From positions 6,138,001-6,202,000 of the forward strand of contig OZ361256.1 of NCBI GenBank assembly GCA_977018835.1: a stretch of DNA of 64,000 nt, in the 5' to 3' direction. Each line of letters opens with the position of its first letter. The stretch's first letter is position 1. The stretch comes from Minutocellus sp. GHC0000111. Lineage: Eukaryota. Positions 1-64,000 of this stretch are shown here, one piece after another. The position numbers and the translations under genes were made by a program. The notes under the pieces were generated by a model that worked only from the letters and a program-made list of their open reading frames with translations, was not told the DNA's origin and made no database searches.

Positions 1-2365
1 GGAAGTTATCGTGAGCAAAGTCAAGGATGGAACAAGTCTCGTCGACGGATGAGAGGGAAAAGTTGACTCCAGAGGAGTAAGTCTTATGGATGCGCTGGTG
101 CTGAACAATGAGCCTACCAGCTAGAACGATGAGCTCGGTCTCGTCACTGCATAACCCGCCAGTGGAATACGCCCTAGCTGCGCTCTTCCAGAGTGCCACA
201 CAAGATTGGTGGATTTGGGTAGCTTGCCCCCGTCCCATGTCTTCCAAACGACAATCTTCAAGTCCCTTGAGCTTGACACTAAGATCACCGGCGAAGGGGC
301 AGATACCAATACGACGCAGATTATAATTCACATTTCTCTCAATTTTGAGCTCCTGATGTGGGCCAGCAGTCTCTTCCGGGTACATGTACCGGATGCTCTC
401 GATGAGGCTGCACGCCAGGGACTTATCACCGATGACTTCGGTGTATGTTGCGAGATTGGGAAGATGGAATCTAAGATCGGGCGAGAGGAATTTGTCATGA
501 ATGAGATCGACCAAACGATGAGCCTCGCAAGGAGAAACGCTATCTTTTCCGAACTTGTACAGTCGCTTGTGGCAAAGAACGATCTGATTGGCAGCAGTAG
601 CAAGGTCGTCGGCGACGTGGGCTCGGGAGGCCTTGACGAGGGCGCTGCGCCGATGCTTTGCGAGAGATGTCCATTCATCGATGCAGTCGTCGAGGATAAT
701 CTTGCCCTCATCACGTGAGTAGCCTTTGCCATACATGTAGAGCTGGGAGCGGCCACCCTTATCGTCTAGATCGGCCTCTTTTTCTTCAATATCCTCCTGA
801 AAGGTGAATTTGGAAGTGATGCGAACGAGAGAAGCAAGCTTGGCTTTGAGGATGGTACCGGTATCTCCCAGCTGGATGATCACTGAGCGGTCGTTGTTGG
901 CCCAACCCAACATACGGTTGGTATGGGCCGGGCCATACCCAACGTAGGCGGAGTGATGTCCCTTGGTCTCGACGAGGATGGTTTGAAGCGCGCCAATGAC
1001 GGGTCCAAGAAGGTTGGACGAATACCGCATCATTTGCGATGCCGAGGATGACTGGGCCTCAATTTTCTCGCCGATGAGTCCCTTCCAACCCATCTCAAAG
1101 GCTGGGCGGAGGAACTCGGCGTACACAAAGTCCAGGAAGTGGAGAGATACGACGGGTTGGAGCCGGAAAAGTCGTCCCAAGCGTGGGTCTGATTGGAATG
1201 CGAATAATTCGAAGAAAAGAAAAGTGAAGGAAGAAAATAAAATTTGAGCGGTTGTGATCTGTTTCATATGTAGACATATCTTTCAAGGCAATCATAAGAT
1301 AAGACGTGATTTACTATATGCCCTACAATTGCTCACCTTGTCGTTATTGGCATCGTTGCCGGCAGGAGAAGTAAAGACACCGTGCAGGGCCAGGTATCGC
1401 TGAACGATCCATCCGGCCTGCCGGGCCAAAAGTCGCCGATCCACGGGAGGGATGATGTGCTGGGCCAGCTTGTACTTGCCGCCGTCGTTGCCGTCATAGT
1501 CGGACCGGTCCTCCCAGTCACTGTACATCCTGTCGTCTTCGTCCCTGTCGAGACGACGGTCGATGGTTTCCTCCACGGCACGACGCCATACTCGGGCAGC
1601 TTCCAGGAGGATGGGAAGGTAGTGTCTCCGGGGGACGATGGCGGTGATGACCTTGCCGGCATCTCTGGCGAAAGCAGTTGTGGTGGCCGCCAATGGGTGC
1701 AGATCCATGATAGTGTTGAGCAGTTCCCTCCACGAGATGCCTCGTTCGTAGGCCTCGTTCCGTTTGTAGGCCTCCTCGACGGACTCGGCTTGGTCGAGCA
1801 TCGAATCGAGGATCTGGGCATACAGTTCGTCGGCGGTGATTCCCTTGTTCGCGCTTGTGATCGTGCTGCTGGCATTTGTCGATGCAATTGCATTACCGAA
1901 GGCAGAAGTACTAAACGTAAAACTGGCACTTGTCATGCCAAGGTCGAGTAGGCTGCCGCTGAACGGCGAAATGGACGTATTGCCTACTTTTGGCTGCTGG
2001 ATGAGTGGAGGTGCTTCTGGCGATGACGATGCCGGCGTACATGTAGATGAGGAGGAGGAATATGCCGCCGAAGACGAAGAAGTCGAGGATCGGCCCAAAG
2101 TGCCGACTCCGTCGAAAGGCGACTTCTGGAACAGATTGAGATTACTTGCAACGAGCGACGACGATGTAAGTGTTACATGTAGGCCCAAGTCGACCAATTC
2201 CTGGACGGACTTGGGCGTTTCACTCTGTGTGGGCATTGGCGCGGAGAAGGCCCGCGATAGCATTGTGTGCATTTGCATTTTCTGCTGTTGTTGTTCGGCC
2301 GGACATAACTGGAGGTTGGCGGATTTGGCGGTTCCGTTAGAGGCCAAATGGAGATCGTGCTGCAT
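1..2365 (-). CDS. Hypothetical protein, 2 exons, runs off the window start (Ser-rich N-terminus, helical C-terminal part)
   Basis: ORF 1292-2494 ends at an AAG|GTGAGC donor; intron 1189-1336 has a polypyrimidine tract and CAG acceptor. Downstream, the minus strand is open for ~1150 nt (SLHFLDFVYAEFLRPAFEMGWKG...ILDFAHDNF) to position 1, which the ORF track misses. One apparent 1-nt deletion near 1155 (aaccc). Confidence 0.6.
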
Positions 2366-3717
2366 TGCTCGACGGACGACGAGGGGATGAGCCGGAGAAG
2401 ATCGTCGATGCCGGCGTCGTCGTCGTCCTGCTTGCTCCTGCTTGCAGCAGCGGCGTGACCGGTTGGAGCCATCGTCGTGTTGTCGTGTTGGCAAATTTTA
2501 TGCTAGAATTGCTGCCTGCCTCGTGTTGTTTGGATTGTGCGACGGCGGGAGTGCAGAAAAGTGTGTTGCCGGAAGTTGCCCTTGCCGCAGGACAGGCCAA
2601 AAAATGACAGGCTAAAAATTGAACAGGCTGACGTGGTTCAGTAGATTTCACTGTCCTTGAAGAAATGAGCACAAATGTCTTCTGACGTGTTGCTTACATG
2701 AACGGGGTTCATGCAGAAATTTTTCACTGTCCTTTCATTTATTTCCGTTACATTCAAAAAGAAAGTCGGTTCGTTTCTTACAATACATGTCGGCGATGTT
2801 CCTGACAAAAAGGCCTACCAGTAATGACGTCTGATCTGCATGGTCTGATTCTCTGCAGAGAATCGACCAGGCTGGCAAATTCCTCGCAAAGAGGTCAAGC
2901 ACAGAAAGCCGATTTCAGAAATGATGGGACGAAATAAGTATGCGGCCTGTCCCCGTGAATGACTCATCCTGCGTATCGCACGTCTTTTTCTGAAGTCGTC
3001 GAATGTGGTCGAATCTTACCTAAAAATGTGGATGAATCTCTCCAGATTTTGGTTTCCCACGTCCCACGTTGGATCTCTCTTTTCCCATGCGAAAAAAGGG
3101 CGCAATTCCAGAGAGATGGAGCAGAAGCAGGTCGTCAAGCATGCAGAAAAATAGCTATACCGCCAGGTTTATGACTACATGCAGGCCTGTGAAGAAAACC
3201 TTCGTGTGTGCGTTGGCATCGCACGCATATAGCACCTTCCGTCGACAATTATTTCTTCTCATGTATAAGTAAAGTCTACGATACATGTATTGAATTGTCA
3301 TCTTGAAGAGATTTCTTCTCATGTACATGCACCGGTACATGTATCCCGTCGTCTGAAATCGCGAAAGCTTTACAGGCATGCTGTTGCCTCAGTGAAAAAT
3401 GTGGTGTGCAACGTGGTGCGATAGTTTCTTCCCTCTGTACACTGTAATGCAGTGACGAAACCACAAACATGTAGAGTAGGTGCCGCTAGCGCTATGAGTA
3501 AATTGTGGCTGCCTCTGCTCGCTTCATTTTCTTTTTTCTTCATATTTCATCGCCTTATAACGTCCTCGCCTTACAACGCCGATCTGATAAGCGTTTATGT
3601 AGAAAGTTGCCATACTGTAATACACATGTCAAACTCGGTCCATTGGAATGTTGGAATAATGTCTCTCTTCCGCATCCGATATCATTCTATGCATTCTATG
3701 CATCTAGCAAGGAATTC

Positions 3718-4530
3718 CTATCTTATTTGACATTTGTAAAAATCACACCGTGTCTTCAGCTCATGAACGTTTGCCGCTGGCTTTCCTGCCAAGGGACGTA
3801 GCAACGGCACCTGATATAGCAACAACCCCACCGGATCGGAATCAAACTCATCCATTTGCGATACAATCAAGTTACTGTCCTTTGGGTCAGTTTTCAGTGT
3901 GGTTGTGACCAGATATGGTTTCAAATCAATCTGCACACCTCCCAAAGTAACCATGCCGGAATTCCTCCACAAAACTGTAATGGTATCCGGACCAGTGGCG
4001 GAACAGCACACCAGTTCACATCGAGCTGTGCTTTGATCGAATAATTTGCGCACGGAACGGCAGTACTGCTCATATCCCACCAACGACACCTGCGGATCAC
4101 TAAATGTGAAGGCGTCACTGAAAAGTTCCGGCCGGCCCCTGCCGGTAACGAACCATGAGTTTTCCACGAGACCATCATTGATGGCATCGGCCATTTGCTC
4201 TATGGTCAGATGTTGCTTGGGCATGCTCCAGTCGATAGCATCGAGGGGAGAGGGATCGTCATCCGATACGTAGTTCTTGGCAACGTTGATAAAGGCCGAT
4301 TTAGCCTCGACGTTGCTGTTATTATCGTCGGCAAAAGCAGGAGCTGTGGTAGCAATTGCTGCTACATGTACAGCGGCAGTTTGAACAAATGAACGGCGGT
4401 CCTTACTCGCCGAGAGGTTGAGTGCAGATGTCAATGTAGCAGAAAGTAGCATCAGCACTACGGTCACAATATGTGCCGCAGAAGTACGCCGTGCATTTGC
4501 ATATCTTTTAAAAGGTTCATGACTTGACAT
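3718..4530 (-). CDS. SnoaL/NTF2-like (DUF2358-type) protein, probably plastid/thylakoid-lumen targeted
   Basis: FSDAFTFSDPQVSLVGYEQY motif is typical of DUF2358/SnoaL folds. Hydrophobic signal peptide followed by a Tat-like DRRSFVQ...APAFA segment. Start codon uncertain. Confidence 0.6.
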   Translation of the reverse strand: MSSHEPFKRYANARRTSAAHIVTVVLMLLSATLTSALNLSASKDRRSFVQTAAVHVAAIATTAPAFADDNNSNVEAKSAFINVAKNYVSDDDPSPLDAIDWSMPKQHLTIEQMADAINDGLVENSWFVTGRGRPELFSDAFTFSDPQVSLVGYEQYCRSVRKLFDQSTARCELVCCSATGPDTITVLWRNSGMVTLGGVQIDLKPYLVTTTLKTDPKDSNLIVSQMDEFDSDPVGLLLYQVPLLRPLAGKPAANVHELKTRCDFYKCQIR

Positions 4531-4729
4531 ACACATCTGAATGAATGCAATCAGCCTGATGCTATGCCCGCCTTGGCTGTTATCTGAGGGCACGCCGTGG
4601 CTTCTCGTACGTGTATCTTTCTCCTCTGCTCTGCTGCTGCCACAGAGCATGCAGCTTCCTGACGCCGCTTGTCGAGCTCATAACCTGATTCCCAGCCGCT
4701 CATGTCTTCTTGCTTGCAAATCCTTCGAA

Positions 4730-6921
4730 ATGACTATCGACGAACAGCAGCAACCCGCTAGTACCACCACCACCGACCAACTCCGACCCATGGACGACAA
4801 ATACCTCGTCCCGACGACCATCCCATGTGTGTATTACGTCCCATCTCTCCTTTCCAGTGATGATGCCGCTGCACACTACGACACGCTCCACAAAACTGTT
4901 CCATGGGAAAAGACACCAAAGATCAATCGGTGGGTGGCCCTCTACGAGGACGATGCCGACCTCCAATATCGCTACCGGGATGCTCCGACCGAATCCACAT
5001 CCAAGTCCGGCAATACTGCCAACGAACCCACCAACAAGCCCATATCGTCCTGCCCCCCCCATCGACGCCATACGCACCGCCGTCCAGGAGTTGTATCGGC
5101 AGCAAACCGGCAAATCGGTCCATTTCAACACCTGCCTGGCCAACTTCTACGAGGACGGCACCCAGAGGATAGGCTGGCACACCGATCGGGAGGAGATTGG
5201 AAGGTCGACGCCCATCGCGTCGGTGTCGCTGGGTGCAACGCGCACATTTCTGCTCCGGCACAAGCTCAACGGCATGAGCGACCGTGCCTCCGTCGAGATG
5301 GAAAGCGGGAGTGTCGTATTTATGGAGAATGTCTGCCAAGAGCAGTATTTGCACAGCGTGCCCAAGCAGGCGGACGTCACCGAGGGACGAATCAATCTAA
5401 CGTTTCGATGCAAGACGGAGCACACGGCCGGTGAGGAGGAGCACGAACGACGGGATCGGTGGTTGGAGCGGATTACCGATGAGAAGAAGGCTGAGAATGA
5501 CGACGATTTGGAAGAGATGCTGGCCGCCGAGATCAATGGCGGTGGACACCGTCCTGTGGAAATATTTGGGGACAACATTTGTGTTGGCACATCGCATGAT
5601 GATGAGTACGATGGAATAGTAAGATACACCGTATCGTGCAACATTGGGACGGAGGCTCAATGTGCCGCCGAAATTCGGGAGAAGCTGGCCATCTCAGTGG
5701 AGGAGGATGAAAGCGAATCGAATTCCAATGGGTGGGACGTCGTGGCCAGGCCGTACGGTGTGGCTGGATATGTGGCCTGCGTCGCTCAGGATGGCAGTGC
5801 CGCCATGGACAATGACCAAGCCGCATCGAAACTGCTGGAACTCCGCTCGGCGTTGAATGTGATGCAATATCACGATCATTTTGTCTTAGAGGATGTAGCA
5901 CAGGCCAACGGTGGCATTGCCCTATCGCAAATCGACGGCGAAATGCTGTATGCATTCTACAAGAAGCTGCTGGAGGAGGATGCCGATGGCCGTGTACCAA
6001 CGCTGGCCAAGGCGTCGGCGGACAATCCACTAACCTTTCGTGTGACTTGTGAGCGCACAGGGGACCACGGTTTCAAGGCGCCGACCGTCGAGTATGAAAT
6101 GGGAGGGGCCTGCGCCGAAACCTATGAGAATTGCAAGCCCAAGATGACCGACTTTGACATAAACCTCCGCATCGACGTGGTGGCTAATCGCATCATTATC
6201 GGGACGCAGCTCAATGTGGAGGATCTGTCCAAGCGACACTTTTTGAGATATCGGAACTCTGTGACAATCAAAACCAACGTTGCGTACATCATGTTGCGAC
6301 TGGCCAATATTCAGCCGGGCAGTGTGATTGTAGACGCATTTTGTGGGTCCGGCACCATCCTTCTTGAAGCGCTAGAAATGACCAACAAGAAAGTACAAGT
6401 AATTGGAATGGACGTCAATCGTCGAGCCGCCGAGGGAGCTGGCGCAAATGCTGTTTCAGAAGGGTACAGCCCAGAAATTGCCGAATTCCACTGCTCGGAT
6501 TCCCGTGGATTGCGAAGAATCGTTGGAGATGATCGTAAGGCCGACGCCATTGTATCCAACATGCCTTGGGGTGTTCGCACCGGGCAGAATCAATCAGTCA
6601 ATGATCTTCAACAGCTAGGGTTGGATGGTATGTGCTCAAGCCAGGAGGGAGGATTGTAATGCTGGTTTTGAGAGGGTTGCAGCTAGTGCGTATCCTGAGA
6701 AAGCTAGGAGGAAGATATCGCATCATCAAGTGCATGGTCGTCCGAACAAAAACAATCTGCCGTGCATCCTCGTTGTGGAGAAGGTGGACAGAGACCTTCT
6801 ACACGAGTCCGTAAAGAATCAGCTTGCCTACATGTCTCAATTTGTGAATGTCTCGAAGGAAATGTACCAAGCCATCAACAACGAGACCATTGATGAGAAA
6901 AATCACGTGGCAAGTAGCTAA
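4730..6921 (+). CDS. Fusion of AlkB-family (ALKBH2/3-like) 2OG-Fe(II) dioxygenase with THUMP domain and UPF0020/Trm14-THUMPD3-like SAM methyltransferase
   Basis: AlkB: NxY, GWHTD (HxD), HSVPK (H), RINLTFR (RxxxxxR). THUMP: TFRVTCERTG...EMGG. MTase: DAFCGSGT (motif I), GMDVN, SNMPWG (motif IV), VLKPGGR. Both halves lie in one ORF (4827-6659). Frameshifts near 5055 (C8 run), ~6620 and ~6750. Confidence 0.85.
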
Positions 6922-7040
6922 TAAAGGGAATTGCATAGCAAAGCGAAGTAGATATACATAAGCAAGTCGCTAGTATTTCTCTAATACTAGGTTCCTATTC
7001 CCGACATTCATTACACTTTTTCAGATTTCTTCTTTTAGAT

Positions 7041-9238
7041 CTAGTACACCTTGGAGTCCGGTGTGAGCTTGTCGCCAAGATTGCTGGAAAATGTCTCCAT
7101 GTTTTCCTCGCCGATGGTATTTCTTGATCTTGGCCTTGCTCGATTACTGCCCATATCAGCATACTCATGCATAATTTCTGGCTCAAAGTCGTGTCGACCG
7201 CGAGGGAAAATGACCTGCGGACCTTGAGAATGACGTTGACGCCCATTGGCAGTGTGGCGGTGGCCGTCGGGCATCACGGCCTTCTCGCCTTGCGGTCTGG
7301 CCAGAACCACCACATTGTAATATAATTTACTCTCCTGCAATGTGAAATATTACGAAATGTAACGAAAGATGAGTAAGAGATAATGAATTCGGTTGAACGT
7401 CCTTTTTCGCTGTTGTTCTCCGCATAAGAACTTACCGTATCGCAGTGAACTCCAACTCCAATCTCTGTGTAGGCCGGGTTGTTCAGCTGTTCCTCATACG
7501 TCTTGGCAAGATACCGCATGGTTTCATCGGGATCGTCGTACGGGGTCCACGCGACGACAGCTGTGATTTCATCGTACGCATATCTCGACTCGATGTTGTC
7601 CCACGTGTTGGAGGGGAGTTCCCCATGCTGCGAAACATACGGAGCCAGAATGGCAGCGTAGTCCATCAGCACCGGATTGGGACAGAACGGAATCTTGTTC
7701 ATTTGCGCGCACGACAGCTGCAGCTTATTGACCAGCGGCCCGACGAGGTCATCGGGCTGGACCTCCACAAATGGCCGGCCGAACAGCTGGGTGTAGTAGT
7801 ACTGTCCCGTCTCCACGTCGCACGTAACGGCCAGCGACATGTGCGTAACATCGTCCGCCATCGTGTTGGACCGATGGCCGGGAGAGTCCCACCACTGCTC
7901 GAACGCACCCTGCGCACTCATGTCGAACCGGCTCAGAATGTTCTCCCTCACGGCCAGGGGCTTGTACCCCTCCCTCTCGGCCCGGTCCTCGGCGGTCGAT
8001 CCGTCGGTGCCAATGTGCGGCACTCCACCCTCCCGCTGCGTGGGGTAGCCATGGATGAGCATGTCGTTGGAGTACCACTGGGCGGCCCGCTGGAGGGCCT
8101 TGTTGTCGAGCGACAGGGGAGACAGACCGGCACTCATGCGCATTTGGTTTACCATGCCCAGTACGGCAAAGGCGACGTCGTTGTGCTCCTCGGGAGAATG
8201 TACCTCGAAGGCTGGGGGGACGGCGGTGGAATGGTGAGCCAGGTGTCTCTCCTCTTCCTCGTAGGACACTGCCAGAAACATGTACATGTTGCGCTCTTTT
8301 TCGTCGTCATCGTCGTCGTCATCGGTATCGGCACCATCCTCCTCGACCTCAACAGCAGCAGCCTTGGAAAAGCCCAGGGCATAGTGCGTGTAGGCATCAT
8401 CCTCACTGATCTCGGGATGCTTCTGCGCCACGTAGGCCTCGAGGGCGTCCCCATCGTGAAGGTTGGTGTACCCTCACGCCGACCCGACGGTGACGGCCTC
8501 GATGCCGGAGGCGTGAAGGATGTCCCGGATGCTGTCGTCGTCGAAGGTTTGGGCGTGATGGAGCATCCGGTCGGCAAAGGCATCGGCCAGATGGTTCAGG
8601 TCGCGGTCATAGATGAGCGGCCGTCTTCGAGGATTGGTGGTCTTGCGGTTTGTTGTGGTTGTCGTTTTGGTGTTTGTGGTGGTGTTGGGCGAAGAAGAAG
8701 AAGAAGTATCGTCATCATCAATGTCGATACCATCATCATCTGTGGAAGCAGCGGTGCTAACAGATACATCTCTTCGGCGTCGGCTCTTTCCACTGCCATT
8801 GGCATCGCGCAGGTTAATCACCTGCGGTTGGTCGTCTCGATCAAGCAGCTCGACCACCGTTCGAGGACCTCGACTACTAGTACTTCGTCTCTCGTCTTCC
8901 ATTTCCATTTCCAAATCATCCTCGAAATCATCCCCGCTGTCTTGAAACCGCGCCTGGAACCGTGCAAAGGGATTGCGCGATTGTCTGCGCCTCCTCCGGC
9001 TCGATCGACGCCTCTCGTCGCGGTCATCTCGGGCAGAGAAGCGAGGCGAAAAGCGATTCCGTCTTCGTGGACGATTGTGCTCGTGCTCATATTCGTCGTC
9101 GTCTCGCGGCACGCGGGGGTCGCGCAGGGGTCGGCCGGGCGCTCCTCTTACAGTGACCGGCCTCGGTGGCTGCCGTCTGTTATACAAATCTTCGAATTTG
9201 GGCAGCGGAACATTGTCCATCGGTCCCTCCCGGTACAT
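7041..9238 (-). CDS. CAP/SCP-domain protein with disordered Arg/Asp-rich N-terminus; one canonical plus two degenerate CAP-like repeats
   Basis: VNQMR..AGL.PL, AAQWYSNDM, HIGTDGS, RENI, WWDSPGHRSN and YYTQLFG match bacterial-type CAP. Intron 7335-7435 (GTAAG..TGCAG). Frameshift near 8475. Start uncertain. Confidence 0.75.
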
Positions 9239-10226
9239 GGACAGGGACGTGCTGCCGCCGCCGTGGTTTTTGCTGCCTGCGATACCGCACGAAGAAGCAG
9301 TTGTGCCGACGCTGGCCTTGGACTACAGACCGCCAAGATACGACGACGTGTCGGACATGAATCCATGAGATCTGGATAGGACACATGCCAGGGCGGATAT
9401 CTGGATCACACGGAGGTTCATATTGACATACATTATATATACAACGAAGAACAAAAACTAACTGCACTGGACTGCCGTCCCCCTCGCTCGACGAAACTCG
9501 GAGAAGACGGACTTGACTTGCGCGAAGGGAAGATACGCTGGGAATTCAATTCCTGACCAAGTAAGATACCGACGCAAGGAGAGAGGTATTCCAACGTAGT
9601 TCTCCACAGGTATCACTCAGTGTTTGCCGTCCCTCCTGGCTTTCACAATTGCAATCCCCTTGCCAGTAGTCTGTTTTCTCTATCGAAGAACGTCGGTTTT
9701 GAGGGCCGTGACGGTTGGAGCAAGTTTGAAACTAAATTCCAGCACAAGATGTGTCTCTTTTTCAAAATGAGAGTTGCAACCGTCGGATACGCGGCCAATG
9801 CAGTTTTCCTCGTGGGGTGGAAGATACTGCCTACGAGAGACGCTGGAATCACCGGCCACAGGTACGCACGGACCTGGTCTCGCCGTTGGCTTACGCTTGG
9901 CTTGGGCTCTTCTTTCCAGCGAGAGAATGATTGCAGTGCATGCTGCGTGCATGCGTGGGCAGAGCACTCGTTGGTCCCGAAAGAAACCAAACGGCGAAAT
10001 TTTTGAATTTCGGGACCAGCTCCTCAAGCAAAAACTTTTCCGTGACGTCAGTTTACACATACAACAACTGAGTCGAGCGATTCCCTCGACGAAAACCCAC
10101 GAAAAACCGCCATCGCTCAAAAATCACGGCACAAAATTTTGCGAAGAATCTCTCAACCGCCAATGTTGCCAACCAGCGAGGAATACAAAGGGCAAATAGA
10201 GGCAAATAATTCAAAACTTGACCAAC

Positions 10227-11423
10227 ATGCCGAGAAGTCGTACCGAGCAACAGCACGATCGTCGCGATCACACTTTGTCATCTTCTTCCTCCTCATCGGA
10301 GGACATTGGCGCGGTACTGGCCGATCCGACGAATCGTATCCAAGAACAACTCGGCCAAATGATGTTGTCGGATTCCACCGCCGCTACCACGAAAACGAAA
10401 GCTGATGGAAATGGACCGATCGTCAGCGAAGACGAGCAAAATCGTTCTCCCACAGCTACCGCTGCAATGAGTGCATCCAATGAGCCTTCTCCTGTAAATC
10501 GACAGGATATCCATGCTCTTGACAACTCCGTACAAAGTAGACGGCGAATGATGACGGCTACAATGCCCACCACCACCACCAACAACAAGAAGCGTGGAAA
10601 TCTCCGCCGCAATTCACACAGCGTCCAGTCGCATCAATTGGCGGCGGGTCAGGACGAGCTCATGTTCCAGCTGGATCAACAAGAGGCCGAATTTGCAGCA
10701 GCGGCGGCGGCATCCTCCTCCAAGACACTCTTACGGCAGCAGCAAGCAGCCTCGCCGGCGGGATATTCCAATAGCCATCAGCAGCAGCAAATAGTGCCAC
10801 CGACCCGCAACCTCGAGGACGTCGATTACTGGCGCAAGCGCGCCGGATGGTTCGACGACGACGTGGCCATGTCCGAGTACAACCAGGGCGTGCAGGACAC
10901 GTACTACTCCGTCGACGACGATGGCAGCGGATCGTCTTCTGGAAGCAAGGGGGGACGCTCCAAGGCCCTATCGGCCAAATTCTCCTCCGAGGTGGCCAAA
11001 AAGGCCATGAAGGCTATCCTCATCACCATCGCCGTCTTCATCGTGTTGGCCGTCCTCAAGAAGCTGTGCAAGCGCTGCGTCAAGAAGAAGGGGGCAGCGG
11101 CGAGCGGATCCAAGGACAAGTCGTCCTCCAAGGATCACAAATCCCGCAAGTCGGGCGGGGGCGCCGACGACAAGTCGCGCAAATCCTCCAAGTCGCACAA
11201 GTCGTCCAAGAGTCGCAGCTCTCGGTCCAGGTCGCGCCCCCGCAAGGAGAAGGAAGGCTACGAGCTGATGGACGACGATGGACGGCACTCTCGGAGAAGT
11301 TCGAGGAGCAAGAGTCGCTCGAGGTCCAAGAGCCGAAGTCGGAGTCGGGCGGCTGGTGCTGCCGATCGGTCGGTCAGGTCCAAGAGCAAGAGCCGTAGCA
11401 GCAAGACGGAGATGCTGGTATAA
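10227..11423 (+). CDS. Hypothetical single-pass membrane protein with Lys/Ser/Arg-rich C-terminal tail
   Basis: ~400-codon ORF with high GC3. Hydrophobic stretch AILITIAVFIVLAVL followed by KKLCKRC and an RS-rich tail. Confidence 0.65.
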   Translation: MPRSRTEQQHDRRDHTLSSSSSSSEDIGAVLADPTNRIQEQLGQMMLSDSTAATTKTKADGNGPIVSEDEQNRSPTATAAMSASNEPSPVNRQDIHALDNSVQSRRRMMTATMPTTTTNNKKRGNLRRNSHSVQSHQLAAGQDELMFQLDQQEAEFAAAAAASSSKTLLRQQQAASPAGYSNSHQQQQIVPPTRNLEDVDYWRKRAGWFDDDVAMSEYNQGVQDTYYSVDDDGSGSSSGSKGGRSKALSAKFSSEVAKKAMKAILITIAVFIVLAVLKKLCKRCVKKKGAAASGSKDKSSSKDHKSRKSGGGADDKSRKSSKSHKSSKSRSSRSRSRPRKEKEGYELMDDDGRHSRRSSRSKSRSRSKSRSRSRAAGAADRSVRSKSKSRSSKTEMLV

Positions 11424-11623
11424 AAGTTTTTGCCGTGGTGGAAGTGGGCACGCATTTTATAAGGAATGCAGAGGTGGAAAAACAGAGAAGGATCCTGCGT
11501 ATAAGGGCAGAAGCCTCTCAGAATATACATATTTGACTCTAAAGGATTTTTTGATCAGATAGTTAGTTACAGGTGTAAAAGCAGCTCAATCTAACTATAA
11601 TGCGAGTCTTTCAGAAGAGGATA

Positions 11624-13234
11624 TTAGCCCCAACAATAATTGCGGAGTGCTTGGAGGAGACATTTGGTAGGTGGCAAGTCGTCCACCTCATCGCCAGAGG
11701 AAGATTCTTCGTCTTCTCTCTCCTGTGTCCACATACTAAACGCTAAACGAGAACACTTGTTTGATCGTTCCATTTGACAATACGAAGGGAGACCTGATAT
11801 CTGCGGATCATTCTCGGGCGAGTTGGGGAACGGACGAGTACTCACTGCAAAAATGTTGGTGTCTTTTCGCTCCTTTGAAAACACACGAAATTGAAGATCT
11901 GCGCTGACTTTACCGAATGCAGGGAGGTCCAAAGTGGTCTGGAACAATACGTTGTAGCTACCGACAGGAACATCGCCAATCCCACCTGATACAAGCGGTT
12001 GTGCGTCTAATAGGACATGCGCCATTGTCCCGCTCATCCTGTGGCGGAAAACAATGCGAGCGCCGAGAATAGAAGAGGGTCTCAAGCAGGGCTGCGATTG
12101 GCGAATCGGGCTGGTGCAATTTGCACAACTCAAACACCGCTTCTGGGCAAATGCAGCATTGAGGCACTTTAAATGATCAGATGCATCGACGCTGTCCTGT
12201 CCTTCTCCAGTTTGGTAGAGGGGAATCTGAAAATCGAAGTGATCGCATTCGGCGTTGCTGTACAAATCTCGAGTGGCAGGGTCATACTGTAAACGACCCA
12301 ACGCGTATCCTAGGGCTTTGCCGCCGGCTTCGCCGGTCCCGGGCATCTTGCTGACGCCGTCAATTTGAATGAGAACATCTATTTCTTCGAGGTGGGATAA
12401 ATTTAGCGAAGGGCAGAGAAAACCAACTGGCATATGTGGCGAATGCATGGTATATCTCACGACTCTGCCAAAGGTGAATCGCTTCCCCCGCGAACAAGAA
12501 GACCTTGCGATGCTTGCGACCAGGGCAGGTAACAAAGGCCGAAAATCAGATCCGAGACGATTCACACAATGCATATGCAGATTCTTGCTGACGAATGCTA
12601 AAGAAAGAAATCTCTCCTCTAATGCAACAAACTGCAAACCATGTTCGACGAAAATATCAGCAGCCGCGTGTTCGATCGGCAGTGCTTTGTTCGATGCCTT
12701 CTCCTCCATATCCATGAGTTTCTTGACACCGGCGAGGCTAATTGATCCAATTCGTATACGTGCCAAGAGATCGGCCCCGGTAGCATCGTCCGGTGCCGCC
12801 CAGCCGCGCTCCCACGCCTCCCGTTGGAGGTCCGACACGTCCATGTCCTCAGTTATTCGAGGGAGCACGTGTTGTGCTGGCGGTCTGCCGTGGACGCTTG
12901 TCAGATGCTCTTCTTCGCCGGCGCCGGCGGGGACGGCATGCCCTCTCTCCCACGCCTCCCTCTTGAGAGTTGAAACGTCGGTATCCTCTGCAACGCGGGG
13001 AATGAGCACATGCTTCCTTTGAGCATGGTGTGGAGATTTACCTGCACTGCTGCCATTGGTCAGCTCGTCAATGCGTCTTTGCTTGGCTTGGAGCTCGGCT
13101 CGGAGGGCAGTGTTTTCTTCCTCGAGGGCGGACACTTTCGTTTGGCTGGTCACGTCCACATCGACATCGGCATTGCTTCCGTGTTTCCTCTTCTTATTGC
13201 TCTCGGCGCTGCGTTTCGTGGGGGTGCTCATCAT
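11624..13234 (-). CDS. Hypothetical protein: coiled coil, two SAP/HeH-like motifs, F-box-like motif
   Basis: Long ORF. Duplicated HVL(I)PR..ED.DVS.L.REAWERG motif. AADIFVEHGLQFV...FLSLAFVSKNLH resembles an F-box. Basic NLS-like KKRK. Confidence 0.6.
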   Translation of the reverse strand: MMSTPTKRSAESNKKRKHGSNADVDVDVTSQTKVSALEEENTALRAELQAKQRRIDELTNGSSAGKSPHHAQRKHVLIPRVAEDTDVSTLKREAWERGHAVPAGAGEEEHLTSVHGRPPAQHVLPRITEDMDVSDLQREAWERGWAAPDDATGADLLARIRIGSISLAGVKKLMDMEEKASNKALPIEHAAADIFVEHGLQFVALEERFLSLAFVSKNLHMHCVNRLGSDFRPLLPALVASIARSSCSRGKRFTFGRVVRYTMHSPHMPVGFLCPSLNLSHLEEIDVLIQIDGVSKMPGTGEAGGKALGYALGRLQYDPATRDLYSNAECDHFDFQIPLYQTGEGQDSVDASDHLKCLNAAFAQKRCLSCANCTSPIRQSQPCLRPSSILGARIVFRHRMSGTMAHVLLDAQPLVSGGIGDVPVGSYNVLFQTTLDLPAFGKVSADLQFRVFSKERKDTNIFAVSTRPFPNSPENDPQISGLPSYCQMERSNKCSRLAFSMWTQEREDEESSSGDEVDDLPPTKCLLQALRNYCWG

Positions 13235-13771
13235 GGTCTCATGCAAAAATGACAGCTGGAAAACGCCGGGCGATGGACGGACGGGCCAATGTGGTTGATC
13301 AATCTTACGAAATGACGACACAAAGATAGTTGAACCGAAAGTGCACGAAAACAAGGCCCTTTCTTGACGTCCGACGTCATCGAAAGCCTGAATTGGTGAC
13401 GCATCGCTTGTTCCCGCCATTTTTTCGCGAGAAGCAAGTCAATCAAGCAAGTGGACGGCATCTCATTCGGCCCATGCCCAATCAATGCTTCCATGCGGGT
13501 CGACCTGCCTATCGCCCAAACCTGGCCTGGAGCGGTTGCAATTACAAAGATTGAGATACTGCAACACTAATTGAATCGTTGGACAACTGTCAACTTTCGG
13601 CTCCGTATCTTGCCTCCGAGGGTTTCGATCGACACATTCCAGCACATCTTGTGTGCTCATCTTCCTTTCCGAGAGCTGAGCGAGTTGAGCGGAGTTGGAC
13701 TCTCTGTGTGAGGTCAGGTTGTGTTGTCAAAAAAGAATTCCCTTTCCTTTCGGGACAGCCATGGCCACGCG

Positions 13772-16700
13772 ATGGACGACCAACAACATCAAATGTATGC
13801 TGCTCCCGACGAACCGATCGAGATGACCCGCACGTCCTCGCGATCGAGCCAGTACGTATCGTCGGCCAGCGAAGATGAGGGGGCAGCAAGCGAACGCGAC
13901 CAGCACGACCGCCCGCTTCTGCCGTCTTCTCTTGAGAAGAATACGAATGAGCACGAGCGCAAGAATGAGCATGAAGACGAGGAAGATGTTCAAAGCGGTA
14001 GAAAGAATCCTAGCCCACCTTTGGAGGAGCATCAGTATGAATTCGCGGTAGGCTCCTCGATGGTATCGGTATCGGAAGCAGGAAGCGCAGGGGACGAACG
14101 AATGGCAGCAGCGCCTGTGCCGAACGAGAGCAGCCCCCTCCTCGGCCTTGCAGCGGGCAGTGAAGGTTCTCATCACCAATCACAGCAGCCAACACGACGT
14201 CCTCCTCCCGCCCGGCAGCCGTACTACGACTCGTACCTCGGCGACGCCACCCCGATCATCAACAACCTGAGCGCCTTCCTCCAGCCGGGATATTCCTGGA
14301 GGGACGACGTTGCCTTCTTCCAGCACCACGACGGCGGTGGTGGCCAGTATGAGAGCGACAATAGTGGAGAGGGAGGAGCAGGTGGGCTGGTGAGGAGCAT
14401 ATTCGGCGGCATGACCGGACGGAGGAGCAGCTTCAACAAACAGCAGCAGCAGGGCCATCATCGAAGGCGGAGAGACAGCCGGAGGAGGGAGGACGGGGTG
14501 ACCGATACGTTGGATCGGCTGGAGGAGCTGGGGGTGGTAACGCACAGTAACAGCCCGACCAAGCAGAGGAATGAGGAACGGGAGCAGGGGCTCGGGCAGT
14601 TATCATCATCGTCGTCAGTCCATCACGACCCATCGACCTTCCCCTCGCTCGTTCGAAGATTGTCCTCCTCCCGACATCACAACCACACCCACCAAACACA
14701 TTGGAAGAAGAATTATTTCCTAACCTTTGTGTTGGTGTTCAGCTGCGTCGGTTCCATGTTCGTCCTGACGGTGTCGGGCCCGGATCATACCAATTCCGCA
14801 ATTACCTTTGGTGGGGGTGGACGGAACGTCGTCGTGGCGTCGTCACCGACGACCGATGATGAAGAGGGTGGAAGTGAACGAGATGGAGAAGCGTCGACCA
14901 ACGACGGACGAAGACGACATGGCAACCATCGGGCTGGCGGCCCGTCTTCGTCGTCGTACTACAGACAGTACCGACGGTACTACACCCAAGGAGGTGCTGG
15001 TGCCGGTGGTGGAGATTGGCTCATGTCGGAGGAACCCGTCGACGCCCAGCAGAGGGAGGTGGTACCGACCCTCCTGGGAATTGTTTATCCTGACACCTAC
15101 GATTCCGTCGATGCCATTGACAATTGGTTGTACGATGAAATGGCCGAGGCTGAGTACATTGGCTCCATCAGTGACATCCGGCCTAGCACGGCGACAGCCA
15201 ACACCAGACGGGGCGGAGGTAGGGGACAGAGCCGAAGCCGGCTGCCAACTCTCACCGTCGATCGGACCGCCGTCACCTTTCACCACAGCCTGACATTATC
15301 GTGGGAGGATGGAACCGACGTGAGGGTTCGTGATGACGATGTGATTGCCCTCTACTGCCCCGCCTCCCAGGACGATCCACGGAATTTTCGCGATGCTGCC
15401 ACCATTGAGCAGATTGTTGCGACCGGTGGATACGAGTGGGATGGTAAGGAGGAGGACGACGACGATGACGATGATTTTTTCCGTCACTTCCATCCTCGAA
15501 ACAAGAACGATCGGGCCAAAAGTCATAGAAGAGGTGAAAAGAAAAAGAAAAGTCTAGCAGAGGCTCGTGGACCATACGCCACTTTCCCATTGTCCGCGAA
15601 TCTTCCTGTGAGTTCCGCCTTTGGTCAAGACAAGCTCCCAACAAGAAGCCAACCGGCAGCACCGCTCGTCGAGAGGAATCCACCAGAAGCCATCAACATC
15701 TCAAGAACGACGGTGAGTACACCGCAACCATCTTCAAGCTCGTCGCTCGTACTGGGTTAATCTCGAACCCTCGAGCATTGGATGAGCCAACTGTCATTCA
15801 TCTGGCATTGTCCTCTGATCCCTCCGATATGGTTGTTAGCTTCACCACCGGTGTGGCTGGCACGCCCGTCGTCCAGTATGGCCCTCTCGTCGACGAAGCA
15901 CTAGCCTACGACGATGAAGATTACCTTCCCTTTGCTTTCGAGGCCGCGGGAACCTCCACAACCTACGACGCCGAAGACATGTGCGAATTACCGGCTACAT
16001 CTACCGAACCCGGACTTTTTCTTTCGCCAGGTCAACTTCACAGTGTTCATTTAAGAGGGGTTATGCCTGATGTCAACTACTCTTATCGAGTCGGAGTGCG
16101 AACTCCAGGTGGGCGATTCCATGACGTCTACAAGTCTCTTGCAAACTTTATGTATGAGGACGGAGTGGTTTGGTCTCACGTCCATACATTTCACACGGCC
16201 CCTCAGACCCCCATCGTTGATCTGGACTTGGAAATACCATCAGAAACTCAGGCTCCTACCGAACCCATTACGTTCCTCGTCCATGCCGACCAAGGAAGTC
16301 CCGCCATTGGGTGGGATGCCGCCAAGATTTCTCTCGAACGTCTAATCGACCGAGAATTCGACCATCCCACTACTAAACACGATGAGCGCACTCCAGCCCG
16401 TTTCATTCAGCACCTTGGTGGTCTTGCTCGAGGCTATGGATCGGCAAGTGCCTGGGACGCGTGGTTTGACTCCATCGGTAAGCTCTCTACAAGAATTCCT
16501 CTTATGATCGCTGTGGGCGATACAGAGTACGACCACTTGTCTGGTGGCGAGAGTGGGAAAGACCCAAGTGGCGTCACGTCGTCGAGAGGATATGCCCCGT
16601 CCTGGGGACATTCTGTCTTCGGTTCAGCCTCCGGCGGCGAGTGCGGCGTCCCTACCGCGCGCCGATTTACCATGCCGTCAACAGGGAATGGTAATTTCTG

Positions 16701-17229
16701 GTATAGCTACTCCTATGGATCTGTCCATACCATCGTCCTTTCCTCGGAACACGATCTGTCCATGGGCTCCGTTCAGCATGGTTGGCTGCTACAAGAATTA
16801 CGTTCCGTTGACAGAGCCGAGACCCCGTGGCTCATCGTCGAGAGCCACCGCCCTCTTTATCACTCGCAAATGCAATCAGAGGAATTGGAGGTGGCGATTG
16901 CCATGCGTTATGAACTGGAGTCTCTATTCTATGACTTTGGCGTCGACCTTTGCCTTTCAGGACACGCTCAGACATACCTTCGGACATGCGACGGGTTGTA
17001 TCGATCGAAATGTGGCATCGGCGGCCCCGTCCACATTGCAGTTGGCACCATGGGCGCCGGCCTGAATGCTGACCCTTTTTACAGCAATCGCTGGACAGAA
17101 ACGTATATAGAGGAGCGAGGCTATGGTCGCGTGACAGTTCACAACTCTACTGCGTTGCACTGGCAATTCATTGCGAATGCCGACGGAAAGGCTCACGACG
17201 ATGTGTGGATTTATAAAATGGTCGATTAG
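13772..17229 (+). CDS. Type II membrane purple acid phosphatase-like metallophosphoesterase, probably catalytically inactive
   Basis: Cytosolic N-terminus, TM YFLTFVLVFSCVGSMFVLTV, fn3-like LTLSW...DVIALYCP, PAP N-domain (EPTVIHLAL...MVVSFTT), then GGECGVP, FWYSYSYGSVH, VDRAETPWLIV and GYGRVTVHN. Frameshifts around 15560-15770. Confidence 0.8.
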
Positions 17230-17452
17230 GGTGGATACGGATGGATTGTTACTGGAAAAAAATGGAGGAAAATTTTGTTTACATAGGAATCCTAGATGTA
17301 TAGTTTGTACATTAATTTGTTTTGTTGTTGCTTGAGCTCACAAATAAATTTACACATAACAGTCGATAAACTAACTAGAAAAGACGAAATTGAAAACTCT
17401 TTCTTTCTTCTCCTACATGTAAGCTACTAACTTGCGCTCGTTCTTTTTCTCA

Positions 17453-19949
17453 CTAAAGATTGCGCCTTCGCTGCCCTCCCCTTTTCTCCTGGATCATTTC
17501 TGACAAATGCTTAAGGAGGCTTACTATATCCATTCCGGTAGGATTATCGCCTCCTGATCTTGTCGCCAAGGGCAGTGCCTGAGGAGGACACACAATGGGA
17601 GCAGAGGGGGATGCGCATCCCGTACACGTTGGCCCAACACCATCTCCGGCGCACGTTGTGGGGGCATCATTCGTGGTAATGTTAGGAGCAACGAGAGGGT
17701 TGGGATCGGCATTGCAAAAGCAGTTGCCATAGCCAGCGCCGCACTCGACTGTGTCGCCATTTTCGTACAAATCATCAGAGGGAGAGATCAAGGACGTATT
17801 GTTCTGAAAAATTGTACCATTGAGAGTAGAGTTTGCAATATTGCCAAAATTGAGTGGAGAGAAAGCAATGGCTCCTCCACCTCCAAGAAGAGGGGGGAGC
17901 TCAACAGTAGGCTCAAAGGTCGGCTCCGGAGTGGGCTCAAAAGTGGGTTCGGGACCGAAGGTTGGCTCATCGGTTGGTTCGACGCCAAGGGCTGAGTTCT
18001 GATAGAAGCGTGAGTTTTCAATGTCCGACTCCGTCCCAGCGTTTAAAAAGATACCTCCGCCATAACCTGAAGCGGAGAATCCTTCATCACCTAATGCAGT
18101 GTTTGCACTCATCTCGGCGTTGGACATGGCCAATCTTCCTTCCGCTAAAAAGAGCGCGCCACCCAAAGCTGCAGTATTGCACTGGAACAGCGTCGACTGG
18201 CTAATCTCAATCTCTACAATAGATAAGATGGCCCCACCGAGACCGTTTAGGGCAGTGTTGCCAATGAACTGACAATTCTTGAAGCTTACAAAGCCATCGG
18301 TCCACATAGCGCCTCCCGAGCCTCCTGATATGTTTTCTTCGAAGATAGTATCGGTAGCGATGATTTGGGCATGGACATTGTCGATGACTCCAGAGTCAAA
18401 GGTGGCAACATTATTGCGGAAAGTACAGTTGGTGAGAGTCAGAGTAGAGTTATCAGGCCTGGCTCCGTCTGGCGCAGAGCCTCGGAGAAGAATGGCGCCC
18501 CCATAGATTGGGTTGTAACCGGTCTGACCCCCTCTGCCCTTGGACTGTTCAGTTTTTGATAGATAAGAGGAATTCAATGCTGTGAGAACATCTGAATTGT
18601 AAGATGAAGGAGGGATTCGAGTCCGCTTTGGATATTTGGATGATGAGGAAACTTACCGAAGAGCCATTCTCGATGGTGATATCCTTGAATTCTACAGAGA
18701 AGTCGGCGCCCCCGAAAATGAAGTCGTCGTTCGTAACAAACGAGTAACCATCCAGATCAAACACACATCCGAATCCAAGGCACTCGAGCGTGAAATATCT
18801 GTCGGAGAAGTCGATGATGCTTTCGAACACAATCGGTTTGTCGGGACAAATGACGATGGTATCAGGGTTGGTCGAGTTGTCGGCGGCGGCGATGCGTTGC
18901 TTCAGTTCACGGAATGTGCCGACGTTCGAACCGTTGTCGCAAGTAGTGGTAGGAACAAAGCTGACTGATGGGGAGACCGAGGGCGTTGCACTGGGCTGGG
19001 GCGTTGGGCTTGCCGACGGTGTGCTAGAGGGCGACGCGCTCGGACTTGCCGATGGCATGCCGGTAGGACTGGCGCTCGGGCTGCTCGAAGGCGACGAACT
19101 GGGGCTCGAGCTCGGACTTTCGGACGCGAGAGGGATGGGATACCAAAGCGCATCGGGATTCGTCCTGGACATTCCGTTGGCAAAGATACGCCACAGAGTA
19201 TTGTCGTCTCCGGGGCCGTCCCGGAACTTGACGATGACATCGTCGTCCATGTAGTGCTGTGAGTCGGGCACAATCTTGAGGCGGGCCAGGTGGTTGGGAT
19301 CTCCAGCTCCCCGACCAATGAGAAAGTACAGATTGTCCTCGTAGGTAATGCGAAGATATGCGATGTTGGGATAGAGCTCGCCGATGCACAGCTGAGTGGC
19401 ACCGGGGAACCACTTGTAGACCGGGTTCATGGGATCGTCCTCCCTCCAAAGCATCAGGTAGGTGTTATCAATGTGCTGCCTGATGCCAAACTCCCACCCA
19501 TCCTTGCAGATGCCCTGGCCGACGCCGATGCAATTCTCCTTGCCGTAGTAGTCGATATCCATGGACCCGCCGTAGGGACAGGTGATGGAGGGCATCGACG
19601 ATCCTCGAACTCCGTTGCTTTTCCAGTTGATCTGATCGCCCTTGTTGTTCTTGGGCTTGCGTAGGCCCGGCGGGAGGTTGGAAGACTCGATGGCGTCCTT
19701 CCCCTCGCCGAAGGGATCCTTGAAGAGATACTCCTTCCACTCGGTGACAGGCTCGCGGCCGATTGTCTTGGTGATGGCATCCGGCCAGGACCAGACGTTG
19801 GCGGCATCGTTCGGTTTGACGGCATGTGGTTCAATCGATACGGAAGACGCATCTTGGGCTTCGATTGTTTCGACGGCCCGAACGGCGGCGTTGGAGAGCG
19901 TCAGGCCCGCGACGAAGAGCCACGACATGGCAGAGGAGTATCGGGCCAT
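17453..19949 (-). CDS. Secreted/cell-surface protein with Ser/Pro-rich linker and GGA(I/L)/FxxN beta-helix (POMP-like) repeats
   Basis: Signal peptide; SPSSSPS repeats; repeated GGAI/GGAM/GGAL with F..N.A; EPTF repeats. In-phase intron 18545-18656 (GTAAG..AACAG) joins ORFs 18549-19958 and 17453-18577. Confidence 0.75.
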
Positions 19950-20531
19950 GATCCTCACGACGTATCTAGCTAGTTCCAGGCGAAGTAGTGGAGCTCACGA
20001 TGTGTCTGGTTTACAGGGTATTGGCCGATTGACTTGTGAAAGTAGCCCATACGAGCACGAAAATGAATTCGTAAGGTCTAAAGCGTCAAAAGATCGTTCA
20101 GATCGATGCGTTACGCGTTGAGGCGATTGGCGCATCTTTCTCCAACGCTACCCAGGGTGAGTACCACCAAATCATACCAAATCGTCGTTGTCTTGACGTT
20201 TGAGCACCATTCCTTTCAGCTGCGCGCCTCGGAAGCAGCCGATCCGTTGAGTTTCGGACGGTTCGCGCCTTGTTCGCGGCGCGCGAGCTTTTTCTGCTCG
20301 CTGACGAGCAGTGACCGAAGACGGTAAGACGCTATTCTTGGGAGAGGCTGAAAGAGGGCAGAGAGGAGGAAGGAAGCGAGCGGCGGCGGCGGCAGAGGGG
20401 GAAACAATATCAGGAATTCCTGCTACATGTATGGTTGCACATCCTGTAATACATCAGACAAATGACCTACCTATAGACAAGACAGAGCAGTAAGAATGTA
20501 CCTCATAAATGTAGCAACTGGTGAATTGTCG

Positions 20532-21933
20532 TCAACTAAAGAATTCATAATTCGAGGAATTCAATACGATGGAGTAGACGGCACCAATCGCAGCACAGAT
20601 ACCGAGCGACGTGAACAAGAACATTAAAAACCAATTCAAATTCCTTCTCCATCTTGGGGCTTTTTGTCCTAAATCCGATCGATTGTAGATCCAAATAGGA
20701 TAAACAAAAGTGCAAGGAGTGAAACCAATCGCACCAGACAAGGCCGCGATATCTCCAAAGAAGGGGATTGCAATTCCAACAAACGTTCCGAGGCCAACAT
20801 ACAGGATGCGGACGGCCAACTTCTTGTGCCAATGTTTTCTCCCTTCCGGTCCGGCGAACAACCCCTCTTCGTGCTCCTCATTGGAGAGGGCACAGCATCC
20901 CCGGCCTCGCCCGGCCAGCATGATCAAATCTTCTATATAAACAAATGCCGCCTGGTTGTATACTGCCCCAAGTGCGATGAAGTTGACCAAAGAAAACAAA
21001 TACAAGGCCCAGAAGACTCCCATGGAAATGAATGGTCGCAAGTCTTCGATGAGAAATGCAGAGACTGACGATCCAAATGCAGCATAAGCCAGGCACAAAA
21101 CTATCAAGTAGCTCGGAGCAATGATGCAGTGCGAAAATCTCCACGCCTTGGTCATTGCACTGCGAGATTCATGTGCCGTTTCGTGTCCTAGTGAGTGGTG
21201 CACATCTGGTATTACGGAGTGGCCGCCATAAACGAATGCGACAATGCCAAAGCTCTCCAAGACACCGATGGCATAGTCGCGGCTGCTACCATCTGGCCGG
21301 CCATACGATACATCGTCTGCGTTCTTTCCGATCGCAACGCCGCTGCCTACAATGAGCAGCACCACAGCCACCAGAGTGGCAATCGTACCGACCAATGACA
21401 CCGTCCAGGACTTTTCCACATTGGGGGCAAGGCTGACGATCAGCAACATCAGTCCCGATATGGCAATCCATGCCGAGTTGGACACGTCCTGCGTTCCGTC
21501 GTATTCCTGGTCCATCGTTCCCATCAATTGGCCCATTCCAATCACCGTCGCGATGACGACGGTGGCAAAGACGATGCCCTGAAACGGCCGCACCCAGCGC
21601 AACGACCAGCCGTCGCCCATAATGTCGTCGCCGAGGTCGGAGTAGGTCGACTGCCTCGTGGCGTCCTGGCAGTTGATCAGCAGCTGGCCCGAGTAGAACG
21701 AGGTGGCCGTCGCCGTTGCAAACAGGATCAGACCGCCGGCCCAGCCGAGGTAGGCCATGGAGTACGGCAAAGCGACGAGGCCGGCCACGCCGAGGACCGA
21801 CACGATGGAATGGTAGGCGGCATGCTGCCACGGTCTGGTGGGTGTTGACGTTTGTGCTTGCTTGCTCGATATCTTTGACGTCCTTTCCGCTGCTTTCAGC
21901 GGCAGCCTCTGGTCCGAGCTCGACGTCACTCAT
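20532..21933 (-). CDS. Amino acid permease (AAAP/Aa_trans family, LHT/GAT-like)
   Basis: W.HAAYH...LPYSMAYLGW.GG, TYSDLG, FVYGGHSVIPD, IPFFGDI..L.GAIGF.P..F; ~11 TM segments. Probable true start MSDVELG at 21933 with one frameshift near 21835. Confidence 0.88.
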
Positions 21934-22310
21934 CGCAAGACACCGCTGTGAACTTGCTTAGCTACTACCGGCACCGTTTTGAGCGAGCGGCCACAATTCC
22001 TAATTTCGTTCTTGCTTCCATGTACTTATGCTTGCTCTGTCTTTCATTTATCGTATCGTCGTCGTCAGCGTCGTCAGCATCACTCGAGACGGGCTTTTTT
22101 CAGCTGGATCTCCTGATGAAGGCCAGACGGAGATAATCGAATGCGCATGCGACCATCATTTTTGAGGTCTGCAGGCACCACCACTCACCACCGCCACCAC
22201 GCCACATTCTGGACCACGCCACCGCCTTCAGTGACCTGTATCTTGTGACCCACTGCGTCCTGACCAGTGTTACCCATGTTCATTCGCTCCCTGTGGTCCC
22301 AACCTACAGT

Positions 22311-22800
22311 TTTGCGCGGTCGATAGAACTGATTTTACAGAGTGGTTCAAGAGAACGCATGTTTTCTGCTTAAAATGCGCCGATTTCCGCCCTTTGCCTC
22401 AAAACGAGGTTTTTCGGTGTTATCTTGTGAGATGATCCTTTCAGACCTGGGTTCAACCATTTCAAACTTTTAGTTTGGTACATGGGCGAATTGCCATCTG
22501 GTCATCAAAGATGAACTTTTGCTCTGGGTCGAGAGAACGCCTATTTTCATCTCAAAATTGGGCCAGAATCGGCCACGTACTACCATAAAATCAGGTTTTT
22601 CGGTATTATCTCTCAAGATATTGCTCCCAGACCATAGTTGGGCATATTCATTCGATTTGTATGGCATCGAGGTCGATTGGCGTGCGGTCGTTCGAACTCA
22701 ATTTGCTCGGTGTGTCGAGAGAACTCACAATTCCACCTCGAAAATCGGGCGAAAATCCGACGTTTGCCGCAAAAAGTGTACCTCGTGAGATAATGCTTCG
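22311..22800. repeat. Degenerate tandem repeat, ~185-bp period, about 3 units
   Basis: Anchor TC(A/G)AGAGAAC at ~22347, ~22529 and ~22715. GGTTTTTCGGT(G/A)TTATCT at ~22408 and ~22594. GTGAGAT at ~22427 and ~22785. Confidence 0.6.
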
Positions 22801-23891
22801 TGGAGGTCGCCAGCACAAATTTTTCGGCGACCTGGAGAGCCAAAGTGGGAGCAGATTCTGCACAATGGCGTGCATCAACTCGCATAGCTCATCGTTGCAG
22901 CTTAGCTATGATATGTGGCAGTCAAACGATGAAAAGTTTTGCGGGTTTATCGCGGATCTTGATATTTTACTGGCCATTTGAGTATTTTGCAGCGGAGGAC
23001 GCTTGTTGTTGCACGACGGCTCAATCGCAAGTGAAATCTCGACCTTGAGTGGTCAAGAAACGTAACGGCTGCATGGCGAGGGCAGCAAAGTCCATCATTT
23101 GCTAGTATTAAGTGATTTGTTCGCTTCCGGCAAGCTTTTGATGGACTTGTGAAGGGCAGTAGAGTGAAATCGAGGTGAAATTTGCCTAGATTTTTGCTTC
23201 GCGAGGGGGCAAATTATCCAACATGACGATGTGTAGGTCTACGGACAGCCATTCACTGTTGCTGTTGCACATAACCCACTTTCAGGTACGATATGAAGCG
23301 TCTTGTTATTGTCGAGGTTCGTTGGATTGCTGCATTTCGTGGTTGGTCACTCGTTGCATTTGATTCTTCATGGAGGTCGGCGACGAATTCTTCGAGTGCC
23401 CTGACGCCACGAACCATGTCGACCTTGCGCGCGGTGTGCGCGCGGTCGACAAGGCGGGGGCGGGGGGTTGGATGGAAATGACGGAAGAAAATGGACTCAT
23501 TTTTCATCGACTTTGGATGTTGGAGATTTTTCATCGTCGTCAAGAGAGATACCTTGGGCATAGACGCTCATGATGGCTGCTGCGGCACGCCTGTGTCGAC
23601 TTCTTCTTACTGTATGAGATATTCCAGGTTCAGTGTTGTGTAGACTTGGCCCTGGTTGATGTAGTTGGGTTTTGATACCGTGGTATGATTATTAAAATGA
23701 TCGTAGTTTGGATCAGTGTTGATTGGGACGGTGCCATTAGAAATCATTTTTTCAATCTTGATCCCCATTGAATCGTTCTTTGCATACCTACCAAAGAACC
23801 AACCGCCAGTCCTACCGCTGTACAATCTGCCCGCCCTGCCGCTTCTCTTACGCCAAGGCAATTCTTCCGCCTACACCTACTAGTACATACC

Positions 23892-24989
23892 ATGACACGG
23901 CCTGGAGCTGGCAGTGCTATAGACGACTACAACTATGTCGTCAATTCCGAATCATGCACTCAGCGTCAAGACCGCCTCTTGACCATGCGAAGAGAAGAGT
24001 TCGATGCTATGCCGGGTCCTTACCTCCTCACAACTCAACGCCACGGTATGGAACCAAATTGGCGTAGACGAATTGCAGAATGGTCCTTTCAGGTTGTGGA
24101 TTACTATAACTACAGTCGAGAAACGGCAGGAATAGCGATAAGTATCCTCGATCGGTACCTCGCCCGAACATCAATCAACAAGAACGACTTCCAATGCGCG
24201 AGCCTCACCGCCCTCTACATCGCCATCAAATATTGCCAGTCGAGGACTCCCAAGACGGAGAATTTCATCGTACTGGCCGCGGGCAGATTCTCGGCGGAGG
24301 ACGTGGTTGCCATGGAGAAAACCATCTTGGATCGAATAGAGTGGAAACTCAACGTGTCGCTCATGACGGCTCCCATGACATTCGTCCGAGCCATGCTGGC
24401 CTACCTCAAGTCAACGGAGGAGACCATGCAGCAGCTCCTTCAAAGCGTCCAGTATTTGGTAGAACTGGCATCGTGCGACTATTTCTTCTGCTCCCATCGG
24501 CCATCGCATATTGCCCTGGGGTCCATCCTTTGCGTCCTCGACTGTGACGGTAGCAATGCCGTCGCCGTCTCCAATAGTGATCGATCGGCCTGGTCCACCG
24601 AGCTCAAGGATCGCTTCAACATACACGAAGCTAGTGCATCTGCACAAGATTGCAAACGCCGAGTTGGACGGCTGTTTGAACGAGACATCAGAGCTAGGCC
24701 AGGTGATAGTAAGGGTGCCACACGTAGCCAGACCGCCGGTAGCACCAGTGCCGCAAATGGCGCTGGTAGCAGCGACCGCCAATCACCTGCTCCTGCGGAG
24801 GAGAGCAGCGAGGGCAACGCGAATTGCCGTGATCTCCGCAAGCCCTCACCAACAGGAGTTGAAGACGAAATCTCCAATGCTGCTGGTTTGGTATCTACAG
24901 CATCCCTGAATGATCGTGAGAAGGATTCCTCTGGGCCGAAGCCTTCACCGAACGATCGACCCCGAAAGAGGTCTCGCTGCTATGGTTAG
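23892..24989 (+). CDS. Cyclin, diatom-specific (dsCYC-like) type
   Basis: Cyclin box WRRRIAEWSFQVVDYY..SRETAGIAISILDRYL, FQCASLTALYIAIK, MEKTIL..IEWKL; C-terminal cyclin fold (ELA.CDY.F...RPS.IAL). Confidence 0.9.
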   Translation: MTRPGAGSAIDDYNYVVNSESCTQRQDRLLTMRREEFDAMPGPYLLTTQRHGMEPNWRRRIAEWSFQVVDYYNYSRETAGIAISILDRYLARTSINKNDFQCASLTALYIAIKYCQSRTPKTENFIVLAAGRFSAEDVVAMEKTILDRIEWKLNVSLMTAPMTFVRAMLAYLKSTEETMQQLLQSVQYLVELASCDYFFCSHRPSHIALGSILCVLDCDGSNAVAVSNSDRSAWSTELKDRFNIHEASASAQDCKRRVGRLFERDIRARPGDSKGATRSQTAGSTSAANGAGSSDRQSPAPAEESSEGNANCRDLRKPSPTGVEDEISNAAGLVSTASLNDREKDSSGPKPSPNDRPRKRSRCYG

Positions 24990-25106
24990 CCAACTTGGCC
25001 GTCGAGGTACAAGCACCACATTCATTTGTATATAGCCAAAAAGTTTAAGTTTATCTTAGATGAAGTGGTCTAACCCCGTTTCTTTTTATTCGACGAAGGC
25101 GTTTTC

Positions 25107-26770
25107 TTACTCCACCTTGAAGTTCCATCCGTGCTTGTCCTCCATCTCGCCGGACTGGATGCCTCGGACGATGTCATAAAACTTTCGCGTGGTGGTACCA
25201 ACCTCCTCGCTGAACTGGTACTTGGCCTTTACGGTCTCGCCATCTCCCTCGAGTCGCGTTGCGCTGCCAATAGGGGTCACCACCACGGCCGTTCCCACCG
25301 CCAGTACCTCATCGAATCGCTCCATCTCCTCCACGGGAATATCCCTTCGCTCCACCTCAAAGCCCTCATCGGCGGCAATCTGCATCAAGCTCTTGTTGGT
25401 AATACTCGGCAGAACACTGGGACTCTTGGGCGTCACGTACTTCTTTGCATCGTTGTCAATACCGACAAAGTTGCTGGTGGAGAACTCCTCCACGTTGGTC
25501 TGCGTCTGTGCGTCGAGATACAGTCCAATGGGATATCCCTTCTTCTTGCCCAGCATGTTGGGGAGGAGGTCGGCGGCGTAGTTTCCAGCGACCTTGACAC
25601 TGCCGACGCCACGGGGGGCGGCACGGTCAAAGTCCTCAATGATGAGAGCATCGCAGGGCGAGGCCAGGCCGCCCTTGTAGTAGTCCCCGACGGGAATGAC
25701 CAGGATGATGAGGGTGTACTCGTCGGCGGGTTGGAGGCCGATGCGGGGTCCAGATCCAAAGAGGAGGGGACGGAGGTACAGAGCACCGCCGGAACCGTAG
25801 GGAGGGACGTAGGCCATGTTGTCCTTGACGACGTCTTTGCATGCCTGGATGAACACATCGTGGGGGACGGGGGGCATCATTAATCGCTCGCACGATGATT
25901 GGAGTCTGCAATATGGTAGGGTGAAGGGAAGAGAAGGTGAGCGACGAGGGGCATTCGCTAACGGTAATGAATTCAGAACGTCCAACCACCGAAGTCATTT
26001 TTTGCTCCAGTAAAAATCCTTGGCATTGTACTAGACCTAGCCACCCCCACAGCAGCTTCTTCGCTATCCTTCACACATCAACTAAATCACCTTCATCTTG
26101 TAAATCTCATCCATCAACCTCCAACCAGCTCCATCCTCGGAATGATCGATCACAAGCGCCAATGTAAACTTCCGACGATTTCTTATTTGTATCCAAAGAC
26201 ACATGCTTCGAAGTATTCCAACTCCTTGCTTGCTTCTCTGCACCATATTTCCAACTTCATCAATTCTTCCGATAACATATATTTCCAAACGCGAAAGCAA
26301 AATAAAAATCAGCACAAAACGAACTATGCGAAAACCAAACTGAAAACTCACCGCTTGGCATTCTCGTCGGGTCGGAAGATGTGCACGCTATCGTCCTCGT
26401 GAGCGAACGCCTTGAGTCCCTCGAAGCAGCTCTGTCCGTAATGGAACGCGGTGGCACCAATGTGCAGATTGACGTAGGGACTGTCGACCAATTCTGCGGC
26501 ACCCCAACCCTTTTCTTCGGTCCAGGTCATCTTGAGATGAGATTTTGTGGGACGGAATTCGAACCCCAGGTCGGACCAGGCCACGTCAATTTCGGCCGTG
26601 CCGGGTTTGGCGACGGCGGATACCTCGGTGGTGGACATGAAGAGCGGCTGGTTGGTCGTCGGGGCCGCACGTGCCGCCGAAGAAGTTGCCGAAGAGGGGA
26701 CGAAGGCATATGCCGCCGGGCTGCCGCAAAGGGCAACGATGGCCGCCGCGGGTATCAGTTGGAACTTCAT
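25107..26770 (-). CDS. BCAT: Branched-chain amino acid aminotransferase, plastid-targeted, 2 exons
   Basis: FHYGQSCFEGLKAF, IFRPDENAKR, LYLRP, KVAGNY (PLP lysine), EEFSTSN, LPSITNKSL, GTAVVVTP. Signal peptide plus AYA-FVP plastid motif. Intron ~25906-26351. Confidence 0.95.
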
Positions 26771-27910
26771 AATCTTATTGTGTTATATGGCAAATTATAT
26801 ATACACGCAAGTCGTTGCTTCTACTCTGCAGGTATCAGCGGCCGATGGGGATCAGCTACAAGAAGTGCCGCTCTCGCTTGCTCCGTTCGTCATCGTCAGC
26901 CAAGAAAAAGGCCGAGGCAGCTGGTGCCGGGATTAGACTTGCGCTCATAACCCATAATTCTAACTGGTCCCGTATTTGCCGTATGTCTTTTGCCATCCAC
27001 GGCATTTTCCAGGGAGCGGTGAGTTTGCAAGGGCTGCTTTGCCTTGCCGGCCGCGGTTGCTGGGGAGAGAGTGGGGCGGATACCCGCCGCAAGCAGGAAA
27101 TGTGCATGCGACACGTTTTGTTCGGCCATTGGAATCGATCGTGGAGAAGCCCCGCCGCGCGTATCTGCGGCGATTTATGGCCGGGCCAGGTCGGACCGGG
27201 GAACGAGGTCCCGCCGGTCAGGCCCATTGCGCGCCGGCCGACCATACAAAATTACATAGTGTCGAAAAGCTTGGTCCGAGGCTCTGGAAGAACCAAAAAC
27301 TGCTGGAGGAGAGATGAGAACGTGTCGTGGTGACGCGACGGCACTGGCGAGAGGTTGGTCTTGGTAACTTGGAGATACCCAGGATATGCTGATACATACA
27401 AATTGAAGAGGTTGAGCATATACATGGTTTATGATGGGAAGCGACCGATTTTCATTGCTTGGGACTGGGAGCTTGAAAAACCGGCCGTTTACATCCGCAC
27501 CGCACCTACTGCTGCCTGCTGCCAAGACCACGTAGGCAGGACCGACCGAACGGATGACCTATGAAAGCTATCACGCAAGGGAGAAAAGGAAAGGGAAATT
27601 TCGGCGGTTACAGGCCACTGTTTTCAATGGCAAACGCACGTATCTTGATTTTTTCAATTTTCTCACACGTCATGTGCTTGTTTTTCCCTCCTTTCACTTT
27701 CATCCCCATGCGCTCGTCGTCTTGGACGGACAACAGTCGCCTGCTACCCTCCACCTCTTCACACAACAAAGCATCGATTCACATCGTTTCGCTACGTGAT
27801 ACCTGTACTTGGAACTACTGTGACAAATAAATAGACCGTGTATATCTTGGTTGCATTGCATTTGATTTGATTTGATTATTTTGGGACAACAAAAATACAT
27901 ACAAGCCAAT

Positions 27911-29022
27911 ATGAATATGATCCGCCAAACGTCGGGCCAGAATGCCAACTCGGGTGCCCCGGATGAATCCTGGATCGATGGCATCATTGACACCCTCCTG
28001 TCTGCCCGGAACAAGAAGCCCGGCACGCCCGTCGAGATCTCCGTCCAGGATGCCACGGCCCTGTGCAACCAAAGTCGGGAGGTTCTGCTCAGTCAGCCCA
28101 TGCTCCTCGAGCTCGGTGCTCCCATCAAAATTTGCGGTGACGTCCATGGACAGTACACAGACCTCCTCCGTCTGTTTGAGTACGGTGGATTCCCCCCCGA
28201 GGCCAATTACCTGTTCCTCGGCGACTACGTCGACCGTGGCAAGCAATCCCTCGAGGTCGTGTGCCTCCTCTTCGCCTACAAGATCAAGTATCCTGAGAAC
28301 TTCTTTATCCTCCGCGGCAACCACGAGTGCGCCGGCATCAACCGCATCTACGGCTTCTACGACGAGTGCCGCCGCCGCTTCTCCGTCAAGCTTTGGAAGG
28401 CCTTCTGCAACACCTTCAACTGCCTCCCCTGCTGCGCCGTCATCGACGACAAGATCATCTGCATGCACGGCGGCCTCAGCCCCGAGCTCAGCCAGATGGA
28501 GCAGATTGCCAACATCGCCCGTCCCTGCGACGTTCCCGACACCGGCCTGCTGTGCGACATCCTCTGGGCCGATCCCGACCCGTCCATCACCGGTTGGGGC
28601 GAGAACGACCGTGGCGTCTCCTTCACCTTTGGTGGTGACGTCGTGAGGCAGTTCCTCCGTCGGCACGACCTCGACCTCGTCGTTCGTGCCCATCAGGTCG
28701 TCGAGGATGGTTATGAGGTACGTGTCGCATGAATTTATTGAACTTACATTATTTATATCATTTATTTACACATATTTGAATTGGTAGCGAATCTCACCAC
28801 TTTCGTACATTCCTCTCTTCCCCTTCACTTTGTCAGTTCTTCGCTGGTCGTGAGCTCGTCACCGTCTTCTCCGCCCCCAACTACTGCGGTGAGTTCGACA
28901 ACGCCGGCGCCATGATGACCGTCGACGACACCCTCATGTGCTCCTTCCAGATTTTGAAGCCCGCCAGCGCCAGCCAGCAGCGGGGCGGATACGGCCGGCC
29001 CGGCACCCCGAACCGAAGATAA
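27911..29022 (+). CDS. PP1: Serine/threonine protein phosphatase 1 catalytic subunit, 2 exons
   Basis: [57 protein letters not shown]. Intron 28718-28836. C-terminal TP site (GTPNRR). Confidence 0.97.
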
Positions 29023-29483
29023 GAACATCTGATCTGATTCACAAAGGATGACGAAAAATGTCGATATTTGAATTGACACAGCCAGTCATAAAGAGCATCA
29101 CAGCCCTCGCCCTCCTGTCACAGTAGGTCAGTAACCTTGTCAATAAAGGCATTGGTTGTGTACGACGAGATTGTTGGCGTGTAGATGCGAATGCACCGGT
29201 AAGATCTATAGGACGAATGAGATTTGGATGTGGAATGATATCGGAAAAAGATTGGCTTGAGTAGGTCTGTTGCAGGCAAAACATATCCTGAACAGCAATG
29301 GGAAGCGTCACTTGCTGCATATAAACTAGGTATTGTGATGAAAAACGCAAATCAGAACTACCGGCAGTGCATGTAGTGGGACATCTCACTTTTACTCTAG
29401 CTACGTAGGCCTAGGTAGTTGCGGTCCCGCCCGTGTGAAGTGAGACTTTGAACTCCAACATCATAATTTTGGCGCTAGCATTA

Positions 29484-31106
29484 TCACTCTTCCTCATCTT
29501 TCTTGATGATTCGACTTGCATCTATTGGTATGTATCCACGGCCACCAGAGTGGTTGCAGAAGCCATAGAATTGATCTGGGTCAAATTTACCCTCGCCCTT
29601 TCTCCCCTCCACCTCGGCCCGTACTCGGAACCACTCATGGTGAAGCTTCCGACACAGCCTATGCTGGAGCATATCCTGACTATGAGGCAGACACGACCAC
29701 GGCTTCTGGCACAGCGTGAAGTGAGCAGTGTATATCTCTTCAACGTCAATCTCTCGACAATCCTCGCAGTCATCTCGTCCATCGCGGCAGTTGCCGCTCA
29801 CTTTGTCATTTACAGTCTTTTGGTCGCGAGGATTGTCGGCCATGGTATTGTAGTAGCACCGATTCAACTCCACGGCTGTATTGGGATGAAGCGCATCGTA
29901 GAAGTAGGGAACAATGCCCTGGAAGGTCAAGCTACCATAGAAGGGTCCGAAGCCGAGGCCGCCCCATCCCTTGCCTTCCACAAAGTTGCCCTCCCGTATA
30001 ATCTTTTCATATTCGTGGAATGGCTCCATTCCAGTACGAATGACGAGGAAGCCACCCTGAACGCCCACATGCTTCTTCCCGGCCTTGACCATGTTGTAAT
30101 CTCGTGTAAAGAAGGCATCGACCTTTGGTGGCAGGGGCTTATCGAACATGATGGACAACCTCTTCTCAATCTCCTTGGGGGCATTGGGCTCCTCATTGAG
30201 ATCACTCAGTATGACATCGAACAAATCGTCCATCGGTTTCATTACAATGGTATCCAAATCCAAATGTACGACAACGGGATGCTTCAATATGGTGTAGGCA
30301 TGGAGCTTGATGTATTCCTTCTCGCCGCAGCAACCATTGTCCACGACCTTGGTCCGCAAGAAATCACCCTTGATTTCGTCGACGGGAACGGGCACATCTC
30401 GTATCAGAAGATCGTAGCCGATGTCAAACAACGGTCCGGCGCAATCAATGGCGTCCGGATGCACGATCGCGTACATTTTGTACCCATATCTCGACCCGCT
30501 CTCCGGGTTGGCATGGGAGTTGAGGTGGATGGAATGCTTGAGAACGGCAGCACCGTCAATGAGCGGGTCGTCGGTCCCCTTTGGACAGCCGGTGAGGGAT
30601 ATTACGTATCCCACGTTCCATTTCGGCGGCGCCGGAGTCGGTGGCTTGTACGGCCGAGGCTTGCGTTTGGGTTTGTTGTGGTTGACGGTCCGCGGCGGAC
30701 GGTTCTTCTTCATTTCGGCAAGCCGTTCCGTCAGTGTTTTGGCGTCGAGTTTTGGCTCGCCCGCTGCGCCCTTGTTGTTCTGGTCCAGAGTTGTGTGCCG
30801 TTCTTCGTCCGATCCGCTTTTCTCATCGTCACTCCGCCGCTTTTCTTCCTTCGCCGCGGCAGTCTTTGCTGCTGCCGAGGTGTCTACCACAACCTCGACC
30901 CTGGCCTTGCTGGGCAGCGCATGTGACTGCACCCCCACAGCGTCGGGTAGACTGAACAGGAAGGCATATGCCGATATGAGAAGGACGGCCGAGAGCATGA
31001 TCAAGCACAGCGCAATGTTATGCGCTGCTTTCGTGGAACTTATTTTCTGAAAAGACGATTGTCGTGATTGCCGCGACGAACGCAGCGGGGCTCTGGGTCG
31101 GGCCAT
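29484..31106 (-). CDS. Glycosyltransferase family 8 (glycogenin-like), type II membrane
   Basis: N-terminal TM; KLHAYT...VVVHLDLDT (DxD), QGGFLVI, QG, HFTLCQKPW. Confidence 0.85.
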   Translation of the reverse strand: MARPRAPLRSSRQSRQSSFQKISSTKAAHNIALCLIMLSAVLLISAYAFLFSLPDAVGVQSHALPSKARVEVVVDTSAAAKTAAAKEEKRRSDDEKSGSDEERHTTLDQNNKGAAGEPKLDAKTLTERLAEMKKNRPPRTVNHNKPKRKPRPYKPPTPAPPKWNVGYVISLTGCPKGTDDPLIDGAAVLKHSIHLNSHANPESGSRYGYKMYAIVHPDAIDCAGPLFDIGYDLLIRDVPVPVDEIKGDFLRTKVVDNGCCGEKEYIKLHAYTILKHPVVVHLDLDTIVMKPMDDLFDVILSDLNEEPNAPKEIEKRLSIMFDKPLPPKVDAFFTRDYNMVKAGKKHVGVQGGFLVIRTGMEPFHEYEKIIREGNFVEGKGWGGLGFGPFYGSLTFQGIVPYFYDALHPNTAVELNRCYYNTMADNPRDQKTVNDKVSGNCRDGRDDCEDCREIDVEEIYTAHFTLCQKPWSCLPHSQDMLQHRLCRKLHHEWFRVRAEVEGRKGEGKFDPDQFYGFCNHSGGRGYIPIDASRIIKKDEEE

Positions 31107-31757
31107 CCTTGTGACACGAGTTGAGTGGCTTGCAGAGATGAAAAATGAAATGTGATCCGACGAAGACCCGGGCGGGCGTGAAAAGGAGCACGTGATTTGG
31201 CACTTTATCGAAACGCCGCTGCGAAGGATCGCAAAAGAATGAACGCTATCCTCTAGCTAAGAGGTTGGAGGAAACAAATGCCCCGATGGTATCTCTTGGG
31301 CTGGTGGTGGTTGGCAAAAATGAGCAAACAAGCAAAAACCAAAACCCTGGAGTTACAGAAAATACCAAAGCCCCCAAAATATTTCTCGGGGCATTGGTCA
31401 AATCTTCAAATTAGACGGCGGGACAGCGGGACTTTCCGACGCTCGGCGATGTTGGGAGTTCTCTCATCTGACGTAGCCATGGTCTGACGTGGCCGTGGGT
31501 GTAAGAAGTGAAGCCTTTCGATTTCTGATCTCGTACACAACAAAACGATGAAATCTCTTTCTTGAGAAAGAACGGCCTTCTGAGAACACTAGTACTTTCA
31601 CAGCCGGGAGGCCAACACAAGCCCGTTGCTTTCCTGCGAGGGCCAACATGTTCTTCGAGAGGAGACGACATCATCCCCCATTACGTCCGCATTATCTGTC
31701 CAACTCTTTCCACCCCATCATCACATAACTGCACGCCCAAACAATACATAGAGCACA

Positions 31758-32795
31758 ATGAAACCCAGAAGATCTTCTCTGACTGCATCGCCCATGAGCA
31801 GCATCCATGCTTGCGATGGCATTGCCAGCAGCCCTGCCGACATTGACGACCGTGCGCGCATCCTCCAGCAGAGCGCAGGCCGGCACAGGCGTGATTCCCT
31901 ACTTTGTGCGAGTTCCAGGGCCATTCGGAAAACGGTGGCTGCTCTCGACGAAGAGATTGTAAAGCTTCCAGCACCATCGGCACGAGACATGTCGCATCGA
32001 CGACGCAGTTCCGTTTCTTCCACGTCCTCGTCAACGTCCGACGATGGCGAACTTCTGGAGGACTTTCCGACCACCAGCAGCGCAGCACAAGGAACAGCAG
32101 GCTCTCGATCAACGCAAGCTGGTCGTATAACACCATCTGACGTGGCCGAGCACGACGAGGATGACGACGCATCGTCTCTCTCGTCTTCGCCAACCAGCAC
32201 CGTCGTCGATCTTCAAGAGTGTGTTGCCCGGAATCAGCATCAGCCGAAGAAGCCCAAGCTCAAGTCTTGCCTGTCCAACTCCGATATTACGAACAGCGCC
32301 AATAGGCCTTCCAGTTCTACCACGGCAAGAAGAAAGTCGGTGGTGTTTGCACCCTCGGCTACGTGCACGATCGTCCCGTACAAGACCGACGAGGAGCTCT
32401 TCGCCGCCTGGTACACGCCAGAGGAACGCACCGAGCTGCAAAAGCAGGCCCGCCGCGCCGTCAAGCTCCGGCGCAAGTCCATCTCCGAGGGCGAGCTGAA
32501 CCGCACCCACGGCGAGTCCGGCCGCGGCGTCGAGCACTACGGCAACAAGGCGCTCTTGCAAAAGCTCAAGCAGCAGCAGGACGACGTCATTGACGCGGTG
32601 CTGCTCCTTCAGCAGCATTGGCGCGCCAAGGGCCTGCCCTTTAATGCCAAGGAGCTGGCCTACACCAGCTACACCCTCAGCTCCATGGCGCGAGATCGGG
32701 CCTACCTCTACGGGGCCGAGGATGCCGCCGCCGCCAAGACCGCCGCCGGTTCCATCCGTGGCATTGCTATGCGCCGGAGCAAGTCGCTTTCGTAA
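31758..32795 (+). CDS. Diatom-type hypothetical protein (KSV.F...WY..EE...RG(L/V)E family)
   Basis: LKSCL, RKSVVFAP, WYTPEE, RGVEHY, IDAVLLLQQ, S..ARDRAY..G.EDA. Same architecture as the partial gene at 63629-64000. Confidence 0.75.
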   Translation: MKPRRSSLTASPMSSIHACDGIASSPADIDDRARILQQSAGRHRRDSLLCASSRAIRKTVAALDEEIVKLPAPSARDMSHRRRSSVSSTSSSTSDDGELLEDFPTTSSAAQGTAGSRSTQAGRITPSDVAEHDEDDDASSLSSSPTSTVVDLQECVARNQHQPKKPKLKSCLSNSDITNSANRPSSSTTARRKSVVFAPSATCTIVPYKTDEELFAAWYTPEERTELQKQARRAVKLRRKSISEGELNRTHGESGRGVEHYGNKALLQKLKQQQDDVIDAVLLLQQHWRAKGLPFNAKELAYTSYTLSSMARDRAYLYGAEDAAAAKTAAGSIRGIAMRRSKSLS

Positions 32796-33163
32796 CTCGA
32801 TCTGATACTGACGCTGACAACACCATCCAAATCAAGAAGAATACCACACATTCTGGTTGCTATCTCTCCCCTTATCCAATGTAAAGTACTGTAGATTGAC
32901 AATATTGGGCTGACAACCATGCCCAAAGAAAGACCTGGATACGAGAAAAAAGAGAGGCAATGTCAATGAAGAAACTTTGTAAAAATAGACACAACAACGC
33001 TAACTTAATAACTCTATATGATACTATGCTCCAGATCATAAAAAATGAAAACTGCCTCCTGCTGTGCATATTGTTCTGGCAAGCGGTACATGTTATTCGG
33101 TCTCCTGCTGTGCATATTTTTCCGGCGCGAGCTAGCTATCCTGGCGTTTCGCCGCACGTGAGA

Positions 33164-34282
33164 TCAGCCCAAAATATCATCTACATTCTCCAATAGATCG
33201 ATGCCCTCTCTCTGCAAGAAGCTGCCCTTTCGACGAAAGTTTCCAAATACTCTCGAGCCAACGATGAACAAAAGTGAGCCACCGCCGCTTGTCCGATTCT
33301 CATGGCCAGTAGATCCATCTCTTTTGGTAAAACTCTGATGCACCGACCCCACTGGATTCAGCTCTATCTGCCCCCTGCATATCGACCGTTCTGTAAATGC
33401 GCCCCTTTCACCACAATCTGGGAACGTAATGCGGCTGGAGATATCGTTTGTAATGGTTGCGATCTCCTCTGGGGTTGGTTGAGTTGTAAAAAGTCCCCCC
33501 ATTCCTCCAACTTCCATATCGGCACTTCGACACAGTGTGTCTTTTGGCAGTATGACCTCCATGGCACGTCGTTCATGCATGCTGCCCACAAGCGGAACAA
33601 ACACTTCTATTGCAGGATGAACATGTAGATTCAAGCAACATCCTGGTGGTATGGCCGCCAGATACATGCTCAGGGGATGCGAATTGCTTTGAGCACAAGT
33701 CAAAACTTGATCCAAATCATTTTGCGGCAGAATGGACAACAATGCATATCGCCATTCGAAATCAAATTTAGTTCGATCGGCTTCCGTTGGAAATAACACG
33801 GGTGCATGAAATCCTGTATACATGGCGTCAAAATGCTCTTGGATGAGAAGAGATGGGGATATGGTCATAATGTCGGAGGAAAATTTGCCATCCTCATTTG
33901 TTGAGGCGCCGAGCCAGGTGGGTTCCGATCGTTCTACTTTGGTTAGTGATGATAACCAGCTGTGTATGGCATCGATATGTGATTCGTAGGGCGATGTGTC
34001 GATACGAAGCGATGAAGATTTTGGTATGTTACCGCCGGTGGCATCGTCATCTTGCGTGTAGGAAAGAGATGAGTACGATCTTTCTCGTCTACGAACAAGA
34101 GTTCTCATCGTTCGATGATGCCCATTCCAACACTTTCTGTGCCGAAATTTAATATGCCGATTTTGCAGTCTGGATCCACGAGAGGATATGCAGTACTCAG
34201 GAACAAAACCAACCGCATTATGTGAAACAATGGCAACAAGGAGAGTTGCCAATGCGGCCGAGTTCTTCTTTCGGGGCTTCAT
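33164..34282 (-). CDS. Hypothetical secreted/plastid cupin-fold protein
   Basis: Signal-like ALATLLVAIVSHNAVG-F. Cupin motif 1 IPPG..LNLHVHPAIE and motif 2 NPVGSVHQSFT, separated by an insertion. Confidence 0.6.
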   Translation of the reverse strand: MKPRKKNSAALATLLVAIVSHNAVGFVPEYCISSRGSRLQNRHIKFRHRKCWNGHHRTMRTLVRRRERSYSSLSYTQDDDATGGNIPKSSSLRIDTSPYESHIDAIHSWLSSLTKVERSEPTWLGASTNEDGKFSSDIMTISPSLLIQEHFDAMYTGFHAPVLFPTEADRTKFDFEWRYALLSILPQNDLDQVLTCAQSNSHPLSMYLAAIPPGCCLNLHVHPAIEVFVPLVGSMHERRAMEVILPKDTLCRSADMEVGGMGGLFTTQPTPEEIATITNDISSRITFPDCGERGAFTERSICRGQIELNPVGSVHQSFTKRDGSTGHENRTSGGGSLLFIVGSRVFGNFRRKGSFLQREGIDLLENVDDILG

Positions 34283-34317
34283 CTTTTGGCGGTACGTAGC
34301 TTTTGACGGGTTCTGCC

Positions 34318-34429
34318 CAAGAGCACATAACAAATAACAGGGTGGTCCACGCGCGCGTTTTTGCGCTCACCATGTTCGGCACTCTTTTTTTGGGGTGAAT
34401 GTGGAATCCGTTAATTCTGGCCCAAGCGC
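34318..34429 (+). repeat. Left terminal inverted repeat of the transposon
   Basis: CAAGAGCACATAACAAATAACAGGGTGGT...CACCATGTTCGGCACTCTTTTTTTGGGGTGA...TTCTGGCCCAAGCGC; reverse complement of 39772-39891. Confidence 0.9.
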
Positions 34430-34593
34430 CTTGCGCGCGCGCACATCGAAAATTCCAACCCTCCTTTGCGCGCACGCGCCACGCGTCGGAACTTGCCCTC
34501 CATTGTACTTATTGGCCGGCATCGGTTCTTCTTTTCGCGAGCATCGACCGCGGATGCACATCACCTGTCGTGCACCCTTTGGTTGCCGCGGTC

Positions 34594-37500
34594 ATGAGCA
34601 GCGGCACCCCTGCTGGTGCCAGGAAATGCCTGTGCAGGCATGACGATTGCGACAAGATACGTCGCATTATCGACGAGTCTCACAACAACATCAGAAGCGG
34701 CGGGTTCGAGTTCAGATTGAAAGATAGTGACAAGAGTAAAAAATACCAGGCAGTTCTGAAGAAGAATCTCACTTTATCTGGATTCAAATTTGATGTTGAG
34801 AGGTACGAGATTGCGAAGCATCATTTCTCTGCTGACGCGCTTCAATACTTTGCTGGAGAAACAGACGGCAAGAGCCATTTTCCGACAACGCCCGTTCCTG
34901 CGGAGATTGCAAAGAGACACGGTTTTGCAGAAGCCATCAACGAGTTCAATGGTAAATATTTCTGGCCTCCAGACCATACTATCGATCAGTCCCGATCCTT
35001 GATGATGGTGCTCGGTGGCAAAAGCTCTCGGTCGGCAGCCAGCGTCAAGCGGCTCTTGGAGGCGGACCAACATCCGTCGGTCCCTTTGGGAACGCACAAG
35101 ACCCCCAAGAAAGCGAAGGTTGGCAATGGGGCGGCCGCTCCGATTACACCGGCGTGTGACACCACAGGCATTAGTGGTGGTTCCACCGGTGCTGGCGGTG
35201 GCGATGGATCTGGCGTAGTGCCAATCTATGATGCGTGTCGGTCCGGTATTGGTGGCCATCCTCAGTTGTTGAGCGTGCTGCAAGCTGGAGACATTGGTCG
35301 TGGAGTGTGTTCCAAATACTTCTCTTTCACGCAAAAGGATGGAGCATGGCGGAGCCCGGACTGTTCGATATTTATTGGTGCAACTTCCGAGGCTCCGGTG
35401 GACGTGTGTGATGGCTGTGCAACCGTATTTTCTGCTATCAGTCCTGATAAATATCCTCGGCTGTACGACGAGGTTGGCTTGGTGCTGCCATCCGCCGCCG
35501 ACTTGGACTTGACTGCTTCACTGGTGCGAATGCACAGCATGCAAGGAGAGGGATTTGTTGCGTCCAAGGAGGGTCAGGCAGCAATGCGTATTTTGCGGGG
35601 CAGCCATCGGTATTTTGCTAGCGTAAAGCTAGGAGAAAGGAGTTGGGTCGATTTTTGTCCGTCGTTCGGCGACGCTTCGTGTGGGCTGGTCTCCTTAGGT
35701 GAATTCGAGCGGGATGGCATTTTGTGTGGTCCGTGCTCGACTGAAAGGAAAAACTTCCTCCGACGGGAGAACAGGAAGCAACTGAATCGCGCCAAGCAGG
35801 TCGGCGCCAGCAGCCGAGCTCCGATCAAGCACCTGACCCCGACGAGGCTGAAGGAGCGCCAGCAGAACCAACAACGGAAAGCTGCCCGCTCCACCAGGGA
35901 CCGCCTGCGCTGCGCCAAGACAAAGCTGGAGAGTGATGCTTGCAAAGTCGCTTTTGACCTCGAGAAGGACGGCGTCATGCTTGACCTCTTCAAGACGGCT
36001 GCTGACCACGTTGGCAGCGACCATGCTTCGTTCGGCGAGGTCAGTGCTCTTGGAGGAGCTCGCCAAGGAGGCTGTCAAGGACGCTGCCGGCGATGCAGCT
36101 GAGCTGGCTCTGGACCAGACGGCTGCAGTCGGCGACCTGGTGGGCTTCATTTTGGGTGAGATTCAAAACTCAGCTCGCCAGCTTGCAGGGAGGCCCCGCA
36201 CGGCGGCGCGTTTTTCTCCCAGGGTGGTGCGACTTTCGCTGGGCCTCTGGATGAGGAGCCCTGCAGCCTACAAGGTCCTCCAGGACTCAGGGCTCATGGT
36301 TGTGCCATCGGCCTCCACTTTGAAGCGACTCAAGGCAAAAGTTGCTGTTTCGGACGGCCTCTGCCCTGAAGTCTTTTTAGCTGGCTTGGCGACGCCTTTG
36401 TCTCGCGAGGGAGCGCAGCAGCCACGGAGAAAAGGGCCTGGCTGGCCACTTGATGTGCGACGAGATCAAGATCAAGTCTGGCGTTGCCTGGAACACTGCC
36501 ACGCACGAGGCGGTTGGACTCGTTGGCGTTGAGGGGAAGGTCGAGCTCCAAGACGACTTGCGGGCCATCCTGAGGGGCGACGAGCCTCCAGGAGGCGACA
36601 GTGACGCCAGCAGCGCTGGCGACGCCCTTGTTGCAGGAGGGACGAGCAAGCCAGCCACCTACGTGAACCAGTGGAATTTTCGCTCCGTCTACGGAAGGAC
36701 TTTTCTCCTCAACTTCTTCTTCAACGGTGGGTCTCTCAGTGGCGACGAGCTCCTCCGGCAGCTCTCACGCACCAAGTCCACGGCGGGGTCGAGCTTGCCG
36801 GCGCCAAGGTCCTGGGGGTGTGCCTGGATGCTGGAGAGGGGGCAACAGTCGCCTCTGCTCCCTCTTGAGAGGAGGGCAAAAGGTCGGCGACGCCGCCTGG
36901 GTTTCGGCGGAGCTGGTGACGTTTGCGAGCCCTGCCTGCCCAAGCCGAAGCGTCGCAGTGTTTTTCTGTGCGACCCACGGCCGCCTCAAGTCACAGCGAA
37001 ACGCCTTCAGCAACAGCTCAGTCACCCCTGGTGCTAAAAAGAGAACTTTTGTGACCACAGAGGGAGTGGCTTTTGGCCTGGAGAGCATCGAGAGGTGCCT
37101 GGTGCGGGACCAGAAGCGGTCCGCCAGAAAGACCAAGCTCACGCCAGCAGCGGTTCAGCCGAACAAGTGGGAGAAGATGAGAGTGGCCCTTGCAAAGGCC
37201 GTCTTTGACCCAGACACTAGAGACGAAAATATTTTTTACATTGGATGTGAGCTTGGCTGCTTGGACGAGCTAAGGAGCAGTGGAGAGGGTGGAGGTGAGG
37301 TTCAAGGCCAAGCCCTCGCAAGAAGAAGGATCGAGGCCCTCAAAGTCAAGCTCGCGGCCGCTGCGGAGCGCCTAGGCGAGCGCCTAGGCGACGCCAACTT
37401 TCAACAGCTACGGCAAGACCTGGCTCACGTAGAGTACAACTTTCATGTCGGGACTATTTTTATTGAAAACTTTTTGAATGGCGAGGTCAGTGTCACCCCA

Positions 37501-39195
37501 GACAACATCGACGAGAAGGAGAAAGAGACTAGGTCTGCTTTGGAGTACTTCGAGGCTTGGCGACTCGCCTCTTTGCAGCTCAAGCAACAAGGCAGCGGTC
37601 CTTTATTTCTACCACCACGTACAAAAACCTTCGGATTGGTGTTTGCGGCTTCTTTCAATACTGCCGACTCGTCTTCCTGCTACCGAACCCTCCCTCGTAC
37701 GTAAAATTCCTCCCATGCCAACCAGTCATCGCTTGAAGCTACCTTCTCACACATTCGATACTTGGGCGGCGACTCTGTCCACAACTATCCGTCCGCAATA
37801 ACAGCCATCAACTCTCAAGACAGCATCCAGATTATGAACGAATCCAACCCAAACTACGAAGGCGACACCACGGAGGTAGCAGTGTCATGGAATCGTCTGG
37901 AGTCGGTGATGGGGCGCACAGACGATCGCCGAGCTCTGGTGGTAAAGTCGTGGCGAGACGAGAAAAAGAAGCCGGCAGAGGCATCCATCTCGATACTTCC
38001 TCCTTGCGACGATGAGGATGGCGAGGGAGATCAACCGGCGGTTGGCTCCACCGAGCGCATGCGCAGTCTGCACAAAACGATGGCGACGTACAACATTGAT
38101 TCCAACTTCTCTGACTACCTGCTGGATGACGAAACATTTGAGGGAATGGCAAGAGTGAGCGTTGGAACAGAAGAAGAGAAATGTTTCAAAGCAATCGCAT
38201 CGTTAGATGAGGAAGACGAAGTGCTCTTCAATTTGGCGTGCCAGCAAATGATACTCACAGCATTTACATCACTAGACAAGAGCATCATGCAGAAGTCCGG
38301 CCATAAACAGTCATTCTGGTGGCACCAGCATGACTTCATTACTAGCAAGAAATTTCAAGATCTGCGGAAGCTGCTGCCGGCGTCTCTGTCCCAGTCTCAT
38401 CTTGCCGCCGCCATCGTGGAGCAACATCTCGCTCGGCTTTTCAGTAATTGGCTTGATGAAGCCATCATCGATACTTTCACATCGCCCAGTGATTCCAGTA
38501 CCGCCGCTATCACCACCAACGGTAACGCAAAGGGATCCATCGACCAGGACGAAGAGAATTCGGAAGTAACCAACTTCGTCGGTTGGGCCATGAAAGAAGT
38601 GCTCGATCAATGTCGTGAGAAGTGGCAAGACTCTGAAAGCTTCTTCTACGAAGAAGACAACGAAGACGAGGATGAAAATACGTGTGAGAACAGTGATCGG
38701 AAGGCAGTGCTGCATGTGAAATCAATGAGACTGTTGCATCGCGAAGCAATAAAAGACGCAGGATACTTACAGAAATATTACGCTCCAATCGACCAGATAC
38801 GAAATCGCGGTGGCCTATTCCTCCTGGCCCCCCAATATGTGCCCTTTGGAAGGATGGTAATAAAAAGAACAAGGGAATTAGTGAATGAAAAGACCATCGA
38901 AGAAGTCGGCAAAGAGGCAATCAAGGAGGCATACAAGACCATCATCGGCGACGAAGACTTGTGGGGACTATTCAACAAAGCAGAAAACGATATTGACTTA
39001 CCGGAAGGCGAAAAGAAGATAATATTCACCAAGATTGTCAAGAAAGCCTTCCATGCACGCGCTGGAGAAGCGACGCGACGATACAATGAGCAGCAGATTG
39101 ATAAAGCCGACATGGCCTTGCGAGCAAAATTGAAGGCGACAAGTGGAGCAAAGAAGAAGTTAGATTTTGAGGGAGATGTTGAAAAATGCACATAA
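34594..39195 (+). CDS. P-element-like transposase (~1500 aa when stitched), interrupted by several frameshifts
   Basis: THAP-like N-terminus (CxC..DC...IAKHHFS...PVP); SPAAYKVL....VVPSASTL; LMCDEIKI (D1); GVCLDAG (D2); CATH..KSQRN; WEKMRVALA; HANQSSLEATFSHIR (E). Frameshifts between ~36040 and ~37710. Confidence 0.82.
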
Positions 39196-39771
39196 AATAA
39201 TGTACATATTCGTATCTGTACACAAACTTAGCAAAGCAAGAAATGGAAAGCGGGTGACTCCAGCGGCAAAAGGGGCTGACAAGATACGGACGCAAGGTCC
39301 CTTGTCGGCCACATCGGCTGCCGCCATTGTCGACCGTGCTACCATTACCAGCTGAACTCAGTATGATTCGGGAGAATGAATACATGATACCCAGCCAAGA
39401 ACCGTCCATAGATGCCCTCACATGAATAAATTCACGAACAGAATATTTCTCACATCTCGATGGGCAGCACGCCGGAACCGATGGGTTGATCAATACAAAA
39501 GCACCGGACCTGCCAGTTGGCGGCAATAAGTACGACGGGAGGGGGCGGCGGCGGCAGCTCGCGCTGACGGTGGGCAAGCAATCGCCCATTTGCTTAGGCA
39601 ACAACGCCGCCGGATCGGCGTACTTGTTGCAGGCACCACGCAAGAGGGCACCTGCACGCCATGGCGGCTCGTTCCGCCGGAAGGGGGATGTGGGCGACAC
39701 GACGAAGCAGCCCTTCGGCTTATGGCGTAGTAGTAGTATTTGCGCGGTGCGCGTTGAAGATGAAAGATGCG

Positions 39772-39891
39772 CGCTTGGGCCAGAAATTAACGTCATCCAC
39801 AATCACCCCAAAAAAAGAGTGCCGAACATGGTGGAATTTTTCCCTTGCTTTCTGCCATGCGTGCACCACCCTATTTTTTGTTATGTGCTCG
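39772..39891 (-). repeat. Right terminal inverted repeat of the transposon
   Basis: CGCTTGGGCCAGAA...TCACCCCAAAAAAAGAGTGCCGAACATGGTG...ACCACCCTATTTTTTGTTATGTGCTCG. Confidence 0.9.
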
Positions 39892-40170
39892 GTTCTGCCT
39901 TGCTTTTGCGCGAAGATGCGAGCTGCTGATTTCGTCTGGCCTTCGCCCGACGCAACAAACCTGCCCTGCTGCGTTTTTTCGATGCCAGCCACCAAGATGC
40001 TGATGCGGAGACACACTCTTACGTATGCGATACCTCTTACATTCATTACATCATTAAGTACACCATTTTGGGAATGGTTTTGGTATCATATCACTTACTA
40101 GGTCTATAGCTTTTATAATACTGTATATTGACTGATTTTTTTCTACTTCCTTCTTCCCGATGTTGCATGA

Positions 40171-41588
40171 TTATGTCACCAACTCGGCGGCAATCTGCCA
40201 AACATTGACCTTGCCATCATCTCCGGCGGTATAGAACGTGTTGGACGGCCCGGCACGGATCGCTCGGACGGCCCCGTCGTGGCTCTTGGTGTACTTGTTG
40301 GACAGCTTGACCAGCAAACAAAACGCGGGAGTTTGGCCCGACGCCGACTGCAGGATGCTCCGGATCATAATGTCGCCGCTCTCCAACCCCACCAACAAGA
40401 GGGGATCGTTCTTCACGTCGGCACTGAGGGCCATGCTGACGATGCCCTGGCCGTGTCCCTCGGAGAACATGCACTGCCCGTCGGTGGCGTTCCACGCCTT
40501 GACGGTCCCGTCCAAGCTCGAGGAGAGGACGAAGGTCACCTGCGGACTCTCGAAGAGGACCAGGTCGGTGATGGCCGCGGTATGTCCTACGCCCGTCGCC
40601 TGCTGCTGTCCTCCCTGTCCACCCTGCTGCCCCGCCGGACTTTGCGGTACCGGATTGCCCCCAATGGTGCCGGGGGTGGCACTCGTGATGAGGTACTTGC
40701 AGGTTCCGGTGGCCAAATCCCACAACCGGATGGACTGGTCCGTGCTGGACGACCACAGCATGTTGCCACCCACAATGACCAGGCCGGTGATCTCGGAGGC
40801 ATGGCCGTGCAACGTCTTGCGCAGGGCGAAGCCACCCTTGCCACCGTTGGCGGTCTGGTCGAACTGCCACGTCCGGATGACGCCGCAGTGTCCACCGGAG
40901 ATCATGACGTCGTTGACGGTGGCAAAGGCACTCACAGAACCGGCGTGGGCGTACGGGGCATGCTGGCTGTCCATGTGGAGCTCGAGGGGCGGGTCGGCGG
41001 GGTTGGCCAAATTCCACACGTGGATCATCCCCACCTTGGCATTGGGGAGGATTTGCGCGCTGCCTTCAAAGCCACAAAACAGGTAGTTGGGGACGCCACT
41101 TCCAGAGTTTCCACCTTGCCGCCGGTCATCATGCAGTGTTCGAATTCCTTGGCAAAGTTGGCGGCGGTGTTCCAGAGGCGCCAATAGCCGTCGTGGGATC
41201 CGGAGAAGATTTTGATTTGGCCCGGTTGGGATTCCCATATCGCCACCGAGGAGACGGCCGCAAATTGGTTCTGCTGCTGGTTGTAGCGGTTCTGCCCGTT
41301 GTACCGGTGATGTCCTCCGCCCTGCTGCTGATTCTGCTGCGTCCGGTTGGAGGCCTCCAGACTGACGTGGAGCTTGACGGCGTGGGAGAACTTGCAGTTG
41401 GTGCCGTGCGGGCAGTTGCCGCCAGTGGTAAAGTCGCGGCAGGGCTTGAGACGGGGCTGCTGGCCGTGGTCTCCGTCTCCTCCTCTGCCGCCTCCGCCGC
41501 CGTACGAGCCCCGCCCTCCGCCGAAGCCGCCGCCGGAATTGCGACCCCGGCCTCGGCCTCCGCGGCTTCCTCCGCCGAAGCCGGACAT
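40171..41588 (-). CDS. RGG-rich, CCCH zinc finger plus WD40-repeat protein (ZFWD-like)
   Basis: RGG boxes; CRDFTTGGNCPHGTNCKFSH (CCCH); WD repeats (FSGSHDGYWRLWN, SSSTDQSIRLWD, SSSLDGTVKAWN, TAGDDGKVNVWQ). Frameshift near 41090. Confidence 0.88.
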
Positions 41589-42125
41589 GCTAAATGGGTT
41601 TAGAGTGATACGGGTGCCTATTGATGTGTTTGGACTCGACTCGAGAGCAGGGCTGCGTCGAGCAGAGGCACGTCCGGTGGTCTGTTATCGATATCGGCAC
41701 GAGATGTGCTGAAAAACATGTGAACAATGAGCGGCGAAGCGAAAGCACGACCAACGGAATTTAAAATAGGGGGATTTGAGGAGTTGACCCGAAAGTTCGA
41801 GATGATGTGATGCCCCGCTATCAATCGTGCTGAAGTCAAGATGAGACTGATTTCTGGAAGTAGCGCAGGGACCCAGCAGGAGCAGCCAGTGGCCTCTCGA
41901 GCGTATCACCTATTCGGCAGCACAACGCTTGCCCGTTATTCCCAAGCGCAGAATATAACAAATCATTTCTCTTAAAGTTCCTCAAGTTTGTTCGACTACG
42001 ACGTATTCGACGAAAAGTCAAACAAACAAACCAACCGGCCGGATACGCAAGACAAAACAAGCAACGCCAAGGAAAGATCTTGCCCGAATATATAGTAACT
42101 CAATCAGTCAATCAGTCAGTCAGTC

Positions 42126-42512
42126 ATGCCCCACATCATCCTCAAGAAGACGTTCAAGATCAAGCCGAGCGGATTTCAGGTGGCCACCGAAAAATCCCTC
42201 TCGTTGCACGGGTCGGCCGTCAACTCGTCCGTGGTCAACGCCATCAACCAAAAGTTGGCCTCCCTCCGACTCGTAACTTCCGCCAAACCCCTGCAGTTCC
42301 AGTCCGATCGGTACGGGCATTACAGCTGCCAGATGAATCACGACTTTCAAAAGTATCACGAGGAGGATGCTGTGTGTGCCATATTGGACGTGATGGAGAT
42401 CTTGGGCTGGACCTTTCGATTCCAGTACGACAGCGAAAGTAGTTCGGCCAAGGTTTCGGGTTCGTCCGTCACGACCAGAGAGCTCTTCATCTTTTCCAAG
42501 CAGGGGGCATAG
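42126..42512 (+). CDS. Small hypothetical protein (128 aa), possibly GFRP/KCTD-CTD-like fold
   Basis: Clean ATG-TAG ORF with high GC3. Pattern MPHII...ILDVME..GW.F...LFIFSK. Confidence 0.7.
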   Translation: MPHIILKKTFKIKPSGFQVATEKSLSLHGSAVNSSVVNAINQKLASLRLVTSAKPLQFQSDRYGHYSCQMNHDFQKYHEEDAVCAILDVMEILGWTFRFQYDSESSSAKVSGSSVTTRELFIFSKQGA

Positions 42513-42666
42513 AACGACGTATATGTGCTGGGTGTAGTGATATTATGTGAAGAGAAAAATGGCTGTGAATCAGATTGTAATGTAATTTTATATGATAGAA
42601 GGACTTCTCTAACTGTAGAAATCGAACGGCCGATTAGGCGTCGCATACATGTGAGTACCCGCCTCT

Positions 42667-44010
42667 TCATGCCATCACTGAACATTGTGTCCGAAGTACA
42701 ATCCGACCATGTTGGCATTTAGCCTCTTCCTCTTCATCGTGCCCAAAACAAAGGGTTCCCGTAACCCTTGCTTCATCATCTTCATATCCAGACATGTACA
42801 TGGAGCCACCGAAATTGAAATTTCGATTTAATATGGTCATGTGACGTTGCCAAACGTTGCTATTCTCCCGTCGCAGATCCTGCAGAACCGAATCATCATC
42901 CGAAGAATCGACTGGTTCGATGTCATTGTTATTGCCGAAGTCGTTTGCCATGTATACAGTCTTTGGATGTAGAGCCGTCATTATTCCGCCATCACCAGAC
43001 CTTTTTAGAAGCGCAACCACGACAATAGATACGTCCCTGAAGACATCACGCATCAATTGTTCACCAATGCTTTGCCGATGATCATTTTTTCCCTCATTTG
43101 ACTTTAACAGAGATTTCATCGAGGGCCATCGCGTAAAGTCAAATGAATCCATTGCTGTACACAAATCGTTTTTTGAAGTGCCATCATATGGACGAGTGAA
43201 GCCTTGTGCCAAAAAAGTTTGATCCGTCATCTTGCCGAACCGGACGAAAACATGAAAATCCGCCACTTCTTCCCTCAGCTGCTCTGACTTCAGAATTCTC
43301 CTATAGTAGCTCTCGCTTCTCAAAGCCTCAATCTCGTAAAAGCAAAGGTGCGGCAGGTCTTTAGCTTTTTTCTCTGCGAACTTGGAGGCCACCCAGTAGT
43401 AAATGGCCCTTGTCTTCTTACATTGCAAGTCGAGACGATCACACTCGGAAACATTGGAATCCATTTCAAGCCAGCACGAAGTAGAGGCGCTCCGAAAGCT
43501 CTTGCAAACCAACTCCAACTGAGTCATAGCAAGTGGTTGAAGATAAAGCAAGACCTTCGATATCAAGTCCGCTCCGATAAAGAGCAAGGAGTCGAGCTCT
43601 ATGTCGCCTTTCGATCGAATGACGGCGCGAGCCTCCTCAATCTCATGACGCTTATCAGCAATCTTCTTTTCGAAGCCCTCTTGCATTGCCTTCATCTGCT
43701 CATTAAATTGCTTGCGGATGGACCTCTCTTCATTCTTGAGGGCAAGCAGACGATCGCTTTCTGCATTTTCAGACGTTGTCACGGCGTTCTGGCCGTTCTT
43801 TCTCAACGCCGGGGCGAGGCGTTGTGACTGGTCAATTCCGCCACCATCTTCTGCCGCGCGCTTCTTCCCATCTTCCATGCCTTTTATGCAATTAATATTT
43901 GACATATTGGAAGGTATGAAGTTGGTATCTCTGCGACCATTCGGTTGAACATTGGCCATTCTTTGTACCATTTCAAGGTGGGACGGCCAGACGAAATTGC
44001 CACTTTGCAT
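42667..44010 (-). CDS. F-box-like protein with N-terminal coiled coil
   Basis: LDSLLFIGADLISKVLLYLQPLAMTQLELVCKSFR...W matches the F-box pattern; preceded by a coiled coil. Start may be 43878. Confidence 0.7.
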   Translation of the reverse strand: MQSGNFVWPSHLEMVQRMANVQPNGRRDTNFIPSNMSNINCIKGMEDGKKRAAEDGGGIDQSQRLAPALRKNGQNAVTTSENAESDRLLALKNEERSIRKQFNEQMKAMQEGFEKKIADKRHEIEEARAVIRSKGDIELDSLLFIGADLISKVLLYLQPLAMTQLELVCKSFRSASTSCWLEMDSNVSECDRLDLQCKKTRAIYYWVASKFAEKKAKDLPHLCFYEIEALRSESYYRRILKSEQLREEVADFHVFVRFGKMTDQTFLAQGFTRPYDGTSKNDLCTAMDSFDFTRWPSMKSLLKSNEGKNDHRQSIGEQLMRDVFRDVSIVVVALLKRSGDGGIMTALHPKTVYMANDFGNNNDIEPVDSSDDDSVLQDLRRENSNVWQRHMTILNRNFNFGGSMYMSGYEDDEARVTGTLCFGHDEEEEAKCQHGRIVLRTQCSVMA

Positions 44011-44057
44011 GCTTTGGATGATCGATGCACTACTACGTAGTAGAACTCTAGAGTATC

Positions 44058-45200
44058 ATGTCAATCAAACAAACAAAAATGATGATGAGATCGGCAGTTG
44101 TTAGACGCGCAGCATCCGCAGCTGCTGCACAATCTCCCGTAGTTGGAGAGCGATGGACTGCCGCTCATTCTTGCGTGGAGCGACTGACGAGGGAACTTCG
44201 TAGCATGTCTTGTGCTGGTTCGTCGAACAGCGATATCTTGCGCACATCGTCAAAACCAGCACTAGCCGGTTGTCTCATGTCTACTTATTGCGCAAACATA
44301 TCATCTCCCAATACACATACAACGATCGGTGCGGATAATATTAGATGCTCTCAATCGATGCTTGCGGCACCAGTATCTCTCCGAACACGACACTTCTCAA
44401 CTGAAATCCCCGAACCGACCATTGACGTCCAATCCATCCAGGATGCCATTGTTGAGCGAGCCCCCAAAATGTCGAAGGGGCTGGCCACCAATGGATACTA
44501 CACCTGTACGGATTTCTTACCAAAACAAGTTATCGAGTTGTTACGATTGCAGTCGGTTGAATTGCGGAACAAGGGCAGATACGAACCTTCTTGGTCAGAG
44601 AAGGTTCGTGATGATGGCACCGTTGAGCGATTCGACAAGGAGGGTGTCTATGCGTGCGAACCGGACGGCCAGGATTATTACGATGCACCAGATCTCATCA
44701 CTTATATGAGTGTGCTACTCCAAACATTGCCAGTGGTGCTCAATGGTCAACAGCCAACGTCTGATTTGGATCTGTCCAACGCATCGTTCAACGCCAAGCT
44801 TGCCGTGACATCACCAGGAGGGAGCAAATACCCTCTTCACATTGACAATCCTCAGGGATTGAGCGTCGGCGATACTCGAAAGCTTACGTGCATTTTATAT
44901 CTTAATCCAGATTATAAAGAGGGCGATAGTGGTGAGCTGAGAATATTTTTGAAGAGAAATGATGGAGGCGAAAAGAATGCGCTGGAGACGGTTGACTTGA
45001 CGCCAGAGGGTGGACGGATCCTCATGTTCTTCAGTGACGAGATTCCGCACGAAGTCTTGGCCACGGCGCCAAATGGTGCAAAGGATGATGCGTCGCTGGA
45101 TCGGTATGCACTGACGGTGTGGATTCCCACGGAAAATGTGGCAGCGTTGCATAACGAAACATCCAAATTCTGCGACTTGAAGGAATTGGCTTTTCCATGA
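44058..45200 (+). CDS. EGLN/PHD-like 2OG-Fe(II) prolyl 4-hydroxylase-family protein
   Basis: YPLHIDNP (HxD), RKLTCILYLN, GELRIF, FFSDEIPHEV (H), RYALTVW (R). Arg/Ala/Ser-rich mitochondrial-like presequence. Confidence 0.85.
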   Translation: MSIKQTKMMMRSAVVRRAASAAAAQSPVVGERWTAAHSCVERLTRELRSMSCAGSSNSDILRTSSKPALAGCLMSTYCANISSPNTHTTIGADNIRCSQSMLAAPVSLRTRHFSTEIPEPTIDVQSIQDAIVERAPKMSKGLATNGYYTCTDFLPKQVIELLRLQSVELRNKGRYEPSWSEKVRDDGTVERFDKEGVYACEPDGQDYYDAPDLITYMSVLLQTLPVVLNGQQPTSDLDLSNASFNAKLAVTSPGGSKYPLHIDNPQGLSVGDTRKLTCILYLNPDYKEGDSGELRIFLKRNDGGEKNALETVDLTPEGGRILMFFSDEIPHEVLATAPNGAKDDASLDRYALTVWIPTENVAALHNETSKFCDLKELAFP

Positions 45201-45289
45201 AGGAAATCGTAACATCGAAGTAAAAATTAAAAAAAAAAAAAAAAAAAACATTTCGTATCTTCATGGCTTATAAAGATTAAGAACCAAAT

Positions 45290-45991
45290 TTACCACGGAA
45301 GATTGAGGGGGACGGATCCCTGTACAGAATCGGCGGCAACCCAGGCGCAGATGGCGAACATGGCGGCCCGGCCGTTCTGGAGCTCACTCAAACGACGACG
45401 CTCGGTAATCTTGACACCGAGGGGGTTCCATCCCAAATCACCGGTAAGACCACCAGCCTTGAGGCCGGGGGCGACGCCGCCCTCGTCCATGGCCCACTTG
45501 CCGTCCTTGTGGGTGAGCTCGTATAGCTCAACAAGAGCGATGGCGCAGAACATTTGTGTGATGCCCTCGGCGGGCACGTGCTTCATGGCCTCCAGAGGGG
45601 TCATGGCAGCAAGATCGGCAAATTTCACACCCTCCGTAACACTCAAGTATTCATGGGGCGAGATGTTGTCCAAAGTCCAGCCAAACTTGTGGAATGCATA
45701 TCCAACGGTGGCAATCATGGCGGATCGGCCGTGCTTGAGCTCGGCAGCACGGAGGAAGGTGCCAGTGGCCTCACTGCCATATTCGGTGGTGAGCTTGTCC
45801 CAGTAGTTCTCACCGATGAAGACGGGCTGATCGGGCGTCCAGAGAGGAGTGGCACCGAAGCATGGGACCTTTTCCTTGACTTCGAGAAGGTCACTTTCCG
45901 CTGAGAGGGCAGTAGAGGAGGCAGGGGCCTTGGCGGGGGCGAAAGCAGCGGCGCCAGAGGCGAGGAGGGCAAATACGGCGGCGGTCTTCAT
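45290..45991 (-). CDS. Light-harvesting fucoxanthin-chlorophyll a/c binding protein (LHC family)
   Basis: AAA-FAP plastid motif; RAAELKHGRSAM; GDLGWNPLG; ELQNGRAAM. Confidence 0.95.
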   Translation of the reverse strand: MKTAAVFALLASGAAAFAPAKAPASSTALSAESDLLEVKEKVPCFGATPLWTPDQPVFIGENYWDKLTTEYGSEATGTFLRAAELKHGRSAMIATVGYAFHKFGWTLDNISPHEYLSVTEGVKFADLAAMTPLEAMKHVPAEGITQMFCAIALVELYELTHKDGKWAMDEGGVAPGLKAGGLTGDLGWNPLGVKITERRRLSELQNGRAAMFAICAWVAADSVQGSVPLNLPW

Positions 45992-46110
45992 GGTTGCAGA
46001 ACTTCAACAAAATGAAAAATCTCCAAACGGTCAAGCGGAAAACAAGCAGCACAAGATATGCTCGAAATTTATTACTCTTTGAAAAACAAGATAATTTACT
46101 AAAAGCCTAA

Positions 46111-46116
46111 TGACGT
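46111..46116 (+). promoter_or_regulatory. TGACGT bZIP-type core in the ~320-bp bidirectional LHC promoter
   Basis: Single TGACGT between the two divergent LHC start codons; function inferred only. Confidence 0.3.
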
Positions 46117-46310
46117 GACTGTACATTTGATATAATCTACACTAATATTCGTATCTGCAATTTGTTATTTTGTTTTCGCGATCCTTCACCCTTTGCTCCT
46201 TCAACTCGGCTCCTCGAGGCGGGACCAACGACACGTACCGGCCTCCGACTTGCGTTCCGACCAAAGCCAAGCCTGCTTCCATATTCCCGCTCGATAATAT
46301 TCTCGGAACG

Positions 46311-46967
46311 ATGAAGACCGCCATCTTTGCCTCTCTCATGGCTTCGGCCGCCGCCTTTGCGCCCGCTTCCCAGTCGGCCTCCTCGTCGGCTCTTTCGGCC
46401 GCTCCCAAGCCCATCGGCGATCTCCCTCCCGTCGGCTTCTTCGGAGAAAACGAGTGGAATCTCTTGACCGGCGAGTGGGGATCGGAGGACACAGGCACCT
46501 TCCTCCGTGCCGCCGAGCTCAAGCACGGCCGCTCTGCCATGGTTGCCACCCTCGGCTTCCTCTTCCACGAATTCGGCTGGACGCTGAACAACATTTCCCC
46601 CCACGAATACCTGAGCGTCAGCCAGGGAGTCAAGTTTGCCGACCTCGCCGCCATGACCCCCCTCGAGGCCATGCAGAACGTCCCCGCCGCTGGTCTGGCC
46701 CAGATGTTCACGGCCATTGCCATCGTGGAGCTGTACGAGCTCACCCACAAGGACGGCAAGTGGGCCATGGACGAGGGCGGTGTCGCCCCCGGCCTCAAGT
46801 CCGGTGGCCTGACCGGTGATTTGGGATGGAATCCCCTCAACTTTGAAGTGACCGAGGAGATCCAGCTCAAGGAGTTGCAGAACGGCCGTGCCGCCATGGT
46901 CGCCATCAGTGCCTGGGTGTTCCACGATGCCATTCCTGGCAGTGTTCCCATTCCCCTTCCCTGGTAA
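46311..46967 (+). CDS. Light-harvesting fucoxanthin-chlorophyll a/c binding protein (LHC family), divergent paralog
   Basis: SAAA-FAP motif; RAAELKHGRSAM; GDLGWNPLN; KELQNGRAAM; ends PLPW. Confidence 0.95.
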   Translation: MKTAIFASLMASAAAFAPASQSASSSALSAAPKPIGDLPPVGFFGENEWNLLTGEWGSEDTGTFLRAAELKHGRSAMVATLGFLFHEFGWTLNNISPHEYLSVSQGVKFADLAAMTPLEAMQNVPAAGLAQMFTAIAIVELYELTHKDGKWAMDEGGVAPGLKSGGLTGDLGWNPLNFEVTEEIQLKELQNGRAAMVAISAWVFHDAIPGSVPIPLPW

Positions 46968-47378
46968 ATGGGCCAAAACCAATGTTTTGATCGGTTTGTG
47001 AATCATTGAAAGAAAATGATGGGAAGGCAGGATTGGGAGGAGGACGTCTGGCTCGGATTGTCGCTTATAGCTGCGACTCGAGACGATCGCCCAGACTTCC
47101 GTGGAAAGGGAAACGGGCCACACATCGAACAGACATGTTGACGTATGGTATCTATATCTCAAGAGTTCTTGGAACATACTGGAAAATGTATCTTCCGGTA
47201 CTTTGGCATTGCATATAAAATTTCTACTTAGCTACTATTATGAGCTACCGGTAATGTAAGATCGATCAGTTCGGCGGGCGCCCATGAGTTTGATAACAAT
47301 AAGCCATGTACATCTGGTAATAAACAAAAAAATACAAAAGTTGTCACAAAATTGGAAGAAAAGCGTCGTTTTCTCAAT

Positions 47379-50085
47379 CTAGAAAAAATCCAACCACGTA
47401 GCGTAGGTGCTGTGGCCTTTGATCTTGACGGTGAAGCTTAGGAGGGCACTGGCAATGACAGACGCACCCATGATATACAGAGCCTTCTCGTCGTCAAAAT
47501 TACGGAAGATGGCGGCAAACATGACACCGCCGATGTTACCGCCAGCTCCGACGAACCCTACGACTCCGCCTGTGTACCTTCGAGATATATATGGGACAAT
47601 GCCGAAGGTGCTGCCCTCTGCGCTCTGGACCATGATGCTGGTAAAGATGAGGGCAATGATGGAACCCGGCAGACTTCTGGCGAATCCAAATGCCATAATC
47701 ATGCAACCCTCGAGAACAAGAGTGGCCGACTGCCAACCAAGGCGGCCACGCATGCCGTATCGGGCGTTGTAGAGGTCAGAACCATGACCACCAAGGCCAC
47801 GAGCGAAAAGGTTCATGAAGCCAAATATAGATGCAATGGCGGCGGCACTCTCGGTTGATTGGCCAAATCGCTCCTTGAAGTAGAGGGCGGCGGCATTTGT
47901 CATTGTTACTTCCACACCAAAGCTACAAAGTCCACAAAATAGATAAATAATACGGGAAGATGGTGAGGAAGTAGTTGTGAAGGAACATATGAAAATGATA
48001 TAGGTCAGTTACTTACCAGCAAGCATACTGAAGCATGAGCGCCCAGGCATTCCAGTTTACAAATCCTGTTAGGAAGGAGTTGCAAGGACTTGTGATTGTA
48101 ATCTCCTGAGCACGGACCCTAGATCGGTAGTCACCCTTTGGCGAGTCGTCGCAGAAATAAACGATGGCAAAAGCGACAATGATCGCAAGGACAGTCGGAA
48201 CGACAAATGATGTCCTCCAAGCCTGTTCAGCACTTTCCTCGTTCGACGAGCCTCCGTAAATCTTCTTCAGGATCGGGAAGACGACGGAACCCATTACTAT
48301 CTGGGTAACTCCGCCGCCGAGGTTCCCCTTAAAGGTATAAGATAAGGATTAGGAGGCAAAGTCAAAGTTAGAAAACATATTATCCAGAGTATTTCCAAAG
48401 AACAAAATAGAAATACTTACCCATCCGGCAACGAGGGCATTGGCCGTTCCGGCGACCTCTCTGGTAAACATGCTTGTCGTCCAATATTGGCATGCGACGA
48501 AACTTGCGCCTGCGATGCCGACGAAGGCTCTCGCGATGTACAGGCCTTTAGCACTCTCAACAAGTCCAGTCATGGCGCATGGGATTGCGCTGACAAGAAG
48601 AATGCTCGCCATGCATAGCCGAGCTCCAAACTTGTCGCATAGCGGTCCCAAGATGAGGCGCATGAGGATGGTACCAGCGGTTCCACACAGACTCGAGGTC
48701 CATATCTGCTCCTTGCTGAGTGTCAGGGTGTCTTTGATCTCGCCCAGGAGTGGGGTGGCCGCAAACCAGAGAAAGAATGCAGCAAAGAAAGATATCCAAG
48801 AGGCATGGAAGGCACGCATGTGAGGTCTCTTGATTTGGCAAAGCCGGACCTCGATGGCCTTATCGTGCTGTGAACGGTTGACCCGAACATGATAAAGACC
48901 TTTGAAGTTCGAATCATGGGATGGAAGGTAAAGATCAGACGAAGCGTTGCTCCCACCAAAGTCCGAGTTCCCCGATCGGCTCGATTCTTCGTTGCTGAGC
49001 TGCATTGACTCGGCGTCGCTGAGAGATTTTCGTTTTCGTCGACGAGTATGGCCCGATGCTTCCGGCACCACGGGCGATAAACTCTCACGAAAGGAATCGG
49101 TGAGGGAGTGGAGAGATTGATCAAAACTACGGATGGAGTTTAGGGAAGAATCCAATGCATTCCTTGTTCGGTGGGCGATGCTCCGTTGGCCAACCTCTAT
49201 ATCAGAGCTCGGCGACCCATCTTCTGGAAAAGAAGCAGCACCGGACCCACCAAAGACTTTATTGGCTTTCAGAACGAGCTTCTCCTCCAGAATGAATACA
49301 GGTAAGAAAGTTATTGTCATCTCTCTTCGAAACTTTTCTCGGCTAGACTCCTTTGCCGCTCGGTCTAAATCCTCCATGGAATGGCCAGACAAGAGAAGAG
49401 TGTCGCGTCGCTGATAATAGGATAGGAGCATACCACGTCGTGATCGTCGCGGCGGACGGTTGGCCTCATATATTTGCAAATCCTCTCTGTCCAACTCTTG
49501 GTACTCCCAGTCTAGCGATATAGGACAACTGTAGGAGCAAAAGGGATTGATGCCGACCGTTTGCTTGTATTCTCGAATTTGGATGGTCGAAAAAGATACA
49601 TGCCGGCCTCCTCGACCTTGTCCTCGGATGGGTGTAATTTGTGATGCCATCTCGATATCGACTGGAGATATCTCATCTCCATATCCATTCGCTAACGGCT
49701 GATGGTTTCCATCAATAGAATCCCTTGCTTCTTCGACTGTTTCTCCCCTTGGTGGTTCTGCATCGACTTCCGCGTTTTCGCAGCTGCTTTCGCGTTCAGC
49801 AGCGCCAGGCTCAGTCTCATCGACGACGACCGCGTGAGGATCCTCTTCCTGGACCATCTCTACATCCTCATCTCGAAAGGAGGGCTCTGCATCGTAATGT
49901 GCGGTTGTTGCTGCGGAAGTCTCTGATATTGCTACGGAAACGCTGCGATCCTTGGTGGCTGCTTCTGGAAAAGACGACGGCGGACATTGAGCGGCTTCGG
50001 TTTGTGCTTCGGTCGTCAATGTTCCGAGAGACTGCACATGATGTGCCGATTGGCCATACATGGAGTCACATTCGTTCGGAGGCAT
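47379..50085 (-). CDS. NRT2: High-affinity nitrate transporter (NRT2/NNP, MFS) with long N-terminal extension, 3 exons
   Basis: RPHMRAFH.SW.SFF.AF..WFA, GPLCDKFGAR, FV.CQYW...MF, AGW|GNLGGG, FGVE.T, ARGLGG..SD, EGSTFGIVP, GAGGNIGG. Introns 48328-48420 and 47923-48016. Confidence 0.93.
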
Positions 50086-50742
50086 GCTGTAGAAATTTCT
50101 ACTTCCAAACTACCTACTGAGTGTGCCAGCGCTTACAATTGCAAAGTTGCTGCTACAAGTTTCTCCAGGGATGCAAGTCAGCTCAGGTGAAACCGCTGAC
50201 CAGTCACAAAAAAGGTCGTTCCTTTTAAGGAAGTTTGGGAAGAAATGAGGGGCCACTTCTGGTTGGATTTGACCAATGCAAGAAAGATATCGAGACTGAT
50301 CACGGGAGAGGAGAGGGAAGCACAACCAGTACTCTGCAGACAAGACAAAGTTCCGGAGGATTGCGAGGTCCCCGCCTGTACCACTGCCGCCCGGAATGCT
50401 GCATCACCAATGCAGCGATAAGGAAGAAAGAGAAGGCCAAACCTCAAAAGTGCCGCCGAACTTCAGAAGAAGCAAGCAGCAAGCAAGTTCAAATGTTTCC
50501 ATTTCTCCGAGTCCCCTCGTTTTGGAGACCTTTTTCTTTTGAGTGAGTCGAGCTAGTCGGGTGTTATTTCAACACTTATGCCCCCTCAAGCACGCGAGCG
50601 CCCGAGCGCCGAAGGCGCAAGCCGCAAGCAAGGCAAGAGTTTGCCGCCACCTCCGCCGGCAATAAGTCAATAAGTCCAACAAGTGGATCGGCATTCCACG
50701 CTCACTGGCGAAGGTATCACCCAATTACATACATAAGCAGCC

Positions 50743-52496
50743 ATGGCATCCAAAGTAATCGAAGCGCTGCACCGCGAGGTGTTTAGCGATCTCAGCGTCA
50801 GCCGCGAGGAGGACACCGAGATCCGGGAGAAGCTGGAGGAAATCAACGTCCCACCCGCCAAGATCGTTTGGGTGCGCGCGACCGCCTTTCGGATTGGTTG
50901 CGAGTTCTTGACCGACGACCAAGAATCCAACGTTCAGCTTCTTCGCTGCATCAATGCCATTGTACATGCCGTCGAGATGACTTGTCTGCTGTAAGTTTTG
51001 CTTGTTTCATCGGACGGTTTCTCTCTATACATGTATCAACCGGTTTGCTTTGCTTGACCTACTTTCTTCAGTTCCCGGCGCCTGATTATGTCGATCTTAT
51101 AAACGTCTATGTAGAAAATTGCCATACAGGTACCAACCACCTTGACGACATATCTCTAATATTGATCTTTACATTTACTTTGGACTCATTTACTTTTTTG
51201 CAACAGCCCAAAGGACACTGATGCCGACGAAGATTCCTTTCCCGACGAGGAGGTCGAAACGCTCTACAAGGACGCCTTTTCTGACTTGTCCATCGATCAA
51301 GAGGAGAATGCCGAGCTGGTCGAATTTTTCTCCAAGTGCCCCAAGAGCAAGATTGTATCTACCAGAGCCGCCGCTTTTAAGCACGCCTGTGATTTCCTTT
51401 CTGATGACAATGATACCAACGTCAGTCTGATCCGCTGCATCAATGTCATGGTGCACGCCCTCGAGACAACATGCATGGTCCCGAAGCCCTACGAGCTCAA
51501 GGAGGAGGTATCCCCCGCCATATCGGTTACCGAGATTGGTTTGGATGCCAGCATTAGCAAGGCCGTCCAGCACCTATGGGATTTGGACGTTAATCGTCTG
51601 GATCCTGGTGAGGATTACGTCATCAACGTCCAGTCGGGCAAGAAGCCGTACTGGGCCGGGGATGATGCCGAGGAACCGCTATTCACTCGTGTGAACGAGA
51701 GGGAGCTCCAGCGTCCCACGTACAAGACCTTTATTGCCTTGTTGGATAACTATTCGGCCGGATGCGGTGAGGACGAGGTCATTACTCGTACCGAAAGTGC
51801 TGAGATCTGGGCCTTTCTCAAGGCCATCTACCAGACCGCACCGATGCAGTTTGCGCACAAGTATCTCGTTGCCAACTCAGATGGTGAGGTTCCATCGGAT
51901 CCGGCCGAGTTTCTGCAGCTACTCAAGAAGATTTGGTTCGACCTGTACTTTCGTGAGCGTGGAGGACGCCCAGATTCCAGCGGATTCGAGCATGTCTTCG
52001 TCGGTGAAATCAAGGAGAAGAACGGCGAGAAGGAAGTCAGCGGCTTCCACAACTGGGTTCAGGTAAGGAGGATGATATCTATGGTGGTGCTTTTTGGTTC
52101 GTATTCTGCATATTTAATGCATGTATATTTCTCACAAAACTCCATTGCTATTTCTTGCAGTTTTACCTCAGCGAAAAGCGCGGCAATGTCAACTACAAGG
52201 GCTATATCAAGCCGCGATCCCGCTCTGATGCGGAGACAAACGCTGATGATCAGATCCTTACGCTTCAGTTCGAGTGGCATGGAGTGGAGAAACGGGTCGG
52301 TACGAGCTTCATCGGAGTAAGCCCAGAGTTCGAGATGGCTCTGTACACCATCTGCTTCCTCGTTGGCCAGGAGCAGAATACCATTGAGCTTGACACCGGC
52401 GACGACTGCTTTGAGCTCAATTGTCACTGCTACAAGATGGCTAGAGATAAGATTGGCACATCCTTCGTCGAAGCGTCGGCGCATTGGGAGGAGTGA
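50743..52496 (+). CDS. EndoU/XendoU uridylate-specific endoribonuclease with duplicated N-terminal helical domain, 3 exons
   Basis: LWDLDVNR, FIALLDNY, DSSGFEHVFVGE (His), GFHNW (His), W.G..K (Lys), FIGVSPEFEMALYT. Introns 50991-51206 and 52063-52160. Confidence 0.92.
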
Positions 52497-52769
52497 GAAT
52501 TTTCGATTGAGGATTGAGTATTGAGGATCAACATAGAACATCCACCATAAAAAGAGAACATATGCATCATAGGACGAGAGCCATTTTGAACCAGGCCATA
52601 TGCTGGCCACGTGAAACTGCTGTGTATGTATCACGGCCTTTCGCAACGTACGATCGTATCGCACTCATGGTAATTTGTTGATTGCATGTGATGAGGAACC
52701 TTAGCTTAAGCTAAAACAGAGTTTTCTATGTACTTCAAGCAGATGAACAAACAAAGGTGCAGAATGCAA

Positions 52770-55700
52770 TCACAAAACTTCAGTCGAGCTACGTGCTACA
52801 TGATCTGCCTTTCGAGTGGCACCCCAGTCGCGGTATGCCCTCTCAGCTTCCTTGTAATATTCTCGCGCGAGAACTGTCTGAAATGTTCCTTCGCAAAACA
52901 TCGCCATCCTTTCCAACGCCAAAGCTCGCTCACAGGGAAACTTGTGCTTTTCGGCAAGATCAATAGCCGCCTTGTAGTGGTTTATTGCCGCCTCGTTGTC
53001 GTAATAGATAAAGTAAGCAATCTCTGCCTGCATGAGTTCAACCCTGTGTGCAAAATTCCACTCTGAGTGCTCCGCAAAACGTTTCAATCGTTTGAGACTC
53101 GACTCGGCAATGTTATGCCATTCCTTTGCTTCGTTTGGATTGCTGCACCCAAGAACCGCCGCGGTGAGACCATAGTACAGCGCATCGCCCCCAATATCAC
53201 ACTGATGGGCAATGCCAGGGGCCTTCCTCTGCAATCGGAGAACATCTTTCACCAGCGCCCCTGCTTCATCGTATTTGCCAAAGATATAGAATAATCGAAC
53301 CCTTGTCGTGTTGACTTCAAGAATCGTCATCCAATCACCTCTCAACAAGGCTTCTTTGAGAGAAGCTTCGTAGCTCATTACTCTGCCACTCAAAATGGAC
53401 GGATCATTGCCTCCATCATTCGCCAAAATTAAGAAGTACTGAAGGATCGGCAAACATTGACCCATAATTTCTTGCTTGTGATGCTTCATTTGGTACGTAA
53501 ATTCTGAAATCTCTTCTGATGCCTTTTCAAGGCTTGGCACGCCATCGCATGATAGCAATAAGCGCGAGATCAGTCGGCCAGTTACCATCGCCACTTCAAT
53601 GCTTCCCGCACGCATTGCGACATTGTAAGAACGGCGCAATTCAGGAATAAGACTCTGTACCGGACGTACACACGGGAAGATGTAAGAATATACGATCACG
53701 TAAATTCGAGGCATTTCGTCCATCGCATCAAATCGCTCTATAAGGTCCAAGGATAATTTTCCAATGCTTCTCGCCTCACGAATAGATTCGCGTCGTGCAA
53801 GCATGACTCCGTATGATGCAAACGAGCTGATCGAGTATTGGCTCAGTCCATGGCACAGTGCCAGTTGGATTGCGCGTAAACTCATTGCAGCCTGAAGGAA
53901 TTGATTGAATTGATACGTTGTTCGCGTGAGCTGGGCAATTAATCTCATTGCAGCCCCCTTCTTTTTAGCAGTGCCCCTATCAAGATTCGGGTTGTTTTCG
54001 ATCGATGGTAATCTCAATATAACCTCGTTGATTGAAACATCCCTCTCTTCCCCAAGGGACGAGCGCAACAAATCTTTCACTTTCTTAAATTCAACCAACA
54101 TGTCATTTTCTTCGGCATTCTTCCTCAGGGACTCCCCTAGCTGTTCAAGAACTGCAAGTCCAGCATCAACAGCATCCTCAAACCGCCCCTGGGCCGACAG
54201 GGTTGATATCAAATTATAAAATGAAGGTAGCTTGTCATAAATGCACCGGGCATGAAGGTCAATGGCTTTTTGAGTGATGTGAACACCGTCGTAGTTGCTG
54301 GAAACGAACTGCGCCTCCACGCAACAAGAAAACAGATCCAGCGACTAACGCGGTAGGAATAGATTCAGAATGAATGGTATGCGCTTTTTGTGAGAGAGAT
54401 TGTGATTTAGGGACTAAGAAATGAGGACAAAACCTACCACAGTGTACATCGCATCGGCGACTTCGATATCTTACCAAATCATAGTGTGTACTCCAGTCTG
54501 TTTCGTGCAACAATGCAGTCCCTTGCAAAAAACAGATCAAAGCCGGGCCTACAGAGGATTTGGCCATTGCCTTCTTACCAGCAAATAAACAAAGTCTCGC
54601 AATTTCAATCTCTTCGTTGTGGCCGGTGACCAAATCAAGACCCCGAGACAGTTGGTCAACGATCGTGAATATCATGCCATCTAGTTCTTCTACGGCGAGA
54701 CAACGTTTTCGCAGCTGTCGGCCAATGTTTAGATGCAGCCCTGCTCTATCGAGAGGTGGAATGAGTTGATATGCCGCCTGGAGTACCTTGTCGTGTGGAA
54801 ATTTATACGTGTCATTTCCTACTCGGCTTAGAATCCCCTCATTCATCAAAATCTTGAGGAGCAGTTTTCTCTCCATGATGTCTGTCTCAGTGAAGAGACT
54901 GAGCTTGCTAAGAGTGGAAAACTTGCATTCAAATCCAAGGCAGGAAATCACCTTCAGGAGTTCTTGGACTCTGCCATCAAGTACAACCATCTTCGAGGTG
55001 AGTAGATCAGCAACAGACTCGGTCACTTCCTTGCTCTGGATGCCCAATGCATCCCAATACCACCGACGGGCACTAGCAGAATACAAAAGCAGCCCTTCGT
55101 CGCAAAGGGAGAGAAGGAACTGCTTTATGAACAAAACATTTCCGCTCGCTTTGGCTGAAACGGAGTCTGCCATCGAGCGGGTGATTCGTTTGGGCAAATG
55201 TAATAGGTCTGATATCATTTCATTAGTCTCCATCTTATCGAAGGCACCCAAGGAGACATCGCTCGAAAAAATGCCAGCTTCTAGCAAAGTTTGGCGGTGC
55301 TTCTTTAGAGGATGGAGTTCGCTGATCTCGTCATCTCGGTAACACCCGACAAAGAGGAACGACGCAAGGGACCGCTCCAAGATGATCCTAGTAAAAATGT
55401 CAAACGCAGCTTCATCGCACCTGGTAGGTTGATTTGATACATTATCATGAAAGACCATCGAAGAAGAAAATGATGGGCGTCTCAGTAGATGATATTGCGG
55501 TGATAAACATGTTCAGGTAATAGAACAGCTGGTTGACACCGTCTACTACAGAGCTTCTCCTGCAAGGCCGTCCCTGTTGGACAATATCGGCGGGCAGAAT
55601 GCCTCGTAGGCTCGGCATTAAGCCAGATAATGAATCCAGACCTTCGGCGTCAATTGCATTTGCAACTGATGCACGGATGCTGTAGCATGCAACATCAGAT

Positions 55701-57612
55701 GATGTGGATAGGTTCCTACAAAAGTCGTCTAATGCCTGGCAAATCACCTCGCAGGGCTGTCGTTGACGAAGTGCATCAAACTTCCCCGATATGACTGCCA
55801 TTCAGAGAATGAACAGATGATATAATTTGTGAATAGACTAGTGACGATTTTCCTGCGCCCGAGGCACCCGAAACATACACGGCCTCTCTCGGTCCTCCAT
55901 TTTGGAGAGCACGTTGAAATGGCCCCGCTAATTGCTTCTTCTGTACCTCGCGACCGTACATCTTTTCGTTGGGACTATCAAAAAGCCGTCCAGTTTGGTT
56001 GTGTAGTGGTAGGTCAAAAAAAAAATGCCGATCCGGATCTACAACCATTGCAAGAAGATCTTGCTCCAGCTCTTCTACAGATTGGTATCGATCCGTGCAT
56101 TCTACGTCGTCAGAATTGAAAAGACTCGATATAAGTAGAGAGAGCTGAACAGGTAGATCGGCTTCTCGCATCTTGCTCTCAAGGATGCTCATGCGTGGGG
56201 CACAGGCTGGACGCTTCAATACCGTGTGAGCTGCGGATCTTTGCCGTTTCTGCTGCTCGCTGGTATCCAAGCTGTTACTTTCAGAAATAACATCGTTCTC
56301 CAAGGCAGCGCACGCCAAAGATTCGAGAGCTTCTTCGACATCAGTTGTCGACTGTCCCCCTTCATTGCGCTCGCTTCACTCCGACTCCAATATCATATCG
56401 TCTGAAGGCGGATCACTGCCTATGAAGGTCCTGTACATCATGCGGCCGAATTCCACTAGGCTTGGGCAGGAGTTCGTTTGCTTCGACGTTTGTAGCAGGC
56501 TGAAAGCCGTCTGGCAAGCCAGTATGAGTTGGTTTCGGGTCATTAAGGCCAACGAAGCTCTGTTTCCGGTACTGCATGCATCAGGTGCACTGTTGTTCCT
56601 CATGTGGCCATCTGGTGTCCCCGAGGTATTCAGCGTGGTTTGGCTCGCAGGGAGAGCAAGGTCGGAGTTTATGTCAAGCACCTCGTCAAAGCATCGATCA
56701 AACTCATCCAAGGCCGACAGCGTAAAATCTGAGTCTTCTGAGGAGGTCCTCGGCCGCATACCTGTGGCGACCGATTCGTCGGATGGTCGCGCATAACTAT
56801 TACTGGGGCGAGATGCTGGCATCTGTCCCATGCTCTGCTGCGGCCCTCCCGTTGCGTCGTCCTCCTTGGCGGCCGTTGGCCCCGTCGCTGTCGTCATTGA
56901 TGACGGATCAAAAGTCCACCCGTCGCGGAAACGAATATACCTACGAGCTTTCGTCTTCTTTTTCTTCTTCTCCGCGGCGGCACCAGAACCGGCACCGGCA
57001 CCGGCATCGATACCGTCTTCTACTACATCGACCATGCCAAACACATTGCGGCAGCTGTCGACCCAGTACTGATTTGCATTCCTCCTACTTTGCGCCTGCT
57101 TGGGCTGGTAGGACCGCACCGTCGACTTGATCTCCTCGGGTATTTTGGGGCAGGAGAAGAAGTGGAACCTGCTTGTGCGATCGATGACATATTGGAACAT
57201 GTGAGTGAGTACAATTGTACGTGCCAAAAAAATAAATTGAGCAAAATGCACATGTCTTTGACTTCGCTCACCTTTGGAAATTCCGAACGGCCTGGTGAAC
57301 ATGGGAGGTCGACATGGGGAACATGATGGCGCCTGCCGTCTTGGTCGCTTCGGGCGCGCAGTGTCGACACCGCAGGCCCACGGCGCCCGGCAGGTGCTTG
57401 CTGCCGGCCCTCTTCTCGGCGATGTCCCGCGGAGTCGCGGCGAAAACCTCGAGCTGCTGCCTGAGGAGGCAGATGGGCGGCGCGAGCCATTGGGCATCGT
57501 CGGGGAGGGCGAAGGGAATGGGATCGATGGGACCGCCGGCAGAGGCGACCGCGGATGGGCCATTCGTGGAGGTCGTCGCCCCTTCCGCGTTGGAGCCTGT
57601 TGCGTGCTGCAT
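52770..57612 (-). CDS. Large STAND-like AAA ATPase (kinase remnant + NTPase + TPR-like helices) with N-terminal diatom CxxC domain
   Basis: VGLRCRHC domain; DRYQSVEELEQDL; MYGRE; Walker A GASGAGKS; IIFFFD; VGCYRDDE; GNVLFIKQ; YKFPHDKV; C-terminal AY.DWGA..K. Introns 57169-57271 and 54345-54474. Disruptions near 56380, 55790 and 55450. Confidence 0.8.
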
Positions 57613-57773
57613 TCTCTTTGTTGAATGATGTATGTGACTACCGCTGCTGCTTTGCTCTCTGCCCGCAAGCCGCCAAGAGCACGCACACACTACGTTCTAA
57701 CGTAGTGAAACAACAGGCATGCATTCTGACCACTTGAGCTACACGTAACCCATGTCAGTGTATAATGTGTCTG

Positions 57774-58140
57774 TGTGTATCTTGTGCGACTTTCCTCTTT
57801 CCCATGGCTACGTACGTACGTAGTAGGTATTGGAGTACGCGTAGAGGCCCACATTTCAGAAATCTTGCTTCCGATCGATGACGCGACGAAATTCGCCGGA
57901 GATCCACTTGAGGTTTTTTTTGTATCTTGTGCGACTTTACTCTCCCGTACTAGTACTAGTAGCTACGTAGCTATTTGTAGAGGCCTACATTTCAGAAATC
58001 TTGCTTCCAAACTATGACGCAACGAAACACGCCGTTGAGCTATTTGTGTATCTTGTGCAACTTTATTCTCCCGTAGCTACGTAGCTATTAGTAGAGGCCT
58101 ACATTTCAGAAATCTTGCTTCTGATCGATGACGCGGCAAA
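57774..58140. repeat. Three-copy tandem repeat (~100-147 bp units) in a divergent promoter
   Basis: TGTATCTTGTGC(G/A)ACTTT at ~57776, 57921 and ~58047; GTAGAGGCC(C/T)ACATTTCAGAAATCTTGCTTC followed by ATGACGC in each copy. Confidence 0.9.
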
Positions 58141-58379
58141 TGAATTTTGGTGCAGGAATTCCTACGTAGCTACGGTAGTAGACTCACTCCAGCTAAAATG
58201 AAGAAAAGTTTATGTGTGCGTTGTGTGGCTTACTTCGTTACGGCCGTGTGTCTCTGTGCGTGGTTGCTTGTCTTGTGCGCCTTTTGCGTCGTTTGAATGC
58301 TCGTCGTACCAAGTTGCAGCAACTTGGCGTATAATTTTTTTCATTCGGTAATATCACATCGGCCCATCCTATCATCACG

Positions 58380-58991
58380 ATGAACCAATCCTCGACCACC
58401 GCCCAAAAGGCTCGCTCTCCTTTGGAAACTGTTTTCCTGGCCCGGCAGCTTCGTCTCGATCAAGAAAATGTCCTTCCTACATGCGCCGCCGGCAACGCTG
58501 CCGCCGCCTCCACCTCAAGCGGCATTGCCGTGGATAACCTACAAGAACAACTAACCCCGAGAAGGACAAACGACGACGACAGTAACGATGACGATGGCAT
58601 CGATGCAACAGTCATCCGCAGCAAGACATCCGAGACCTGGACCAGTGGTCTCCAGATCCACCCCCCGCCTCCAAGGCCCACACGTAAATCTTCATCGGAC
58701 AGGCACCACATGCACGCGGGCGCCACCGTCCATGGGCGGTCCGTGCACCATCTGGCCTGGGCTCGCGACTTTTTCGGTGATGTGGACGACGAAAGTGACG
58801 ACGAAAGTGACAACGACTCCAACGATAGCGATTCGCCTACATGTACGCGCATTTCCTCCGGCAGCCAGAAAGCAAAAATCAAGGCATTCAATGGGCTGCT
58901 GGTGGGAGCACTCCTGCGGCTCTATCCTAGCATGAACACATCGTTATCCCCGGATAACCGCCAAGAAGCGAAAACGTTACCGGCTATTTAG
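58380..58991 (+). CDS. Hypothetical protein (203 aa, low complexity)
   Basis: ATG-initiated ORF flanked by AT-richer DNA; acidic tracts; no recognisable domain. Confidence 0.5.
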   Translation: MNQSSTTAQKARSPLETVFLARQLRLDQENVLPTCAAGNAAAASTSSGIAVDNLQEQLTPRRTNDDDSNDDDGIDATVIRSKTSETWTSGLQIHPPPPRPTRKSSSDRHHMHAGATVHGRSVHHLAWARDFFGDVDDESDDESDNDSNDSDSPTCTRISSGSQKAKIKAFNGLLVGALLRLYPSMNTSLSPDNRQEAKTLPAI

Positions 58992-59356
58992 TTACGTGTA
59001 CATACGCACATGAGTGCCGTGTCAGCATCACGCATCACACGAAAATGCCAATCTCGTCTCGTTTCCGTGCTTGTATATATTTTGACATCGTGGGTTTCAA
59101 GTAAGAAAGTCTAGTGATACAAACAGAATTCTAAATAAATGAACCACAAAACTCTACACATGTTGTGTACTGTTCGGCCATGTATGTATTCAAATATTTT
59201 TTGGCATAAGGCACTGTTGTATTTAGCTACAGCTGTAGCGTTTCTGTCTTGAAGACTTCTTCGAAACTTACAGAAGGTTATCGCAGGAAGACAACAGATT
59301 CATTGTTGCACTACATCATTGATCAAACATGCTGCAAATCGATACCACCCTCCTCT

Positions 59357-61534
59357 TTATGCAGCTCGAGATCTGTAGCTCTTGATGGTAGAGAAACTCT
59401 TCCCGAGTTCATTTTCCGAGTCATCCTCGTCGTCACCGCCCTTCTGTTGAACGTCGTCCAGGTTCACACTTCCATCGCCCTCTTCGGATGATGTCAGCGA
59501 CAGCCGCCGGCTGCTTCGGCGGCGCTGAAGAGCGGCTGCCGATGCCATCATGGCGTGCTGCTCACTCAGTCGACGGAACAGAGCTTGGTGCCGACCAATG
59601 GCCTCCTGTACATCACCGCTCTGCAGTTTGGCGGCGAGGTATTGGCTGGCCTGGAGACTTACATGTGCACTAGCTTCGAGGTCACTGGTGCTTTCCTCTC
59701 CAGTGGTCTTGGGCCCAGCGGCAATGTCCTCTTGGGTGAAAAATTGTTCGTCCTCGTCACTGGCAGAATCGGAGCGGTAGTCGCTCAACTCCTCCTCCAT
59801 GTCGTCAAAATTCAACAATAGGGTGCTCATTCTTCCGCTTTTTCGGCGTGTGTCAGTCGGGGCAACGTAGGAGGATCGGCGGATCCCACCACTTATGCCA
59901 CTTCCAGCTGTGCTAGCGCCGCTGTTACCGGTGGCAGAAGAGGATGAGGCCAAACTTTCCACAGACGACCGACGGCTGTTATGAACTCCGGCAGAACCCA
60001 CGGAGGATAGCATCGGCGCACGCTTTCCTCGCTTGGGACGGTTGGACAATGACCTCGTAGAGCGGGCAGCCTTGTCGGTCTCCTCCCCCCTGGCGTTCTG
60101 GTTGGTTGCAGTTGATTCCTCAAAGGCGTCCTCTCTCAATTCTTTTTCAATATTTTCTCCGAGAGCTGCCAACATTTCATTGCTGAATGTTCTCTTCATG
60201 GAACCGAAGGAGCTGCCGAGCGAGTCGGCCAGAACCTGGGCGGCGGTGCGTTCCGTGCCCGCTGCGTCCATATCCTTTACATCGAGCTCTAGCACCTGCC
60301 CGGTTATGCCGGACTCGCCGAATCTGGAAATGCTACTGCTCGCATGGAGCGTGCTGACGCTGCTGTTATTCAAACTGTTCAGGATGGCCTGCTGCTCGGT
60401 CACGTCGACGGCCTCGTCCTGCAACGCCAGGGCCTCCATCGATACCAAGCTCAGAGCACTGGAGAACGCCCTCCGAAGGCCGGTGCTGACCTGATTGGCC
60501 TGGTCGCGGACCGCCTGCTCCTGCCGGCTCAGGACGGCCGACGCCCTTCGACTCCATCGCTGTTGGTCTTGCTGTTCCTGCTCCATTTCGGCCTCGACCA
60601 GCTCCTGCTTCTCGGTGTGGTAGCACTTGGTCTGCATCACCTGCTCCCTCAGCAATTCCTTGGCCGCCACGTTGGTAATACTTCCCGTGGTGGAACAGCG
60701 CGATTTGAACTGCCTCCACAGTTCGTCGTCGACGGTCACCTTGGCGGCATCGGTCTTGATGGAGCGGGCCAGGTTGGCATCGACGGCCTTGTTGTTCCGG
60801 CCGCGATGGTACGAGCTGCTGGACGAGGCGGCGCTGGCCATGGACCCGCGGCGGCTGGCGGACGCTCCCGACAGGACCGAACCGCGGCGGCTACTGGCGT
60901 TGGCGTTGCCGTTGCCGAGAGAGGTGACGGACGACATCATGGAACCCCGACGTCTACATGTATTTTGGGCCGCCGGTGCCAGATTGTGCGTGGCACTGCC
61001 GCTGTGGACGGAGCTGACCTGGCTGCCCCGCCGGTTCATGTTGGACAGCATCCTGTTCGACGCGTTTCCTTCGCTGCCGCCGGTGACATCGATGGACCTC
61101 CCGACGAGGCTTTGCCTTTGCCCATGAGTATTGCCATTGATGCTGCTGCTGTTGTTCGTGCTTTGCACCTCCGTCTCGCTTCGTGTGATGCTGTCGAAAA
61201 TGCTCCCGCTGCCGGTGCTGCCAAAGCTGTCCAGGGAATCTCGACGGGAGCTTCTTCGTCTCTGATAGCTCTTGTTGGTTTTGTTGTTGGCTGCTCCTCC
61301 CATTCCATCGGCGTCGGCCATCGGGACCGTGTAATCCTGGTACTCGTCGACATATTTCTCTTCTGCCCCGTAATTTTCAGTTTTGGCAGCTCGTTGCATC
61401 ATCTTGGCAGCCTCCGCCTCGTGCAGGGCCAGCGCCCCGCCGGTGCTGTCGTGCAGCGACGCCGAGATCATCCCATACCGACCCTCCTCGGGCAGGTACA
61501 CGTATCGGCCCGTGCGCTCCTGCTCGGACACCAT
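59357..61534 (-). CDS. Large disordered Ser-rich protein with many RRxS motifs and a coiled coil
   Basis: 725-aa ORF with high GC3; repeated RRSS/RRDS/RRGS/RRAS/RRLS. Confidence 0.75.
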   Translation of the reverse strand: MVSEQERTGRYVYLPEEGRYGMISASLHDSTGGALALHEAEAAKMMQRAAKTENYGAEEKYVDEYQDYTVPMADADGMGGAANNKTNKSYQRRRSSRRDSLDSFGSTGSGSIFDSITRSETEVQSTNNSSSINGNTHGQRQSLVGRSIDVTGGSEGNASNRMLSNMNRRGSQVSSVHSGSATHNLAPAAQNTCRRRGSMMSSVTSLGNGNANASSRRGSVLSGASASRRGSMASAASSSSSYHRGRNNKAVDANLARSIKTDAAKVTVDDELWRQFKSRCSTTGSITNVAAKELLREQVMQTKCYHTEKQELVEAEMEQEQQDQQRWSRRASAVLSRQEQAVRDQANQVSTGLRRAFSSALSLVSMEALALQDEAVDVTEQQAILNSLNNSSVSTLHASSSISRFGESGITGQVLELDVKDMDAAGTERTAAQVLADSLGSSFGSMKRTFSNEMLAALGENIEKELREDAFEESTATNQNARGEETDKAARSTRSLSNRPKRGKRAPMLSSVGSAGVHNSRRSSVESLASSSSATGNSGASTAGSGISGGIRRSSYVAPTDTRRKSGRMSTLLLNFDDMEEELSDYRSDSASDEDEQFFTQEDIAAGPKTTGEESTSDLEASAHVSLQASQYLAAKLQSGDVQEAIGRHQALFRRLSEQHAMMASAAALQRRRSSRRLSLTSSEEGDGSVNLDDVQQKGGDDEDDSENELGKSFSTIKSYRSRAA

Positions 61535-61679
61535 GCTGGTTCGTGTCGAGCTGTTTCGGAAAATGCTTTATTATGTGCTGCTTTTGCTTAGATATCAATC
61601 AATCAGTCAGCTTTTCAAATATCAGCCAGGACAGGAGAAACCGAGACAGCCTGCGAGAGTAGATGGTCATCTATCTATC

Positions 61680-62190
61680 TGACGTCTCGCCGACAGCTGG
61701 CTCCTTCGTCAACAACGCGAGCGGAGAGGCAGTTGAATGGCTCTCTTGGACAGTCAGTTGGATGGCTGCTTTGCAGTGCCTTGCTTTACTCCTGCCCCTC
61801 GCGATGTCGGCAGAGATATTTATGACGCGAAATGTACTGGAGGAAGGAACGAGTGTCCAAAGAGGATAAATGTTGGTTGGCCCCGTCAGACAATCCTGCA
61901 CAAAATCCGTTCCCGTTTCCATATATATTTTGACGTCAAAATATCACCAAAAACTGCACAGCCTCTCCCAAGTACCTAGGTACTAGTATTATGTGCTCCC
62001 GTGACGTCGCGACCAAGCCATCTCACACAGAGAACATACTTAGTAGAGTAGTATTACTAGTATTGCCAAACTTGCCACGTCAGCGGTCTTTTCGGCCTCA
62101 AATGAGAGCTTTTGGATCTTCTGCCTGTTGATTTCCGCAGGCCGATTACGACGAATAAGATTATGCGTTCAGCCAGCCAAAGTGTGACGT
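61680..62190. promoter_or_regulatory. Cluster of five TGACGT (CRE/bZIP-type) elements in a divergent promoter
   Basis: TGACGT at 61680, TGACGTCA at 61931, TGACGT at 62002, ACGTCA at 62077 and TGACGT at 62185. Confidence 0.5.
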
Positions 62191-62525
62191 TGGTAGCGAA
62201 CACGTCCATTGAAAAATCGGACAAACCAAAATATCAGCCATCAATCGACCGCTGCTTTTCCTACGTAGTTTTTAGGCTCAGTTGAAGAAGGACGAACATA
62301 AAACCCATAAGTCGAACCATCATCGGCCCCGGAAAGCTTCACTTTTTGAAGCGAAGAAAACGGCAATCAGCAAGCGTAGCCACGCATCCACTACATCATA
62401 TCACTTTTTTTACAAGCCAGCACCGCAACACTTTTTCTTCACCAGAGAACGCATCGCATCATATTTTGCATATAATATCCATCCATCTATCCATCCATTA
62501 TCGAATTTCAGCGAAAACCTTCACC

Positions 62526-63092
62526 ATGACGAGCGCCGAGAGCAAGACCAACGCTACCGCAAACGCAAGCAGCACCTCCGCCGCTACCGCCGCCCTTGAG
62601 AAACAGCAAGAGGCCATCAAAAGCGGAATCGTCAGCCAGAGACGTCAATCGAATCCTCAAGACGTTGCCGAAGAAGAGCAACACATCAAAGATATTATCA
62701 TCGTCGAACCGGTCAACTTTGATGTTCACAAGCAGAACCACATGCACGGGGCGACTCCCGACGGCCATCACCCCAACGAAGAGGACTTGACCGAGGAAAC
62801 GCTCAAACGCAATTTCTCCACGGAGTCCTTCGCCCTTGCCTTCATCCGGCGCAACATCTCCAAGCCCATGCTTAACGTCGTCAAGAGATCCCGCCGAGGC
62901 GGACGTCGGCCTGGTAAGAGGAACTCCGATGCCGAGCAGTCCGACGACAGGCTCGACGTCGACGAGGTGGAGGCTCCGTCGACATCCACCTCGCGCCGCG
63001 GTTCCGTGATGCGTCGTCTTTCCTCGGCCATCCGGGCTTCTCCCCGATCGTCCCTCGTCATCGCCGCCGAGGAGGATGATATGTTCTTCTAA
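62526..63092 (+). CDS. Hypothetical protein with RRxS motifs
   Basis: ATG at 62526, high GC3; RRQS, RRGS, RRLS. Confidence 0.65.
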   Translation: MTSAESKTNATANASSTSAATAALEKQQEAIKSGIVSQRRQSNPQDVAEEEQHIKDIIIVEPVNFDVHKQNHMHGATPDGHHPNEEDLTEETLKRNFSTESFALAFIRRNISKPMLNVVKRSRRGGRRPGKRNSDAEQSDDRLDVDEVEAPSTSTSRRGSVMRRLSSAIRASPRSSLVIAAEEDDMFF

Positions 63093-63628
63093 TGCTACTG
63101 TCGCCGTCAAACATACATTGCAATTGACAATCATCAAATCATTTCACGCACGTGCACCGATACATGCGCAGTGCTTTCATTCATCAAAATGATTCGTCAG
63201 GGACAAGCAACAAGAAAAAAATACTTGCCGCTACAAGCTACAGAATCTGAAACATAACGTGCTACAAGCTACCAAAACCATGCGCTACATTTATATATCA
63301 ATTCCTTACGAGTTCGTATCGTCAAAATTATGATTTCATCGGACGACCTAGAGGAGGTCAACCATATAATTAGAAAAGAGTAACAATGATACATAACACA
63401 CTTTATCTTGAAAACCCTTGAAGGATAGTGGACGATCAGCTAGTCTGCTCAGTAGGTAGGATAAAGTACATGTACCTCTACCATGGATCGATACTGTAAT
63501 ATGCCCAAGCACAGCATACATTGTCATCGAAAAAATGCGTGCTCTAAGCTATCTAGAGGCGTAGTCCGGTAGGTCCGTGTCCTTGTCATTATATGTACTA
63601 TAAATTAGTTGCTAGCTAGCTATCTATT

Positions 63629-64000
63629 TCACGCAGCTTTCGCCTCGAGACGGCGAATACCTCGGCAATAGGCCTCGTCGCTAGCGGCCTGCATGATGGC
63701 CTTTTCAATATCATCTTTTGAGATGGTCTCTGATATGTTCTTGAGTAGACGTTCATCCGCAAGGAAAAGAACTTGCTGCCATGCTTCGTCTTGGGCATTA
63801 AGAATTGCATCGATCCTGCTTGTGTGGCTTCGATTTGCGTTGCGAGTTGCGGATCGACTGATCACTTTCTCAAGGCCACGGATGCAGCGGGTGTCGTCGA
63901 ACGATGTTGGTAGGTGACCTCTGCGGGCGGCACGAACTGTTTCAATGATTTCGTTGTCGTTCGCCAGTATGTCGGCCTTGGTCCTCCATGTTGCATCGCG
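63629..64000 (-). CDS. 3' part of a diatom 'RGLE'-family hypothetical protein (truncated by window end)
   Basis: Open frame from 64000: ATWRTKAD...CIRGLEKV...IDAILNAQ...S...IEKAIMQAASDE...TGA; same pattern as 31758-32795. Confidence 0.7.
   Translation of the reverse strand, partial: RDATWRTKADILANDNEIIETVRAARRGHLPTSFDDTRCIRGLEKVISRSATRNANRSHTSRIDAILNAQDEAWQQVLFLADERLLKNISETISKDDIEKAIMQAASDEAYCRGIRRLEAKAA

Follow-up and report, generated by a model that had tools for sequence, protein, structure and literature searches.

In the 64,000-nucleotide stretch of Minutocellus sp. DNA analysed here (hereafter, the window), positions 4730 to 6921 were put forward in a preliminary description as coding for an AlkB-type oxygenase with an intact catalytic set, fused to a THUMP methyltransferase. 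The locus raises two questions: whether a gene of this architecture is really present and what a protein combining a putative methyl writer with a putative methyl remover would do. The single open frame at 5055–6615 (plus strand) contains the AlkB iron set, an acidic linker, a THUMP domain and methyltransferase motifs, with H-x-D at 5178–5186, H at 5352, R-x5-R at 5388–5408, DAFCGSGT at 6333–6356 and SNMPWG at 6555–6572. Pfam matches above cut-off were obtained for 2OG-FeII_Oxy_2 (E 6e-29), UPF0020 (E 7e-22) and THUMP (E 1e-4), and the closest solved structures to the fused frame are TrmN, Trm14, ALKBH3 and ALKBH2. The joining of the two enzymes in one frame through an acidic linker is therefore real. 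The gene, however, is not intact: no single frame spans 4730–6921, and three frameshifts had been overlooked. The start codon, ATG 4730, and the stop codon, TAA 6921, lie in frames other than that of 5055–6615, and both are, as proposed, those of the intact gene.

An intact 734-residue relative, P0123, matches the window in four pieces (4736–5059, a second reaching to 6617, 6617–6748 and 6751–6918), with identities of 78, 92, 95 and 89%, respectively. The features of the locus are collected in Table 1. Break 1 falls between the AlkB substrate lid and the catalytic core, and break 2 removes the last methyltransferase strands from the frame. The second residue of motif I (6336–6338) is Ala in the window and Pro in 62 of 63 aligned proteins; since P0123 also has Ala, this substitution predates the breaks.

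Table 1. Features of the AlkB-THUMP-methyltransferase locus (window positions; residues numbered as in P0123)
Feature	Positions	Strand	Basis
Gene piece 1: start codon, AlkB N-terminus and substrate lid (short hairpin up to INRWV, followed by YxYRD)	4730..5053	+	78% identity to P0123 residues 2-109
Break 1: 8 C in a row, one above in-frame relatives; frame shifted before catalytic core	5053..5060	+	X1, X4 like window at about half depth; X2, X6 one base fewer
AlkB catalytic core: H149, D151 (5178-5186), E153, H207 (5352), R219, R225	5055..5408	+	frame, Pfam, alignment
Linker: helix K..T.GE..H..RD (5424-5456) and FGD (5565-5573), both conserved, with a variable acidic stretch between them	5409..5612	+	G233, E234, H237, G279 in 62/62 others
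N-terminal ferredoxin-like domain and THUMP (Pfam THUMP 6021-6203)	5613..6209	+	model residues 296-691 align to whole Trm14
Rossmann-fold methyltransferase: motif I 6333-6356, motif IV N-M-P-W 6558-6569	6258..6615	+	Pfam, structure and profile matches
Break 2: 16 bases absent relative to intact relatives; then stop 6657-6659	6610..6620 (~6615)	+	X1, X2 as window; X4 with 14 more bases, still out of frame
Gene piece 3: methyltransferase strands after motif IV, other frame	6617..6748	+	95% identity to P0123 residues 634-677
Break 3: one base absent (~6749)	6745..6752	+	extra base in X1, X4, X6; place uncovered in X2
Gene piece 4: final strand, helical C-terminal extension (conserved) and stop codon	6751..6921	+	alignment to P0123

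The breaks were compared with short-read data from 4 of 24 listed sequencing runs (X1, X2, X4 and X6). Contigs of X1 and X4 align across the extra C of break 1 with no gap and end one letter short of the bridging threshold; their depth, about half that found elsewhere in the gene, suggests that the extra C is present on one haplotype. The 16-base loss at break 2 was found at full depth in X1, which may be the window's own source sample, and also in X2, which comes from another study. A protein in the collection, P0001, ends at the same site, fitting the different out-of-frame form of X4. Break 3 was seen only in the window and is absent from X1, X4 and X6, so it is probably an assembly error. 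In X6, no single RNA contig was found across the linker.

Since the 16-base loss at 6615 recurs in short-read contigs, the window copy is probably a dead allele, and we conclude that it is a frameshifted, likely dead allele of a conserved diatom gene. Any decay is recent, because the window residues depart from the consensus at 5 of 213 conserved columns, no more than in intact relatives (median 6). The simplest reading is a series of alleles inactivated not long ago. Rescue of break 2 by an intron was considered and rejected, as any GT-AG pair of usual length, judged by eye, would delete motif IV or the helix that follows it. Programmed frameshifting was likewise rejected, since the two alleles at 6615 would require different shifts.

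The gene is flanked by two open reading frames on the minus strand. The divergent one (3718–4533), ca. 200 bases upstream, has a weak SnoaL-like match (E 0.005), and its N-terminus looks, from its predicted sequence, like a plastid-targeting presequence. The convergent one downstream (7274–8473) codes for a CAP (cysteine-rich secretory protein) domain (E 1e-15). There are no tRNA genes within the window.

We next consider how widely the architecture is conserved. A search with the fused frame, whose query and length filter favour fused forms, retrieved 208 proteins, 120 of which were listed; at least 118 of the listed homologues contain both PF13532 and PF01170, and all 120 match both halves in the same order when profiles built from the family, and hence partly circular, are applied. 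Ten of the 120 are transcript-derived, six of these being MMETSP ORFs marked complete; therefore, single mRNAs carrying both domains exist. Automatic JGI protein names also mention both halves. The named matches include Fistulifera, Seminavis, Cylindrotheca, Nitzschia, Pseudo-nitzschia, Amphora, Skeletonema, Thalassiosira and Cyclostephanos; the one named non-diatom among the matches listed is the dinoflagellate Gymnodinium smaydae, which groups with four proteins of unassigned taxon. The fusion is retained in centric as well as pennate diatoms and in a group that includes the dinoflagellate. An alignment of 63 sequences, hand-chosen from the listed matches, showed that H149, D151, H207, R219 and R225 of the AlkB half and D534, G538, N609, P611 and W612 of the methyltransferase half are invariant (63/63). 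In the linker, which is 51–105 residues long and mostly variable, the helix residues G233, E234 and H237 are invariant.

Split genes were examined as a possible norm and rejected: most of the 107 matches among shorter proteins are fragments of the fusion's methyltransferase half. Several 50% representatives end near profile position 424, and many diatom gene calls (P0299–P0310 and P0243) stop at this one place inside THUMP, which suggests a shared intron at ca. 424 that is read through by prokaryote-type gene callers; the window copy is without it. Some splits, e.g., Amphora P0159, may be true. Viral copies were also sought, and none of 32 pattern matches was confirmed. Organelle targeting was considered, as there is an in-frame upstream ATG at 4541, but is not supported, since homologues begin a median of only 8 residues ahead of the conserved start (55 matched of 120); the protein is likely cytosolic or nuclear.

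In phylogenetic trees of the two domains, the fusions form one clade in both. A quick tree built from 95 methyltransferase domains united the 41 fusions with a support of 100 and placed the window gene in an Amphora-containing diatom clade (SH-aLRT 98). When trees of the halves were built separately, 15 of 16 strong AlkB splits recurred in the methyltransferase tree and one was in strong conflict; the two halves are co-inherited in diatoms and the dinoflagellate-containing group. The sister of the fusion methyltransferase clade (98) consists of stand-alone proteins, including those of the choanoflagellates Diaphanoeca and Didymoeca; further outward are stand-alone proteins from diplonemids and other sources, close to bacterial TrmN-like genes. 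The fusion family groups with the bacterial TrmN-like proteins (SH-aLRT 94), apart from a single animal THUMP fragment, in a part of the tree that is weakly sampled and where branches are long, the deeper joins have supports of 80–94 and animals are represented by that one fragment.

Stand-alone TrmN-like THUMP methyltransferases were observed in diplonemids, acanthoecid choanoflagellates and Guillardia (P0201, P0252–P0270 and P0321), and they appear to be a patchy protist family near bacterial TrmN-like genes. Two further proteins carry additional domains. P0346 (764 amino acids), a probable prokaryotic double methyltransferase, combines a tRNA U5 methyltransferase domain (PF05958) with a TrmN-like THUMP methyltransferase, and P0326 has a RING finger ahead of a stand-alone THUMP methyltransferase, which may be a gene-calling artefact. 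With regard to a bacterial operon origin, no AlkB match was found in six-frame ORFs of 160 prokaryotic or metagenomic loci beside related methyltransferases, about seven of them close TrmN-like (3 of 64 and 1 of 64 collection parts covered), which speaks only weakly against such an origin.

The methyltransferase half was analysed with the help of a structure model of intact P0123 (pLDDT 86, pTM 0.69, with a low-confidence middle part of the linker, pLDDT 48–57). The model has the ferredoxin-like, THUMP and Rossmann domains in Trm14 geometry. It matches Trm14 with Z 37.5 and an rmsd of 2.3 over 350 residues and TrmN with Z 32.9; for Trm11, the values are Z about 24 and rmsd 7.0–7.4. The sequence ranking is led by TrmN/Trm14 (E 2e-76 and 4e-58), with RlmL at 2e-22. 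The NCBIfam Trm14 models, which are archaeal, gave 85–103 bits in three fusion proteins against a cut-off of 280. Motif I (D534/F/C/G538) and motif IV (N609-x-P-W) are present in 63 of 63 sequences. Motif IV of the type D/N-P/L-P-Y/F/H acts on exocyclic amines (PMC3367198), and the motif of the fusion fits this type, with the catalytic Asn kept. Since the distance from THUMP to the catalytic site is thought to set the choice between G6 and G10 (PMC9957541, section 4.3) and the spacing in the model is Trm14-like, m2G6 is the predicted product, with G6 rather than G10 as the target.

For the AlkB half, the best matches are ALKBH2/3 (E 2.5e-16; structure Z 22–24, best 24.3), and the iron triad HxD..H with R-x5-R is present in 63 of 63 sequences, with the Pfam 2OG-FeII_Oxy_2 match above cut-off. 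By its HxD+2 spacing, E153 is presumably the equivalent of D135 of E. coli AlkB. Structure 8jnk, an active-site cross-link of ALKBH3, carries a Cys substitution at the position that aligns with E153, which is invariant in the family. In the E. coli enzyme, D135 contacts N6 of m1A, and its mutation is needed for efficient demethylation of m1G or m22G (PMC7968990, PMC11065319). Because a D135-like acid is kept at HxD+2, the sequence favours an m1A/m3C-type substrate and hence two different reactions on tRNA. The same residue is also compatible with action on the product of the partner, since E. coli AlkB with intact D135 still demethylates m2G and m22G in DNA and ALKBH7 strips m22G from RNA; m2G is not among the ALKBH2/3 substrates as tabulated in the available text of the same source (PMC11065319). 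The pocket has peculiarities of its own. The lid hairpin, counted from W to R in a register inferred by motif, has 7 residues in 97 of 102 matched proteins (120 examined) compared with 15 in ALKBH3, and the position of ALKBH3 D194 is occupied by Arg (R152) in 63 of 63. Because of this replacement and the different lid, the substrate may be neither m1A nor m3C. A stable hydroxylated guanosine would be the least likely product, since an oxidised exocyclic N-methyl, as stated for m6A, reverts to the base with loss of formaldehyde (PMC4738411), a fact that we extend to m2G.

Relatives of the AlkB half bear on the nature of its substrate. A profile search of 1.84 billion representatives gave 150 proteins among the matches listed: 105 with the methyltransferase half only, 24 with both halves and 21 with the AlkB half only. 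The last are mostly fragments of the fusion. In four of the others (P0333, P0336, P0367 and P0393), and also in P0428 and P0429, AlkB is preceded by a BMT5-like methyltransferase (PF10354, rRNA m3U). These proteins have a conserved C-terminal tail ending in YF and group together with a support of 99, near the THUMP fusions (88). Their HxD-adjacent residues read HxDFEE (4/4) versus HxDREE in 63 of 63 THUMP fusions, and lid residues differ too. In P0344, the same AlkB subfamily is joined to DUF4326 and to a degenerate part resembling a pseudouridine synthase (a faint match, E 0.1); in Entosiphon (P0388/P0431), it is joined to DUF4326 and UPF0029, and in Balamuthia it stands alone. Since these AlkB relatives are joined to BMT5-like and other RNA-modifying domains, their architectures point to RNA as the substrate of the short-lid subfamily. 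The short lid hairpin of the THUMP fusions likewise favours RNA over DNA. The BMT5-like protein is a second methyltransferase-AlkB fusion; we found no mention of it in the literature searched, which lay mostly outside subscription papers.

The THUMP fusion itself is already in print: the supplement of Iyer, Zhang and Aravind (BioEssays 2016, PMC4738411) lists a "THAPSDRAFT_42543-like" AlkB clade fused to THUMP and methylase domains. Likened to the window family by domains and taxon, the clade has the same three domains, belongs to the same taxon group and is very likely the same family. Fragilariopsis and Thalassiosira sequences are among those listed for it. Its entry is a single line without function or mechanism, and in the available text of PMC4738411 we did not find the dinoflagellate members, the linker motif or the sister BMT5-like fusion. 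No functional study of an AlkB-THUMP-methyltransferase fusion was found in the literature searched, mostly outside subscription papers.

Among characterised enzymes, TrmN (Thermus) and Trm14 (archaea), which make tRNA m2G6, have in common with the fusion the ferredoxin-like, THUMP and Rossmann domains, motif I and the motif IV Asn. The fusion differs from them in its AlkB domain, the Trp that ends motif IV, its 21–28% identity, its scores below NCBIfam cut-offs and a conserved C-terminal helical extension that it shares with the choanoflagellate stand-alone proteins. Human THUMPD3 and THUMPD2 also join THUMP to UPF0020 and make m2G, as is predicted for the fusion, and are without AlkB; unlike them, the diatom methyltransferase domain groups with protist and bacterial TrmN-like proteins in the weakly sampled tree. 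Both human enzymes need TRMT112. With ALKBH2 and ALKBH3, the fusion shares the fold, the HxD..H..R..R set and the acid at HxD+2, whereas it is set apart by a shorter lid hairpin, by YxYRD where they have YTYSR, by Arg at the D194 position and by the attached RNA methyltransferase. ALKBH8 likewise joins AlkB to a tRNA methyltransferase in one chain, but its methyltransferase is a carboxyl enzyme of the Trm9 type, it includes an RRM, and what it hydroxylates is a carbon side chain at U34 (PMC3265494, PMC11065319). The fusion has an ALKBH2/3-like AlkB, a THUMP/UPF0020 methyltransferase of the N2-guanine type and no RRM match; as a conserved single chain it is indeed a system distinct from ALKBH8, as had been suggested.

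The reading that we prefer, with a probability of roughly one half, is that the locus carries a frameshifted and likely dead copy of a gene conserved in diatoms, and that the intact form of this gene encodes a protein of 734 residues that likely methylates tRNA at G6 (m2G6) and likely removes m1A/m3C-type methyls from the same kind of RNA. THUMP would grip the CCA end of the tRNA at the Trm14-like spacing of the model, and the methyltransferase half would write m2G on G6. The AlkB half would act on RNA delivered by the THUMP half, and would erase or repair ring-nitrogen methyl marks rather than its partner's m2G. All activities of both halves are predictions from sequence and structure, and no data on m2G in diatom tRNA were found in the literature searched. 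Of the two options offered in the preliminary description, the coupling of m2G writing to RNA demethylation or repair thus fits best; methylation followed by hydroxylation to a new base is less likely. One can also imagine, as an unlikely course of events, that the halves act in turn on one base: m2G or m22G would be written at G6 and its methyl then oxidised, with m22G trimmed to m2G as proof-reading, the mark erased depending on iron, oxygen and 2-oxoglutarate, or an oxidised nucleoside left behind. Trm14 enzymes can indeed over-methylate to m22G6 (PMC9957541), and AlkB and ALKBH7 are capable of acting on m2G or m22G (PMC11065319), but G6 lies within a paired stem, the D135-equivalent acid is retained, m2G is absent from the ALKBH2/3 substrates listed in the available text of PMC11065319, and loss of the oxidised N-methyl as formaldehyde (m6A, PMC4738411; m2G by extension) makes a stable new nucleoside unlikely. 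In favour of this course, ALKBH8 already combines methylation with a subsequent hydroxylation, invariant residues occur in the linker helix of the fusion, and the lid and HxD-adjacent residues differ in the BMT5-like fusions as if specificity tracked the partner.

If, on the other hand, the halves were independent, AlkB would serve in general repair, demethylating alkylated single-stranded DNA or RNA, and joining the two enzymes would do no more than co-express and co-locate them. The repair enzymes ALKBH2/3 are the top matches, the linker is long (51–105 residues) and mostly variable, the methyltransferase occurs alone in choanoflagellates, diplonemids and Guillardia, and the AlkB half occurs alone in Balamuthia. 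We nevertheless doubt this arrangement: the fusion has persisted in both centric and pennate diatoms and in the dinoflagellate group, its linker keeps invariant residues, the hairpin of the lid is short, and the subfamily has repeatedly been joined to RNA-modifying domains. Less probable still is a target other than tRNA, either U6 snRNA, as for THUMPD2, which methylates U6 at G72, or rRNA, as for RlmL. The partner in the sister fusion belongs to an rRNA methyltransferase family, and language-model neighbours, at the level of a lead, include THUMPD3 and THUMPD2 clusters with an equal score of 0.82. TrmN/Trm14, however, stand far above RlmL in both sequence and structure, and the weakly sampled tree puts the family with bacterial TrmN-like proteins (SH-aLRT 94) and not with the animal THUMP fragment.

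Writers and erasers of RNA methyl groups are usually separate proteins, and ALKBH8 is, to our knowledge, the sole well-studied AlkB-methyltransferase fusion. The architecture described here is already catalogued, and the window copy is broken; natural broken alleles suggest that loss of the gene is possible in at least one lineage. A bolder and rather improbable generalisation would be that the short-lid AlkB subfamily is a modular RNA-methyl editor, joined at least twice in protists to different methyl writers (THUMP m2G and BMT5-like m3U) and each time editing the mark of its partner; in that case, the diatom protein would both write tRNA G6 methylation and erase or proof-read it within one chain, and this acceptor-stem mark would be linked to the supply of iron, oxygen and 2-oxoglutarate in iron-limited phytoplankton. 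With the AlkB-THUMP-methyltransferase protein, a second, unrelated fusion is kept across diatoms, and it offers one soluble protein in which to ask whether AlkB edits its partner's mark or repairs the tRNA that its partner holds.

What the first reader, a model, noticed from the sequence alone, without database searches (positions are those of the whole stretch)
34310..39899. Complete P-superfamily transposon in a diatom, with bipartite TIRs and an 8-bp TSD
Seen: TSD GTTCTGCC on both sides; TIRs made of an outer ~30-bp block and an inner ~60-bp block separated by non-matching spacers. The right end (..GTGCTCG) appears to lack 2 nt relative to the left (CAAGAGCAC). Established: P elements have CA..TG ends, 7-8 bp TSDs and THAP + DDE transposases. 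Inference: a fairly recent insertion of a P lineage that is, to my knowledge, little described in diatoms.
Basis: partly seen in the sequence, partly recalled or inferred. Interest (0 to 1): 0.8.

Follow-up and report, generated by a model that had tools for sequence, protein, structure and literature searches.

The report
Diatom P transposon with antisense RNA
This is a multi-copy cut-and-paste P-type transposon in a diatom whose transposase gene is overlapped by a backwards-running, multiply spliced RNA that also appears in related elements and likely acts as a built-in brake on jumping.

Summary
The element is real and P-type. It spans 34318-39891. A profile of its transposase family hits only Drosophila P transposase in the PDB (E 3e-16; fold Z 20.4). 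Other copies end CAAGAG...CTCTTG. Public contigs show about 7-10x flank depth and an empty site in 3 of 4 runs laid.

Corrections: the copy is not intact. Three frameshifts are shared by the majority copies, leaving a KP-like 502-aa N-terminal product; four more look like long-read errors. TSD length is 8 or 9 bp. No THAP model matched.

Two new points. (1) The bipartite ends have a conserved 21-nt left versus 31-nt right spacer in this and a 66%-identical sister element, like the unequal spacing of Drosophila P ends. (2) The transposase C-terminal coding region holds minus-strand GT-AG introns. Three are seen in one RNA run and a fourth in stored proteins. The same four gaps occur in a Minutocellus polymorphus relative, and 3 of 3 coding-region donors are conserved in the sister element. 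No conserved antisense ORF was found. A silencing role is inferred, not shown. The scan's notes held nothing on this element.

The parts
34310..34317 (.). left target-site duplication GTTCTGCC (9-nt reading starts at 34309)
   Evidence: one copy at the empty site in X1, X2, X5
34318..34352 (+). left outer TIR, begins CAAGAG
34353..34367 (+). left spacer (21 nt between the GGGTGGT and CACCATG anchors; same length in L001)
34368..34429 (+). left inner inverted block; inferred transposase-binding region
   Evidence: role inferred from Drosophila P (PMC7776569)
34594..39195 (+). P-type transposase gene, about 1500 codons, broken by at least 7 frameshifts in the window; 3 (near 36040, near 36428, 37712) are also in the majority contigs
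34594..36102 (+). 502-aa N-terminal ORF (Cys/His motifs plus coiled coil, no catalytic core); KP-like product inferred
   Evidence: (P0212 99% identical, same stop)
34627..34824 (+). N-terminal CxC-x(3-5)-C ... AxxH motif; THAP-like by recalled pattern, no Pfam THAP match
   Evidence: invariant in 6 of 6 aligned; no PF05485 hit
36459..36461 (+). first catalytic Asp (LMCDE)
   Evidence: 68 of 69 rows; aligns with P transposase FDE
36827..36829 (+). second catalytic Asp (CLDAG)
   Evidence: 76 of 76 rows
36967..36978 (+). CxxH signature
   Evidence: C 78 of 79, H 76 of 79
37735..37737 (+). catalytic Glu (QSSLE)
   Evidence: 64 of 67 rows; aligns with P transposase
38119..38258 (-). antisense intron D, 140 nt, GTGAGT...CAG
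   Evidence: skip reproduces P0010 with 1 mismatch in 110 aa; also P0012, P0004, P0174; retained in the X6 contig
38646..38770 (-). antisense intron A, 125 nt, GTAAGT...TAG
   Evidence: X6 joint, P0009
38844..39001 (-). antisense intron B, 158 nt, GTAAGT...AAG
   Evidence: X6 joint, P0009
39117..39453 (-). antisense intron C, 337 nt, GTGAGA...AAG; spans the transposase stop codon
   Evidence: X6 joint; P0004 match ends at 39117
39454..39482 (-). short first antisense exon as far as X6 contigs reach; the true 5' end is not shown
   Evidence: tables 2, 5, 8
39270..39316 (.). small hairpin, the only clearly conserved stretch of the 3' non-coding region (78% over 54 nt with L001); folding z about -2, weak
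39771..39833 (-). right inner inverted block
39834..39858 (-). right spacer (31 nt between the anchors; same length and nearly the same sequence in L001)
39859..39891 (-). right outer TIR; window copy lacks TT (or TTG) of the family end CTCTTG
   Evidence: (table 7)
39892..39899 (.). right target-site duplication GTTCTGCC

Best explanation
This is a multi-copy P-superfamily DNA transposon of a diatom whose transposase gene is overlapped by a spliced antisense RNA that likely acts as a built-in brake on transposition. Shown: ends, transposase class, multiple copies, an empty site, and minus-strand GT-AG introns. Inferred from Drosophila P: the transposase binds the inner blocks and cuts at the CAAGAG/CTCTTG ends, pairing a left end with a right end whose spacer is one helical turn longer. 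Inferred: a promoter about 410 bp inside the right end drives a long non-coding antisense RNA. Its splice donors are kept inside the C-terminal coding sequence so that it is processed like a stable mRNA. It would pair with or interfere with the transposase mRNA and feed the diatom small-RNA/DNA-methylation system. Most copies also carry a frameshift that would give a 502-aa DNA-binding, non-catalytic protein, a possible KP-like repressor. Odds: P membership 0.95; antisense splicing real 0.9; repressive role 0.6.
For: Class: the profile of 108 sequences hits only 6P5A/6PE2 (E 3.2e-16); model pLDDT 84; Foldseek E 2e-12 versus >=1.6e-3 for the next entry; VIA Z 20.4, rmsd 4.1, 425 aligned, next Z 9.0; D/D/E and CxxH conserved. 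Copies: contig depth about 1290 inside versus 131-199 on the flanks in X1 and X2; near-identical ENA proteins on contigs of 9 different lengths. Empty site in X1, X2, X5. Spacer 21 versus 31 nt in both elements; Drosophila P has 9/21 bp (PMC7776569, passage). Antisense: 3 CT..AC joints in RNA run X6 and none in X1, X2, X5; canonical donors and pyrimidine-rich ends. The only two GTAAG donors on either strand of the element are the two used. P0009 equals the A+B skip with 2 mismatches in 301 aa, and P0010 equals the D skip. Minutocellus P0004 matches end at 38118, 38643 and 39117, against boundaries 38118, 38645 and 39116. P0174 ends as predicted for a D skip in the L001 family. 3 of 3 coding-region donors are identical over at least 6 nt in L001 against a 12-16% background per 6-mer. 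Diatom 25-30-nt RNAs cover silenced TEs on both strands (PMC4247016, passages).
Against: Strand is inferred from splice signals only, since contigs give no strand, level or ends. Only 1 RNA run was laid, and a further read check was not obtained. X6 is a metatranscriptome and also holds an unspliced contig across intron C (39087-39482). Only 1 of 4 acceptors (D) is conserved at the same position in L001. The donors sit on conserved codons, and 57% of conserved-residue codons are identical anyway. No DNA is held for P0004, P0174, P0240 or P0259, so their CT..AC ends were not tested; P0259 is 95% identical to P0004 and not independent. None of the distant (20-30%) relatives among 86 proteins scanned showed a D-sized gap, though most are probably genomic. 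L001 has no TSD. No intact copy of the window's own family was seen. No small-RNA, methylation or activity data.
Confidence: 0.62

Rival explanations
1. Same P element, but the antisense RNA is a by-product. A cryptic promoter near the right end transcribes backwards, and the spliceosome uses sites that the A-rich C-terminal codons happen to provide.
For: The minus strand of all four introns, but also of exon 2, is pyrimidine-rich. 3 of 4 acceptors are not conserved in L001. Intron D is spliced in some contigs and retained in X6. Donors overlap conserved residues.
Against: The same four gaps occur in a family with 43-71% identity. 3 of 3 donors are conserved; my arithmetic on the background gives about 0.2-0.4%. 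In X6 no contig covers intron A (bin depth 29.0 equals 47.8 x 166/274, my arithmetic), which hints that the spliced form is the main one there.
Confidence: 0.24
2. The antisense RNA is an mRNA for a second small protein, as in the convergent mudrA/mudrB layout (recalled).
For: If transcription starts at or beyond 39796, a 189-aa ORF runs through three junctions.
Against: X6 contigs do not cover 39576-39849. From 39482 the longest early ORF is 104 aa. Exons 4 and 5 have stops in all three antisense frames in both elements. The 3' regions of the two elements share no protein-level similarity beyond the hairpin.
Confidence: 0.07
3. The antisense RNA is read-through from the neighbouring minus-strand WD40 gene into this one copy.
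For: The WD40 gene ends at 40171 and points into the element's right end.
Against: X6 has no cover at 39576-40123. Element contigs have depth 48 versus 8 for WD40, a weak measure. The same gaps occur in other families.
Confidence: 0.05
4. On the insertion itself, and not exclusive of the others: the filled site in the window is a rare or single-molecule allele, or a long-read misassembly, not a fixed insertion.
For: Across 34318-41100 the window differs from the runs by 8 tandem 2-3-nt duplications and a missing 13-mer. In the WD40 gene 7 of 8 substitutions are non-synonymous, and a 2-nt duplication cuts its ORF from 471 to 187 aa. No listed contig shows the right filled junction; 429 pieces were not shown.
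Against: An exact target duplication at correct family ends is what transposition makes and chimeric assembly rarely makes. In X1 and X2 the left-flank contig breaks exactly at 34317, as a branch into the element would.
Confidence: 0.25
5. It is a Mutator-like element with a 9-bp TSD and GAG ends.
For: The exact direct repeat is 9 nt, and the window's right end reads ...GTGCTC.
Against: Family ends are CAAGAG/CTCTTG. The fold matches P far better than the Mutator-family ISCth4 (family label recalled; E 2e-12 versus 1.6e-3; Z 20.4 versus 7.5).
Confidence: 0.02

Closest known systems
Drosophila melanogaster P element (transposase PDB 6P5A/6PE2; review PMC7776569, passages read)
   Same: HTH, split RNase H with GTP-binding insertion, DDE; CA..TG ends; outer TIR plus internal block with unequal left/right spacing; about 8-bp TSD; internally deleted derivatives; truncated N-terminal product like KP.
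   Different: 5.6 kb versus 2.9 kb. The transposase is about 1480-1530 aa and, in L001, one uninterrupted ORF, whereas P has four ORFs joined by regulated sense splicing. About 480 aa follow the catalytic Glu. No Pfam THAP match. The introns are on the antisense strand; 'antisense' occurs 0 times in the review.
HeT-A/TART telomeric retroelements of Drosophila (bioRxiv 10.1101/2023.05.27.542554, passages read)
   Same: Spliced antisense transcripts recognised by CT-AC gaps.
   Different: Those are non-LTR retroelements with a host role at telomeres. Here it is a cut-and-paste element, and the splice sites lie in transposase coding sequence and recur between families.
Maize MuDR (convergent mudrA/mudrB transcripts; layout recalled, not shown in the passages of 10.1101/2023.06.05.543741 read)
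   Same: Transcription inward from both ends.
   Different: mudrB is a protein gene beside mudrA. Here the second transcript overlaps the transposase and has no conserved ORF.
Kolobok superfamily (PMC9587614, passages read)
   Same: C/DxxH signature; reported from a diatom.
   Different: Kolobok makes TTAA 4-bp TSDs and has RR..YY ends; neither holds here.

Membership tests
P superfamily | DDE transposase of P type (HTH, split RNase H, GTP-binding insertion) | tested here: met
   Tested on intact relatives P0007/P0023 (47-65% identical to window segments). PF12017, PF21787, PF21788 occur in order, at or below curated cut-offs. Sole PDB profile hit is 6P5A. Fold.
P superfamily | C/DxxH signature between second D and E (PMC9587614) | tested here: met
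   C 78 of 79, H 76 of 79; window CATH at 36967-36978
P superfamily | 5'-CA...TG-3' termini (consensus recalled) | tested here: met
   CAAGAG...CTCTTG in other copies and in L001; the window copy's right end is short by 2-3 nt
P superfamily | 8-bp TSD | tested here: inconclusive
   8 or 9 nt both fit; L001 has no TSD; no paired flanks of other copies were obtained
P superfamily | Unequal spacing of TIR and internal site at the two ends | tested here: met
   21 versus 31 nt in 2 of 2 elements; that the inner block binds transposase is untested
P superfamily | N-terminal THAP (C2CH) domain | tested here: inconclusive
   No PF05485 hit in window or L001 N-termini or in 20 of 20 relatives. No atlas hit; no THAP in the PDB profile search. 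A CxC-x(3-5)-C...AxxH motif is invariant in 6 of 6. The domain was not folded.
P superfamily | GTP dependence and staggered cleavage | not testable with these tools
   The KMxV motif of the insertion domain is conserved; no assay
P superfamily | Internally deleted non-autonomous copies | tested here: inconclusive
   One X6 contig (depth 5.5) joins 34503 to 38834-42 and then 39001; single contig
Mutator/MULE | MuDR-type transposase as nearest fold | tested here: not met
   P Z 20.4 versus ISCth4 Z 7.5; E 2e-12 versus 1.6e-3
Kolobok | TTAA TSD and RR..YY ends | tested here: not met

The most novel reading that the evidence does not exclude
A diatom lineage of giant P transposons carries a conserved, multi-intron antisense gene written into the transposase's C-terminal codons. 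The element itself supplies the spliced RNA that silences it, a self-encoded counterpart of P cytotype. The overlap is maintained by selection on splice donors across families, making the C-terminal domain a dual-coding region.
Probability: 0.4. Interest if true: 0.78.

Novelty: new variant of a known kind. Interest (0 to 1): 0.58.

Why it matters
How cut-and-paste transposons restrain themselves in eukaryotes outside animals and plants is open. A conserved spliced antisense RNA with mapped donors can be tested directly by synonymous donor mutation in a transformable diatom. The 21/31 spacer offset extends the unequal-end architecture of Drosophila P, likened to RAG 12/23 in PMC7776569, to a stramenopile. 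The intact 1481-aa sister element L001 is a candidate native insertional tool for diatoms. Practically, transcript-derived fragments of these transposases can be antisense-spliced RNA read in the wrong direction.

Tried and rejected
No own genome is held, so copies and MITEs could not be counted directly. Pfam on 5 window transposase fragments gave one weak hit (PF21787, E 0.0019). Single-sequence PDB search and single-sequence fold (pLDDT 37) were uninformative; the alignment-based versions worked. Alignment A1 was unusable for locus search. With A2, metagenome contigs gave 1 locus from 256 pattern matches and viral contigs gave 0 from 190. Rfam had no match in 33000-41000. The exact look-up of the N-terminal ORF found nothing. 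The frameshifts as sense introns: rejected, since L001 aligns codon for codon across them and there is no GTAAG donor on the plus strand. The long C-terminal domain has no convincing fold match (Z about 6); it was not folded alone, so nothing is concluded. A second internal skip in P0174 and one in P0008 could not be tied to CT..AC sites. Hairpins in the spacers were weak or absent. Paper searches for P elements in diatoms or stramenopiles and for spliced antisense RNA of DNA transposons listed no paper on this; only listings were seen, apart from five papers read as passages. Repbase, Dfam and most subscription journals are outside the library, so prior Repbase entries for diatom P elements cannot be excluded. 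No supplements were read. Earlier scan notes gave one unrelated bacterial note.
Full report
Observation. The window has GTTCTGCC at 34310-34317 and 39892-39899; the exact direct repeat extends to 9 nt. Random position pairs give an 8-nt match within 3 nt in 49 of 200,000 trials. Inside lie an outer inverted block (32 nt, 91%) and an inner block (63 nt, 92%). No second copy of either end is in the window, and no whole genome is held. The named homologues of a neighbouring gene are diatoms wherever a taxon is readable among the 120 listed of 800. The element sits 36 bp upstream of the first ATG of a leftward gene and 280 bp below the stop of a WD40 gene.

Copies and empty site. Of 23 runs listed, 4 were laid. 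In X1 and X2, contig depth is about 1290-1800 inside and 131-199 outside, a ratio of 6.5-9.9 for the core. The tool warns that this is no copy number. Proteins about 99% identical to the window lie on ENA contigs of 9 different lengths. A joint skipping the whole element and leaving one target copy stands in X1, X2 and X5. X1 and X2 may be the window's source; X5 is another study. Loose ends show that other copies end ...ATGTGCTCTTG, so the family ends are CAAGAG/CTCTTG. The TSD is 8 bp if the window lost TT and 9 bp if it lost TTG. No listed piece shows the right filled junction (429 pieces not shown), and this was not resolved.

State of the gene. The ORF from 34594 to 39195 needs at least 7 frame changes. 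The runs differ from the window by seven 2-3-nt tandem duplications in the element and a 13-nt gap. An eighth duplication lies in the WD40 gene and cuts its ORF from 471 to 187 aa; 7 of 8 substitutions there are non-synonymous. I infer long-read consensus errors. The gap totals of the long contigs (6, 7, 18, 31) equal the sums of the listed indels, by my arithmetic. So three frameshifts remain in the majority copies: near 36040, near 36428, and 37712. P0212 and P0232 stop at the same places; some copies lack the 37712 shift. The first shift leaves a 502-aa N-terminal protein without the catalytic core, comparable to the 207-aa KP repressor (PMC7776569, passage). That role is inference.

Class. 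An intact sister element, L001, spans 177-5759 with CAAGAG/CTCTTG ends and one 1481-aa ORF, 66% identical in DNA over the core. Pfam finds the P HTH, RNase H N-terminal and GTP-binding insertion models in order, at or below their cut-offs. The ESM atlas agrees. A 108-sequence profile hits only the Drosophila P transposase in the PDB (E 3.2e-16). D, D, E and CxxH are conserved in 68/69, 76/76, 64/67 and 78/79 plus 76/79 rows. The model (pLDDT 84) matches 6PE2/6P5A at E 2e-12 and Z 20.4, next 9.0. THAP was not detected; a CxC-x(3-5)-C...AxxH motif is invariant in 6 of 6 full-length members. The lineage is large: 1148 representatives at E<=0.001. Of 10 long hits looked up, 2 carry taxon names, Skeletonema dohrnii and Thalassiosira profunda.

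Ends. Between two fixed anchors the spacer is 21 nt on the left and 31 nt on the right in both elements, and each spacer resembles its counterpart in the other element. Drosophila P has 9 and 21 bp between TIR and transposase site, likened to the 12/23 signals (PMC7776569, passage). The bipartite TIR is therefore best read as the ordinary P end with a one-turn offset. Binding of the inner block is inferred.

Antisense RNA. RNA run X6 shows three joints with CT..AC ends that X1, X2 and X5 lack. On the minus strand they are GT-AG introns of 125, 158 and 337 nt with pyrimidine-rich ends. The only two GTAAG donors in the element are two of these. Stored Logan proteins add to this: P0009 equals the A+B skip (2 mismatches in 301 aa), and P0010/P0012 reveal a fourth intron, 38119-38258. 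P0004, labelled by its source as Minutocellus polymorphus MMETSP1070 (a transcriptome project, recalled), matches the window in four blocks. Three end at 38118, 38643 and 39117, within 2 nt of intron boundaries, and the middle block lies in the shifted frame expected for exon 3 (tblastn with tightened gap settings). A rough post-hoc chance for three such ends is about 1e-5. P0174 ends as a D skip predicts in the L001 family, and P0240 spans only the exon between D and A. In L001, 3 of 3 coding-region donors are identical over at least 6 nt against 12-16% background, but only 1 of 4 acceptors is conserved in place. No conserved antisense ORF was found. Limits: one RNA run laid; contigs give no strand, level or ends; an unspliced contig crosses intron C; no DNA for the diverged proteins; distant relatives show no such gaps. 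One X6 contig also suggests an internally deleted copy of about 1.25 kb that makes the same spliced RNA.

Mechanism and rivals. I commit to a P element with a self-encoded, spliced antisense brake (0.62). The rivals are a by-product of cryptic transcription (0.24), a small antisense protein (0.07) and read-through from the WD40 gene (0.05). Diatom 25-30-nt RNAs cover silenced, methylated TEs on both strands (PMC4247016, passages), which gives a plausible route, untested here.

Literature. Spliced antisense transcripts are reported for HeT-A/TART (10.1101/2023.05.27.542554, passages). Nine searches (listings only) showed no paper on diatom P elements or on conserved antisense introns in a DNA transposon. 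Repbase, Dfam and most subscription journals were not searchable, and no supplements were read.

Verdict. New variant of a known kind; interest 0.58. The P assignment alone would be modest. The conserved antisense exon structure and the spacer offset are what merit follow-up.

Noticed in passing
window 40171-41640 (minus strand): WD40 gene with an N-terminal Cys/His zinc-finger-like stretch (CCCH by eye). Its frameshift at 41089 and 8 substitutions are absent from the runs laid, so this part of the assembly looks error-prone.
   Followed up: yes
window 33164-34282 (minus strand): Gene without a Pfam match whose first ATG lies 36 bp from the element's left end; the insertion could affect its promoter.
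   Followed up: partly
proteins P0184/P0305, P0209, P0177, P0213: Distant relatives carry extra C-terminal domains: BRCT plus Ulp1 protease in Thalassiosira profunda (E 2e-30), BRCT, or SAP.
   Followed up: no
window 35700-37400: The catalytic core is GC-rich (61%) while the C-terminal part is 49% GC and A-skewed; the antisense introns lie in the low-GC part.
   Followed up: partly
window 38622, run X1/X2 loose ends: A second derivative or rearranged copy joins unrelated sequence at 38622, and depth is higher from there to the right end.
   Followed up: no
L001:5516-5541: 26-nt near-palindrome in the 3' non-coding region of the sister element.
   Followed up: no
proteins P0008, P0174: Further internal skips in related transposases (L001 about 2391-2686 and 3115-3628) that may be more antisense introns or deletions.
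   Followed up: partly
one search run list: Sponge and marine metagenome and metatranscriptome runs of three studies hold 47-71% of the words of this stretch; only X5 and X6 were laid.
   Followed up: partly
window 29484-31256 (minus strand): Glycosyltransferase family 8-like gene by source labels of homologues, widespread in diatoms.
   Followed up: partly
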